Counted from the stretch's first letter, positions 1-12,548 are shown. The stretch is DNA of 12,548 nt from an uncultured Thermoplasmata archaeon (GCA_964399335.1 CAYNQI010000028.1:1-12548), one strand, 5' to 3'. Notes: generated from the sequence alone by a model not told the origin. Numbers and translations: made by a program.

Positions 1-23
1 AAAAATAGCATGGTAGGTTGAAC

Positions 24-3000
24 ATGAAAGGAGACGTATTGATAATCGGCGGCGGTATCTCCGGTGTACAAACGGCACTTGACCTGGCCGATAAGGGGTA
101 CGAAGTTGTTATTGTAGATCGAGCCCCCAGTATCGGTGGAAACATGGTCAAACTGGATAAGACCTTCCCCACGAACGACTGTTCTATATGTATATCCGCA
201 CCAAAGATGGTGGAAACCAGCAGGCATGAAAACATAACTCTTCTAACGTATTCAGAAGTTAAAGAAGTGAATGGTAGTGCCGGTGGTTTCAACATCAAGG
301 TTTGGAAAAGAACAAAATATGTAGATCCAGATGAGTGTACTGGATGTGGGGACTGTGAAAAAGTTTGTCCGGTAGAGGTACCAAATGAGTTTGATGAAAA
401 ATTGTCCACTAGAAAAGCTATCTATGTAGAGTATCCCCAGTCCGTACCACTTTCCTACACCATAGATTATGAGAACTGTGTAGGTTGTGGTGCTTGTGAA
501 AGGGTATGCGATGCAGGCTCTATCCACTTCTTAGAGAAATCTGAAGAGGTAGACCTTTCCGTAGGTAGTATCGTGGTCGCGACCGGATACGAGATGATGG
601 AACCCGACGTATGGAGGGAAGAGTACGGGTACGGTGAATATGATGACGTGCTCACCGCTATGGAGTATGAAAGATTACTCTCCTCCTCGGGTCCAACGGA
701 AGGTAAGATATTGAAGCCTTCTGATGGCGAAGAACCAGAAAGTATTGCTTGGATACAGTGTGTAGGTTCTAGATGTAAACAGAAAGGTATGCCCTACTGT
801 TCTAGAGTCTGCTGTATGTATGCGACCAAAGAAGCATCCATAACGAAAAATGACAACCCGGATATGGAAACTTCCATACACTACATGGATATGAGAACCT
901 ATGGTAAAGATTTCCAGCAGTATTACGATAAAGCCAAGGTCAACGGTGTGAATTATTACAGGGGTAGGCCTTCTAGGGTCTATGAAACAGAAGATGGAAA
1001 GTTAGCCATCGAATACGAGGACACTGAGAAAGGAGAGGTTAAAACAAACATCGTAGATATGGTGGTCCTTTCATCTGCTATAGTCCCCTCAAGCGGTAAC
1101 GAAAAGTTGGCTGATATTTTAGGTGTTGAAACCGATGAAAACGGTTTTTTCCGATCCGAAGATATTTTGACCGCTCCTATGGATTCCACAAGAGATGGTA
1201 TATATCTAGCAGGATGTTCTCAATCCCCAAAAGATATACCCGACAGTGTAGCACAAGCCAGTGGTGCTGCAGCTAGAGCCATGGGACCGATAAAGGACAG
1301 AAAAAGAAAGGGTAAAGCAGAGAAACCAGCTGAAAGGGATGTATCCGGAGAGCAACCCAGGATAGGTGTCTTCGTCTGCGACTGTGGTAAGAACATCGCT
1401 AATTACGTTGACGTACCAAGTGTGGCAGAATCCGTGAAAAAGGTACCCGGTGTAGTTCATGTTGACGAAAGTATGTTCGCTTGTTCCGAGGATGCTCAAT
1501 CTAAGATCAAGGAAGCTATTGAAGAGCACGATCTGAACAGGATAGTAGTTTCAGCTTGTTCACCTAGAACCCATGCAGACCTGTTCCAAGATACCATGGA
1601 AGAAGTCGGTTTGAACCGATATCTTTTCGAGATGGCAAACATCAGAAATCAGTGCAGCTGGGTTCACAGTGATGACCCGGAAAAGGCTACCAAGAAAGCG
1701 AAGATATTGACCAAGATGGCAGTAGCCAAGGCTAAGCAGTTATCAGCACTTACAGAACATGAGATCGAGGTCGGTGACAGAACGTTGGTCATAGGTGGAG
1801 GTCCAGCAGGTATGAAAACCGCTCTTAGCTTAGCGGATGCCGGTCAAGATGTAACTTTAGTCGAAAAGGAGGACAAACTCGGAGGAAAATTACTCAGATT
1901 GAATACCTTATTCCCGAGTGATATCGATTCTAGAGAATTGGCCAAGAAGATGGCCCACCAGATCGATGAAACTGATAATATCAGAGTGCTGACATCTTCA
2001 CAGGTCAAAGATATCGACGGTTACATCGGTAACTACGAAGTCACCATCGAAGACGAAAAGATAGAGGTCGATACCATCGTATTAACGACCGGTTTCAAAG
2101 AGATCGACCCAGATGACTTTTATGGATATAAAGATGACAGTCGGATCATGACACAGCTTGAACTCGATGAGGCATTAGCTTCGGATGAACTCGAGGATCC
2201 AAAAAATGTAGTGTTCATCAATTGTGTCGGCGCTCTAGAAGAGGATCGACCATGGTGCTGTAGAGTGGGTTGTGGAAACTCTCTTAAGAATGCAAAAGCC
2301 ATCAGAGAAAAATATCCGGATTCAAACGTTTACATCTTATACAAAGACATGAGGGTCTTCGGAAAGGACGAAGAAGAATACTATATGGATGTTGAGGGAG
2401 AAGACGGAGTGATCTTCCTAAGATATTCCACGGAGAACAAACCCGAAGTCACTCCTTCAGAGGACGGCCTTCACATAAAGGTCCACGATAACTTACTCGA
2501 TGAAGATGTAGAACTCGATTCCGATCTACTGGTTCTGGCCATGCAGTTAGAAGGTGACGAATCCACTTCTGAACTCAAGAAGATGTTGAAAGTATCTTCG
2601 GATAACGCTGGATTCTACATGGAAGCACACGCAAAACTAAGACCACTAGAGTTCCCATCAGAAGGAGTATATTTAGCGGGTGGGGCACATTATCCGAAGA
2701 ACATCTCAGATACATTATCCCAGGCCGATGGTGCAGCATCTAAGGCAGCCATACCCATGATGCGTGGATACACCAAGAGTGAAGGTATAATCGCGGTCAT
2801 AGATGATGATATCTGCAGTGGATGTAAGATGTGTATCTCGGTCTGTCCATACGGTGCAATAGAGGCAAACGAAGAAGAAGGGATCGCTGAGATCACTGAC
2901 GTACTCTGTAAAGGCTGTGGTTCATGTGCTAGTGTGTGTCCGGTTGGTGCTATAGATCAGAAGGGATTCGAAGATGATATGATCGATGCCATGATCAAAG

Positions 3001-3035
3001 CGGCTTTGATCGAAAGCGAGGAGGTGATCCGATGA
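24..3035 (+). CDS. hdrA: Heterodisulfide reductase subunit A, large tandem (two-FAD-module) form, ~1003 aa
   Basis: Two Rossmann motifs (IIGGGISG, VIGGGPAG); LDKTFPTNDCSIC; inserted ferredoxin CTGCGDCEKVCP / CVGCGACERVC; CVGSR...CSRVCCMYATK; internal HdrA N-terminal-type domain (VFVCDCG...ACS...ACSPRTH...CSWVH); C-terminal ferredoxin CSGCKMCISVCP / CKGCGSCASVCP. I prefer ATG 24 over the TTG 18 in the ORF track because the SD-like GGTAGG at 12-17 is better spaced for it. Confidence 0.95.
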   Translation: MKGDVLIIGGGISGVQTALDLADKGYEVVIVDRAPSIGGNMVKLDKTFPTNDCSICISAPKMVETSRHENITLLTYSEVKEVNGSAGGFNIKVWKRTKYVDPDECTGCGDCEKVCPVEVPNEFDEKLSTRKAIYVEYPQSVPLSYTIDYENCVGCGACERVCDAGSIHFLEKSEEVDLSVGSIVVATGYEMMEPDVWREEYGYGEYDDVLTAMEYERLLSSSGPTEGKILKPSDGEEPESIAWIQCVGSRCKQKGMPYCSRVCCMYATKEASITKNDNPDMETSIHYMDMRTYGKDFQQYYDKAKVNGVNYYRGRPSRVYETEDGKLAIEYEDTEKGEVKTNIVDMVVLSSAIVPSSGNEKLADILGVETDENGFFRSEDILTAPMDSTRDGIYLAGCSQSPKDIPDSVAQASGAAARAMGPIKDRKRKGKAEKPAERDVSGEQPRIGVFVCDCGKNIANYVDVPSVAESVKKVPGVVHVDESMFACSEDAQSKIKEAIEEHDLNRIVVSACSPRTHADLFQDTMEEVGLNRYLFEMANIRNQCSWVHSDDPEKATKKAKILTKMAVAKAKQLSALTEHEIEVGDRTLVIGGGPAGMKTALSLADAGQDVTLVEKEDKLGGKLLRLNTLFPSDIDSRELAKKMAHQIDETDNIRVLTSSQVKDIDGYIGNYEVTIEDEKIEVDTIVLTTGFKEIDPDDFYGYKDDSRIMTQLELDEALASDELEDPKNVVFINCVGALEEDRPWCCRVGCGNSLKNAKAIREKYPDSNVYILYKDMRVFGKDEEEYYMDVEGEDGVIFLRYSTENKPEVTPSEDGLHIKVHDNLLDEDVELDSDLLVLAMQLEGDESTSELKKMLKVSSDNAGFYMEAHAKLRPLEFPSEGVYLAGGAHYPKNISDTLSQADGAASKAAIPMMRGYTKSEGIIAVIDDDICSGCKMCISVCPYGAIEANEEEGIAEITDVLCKGCGSCASVCPVGAIDQKGFEDDMIDAMIKAALIESEEVIR
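3020..3029 (+). promoter_or_regulatory. Ribosome-binding site of mvhD (GGAGGTGATC)
   Basis: 10-nt match to the complement of the 16S rRNA 3' tail (GAUCACCUCC), lying within the last codons of hdrA just upstream of ATG 3032. Confidence 0.75.
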
Positions 3036-3460
3036 GTGAACAGTTCGAACCCAGGATCATAGCGTTTTTGTGCAATTGGTGTAGTTACGCCGGTGCGGAT
3101 CTAGCTGGAGTAAGTAGGGAACAGTACCCTCCTAATATACTGAACATCAAGGTCATGTGCTCGTCTAGGGTTTCACCCGAACACGTTTTCGAATCGTTCA
3201 AAGACGGTGCCGACGGTGTTTTAGTAGCTGGGTGCCATCCAGGTGACTGCCATTATATCGATGGGAATTACAAAACTATGAGGAAGCACGAACTGTTGAA
3301 AACGATGTTGAAAGACTTCGGTATCGATCCTGATAGACTAAAATTGGAATGGGTCTCATCTGCTGAAGGTGGGAAGTTTGCAAGGATCATGAGAGAGATG
3401 ACCGAAGAGATCAGGGAACTGGGACCACTTGAATTAGATGGTCATGAGGTGGAAGAATGA
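3032..3460 (+). CDS. mvhD: Methyl-viologen-reducing hydrogenase delta subunit ([2Fe-2S] MvhD/FlpD family)
   Basis: FLCNWCSYAGAD, MCSSRV, GCHPGDCHY and WVSSAEG motifs; ATGA overlap with hdrA; SD GGAGGTGATC at 3020-3029. Confidence 0.95.
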   Translation: MSEQFEPRIIAFLCNWCSYAGADLAGVSREQYPPNILNIKVMCSSRVSPEHVFESFKDGADGVLVAGCHPGDCHYIDGNYKTMRKHELLKTMLKDFGIDPDRLKLEWVSSAEGGKFARIMREMTEEIRELGPLELDGHEVEE

Positions 3461-4428
3461 GCGAAAAAAAGAAGATCGGTTTCTACTGGTGCGGTGCCTG
3501 TGGAGGATGTGAAGTAAGTGTTTTAGACATCGATGAGATGATCTTGGATGTTGTTGACCAGGCTGATATAGTGTTCTGGCCCTGCGCCATGGACTTGAAG
3601 TATTCAGATGTAGAAGACATGGAAGACGACGAGATGGATTTTATCTTCATAAACGGTTCCATACGGTCCGAGGAGAACGAGGAACTGGTAAAATTATTGA
3701 GGAAAAAGAGTAAGAACGTGGTAGCATACGGTTCCTGTTCCAGTATCGGTGGACTCTTCGGATTGGGTAATCTGTACAGTAGAGAATCTTTACTTGAAAC
3801 GGGTTACACAACTGAGTCTACGGAAGGTGAACTGATACCTCAAAAGAAAAGTGAAGTCCAAGAAGGAGAGTTAGACCTTCCAGAATTGAATCATCACGTA
3901 GTACCTTTGAAAGAGATCATAGAAGTAGATTATTTCTTACCTGGTTGTCCACCACTGCCTAATCAGTTGGAGGAAGCTTTCCCAGCACTATTGGGCGATG
4001 AAGAAGTCGGTAAATACGATCTGATCTCTGAGAAAAGCGTATGTGATGTTTGTCCACTAGAAAGAGAAGAAAAAAAGATAGAAGAGTTGAAACCGATACA
4101 AGAAGTGAATTTGAACCCAGATGACTGTATATTGGATCAAGGTGTATTGTGTATGGGACCTGCTACGGCAGGTATGTGCGATGCACCGTGTCCCGAAGTG
4201 GGTCATCCGTGTATCGGGTGTAATGGACCTGTAAGAGGAGTAGCTGACCAGGGTGGTAGAATGGCTTCTGCCTTGGCATCGGTCATCGCCATCGAAGGTG
4301 AAGAAAAAAGAACTGAAAAAGAAGTGCACGAAACCATGAAATCCGTAAGGGATCCAACTGGGTCTTTCTACCGATTCAGTCTTCCCAGCAGTATACTCCA
4401 GTTTAAAAGGGGTGATTCAGATGAGTGA
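3457..4428 (+). CDS. mvhG: [NiFe] hydrogenase small subunit, MvhG type
   Basis: Proximal-cluster motifs CGACGGC, AYGSC, PGCPP; C-terminal CDVC...CILDQGVLCMGPAT...CDAPCP...CIGCNGP; no Tat signal peptide visible; lies between mvhD and mvhA. Confidence 0.93.
   Translation: MSEKKKIGFYWCGACGGCEVSVLDIDEMILDVVDQADIVFWPCAMDLKYSDVEDMEDDEMDFIFINGSIRSEENEELVKLLRKKSKNVVAYGSCSSIGGLFGLGNLYSRESLLETGYTTESTEGELIPQKKSEVQEGELDLPELNHHVVPLKEIIEVDYFLPGCPPLPNQLEEAFPALLGDEEVGKYDLISEKSVCDVCPLEREEKKIEELKPIQEVNLNPDDCILDQGVLCMGPATAGMCDAPCPEVGHPCIGCNGPVRGVADQGGRMASALASVIAIEGEEKRTEKEVHETMKSVRDPTGSFYRFSLPSSILQFKRGDSDE
4409..4416 (+). promoter_or_regulatory. Ribosome-binding site of mvhA (GGGGTGAT)
   Basis: SD-like octamer 4 nt before ATG 4421; the identical octamer precedes hdrB. 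Confidence 0.65.
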
Positions 4429-5887
4429 GGAAAATAAGATTTCAATAGACCCTATAACAAGATTAGAAGGTCACGGTAAGATAGAGATATTTTTAGATGA
4501 TGACAAGAACGTAAAGAATGCATATCTTCAGGTTCCGGAATTCAAAGGTTTTGAGAAATTTTGTGAAGGCAGAAGAGCAGAGGATATGCCGACCATAACC
4601 AGCAGGATATGCGGTGTTTGTCCAGTAGCACATCATCTGGCTTCCACAAAAGCCTTGGACCAAGCTTATGATGTTGAACCCCCTGAACCTGCTAAGAAGC
4701 TGAGAGAACTTTTCTATAACGGTTACATCTATGCAGATCACCTACTGCACTTTTACTACCTGGCAAGCCCAGATTTTTTGGTAGGTGTCGATGCTCCTAA
4801 AGAAGCTAGAAATATCCTGGGAGTCATAGAAAAGGTCGGATTGGATATAGGTAAAAAGGTGATCAAACAGAGGGGTAAAGGTCAGAAGATCATCAGTATG
4901 CTCGGAGGTAAAGCAGTCCATCCTTGTTTCGGTGTTCCAGGTGGTGTGACGAAATCATTGAGTGCTGAAGAAAGACAACAACTCATAGAGATGTCCGAAG
5001 ACATGGTGGATTTCGCTAAGTTCACTTTAGATCTATTCAAGGATAAAGTAGTAGGTGAGTTCGAAGATGTCATCAAAGAGGACAAGTTAGAAGTTTACAG
5101 TATGGGTCTTACTCAAGATGGTAAACTCAGCCACACTGGAGGTGTGGTCAACGTTGTCGATCCCGAAGGTAAGGATTTTGCTCAATTCACAGATAAAGAT
5201 TATCTAGATGTGATAAGAGAACACACTGAATCGTGGAGTTACATGAAGTTCCCTTACCTGAAGGACATAGGATGGAAGGGATTTGAAGAAGGTGAAGACT
5301 CCGGAGTTTACAGAGTTGGCACATTAGGAAGGATCAATGCCTGCGACGGCATGAAGACTGAATTAGCGCAGGAAGAATATGAAGAGATGTTCGACACCTT
5401 GGGGTATCCGGTCCATTCCACACTTGCATATCACTGGGCCCGGTTGATAGAAATTTTACAGTCCGCTGAATTGATCCAAGAATTAGCTCAAGATGAAGAC
5501 TTAGAAAGCGATAATATCAGGAACGAACCAGGTGAACCCGGTAAGGGCGTTGGTATAGTTGAAGCTGCTAGAGGTACGTTGATTCACGATTATGAACTAG
5601 ATGATGATGGTTTAGTTAAGGAGTCTAACTTGATAGTAGCTACAAACCATAATGCAGCCCCGATATCTATGAGTGTTAGGGATGCTGCAAAGAAGTACGT
5701 CGATGCCGGTGACATACAGGAAGGCATGCTCAACAGTGTAGAAAGAGCGTTCAGGGCCTACGACCCATGCCTTGCTTGTGCGACCCATTCGACCATGGGA
5801 GAAACTCCGCTCAAGGTGAACATCTACGACTCGAAAGGTGAAAAGTATCGTGAACTTAACCAGGGATTAGGTGGTGAGGAACAATGA
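4421..5887 (+). CDS. mvhA: [NiFe] hydrogenase large subunit, group 3c (MvhA) type, ~488 aa
   Basis: ITRLEGHG; L1 [11 protein letters not shown] (4604-4636); L2 DPCLACATH (5762-5788) followed by a 32-aa C-terminal extension. I prefer ATG 4421 over GTG 4412, which lies inside the SD GGGGTGAT at 4409-4416. The group 3c call rests on the mvhD/hdr context. Confidence 0.93.
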
Positions 5888-6279
5888 AAGTAGATAGAAG
5901 CAAAAAAGCCATGGAATTTTTGGATAAAGTTGAAGAGTTATCCGGAGAATCGGTCAATGCATGTATAAGATGTGGAACCTGTTCAGCTGGATGTCCTTTT
6001 GTTGAAGATATGGACGTATTACCGGAGCGGATATTCAAAAGGATAGTTCTTGGTGATAAAGAAGGGATCTTAGAGAAAAACACCATGTGGATATGTGCGG
6101 CCTGTTTCACCTGCAGCGTAAGATGTCCCAGGGACATAGATATCGCCAAGATAATGGAGGCCGTCAGGCAGATAGTACTTCGAGACAACATCGACATGGT
6201 AGATATAGATGAAGTAGAAAATATGAAAGAGCTCCCACAGCTTGCAGTAGTTGGCTGTTTCAGGAAGGAGACGGGGTGA
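5884..6279 (+). CDS. hdrC: Heterodisulfide reductase subunit C (short, 2x[4Fe-4S])
   Basis: CIRCGTCSAGCP and WICAACFTCSVRCPRDI motifs; 131 aa; directly upstream of the CCG-domain gene. Confidence 0.9.
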   Translation: MKVDRSKKAMEFLDKVEELSGESVNACIRCGTCSAGCPFVEDMDVLPERIFKRIVLGDKEGILEKNTMWICAACFTCSVRCPRDIDIAKIMEAVRQIVLRDNIDMVDIDEVENMKELPQLAVVGCFRKETG

Positions 6280-6280
6280 T
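6273..6280 (+). promoter_or_regulatory. Ribosome-binding site of hdrB (GGGGTGAT)
   Basis: Overlaps the hdrC stop codon, 3 nt before ATG 6284. Confidence 0.65.
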
Positions 6281-6283
6281 AAC

Positions 6284-7135
6284 ATGGAAGAAGGATACCT
6301 ATATTATCCCGGATGTACTCTAAAAACCAAAGCCAGTGATTACGAAGAAAGTGCCATGGCCGTCATGGAAGCCCTAGGAAAACCTCTGGTGGAGATGGAT
6401 GATTGGTACTGCTGTGGTGCAGTACAGTCTTTGACTGAAGACGACATAATGCATCAGATAGCACCGATAAGGACCATGTGCTGTGCCCAGGAACAGGGTG
6501 AAAAAGAAGTCGTTACCTTGTGTGATATGTGTTACAACGTTTTAAAGCAGGCTAACGAAAGGATGAAAGAAAAACCTGATGACCTGGAAACTATGAATGA
6601 GTTCTTGACCGAGGACCCTGATTACTTAGGCGAAGTCGATGTTCATCATATATTCGAGATATTAAGGGATATGAAAGATGAGATCAAAAAGAAAGTTAAA
6701 AAACCGATTACCGATCTAAAGATCGCACCATATTATGGGTGTATGTTGTTAAGGCCTGATCATGTGGCGATAGATGATACCGAGGACCCCCATATCATGG
6801 AGGGTCTCCTTGAAACCATCGGTGCAGATGTTATCCACAACCCCAAAAGGACCGAATGCTGTGGTTCCTATCACACCGTCAATCGAAGTGATATCGTTGA
6901 GAAGCGGGTTGAGGATATCGTGTCAAGGGCTGTAAAAGATGGTGCCGATGCCATCGCTTTATCCTGTCCGTTATGTCAATTCAATCTCGATTTCCATCAA
7001 AGAAATACCGATTACGATATACCGGTATTCTATTTGACAGAACTCATTGCACTAGCTATGGGTATCGAAGTCGGGATGGAAAAACACAAGATCGATCCGA
7101 GATCATTACTGAAAGATAAAAAAATCCTGGAGTGA
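6284..7135 (+). CDS. hdrB: Heterodisulfide reductase subunit B (two CCG domains), ~283 aa
   Basis: YYPGC-x31-CC-x35-CDMC and YYGC-x38-CC-x34-CPLC; all ten CCG cysteines are present. I prefer ATG 6284 (SD GGGGTGAT at 6273-6280) over TTG 6251. Confidence 0.92.
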   Translation: MEEGYLYYPGCTLKTKASDYEESAMAVMEALGKPLVEMDDWYCCGAVQSLTEDDIMHQIAPIRTMCCAQEQGEKEVVTLCDMCYNVLKQANERMKEKPDDLETMNEFLTEDPDYLGEVDVHHIFEILRDMKDEIKKKVKKPITDLKIAPYYGCMLLRPDHVAIDDTEDPHIMEGLLETIGADVIHNPKRTECCGSYHTVNRSDIVEKRVEDIVSRAVKDGADAIALSCPLCQFNLDFHQRNTDYDIPVFYLTELIALAMGIEVGMEKHKIDPRSLLKDKKILE

Positions 7136-7141
7136 TATGAT

Positions 7142-7846
7142 ATGAGTGAAGATGAAGAAAATAGAGAGATGATCGAAATATTCGTTATGGGTAAAAGATA
7201 CAAGGTCCCGAAGGGACTCACCATAATGACAGCACTCGAATACGCTGGATACAAGTTCGTTAGAGGCTGTGGATGTAGAGGTGGGTTCTGTGGTGCCTGT
7301 GCCACGATATATAGAACTGAAGATGAGTATAAATTCAAGATGGATCTAGCCTGTCAAACCGCCGTACAAGACGGTATGTTCTTAGTACAGCTTCCTTTCG
7401 TACCGGCTGTTAGAGAGGATTTTGACATAGAAGAAGTGGATCCAAAAGACAACGACAACGTTATGCTTGATTATTACTCTGAGATAGCAAGATGTGTTTC
7501 CTGTAACACTTGTACCAAAGCATGCCCACAGGACATAGAAGTGATGGATTATGTTCAAGCAGCGCTGCGAGGTGACATCGAGAGATGCGCTGAACTTTCC
7601 TTCGACTGTATCCAGTGTGGTCTCTGTTCGATAAGATGCCCGGCGGATATCAAACATTATCACTTAGCTCAGTTAGCTCGCAGGATAACTGGAAGATACA
7701 TACACGAGCATAGCGAGGAACTCGAAAAGCGTGTTCAAAAGATCAAGAACGGAGAATATGATGATAAGATGAAAGAGATGGTAGAGATGGAGATGGAAGA
7801 ACTCAAAAAACTTTACGAAGAAAGAGATATACGGGAGGAGGGATAA
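7142..7846 (+). CDS. SdhB/FrdB/TfrB-like iron-sulfur subunit ([2Fe-2S] + 2x[4Fe-4S]), soluble
   Basis: C45-x4-C50-x2-C53...C71 [2Fe-2S] motif (CRGGFCGAC...LACQ); CVSCNTCTKACP and CIQCGLCSIRCP; adjacent to the Sdh/Frd-family flavoprotein; no CCG domain or transmembrane segment. Confidence 0.8.
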   Translation: MSEDEENREMIEIFVMGKRYKVPKGLTIMTALEYAGYKFVRGCGCRGGFCGACATIYRTEDEYKFKMDLACQTAVQDGMFLVQLPFVPAVREDFDIEEVDPKDNDNVMLDYYSEIARCVSCNTCTKACPQDIEVMDYVQAALRGDIERCAELSFDCIQCGLCSIRCPADIKHYHLAQLARRITGRYIHEHSEELEKRVQKIKNGEYDDKMKEMVEMEMEELKKLYEERDIREEG

Positions 7847-7848
7847 AG

Positions 7849-9501
7849 ATGTCAGATGGTTACCCAGATTATATGCGAGAATCCATCAAGAAGGTGGAGG
7901 AAACACGTAAAGAAAGGATGGGTAAAAACTACGATAGGATGACCCCCTCCGAAGGTGAAGAGGTTCTGAACAACTTCCACCCGGACTACAAAAAAGAGGG
8001 GAAAGAAGAACTTAAGATAGGACCCAGTAAAGGTCGAAAGGTACCTACTGAACTTGCCAAACTTTTACGAGCTAGAAGTCTTATCGACCCTTCAGAGATC
8101 GATTTAACACAGGTAGATTATGACGTGGATGTTCTGATCATAGGTGGAGGAGGAGCCGGAACTGTAGCAGCACTGTGGTCGGTTTACGAGGGTATCGAGC
8201 CCGAGAATATACTCATATCGACCAAATTGAGACACGGGGATTCTAACAGTATGATGGCACAGGGTGGTATGCAGGCTGCAGATAGAGATGATGATTCACC
8301 GGTCAGACATTATTTGGATGCCATAGGTGGAGGACATTTCACAAATGTTCCCGAGTTGGTCAAAGCATTGACCATCGACGGCCCCAAGATCTTAAAATGG
8401 CACGAAGAACTAGGTATAATGTACGATAGAGAGGAAGACGGTAACTTCGTTGAACTTCCCGGTGGTGGAACCTCTAGGTACAGACTTCATTCATCCGGTG
8501 ATTATACCGGTATGGAATTGATGAGAGTCCTAAGAGATGAGGCCGAGAACCTTGATATCCCTGTATTAGAATTCACTCCAGCCGTTGAACTGTTGAAGGA
8601 TGACAAAGGTCAGGTGGCAGGTGCACTGCTCATGAACCTGGAGACCAATGAATACTATGTAGTCAGAGCCAAATCTACCGTCATGGCAACCGGTGGTTTC
8701 GGTAGGTTACATGTACAGGCATTCCCGACCACGAATCATTACGGTGCCACAGGAGATGGATTGATCATGGGATATAGAGCTGGTGTTCCCATAAGAGATC
8801 TTGACAGTGTTCAGTACCATCCCACTGGAGCAGCTTTCCCAGACCAGATCGTCGGACTGCTTGTTACAGAAAAGGTAAGGAGTCTAGGCGCTCAACCGGT
8901 GAATATGGATGGTGAACTTTTCGTTAATCCGTTAGAACCTAGAGATATAGAAGCGGCAGCCATCATAAGAGAATGCAAAGGTAGAGAGAAAGGAGTTACT
9001 ACCCCGACAGGCATGCAGGGTGTATGGCTTGACTCACCACTGATCGAGATGAAATCTGGAGAGGGTACTATCGAAAAGACCTTACCTGCCATGGTCAGGC
9101 AGTACGAGAGGTTCGGCATCGATATAACTAAAGAACCGATCTTAGTTTACCCGACACTGCATTATCAGAATGGAGGGCTGGTCATCAATGACGACGGTTC
9201 GACTCCGGTCAAAGGACTCTTCGCAGGCGGCGAAGTGGAAGGCGGCGTTCACGGTAAAAACAGATTGATGGGAAATTCACTTTTAGATTACAACGTATTC
9301 GGTAGAAGAGCAGGTCTAACTGCCGCAAAACACGCTAAGAAAGCTTCCATCGGAGAACTCACATTGGATCATGTGGATGATTACAACCAGCAGATCGAAG
9401 ATGCTGGGATCAAGACCGATAGGAAATCCCCATTATTATTACCAGAATATAGAGGTAAGAAGGTCCTTGAAAGACATCTTGATGTTGAAGTTACACTATA
9501 A
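7849..9501 (+). CDS. Fumarate reductase/succinate dehydrogenase-family flavoprotein (SdhA/FrdA/TfrA-like), atypical architecture
   Basis: DVLIIGGGGAG Rossmann motif; SNSMMAQGG; ATGGFGR; TGDG; QYHPT; TEKVR; LEPRD; HYQNGG; HGKNRLMGNSL. The family is clear; the exact substrate is not. Confidence 0.85.
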   Translation: MSDGYPDYMRESIKKVEETRKERMGKNYDRMTPSEGEEVLNNFHPDYKKEGKEELKIGPSKGRKVPTELAKLLRARSLIDPSEIDLTQVDYDVDVLIIGGGGAGTVAALWSVYEGIEPENILISTKLRHGDSNSMMAQGGMQAADRDDDSPVRHYLDAIGGGHFTNVPELVKALTIDGPKILKWHEELGIMYDREEDGNFVELPGGGTSRYRLHSSGDYTGMELMRVLRDEAENLDIPVLEFTPAVELLKDDKGQVAGALLMNLETNEYYVVRAKSTVMATGGFGRLHVQAFPTTNHYGATGDGLIMGYRAGVPIRDLDSVQYHPTGAAFPDQIVGLLVTEKVRSLGAQPVNMDGELFVNPLEPRDIEAAAIIRECKGREKGVTTPTGMQGVWLDSPLIEMKSGEGTIEKTLPAMVRQYERFGIDITKEPILVYPTLHYQNGGLVINDDGSTPVKGLFAGGEVEGGVHGKNRLMGNSLLDYNVFGRRAGLTAAKHAKKASIGELTLDHVDDYNQQIEDAGIKTDRKSPLLLPEYRGKKVLERHLDVEVTL

Positions 9502-9513
9502 GGTGAAAAACCG

Positions 9514-9783
9514 ATGACTGAAGTTAAGAATAAAGAGAAAAAAGGAAAAGCCTTCCGCGGTGGAGATAAATTTTCCATCGAGGTAGATGAAGATTACTGT
9601 AAGGGCTGTAATCTATGTATTTATTACTGTCCTAGAGACGCTTTAGATGAATCTGAAGAACCTAACAAGAAAGGGCTTTATCCACCCGTACAAGTCGAAG
9701 ATAGATGTATCGGCTGCAGGATGTGTGAACTGATCTGTCCGGATTTTGCGATAACTATCGTGGAGGAAGATGAAGATGAGTGA
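9514..9783 (+). CDS. korD: 2-oxoacid:ferredoxin oxidoreductase delta subunit (2x[4Fe-4S] ferredoxin-like)
   Basis: CKGCNLCIYYCP and CIGCRMCELICPDFAI; NKKGLYPP segment; first gene of a delta-alpha-beta-gamma block; SD AGGTGA at 9501-9506. Confidence 0.85.
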   Translation: MTEVKNKEKKGKAFRGGDKFSIEVDEDYCKGCNLCIYYCPRDALDESEEPNKKGLYPPVQVEDRCIGCRMCELICPDFAITIVEEDEDE

Positions 9784-10930
9784 AGATCTAGAAAAAGCTA
9801 AGAAAGTTATAGGTAAAAAGAAACAGTTCATCCATGGTGACACCGCCATCGCATACGGTGCACTATTAGCAGGATGTAGATTCTTTGGAGGCTATCCTAT
9901 AACTCCGGCTTCCGAGATAGCTGAGAAGATGGCAGAGATGCTGCCAAGGGTCGGTGGTAAATACATACAGATGGAAGACGAACTGGGAAGTATAGCATCA
10001 GTGATAGGTTCTTCCTGGGCAGGTGCAAAAGCCATGACAGCTACGAGTGGTCCGGGTTTCTCACTCATGCAGGAAAATATAGGTTTTGCTCACATGTCGG
10101 AAACACCCTTGGTTTTAGCGAACGTTCAGCGTTCAGGCCCTTCTACAGGTCAACCAACATTAGGTGCTCAAGGAGATATCATGCAGACCAGGTATGGAAC
10201 CCATGGAGATATCGCTGCTATCACGTTATCACCTAATAACATCCAAGAAACATTAGATTACACTATACGGGCCTTCAACCTAGCAGAAGAGTACAGAACT
10301 CCGGTTTTCCTTATGATATGTGCCGACGTCGGTCACATGCGTGAGATGGTCGAGATACCCGACGAGGTAGAAACATTCGAGAGGAAGAAACCGAAAGTAC
10401 CTCCAAGCGAATATGTACCTTTCGGAGAAGGTCAGTATGGGAAGAAAAAAGTTCCAGAATTCGGTGTTTTCGGAGAAGGATACCATACTTACGTGACAGG
10501 ACTCACCCACGATAAATACGGATTCCCTGCAACTGATGATCAAAAGGATCATGAAACACTGATAATGAGACAGGTCGAAAAGATACTGGATGATAGAGAA
10601 GTCTTAACCGATGTGGAGAAGAGAAACCTAGATGATGCCGATGTTGCCATCGTGTCTTATGGTATCGCCAGTCGTAGCGCCATCGGTGCTATGAACAAAG
10701 GACGAGAAAAAGGTATGAACATAGGTTATCTTAGGATGAAGACCTTATGGCCTTTCCCTATAAAAGAGATCGAAGAATTATCCAAGAAAGTTGATAAGAT
10801 CGTAGTAGCTGAGATGAATTTGGGTCAGATGTTCCATAAAGTCAGGGAGCACGCTGATTGTGAAGTCGTTCTAGCTTCTAAGATAGGTGGAGAGATCCAT
10901 TCACCCGACGAGATACTCAGGGAGGTCTAA
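9776..10930 (+). CDS. korA: 2-oxoacid (probably 2-oxoglutarate):ferredoxin oxidoreductase alpha subunit, ~384 aa
   Basis: GYPITPASE, QMEDE, ATSGPGFSLMQE, QRSGPSTGQPT, EMNLGQ motifs. I prefer ATG 9776 over 9770 because of its spacing from SD GGAGGA at 9762-9767. The family is certain; substrate specificity is inferred from the D-A-B-C gene order. Confidence 0.88.
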   Translation: MSEDLEKAKKVIGKKKQFIHGDTAIAYGALLAGCRFFGGYPITPASEIAEKMAEMLPRVGGKYIQMEDELGSIASVIGSSWAGAKAMTATSGPGFSLMQENIGFAHMSETPLVLANVQRSGPSTGQPTLGAQGDIMQTRYGTHGDIAAITLSPNNIQETLDYTIRAFNLAEEYRTPVFLMICADVGHMREMVEIPDEVETFERKKPKVPPSEYVPFGEGQYGKKKVPEFGVFGEGYHTYVTGLTHDKYGFPATDDQKDHETLIMRQVEKILDDREVLTDVEKRNLDDADVAIVSYGIASRSAIGAMNKGREKGMNIGYLRMKTLWPFPIKEIEELSKKVDKIVVAEMNLGQMFHKVREHADCEVVLASKIGGEIHSPDEILREV

Positions 10931-10932
10931 AC

Positions 10933-11793
10933 ATGGATGAGAAAAAAGAAGAAAGGAATACACAAGATATGAGAGAAAAGTACCTCCGAAAAGATATGAT
11001 GCCCACTATATTTTGTACCGGGTGTGGTATCGGTAACGTATTGAATTACACTTTACGTGCTATAGAGAAACAGGGCCTCGACATGGATAAAACCGTGATA
11101 TTATCTGGTATCGGTTGTTCCTCACGTCTTCCGGGTTACGTGGATGTAGATTCATTACATACTACACATGGAAGAGCTCTTGCCTTTGCTACAGGAGTCA
11201 AGATCACTAATCCTGATCTGAACGTTATCGTGTTCACCGGAGACGGTGACTGTATGGGTATCGGTGGAAATCATTTCATCCACGCGGCTCGAAGAAATAT
11301 CGATATGACCGTTATAGCGGTCAATAATTTCATTTACGGTATGACTGGAGGGCAGGTAGCTCCGACTACTCCTGAAGGAGATTATGCTACAACAGCTCCC
11401 TTCGGAAATATAGAACCGGCCTTCGATATGAGCAGCATGGCGATCTCGTCCGGTGCATCTTATGTAGCTAGGTGGACAGTAACCAAGCCTTCTCAGCCTA
11501 TAAACTCCATAGCCGAGGCGTTAGAGAACAAAGGTTTCAGTTTCATTGAGATGCTTTCACCGTGTACAACTGCTTATGCCAGACAGAATAAGGTGGGAAG
11601 CTTGAGAGAATTCTGGAACTGGTATGATAAAAAGACTATATTGACCGAAGATTACGAGATGCTTAAGAAATACGGAGATCCTGAAGAGATCGAGAAACTC
11701 TATGAAAACATCCAAACCGGAGTGTTGCATAAAGAGGAGAAGGAATGTCTCAGTGATCGTTTGAAACGCCTCATCGAGGAGGTGCAGGTATGA
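10933..11793 (+). CDS. korB: 2-oxoacid:ferredoxin oxidoreductase beta subunit (TPP-binding)
   Basis: FCTGCG, GIGCSSR, HGRA, TPP motif GDGD...NN (GDGDCMGIGGNHFIHAARRN...NNFIYGMTGGQ), SPC; four cluster cysteines present. Confidence 0.9.
   Translation: MDEKKEERNTQDMREKYLRKDMMPTIFCTGCGIGNVLNYTLRAIEKQGLDMDKTVILSGIGCSSRLPGYVDVDSLHTTHGRALAFATGVKITNPDLNVIVFTGDGDCMGIGGNHFIHAARRNIDMTVIAVNNFIYGMTGGQVAPTTPEGDYATTAPFGNIEPAFDMSSMAISSGASYVARWTVTKPSQPINSIAEALENKGFSFIEMLSPCTTAYARQNKVGSLREFWNWYDKKTILTEDYEMLKKYGDPEEIEKLYENIQTGVLHKEEKECLSDRLKRLIEEVQV
11778..11784 (+). promoter_or_regulatory. Ribosome-binding site of korC (GGAGGTG)
   Basis: Lies within the last codons of korB, 5 nt before ATG 11790. Confidence 0.65.
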
Positions 11794-12311
11794 GAAGAGA
11801 TATCCGCATCTGTGGAAAAGGTGGTCAAGGGATAATGTTAGCAGGTTACATCTTGGGTAAAGCCGCCAGTGTTTTCCACGAGTACAATTCTGTTCAGATG
11901 CAGAGTTACGGACCTGAAGCGAGAGGTGGCGCCGCTCGATCTGAAGTAGTTATATCCGATGAAGAGATAGGGTACTGTGGATTGTATTCAGCAGAGTACA
12001 TGATGGTCATGTCCCAGGAGGCTTACAATAAATACACCGACGACCTGGCAGATGATGCTGTAGTCGTTCTAGATCCAGATCTTGTTCCACATGCTGAGAT
12101 GGAAGATGCTTATGAAATTCCAGTTACACGTTTGGCAGAAGAACTAGGTAACAAGATCGTTGCCAATATTATCATGCTGGGAGCGTTCAATGAAGTCGCT
12201 GAACTGGTCCCTGAACAAGCTCTAAGAGATTCCGTAAAAGACAGTGTACCAGGTAGGTTCATAGACCTGAACATGAAAGCAGTGGATACTGGAATAGAGT
12301 ATTTCAGGTAA
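11790..12311 (+). CDS. korC: 2-oxoacid:ferredoxin oxidoreductase gamma subunit
   Basis: GKGGQG, SYGPEARGGAARSEV, NIIMLGA and NMKA motifs; ATGA overlap with korB. Confidence 0.88.
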   Translation: MRRDIRICGKGGQGIMLAGYILGKAASVFHEYNSVQMQSYGPEARGGAARSEVVISDEEIGYCGLYSAEYMMVMSQEAYNKYTDDLADDAVVVLDPDLVPHAEMEDAYEIPVTRLAEELGNKIVANIIMLGAFNEVAELVPEQALRDSVKDSVPGRFIDLNMKAVDTGIEYFR

Positions 12312-12335
12312 CTCCAAAAACTTTTTATCTTTTTT
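12312..12335. terminator. Probable bidirectional oligo-T (archaeal-type) terminator between convergent genes
   Basis: T5 at 12322-12326 and T6 at 12330-12335 on + after the korC stop; A5 at 12316-12320 (T5 on the - strand) after the HEAT-gene stop; no GC-rich hairpin. Confidence 0.5.
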
Positions 12336-12548
12336 AATTAGATTTTTGATGCCTATTTATCCTTTGTAATACTTCACCTGCTATCTCTCTGACTTTAGGG
12401 GATGGATCTTCTTGAGCAAGATTTTCAAGTATAGGTCGAGCTTCAGTATCTGATAAATCACCTAGGGCTTTTACAGCGGTATATCTAACTTCACCATGAG
12501 GGTCCTCTAGCATCTTTAGCAGGTCCTCTTTCACATCTTTGCCACCTA
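12334..12548 (-). CDS. 3' part of a HEAT/PBS-lyase-like repeat protein (5' end probably outside the window)
   Basis: The frame stays open to the window edge (xGGKDVKEDLLKMLEDPHGEVRYTAVKALGDL...LAQEDPSPKVREIAGEVL). It shows two HEAT-like units with the L-x-D-x3-4-VR-x2-A-x2-(A)L pattern. The GTG at 12534 is probably an internal Val. Confidence 0.75.
   Translation of the reverse strand, partial: GGKDVKEDLLKMLEDPHGEVRYTAVKALGDLSDTEARPILENLAQEDPSPKVREIAGEVLQRINRHQKSN

Follow-up and report, generated by a model that had tools for sequence, protein, structure and literature searches.

An operon joining Mvh-Hdr, a fumarate-reductase-like pair and KorDABC in a Thermoplasmata archaeon: a candidate soluble H2:fumarate/ferredoxin oxidoreductase

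Results and discussion

A single operon of a salt-lake Thermoplasmata archaeon joins genes for HdrABC and MvhDGA with those for a fumarate-reductase-like (Frd-like) pair and KorDABC. On balance we favour the view that it codes for an H2:fumarate/ferredoxin oxidoreductase of Mvh-Hdr design, soluble and free of quinones and cytochromes, together with an enzyme that uses its ferredoxin. Gene content, cofactor ligands, catalytic residues and conserved linkage were observed directly, and the folds were taken from predicted models.

Organisation of the operon

The window analysed is the whole contig of 12,548 nt, so the upstream context was deduced from relatives. According to the ORF listing 12 co-directional genes on the + strand fill positions 24-12311 (Table 1). 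An earlier note on this DNA had described them as overlapping or separated by 12 nt at most, and this was borne out by successive junctions of -4, -4, -8, -4, +4, +6, +2, +12, -14, +2 and -4 nt. The gap between the HdrB-like and Fe-S genes (7135/7142) is thus 6 nt, and that between the flavoprotein gene and korD (9501/9514) is 12 nt. From the ORF listing and reading of the sequence ATG is the most plausible start in all 12 cases, each preceded at 5-10 nt by a Shine-Dalgarno-like GGAGG/GGTG-like motif; the mvhA frame opens at a GTG at 4412 and the motif precedes the ATG at 4421. Beyond the T-rich stretch that follows korC the ORF listing contains a convergent frame on the - strand.

The same note had seen no membrane subunit. 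Indeed, a membrane helix was predicted in none of the 12 proteins, no 19-residue window reaching a Kyte-Doolittle value of 1.6, and the scan revealed no complex II-type membrane anchor among them. Domain content in Pfam and NCBIfam profile searches agreed with the Hdr, Mvh, Frd/Sdh-like and Kor labels, some of which need qualification: HdrA is a tandem fusion of 1003 aa, the 'SdhA-like' protein contains PF00890 without PF02910, and matches of the 'SdhB-like' protein to SdhB models are poor.

Table 1. Features of the operon and the matches or readings on which their assignment is based
Feature	Position	Strand	Evidence
HdrA, tandem-fused, 1003 aa	24..3035	+	NCBIfam HdrA2; alignment to PDB 8rvu_a
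MvhD, [2Fe-2S] adaptor between hydrogenase and HdrA	3032..3460	+	Pfam FlpD PF02662, E 1.3e-54
MvhG, small subunit of F420-non-reducing [NiFe] hydrogenase	3457..4428	+	Pfam PF01058; NCBIfam VhuG
MvhA, [NiFe] hydrogenase large subunit	4421..5887	+	NCBIfam top match VhuA, 422 bits
Short HdrC-like protein, 131 aa	5884..6279	+	NCBIfam HdrC TIGR03290, E 2e-19, below cut-off
HdrB/SdhE-like protein	6284..7135	+	Pfam CCG x2; NCBIfam; PDB HdrB
Fe-S subunit	7142..7846	+	Pfam Fer2_4/Fer2 + Fer4; 12 invariant Cys
Frd/Sdh-family flavoprotein, 550 aa	7849..9501	+	Pfam PF00890, E 1e-68; PDB SdhA/FrdA alignments
KorD, delta, 2x[4Fe-4S]	9514..9783	+	NCBIfam top matches OGOR_delta and OorD, below cut-offs
KorA, alpha	9770..10930	+	NCBIfam PRK08659, 536 bits, above cut-off of 411
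KorB, beta, TPP-binding	10933..11793	+	NCBIfam 2-oxoglutarate:Fd OR beta, 292 bits, cut-off 364
KorC, gamma	11790..12311	+	Pfam POR PF01558; NCBIfam PRK08537, 206 bits, cut-off 235
T-rich stretch 3' of korC, likely archaeal transcription stop	12312..12345	+	Sequence reading

The Mvh-Hdr and Kor modules

All six subunit types of MvhAGD-HdrABC are present with intact cofactor ligands (NiFe, MvhD, FAD and Fe-S of HdrA, 2x[4Fe-4S] of HdrC, 2xCCG of HdrB). The sequence of MvhA contains both metal-binding motifs, RICGVC...H and DPCLAC..H, the second preceding a C-terminal tail of the kind processed by a protease. In its N half HdrA has a FAD domain resembling thioredoxin reductase, into which a ferredoxin domain with 2x[4Fe-4S] is inserted. 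The C half contains the HdrA N-terminal domain, another FAD domain that has diverged and, at the C-terminal end, a further ferredoxin domain with 2x[4Fe-4S]. In the alignment with 8rvu_a (E 5e-225) residues 7-421 correspond to 154-568, 439-598 to 4-163 and 854-999 to 512-655, and the Cys motifs can be read in the sequence. Two CxxCxxCxxxCP motifs are found in the HdrC-like protein. The HdrB-like protein has two CCG motifs, both complete, which provide the ligands for a pair of non-cubane [4Fe-4S] clusters (Pfam and cysteine reading). Among solved structures HdrA, HdrB and HdrC of MvhAGD-HdrABC were the best matches, with E 1.7e-31 for the HdrB-like protein against PDB HdrB. All matches to the curated NCBIfam Hdr/Vhu models stayed under cut-off: HdrA scored 1064.5 bits against HdrA2, slightly below the 1100 required, MvhG gave 212 bits with its top match VhuG, and the HdrB-like protein matched the SdhE anchor model best (E 1.3e-45), about as well as HdrB (E 3.1e-44).

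The delta-alpha-beta-gamma set of Kor/Oor type is complete. KorA passes its NCBIfam cut-off; KorD, KorB and KorC remain below theirs, with Kor/Oor models as best matches. In the PDB KorA matched 1yd7_A (E 1e-133) and the 2-oxoglutarate synthase 8ys5_A (E 4e-85), and a pyruvate enzyme only with E 1e-16; the top match of KorB was 8ys5_C, a 2-oxoglutarate Fd OR beta subunit (E 2e-69). These similarities and the linkage to fumarase, SucCD and the Frd-like pair suggest that KorDABC is specific for 2-oxoglutarate. The MAG contains at least three further sets of 2-oxoacid oxidoreductases, and a KorA tree did not show whether the Kor genes found in such clusters belong to a single orthologous lineage.

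The fumarate-reductase-like pair

The flavoprotein shows the hallmarks of SdhA/FrdA, namely the PF00890 FAD/capping fold, a His-Arg-His-Arg dicarboxylate site and a catalytic Arg. Aligned to E. coli SdhA together with 45 homologues it has kept all dicarboxylate-binding and catalytic residues, and H324, E341, R344, R365, H438 and R472 are invariant in the homologues. Its AF2 model (pLDDT 89.5) had E. coli FrdA (1kf6_A, E 2e-33) as top Foldseek match. It carries a conserved N-terminal extension of 90 aa; Pfam found no PF02910 C-terminal domain, and the alignment to SdhA/FrdA stops near residue 500-520 of 550. The covalent-FAD histidine of SdhA/FrdA is needed for efficient succinate oxidation. 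At this position the flavoprotein has Asn133, which is invariant in the 45 homologues, and judging from this residue its FAD is non-covalent.

The 12 cysteines of the Fe-S subunit, invariant in 41 homologues, make up one [2Fe-2S] motif (Cx4Cx2Cx17C) and two [4Fe-4S] motifs, an inventory that matches SdhB/FrdB. In other respects sequence and model appear to resemble SdhB only weakly: the score against the SdhB model TIGR00384 was 26.5 bits (cut-off 88) and that against curated TfrB 40 bits (cut-off 385), Pfam assigned Fer2_4/Fer2 and not Fer2_3, and the PDB yielded no SdhB sequence match. In the AF2 model (pLDDT 85.6) HdrC was nearest to the C-domain (Z 11.4) and 2Fe-2S domains of NuoG type were nearest to the N-domain, FrdB/SdhB being weak full-length Foldseek matches (TM about 0.28). 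Neither Pfam nor reading of the sequence detected a CCG domain in the Fe-S subunit, and the pair as a whole comes without a donor module, whether NAD(P)H domain, anchor or CCG domain.

The earlier note had taken the flavoprotein for a dicarboxylate enzyme, with which its residues and its neighbours (fumarase, SucCD, malic enzyme) are in keeping. It might still act on another unsaturated or substituted di- or tricarboxylate, for example of aconitate or tricarballylate type or methyl-substituted. The pocket Phe of the FGG motif in FrdA/SdhA is replaced by Gly205 here and in all family members compared, which enlarges the pocket and may admit a bulkier substrate; TctA, PrpD, PrpF, aconitase and IDH surround the pair in Syntrophaceae-type loci, and every match to curated Frd/Sdh/Tfr models was below cut-off. 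We nevertheless consider a substrate other than fumarate unlikely. The C4-dicarboxylate ligands are all invariant, TfrA is the best curated match (337 bits, cut-off 718), and tricarballylate dehydrogenase is outside the best 25 NCBIfam matches. Moreover, no further fumarate reductase candidate was found in the MAG (80% complete), where the sole other Frd-family flavoprotein is NadB, encoded beside NadC, and fumarase leads the extra neighbours of the pair in other genomes.

Conservation of the linkage and genomic context

Neighbourhoods were compared at 78 loci carrying homologues of the Fe-S/flavoprotein pair. HdrB was linked to the pair at 49 of these loci, HdrA at 43, and MvhA and KorA at 31 each; the most frequent extra neighbour was class I fumarase, present at 23 loci, and after it came SucCD (succinyl-CoA synthetase) and malic enzyme. 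The synteny search proposed in the earlier note thus found the Hdr/Mvh, Frd-like and Kor blocks co-located in relatives of many phyla and in several orders. Because the linkage recurs among many anaerobes, in dozens of distant genomes with rearranged gene orders, it exceeds what chance would produce. Kor is placed downstream of the pair, upstream of it, between Frd and HdrA, or 3 kb off behind aconitase-IDH, and these four positions point to selection on the linkage rather than to one inherited arrangement. At two gammaproteobacterial loci (L075 and L078) homologues of the pair with 46% identity adjoin KorAB. HdrC-HdrB-FeS-flavoprotein is a conserved four-gene unit in archaeal and bacterial phyla, also where HdrA is missing. 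Many family members have other donor modules instead of Mvh or Kor nearby, and around some no Hdr or Kor gene occurs within 10 kb. Although these last members exist, and operons can bring together enzymes of a shared pathway that do not touch one another, it is improbable that Mvh-Hdr with another acceptor, Kor and a fumarate reductase acting alone are independent enzymes on a shared transcript, since the Frd-like pair lacks a donor module and the order of the four-gene unit is common to archaea and bacteria. As far as gene order and sequence can tell, the genomic evidence for a fumarate-linked Hdr system is strong.

The MAG is 80% complete and absences from it are soft. HdrA, HdrB, HdrC and MvhD were detected in it solely within the operon. 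Fumarase and SucD are encoded on contig C58. The end of this contig is colinear with the stretch immediately preceding hdrA in a relative with 93% identity; by analogy with the gene order of that relative, fumarase probably lies just upstream of the operon. Malic enzyme, SucCD and a group-4-type hydrogenase are also encoded. Searches of the 80%-complete MAG for McrA, citrate synthase (PF00285, citrate-synthase-type) and isocitrate dehydrogenase found none, in keeping with a branch that reaches 2-oxoglutarate reductively. Methanogens possess such a branch.

Proposed electron flow

In the physical complex that we envisage, H2 would be oxidised at MvhA, and MvhG and MvhD would hand the electrons on to the FAD in the tandem HdrA at which bifurcation takes place. 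From there the electron of low potential would reach ferredoxin through the ferredoxin domains of HdrA. The high-potential electron would travel through HdrC and the CCG clusters of HdrB, from there probably directly to the Fe-S subunit, and on to the non-covalent FAD of the flavoprotein, where fumarate, taking the place of CoM-S-S-CoB, would be reduced to succinate. KorDABC would then spend one reduced ferredoxin on each succinate-derived succinyl-CoA in forming 2-oxoglutarate, a 1:1 match, and excess ferredoxin could supply the group-4-type hydrogenase. The standard potentials used are -414 mV for H2 and about -500 mV for ferredoxin. With +33 mV for fumarate (quoted in PMC5861303), the driving force between H2 and the mean of fumarate and ferredoxin is estimated from standard potentials at about +180 mV.

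The earlier note had also suggested that the system could run in reverse, ferredoxin reduced by Kor in the oxidation of 2-oxoglutarate and electrons from succinate being confurcated at HdrA to H2 during amino-acid fermentation. Relatives have been described as fermentative anaerobes (PMC11287216), papers on Asgard archaea assume an H2-evolving Mvh-Hdr (PMC9723677), and malic enzyme, SucCD and the 1:1 stoichiometry would suit this direction as well. Its chances seem poor to us, because with the same potentials confurcation is estimated to be exergonic only below about 0.1 Pa H2, which is under typical syntrophic levels, and alkaline pH makes matters worse. In addition, the Asn in place of the covalent-FAD His in every family member disfavours succinate oxidation.

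If H2 is oxidised, as we prefer, a thiol circuit as in methanogens could take the place of a direct wire: Mvh-Hdr would reduce some disulfide, and the Tfr-like enzyme would re-oxidise the thiols with fumarate. Both CCG motifs of the disulfide-reducing site are complete in HdrB, TfrAB of Methanothermobacter operates in this way (Heim 1998, as cited in PMC6315080), and the authors on Sifarchaeia assume a thiol-mediated circuit. However, with one HdrB in operon and MAG and an Fe-S subunit lacking CCG, a single CCG site would have to serve both half-reactions, leaving a diffusible thiol shuttle without a second catalytic site. Since McrA was not found in the 80%-complete MAG and the HdrC-HdrB-FeS-flavoprotein unit is kept even without HdrA, we regard such a circuit as doubtful. 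A more far-reaching version of the direct wire can be put forward tentatively. The non-cubane clusters of HdrB might be a pure relay in a thiol-free wire HdrA-HdrC-HdrB-FeS-FAD, to which Kor may dock, with fumarate as the direct high-potential acceptor of Mvh-Hdr; this might be the role of 'orphan' Mvh-Hdr in non-methanogenic Thermoplasmata, Asgard, Bathyarchaeota, Atribacteria and others. If true, coupling to a ferredoxin-oxidising membrane hydrogenase would give a quinone- and cytochrome-free fumarate respiration.

Comparison with known systems

The reading of the operon as an H2/fumarate/ferredoxin bifurcation module, put forward in the earlier note, is supported by the sequence evidence, and none of the refuting observations that could be looked for in silico was made; it is not unprecedented, however (PMC6315080; PMC7282089). 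A korABCD-tfrAB-flxABCD-hdrABC cluster occurs in tubeworm symbionts, Thioflavicoccus mobilis and Bipolaricaulia (Rubin-Blum 2019, PMC6315080; Mitchell 2024, PMC11636981; bioRxiv 10.1101/2023.11.26.568696), and bifurcation by Hdr-Flx was put forward there as the supply for both fumarate reductase and OGOR (PMC6315080). Like our operon it intersperses hdrABC, a two-gene Tfr-like reductase and a four-subunit Kor. There the donor is NADH via FlxABCD, whereas here H2 would enter via MvhAGD in the place of Flx; the tandem fusion of HdrA is a further difference. The setting also differs, being a full rTCA cycle with ATP-citrate lyase there, while neither a citrate-synthase-type nor an IDH gene was found in the 80%-complete MAG.

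The 'succinate operon' of Pseudoclostridium thermosuccinogenes, a cultured organism that excretes succinate, is described as combining fumarase, Flx-Hdr and a two-gene fumarate reductase, and succinate formation was proposed to be coupled to ferredoxin reduction (PMC7282089; Koendjbiharie & van Kranenburg 2019 preprint cited there). By that gene description it shares with our operon a soluble two-gene fumarate reductase alongside Hdr and fumarase; as described it uses NADH as donor and has no Kor, in contrast to H2 and KorDABC here. The literature yielded no purified complex of this Hdr-fumarate reductase type, the published proposals being without bench test, in agreement with the earlier note, whose author knew of no biochemically characterised Hdr complex of such composition.

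With MvhAGD-HdrABC of methanogens (PDB 5odc, 8rvu) the operon shares the subunit set and cofactor motifs. It departs from it in the fused pseudo-dimer HdrA, the 131-aa HdrC, the Fe-S and flavoprotein subunits that follow hdrB, and scores below equivalog-level cut-offs for Hdr/Vhu; the acceptor of the methanogen enzyme is CoM-S-S-CoB, and McrA was not found in this MAG (80% complete). TfrAB of Methanothermobacter, as reported by Heim et al. (1998), is likewise soluble, contains FAD, [2Fe-2S], 2x[4Fe-4S] and two CCG motifs, and serves a reductive branch to 2-oxoglutarate, as we propose here. TfrB fuses the Fe-S and CCG parts, which in our operon are separate genes accompanied by HdrC; unlike TfrA the flavoprotein has no C-terminal domain and has an N-terminal extension, and scores are far under the Tfr cut-offs. 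In type E succinate:quinone oxidoreductases and MFR (SdhABE) an HdrB-like CCG protein docks as a relay on an SdhB-type subunit, a precedent for direct transfer from HdrB to the Fe-S subunit. Those enzymes are membrane-associated and quinone-linked, and the operon, in which no membrane helix is predicted, shows no sign of either. The concept of an Hdr-fumarate reductase has already been published for the NADH-dependent Flx versions of bacteria, whereas the system described here would be fed with H2 by Mvh.

Organisation of the operon

The window comprised one complete contig (C28, 12,548 nt) of a MAG of 1.57 Mb that is distributed over 212 contigs and is about 80% complete. Positions 24 to 12311 were filled by twelve plus-strand ORFs. 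With ATG starts the junctions measured -4, -4, -8, -4, +4, +6, +2, +12, -14, +2 and -4 nt, and a GGAGG- or GGTG-like motif preceded each of the 12 starts. The earlier note had described these genes as a single operon, and its description was accurate, including the two junctions that it named (7135/7142 and 9501/9514; +6 and +12 nt). A scan of the 12 proteins for 19-residue hydrophobic windows scoring at least 1.6 found none. All operon proteins were acidic, as expected of a salt-in halophile. Downstream of korC a T-rich stretch was followed by a convergent ORF. Scanning for bacterial promoters and terminators gave no enrichment; these models are bacterial and the host is archaeal, hence they are not applicable.

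Features of the operon and its downstream neighbour
Feature	Position	Strand	Evidence or remark
HdrA, tandem fusion	24-3035	+	aligned to solved HdrA
MvhD	3032-3460	+	Pfam FlpD, E 1e-54
MvhG	3457-4428	+	one of the MvhG/MvhA hydrogenase genes
MvhA	4421-5887	+	both NiFe-binding motifs present
HdrC, short	5884-6279	+	two CxxCxxCxxxCP motifs
HdrB-like protein	6284-7135	+	both CCG motifs complete; solved HdrB match, E 2e-31
Fe-S partner	7142-7846	+	12 invariant cysteines: one [2Fe-2S] and two [4Fe-4S]
Flavoprotein	7849-9501	+	Pfam PF00890 only
Flavoprotein, N-terminal extension	7849-8118	+	residues 1-90
KorDABC	9514-12311	+	KorA above curated cut-off
Convergent ORF	12334-12546	-	truncated by contig end

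Hdr and Kor subunits

Residues 7-421 of HdrA aligned to residues 154-568 of solved HdrA, which represent the FAD domain with the inserted ferredoxin domain. Residues 439-598 matched the N-terminal domain of the solved protein, and residues 854-999 the end of the FAD domain together with the C-terminal ferredoxin domain. The two halves are complementary: the inserted ferredoxin domain is present only in the N half, and the N- and C-terminal domains only in the C half, whose FAD domain is divergent. Relatives over the full length of the tandem HdrA (54-57% identity) were present in three of the public loci found via the flavoprotein (L031, L032 and L034). The NCBIfam scores of the HdrB-like protein were about equal for HdrB and for SdhE, the CCG subunit of type-E fumarate reductases.

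When KorDABC was compared with the PDB, its closest solved relatives were 2-oxoacid or 2-oxoglutarate enzymes, with pyruvate enzymes far behind. Besides this set, the MAG contained at least three more sets of 2-oxoacid:ferredoxin oxidoreductase genes (contigs C4, C134, C31 and C5; the KorA of the C4 set was 49% identical). In a KorA tree that addressed a possible common lineage of cluster-linked Kor, separate from the MAG paralogues, the deep nodes were unresolved and the paralogues sat on long branches.

The flavoprotein and its Fe-S partner

The best curated match of the flavoprotein was TfrA (337 bits, below the cut-off of 718). Alignment with E. coli SdhA and M. smegmatis Sdh revealed that the HPT histidine, the TE..R motif, the catalytic Arg-Asp, the HY..GG histidine and the H..NRL arginine are all kept. 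Asn133 takes the place of the histidine that binds FAD covalently, and Gly that of Phe in the FGG motif. All 45 aligned homologues, at 43-93% identity to the window protein, share the kept dicarboxylate and catalytic residues as well as Asn133, which marks the remodelling as a trait of the family and not as decay. The AlphaFold model was confident (pLDDT 89.5, pTM 0.89), its top structural match being E. coli FrdA (E 2e-33). The N-terminal extension is kept across phyla and was modelled at high confidence, and in the alignment of 45 homologues His44-Pro45-Asp46 (HPD) and Gly58 were invariant. It may serve in partner docking or substitute for the missing C-terminal domain.

For the Fe-S subunit a sequence search of the PDB returned generic ferredoxin matches alone and no SdhB. 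Structural matches to whole-chain FrdB were weak (Foldseek), so that the protein is only loosely SdhB-like. Single-domain matches were better than those to whole SdhB (Foldseek, VIA-align), the domains resembling a NuoG-type [2Fe-2S] fold and an HdrC-type dicluster fold (Z 11.4).

Genomic context and substrate

In a tblastn search of the MAG, HdrA, HdrB, HdrC and MvhD occurred in this operon only. Another contig, C58, carries fumarase alpha and beta and SucD, and breaks off inside fumarase alpha (C58 4314-5644 of MAG G000). Towards this end C58 is colinear with the stretch that directly precedes hdrA in L028, a 93%-identical Saliniplasma contig. This colinearity makes it almost certain that fumarase is the divergently transcribed upstream neighbour of hdrA. 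C58 and C28 are probably neighbours separated by about 340 bp, with SucD lying further upstream. The MAG also encodes SucC, malic enzyme and a group-4-type hydrogenase subunit; genes for McrA, a citrate-synthase-type enzyme and IDH were not found in this roughly 80% complete assembly. The gene pattern matches an incomplete reductive branch leading from malate via fumarate, succinate and succinyl-CoA to 2-oxoglutarate. Such a branch is known from methanogens.

Two other identities of the flavoprotein were weighed. The TctA-PrpD-PrpF-aconitase-IDH surroundings in Syntrophaceae-like loci led us to consider a tricarballylate/aconitate-type dehydrogenase. This is not favoured, since fumarase, SucCD and malic enzyme dominate among the neighbours and the best curated match is TfrA. 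In the Syntrophaceae-like loci (L054, L055, L073 and L077) the genes run TctA-PrpD-PrpF-flavoprotein-FeS-aconitase-IDH-KorDABC and Hdr is absent from the neighbourhood, a different context that is tricarboxylate- or methylcitrate-flavoured. L-aspartate oxidase was rejected because the MAG has its own NadB, which scores above the TIGR00551 cut-off, adjoins NadC and is the sole other Frd-family gene, and because the window flavoprotein has Gly in place of the specificity Glu of E. coli NadB.

Conservation of the gene cluster

With each prokaryote species represented by one genome, a scan yielded 79 flavoprotein loci; the 12 window proteins were mapped onto them and all neighbouring ORFs were clustered. 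Among the 78 loci tallied for neighbours, the Fe-S gene stood beside the flavoprotein in 68, HdrB in 49, HdrA in 43, MvhA and KorA in 31 each, class I fumarase in 23, SucC in 10 and malic enzyme in seven. The 60 loci below 70% identity still included HdrB (35), HdrA (30), MvhA (17), KorA (13) and fumarase (19). They were labelled Methanofastidiosa, Asgard, Bathyarchaeota, Atribacteria, Acetothermia and Elusimicrobiota, as well as Clostridia, Chloroflexi, Desulfofundulus, Desulfovirgula, Syntrophaceae and Gammaproteobacteria. In the window Kor lies downstream of the Fe-S subunit-flavoprotein pair. Loci L020, L025, L027 and L039 have it upstream of hdrA, L031, L032 and L034 have it between hdrA and the pair, and in the Syntrophaceae-like loci it comes after aconitase-IDH. 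The co-location of hdrABC, the Frd-like pair and Kor noted earlier for the window recurs in relatives across many phyla and in several gene orders. No other available evidence for the predicted functional coupling is as strong as this linkage, which persists through rearrangement.

The donor modules differed among loci, being Mvh, NAD(P)H-type modules or a 365-aa Fe-S protein, which points to a modular system. The 365-aa protein contains a single Fer4_17 region and matched no NCBIfam model; it is encoded between mvhD and the Fe-S gene, where the window has hdrCB, and may be an alternative connector. It was found in Clostridia, Chloroflexi and some Thermoplasmata loci (L045, L046, L049, L052, L056 and L065, at about 8040-9290 in each; also L032, L042 and L058-L060, where a sulfhydrogenase-beta/AsrA-like gene follows).

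The archaeal operon was also present at 96-100% protein identity in contigs binned as 'Syntrophomonadaceae' (L012, PUKQ01000058, with a KorA identical to that of the window) and 'Spirochaetaceae' (L003, PWGF01000061). Both probably represent Thermoplasmata contigs of the same soda-lake sediment that were assigned to the wrong bins.

Proposed mechanism

Electrons from H2 would pass from MvhA via MvhG and MvhD to the HdrA flavin and be bifurcated there. One branch would lead to ferredoxin; in the other, HdrC, HdrB and the Fe-S subunit would relay electrons to the non-covalent FAD, where fumarate would be reduced. One reduced ferredoxin would be gained per succinate, exactly what Kor needs. Comparing the standard potential of H2 (-414 mV) with the mean of fumarate (+33 mV, quoted in PMC5861303) and ferredoxin (about -500 mV) gives an estimated driving force of about +180 mV, above that of the heterodisulfide system.

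Hdr and the pair might instead communicate through a diffusible thiol shuttle. With one CCG protein and no CCG domain in the Fe-S subunit, however, such a shuttle would lack a second catalytic site, and direct relay would be the simpler reading. Electron exchange between a CCG protein and an SdhB-type subunit has precedents in TfrB, in which the two are fused, and in the type-E SdhE.

Comparative genomics supports the main proposal of the earlier note, a fumarate-linked bifurcation module. The reverse, H2-evolving direction that it also raised is unlikely, as it would require H2 below about 0.1 Pa by our estimate and is further disfavoured by the absent covalent flavin link.

Comparison with known systems

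For Mvh-Hdr of archaea and bacteria without methanogenesis cofactors, published work on Asgard and Thermoplasmata archaea leaves the acceptor open (PMC8163825) or assumes CoM/CoB and thiol:fumarate reductase (PMC9723677). Both this operon and its numerous relatives suggest fumarate as the acceptor. If true, this would be a new acceptor class for flavin-based bifurcation, would explain the source of low-potential ferredoxin for 2-oxoglutarate synthesis in such anaerobes, and would represent a form of fumarate reduction that needs no membrane and could still conserve energy through ferredoxin. The system renders the question of the Hdr acceptor outside methanogens testable, and a test is feasible since cultured organisms carry the core module (Anoxynatronum sibiricum, A. 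buryatiense, Desulfofundulus australicus and Desulfovirgula thermocuniculi).

Versions fed by the NADH-dependent Flx module have been published. korABCD and tfrAB were found interspersed with flxABCD-hdrABC, and a complex feeding OGOR and fumarate reductase was proposed (Rubin-Blum et al. 2019, PMC6315080). Co-expression of the cluster was shown in Riftia symbionts (PMC11636981), and Bipolaricaulia are mentioned as further carriers (bioRxiv 10.1101/2023.11.26.568696). The 'succinate operon' of P. thermosuccinogenes consists of fumarase-Flx-Hdr-fumarate reductase (PMC7282089), and according to the same paper a bifurcating fumarate reductase was proposed in a 2019 preprint by Koendjbiharie. Our literature search retrieved Flx versions and Tfr-plus-thiol assumptions; it found neither an explicit H2/Mvh-fumarate-Kor proposal for archaea nor a biochemical characterisation, and no paper that explicitly described an H2-driven, Kor-containing archaeal operon. 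The earlier note's remark that it knew of no biochemically characterised Hdr complex with this composition agrees with this outcome; the concept itself had been published in the Flx-type proposals. Judged by its gene content, the operon is a hydrogenase-fed, tandem-HdrA variant of this predicted enzyme system.
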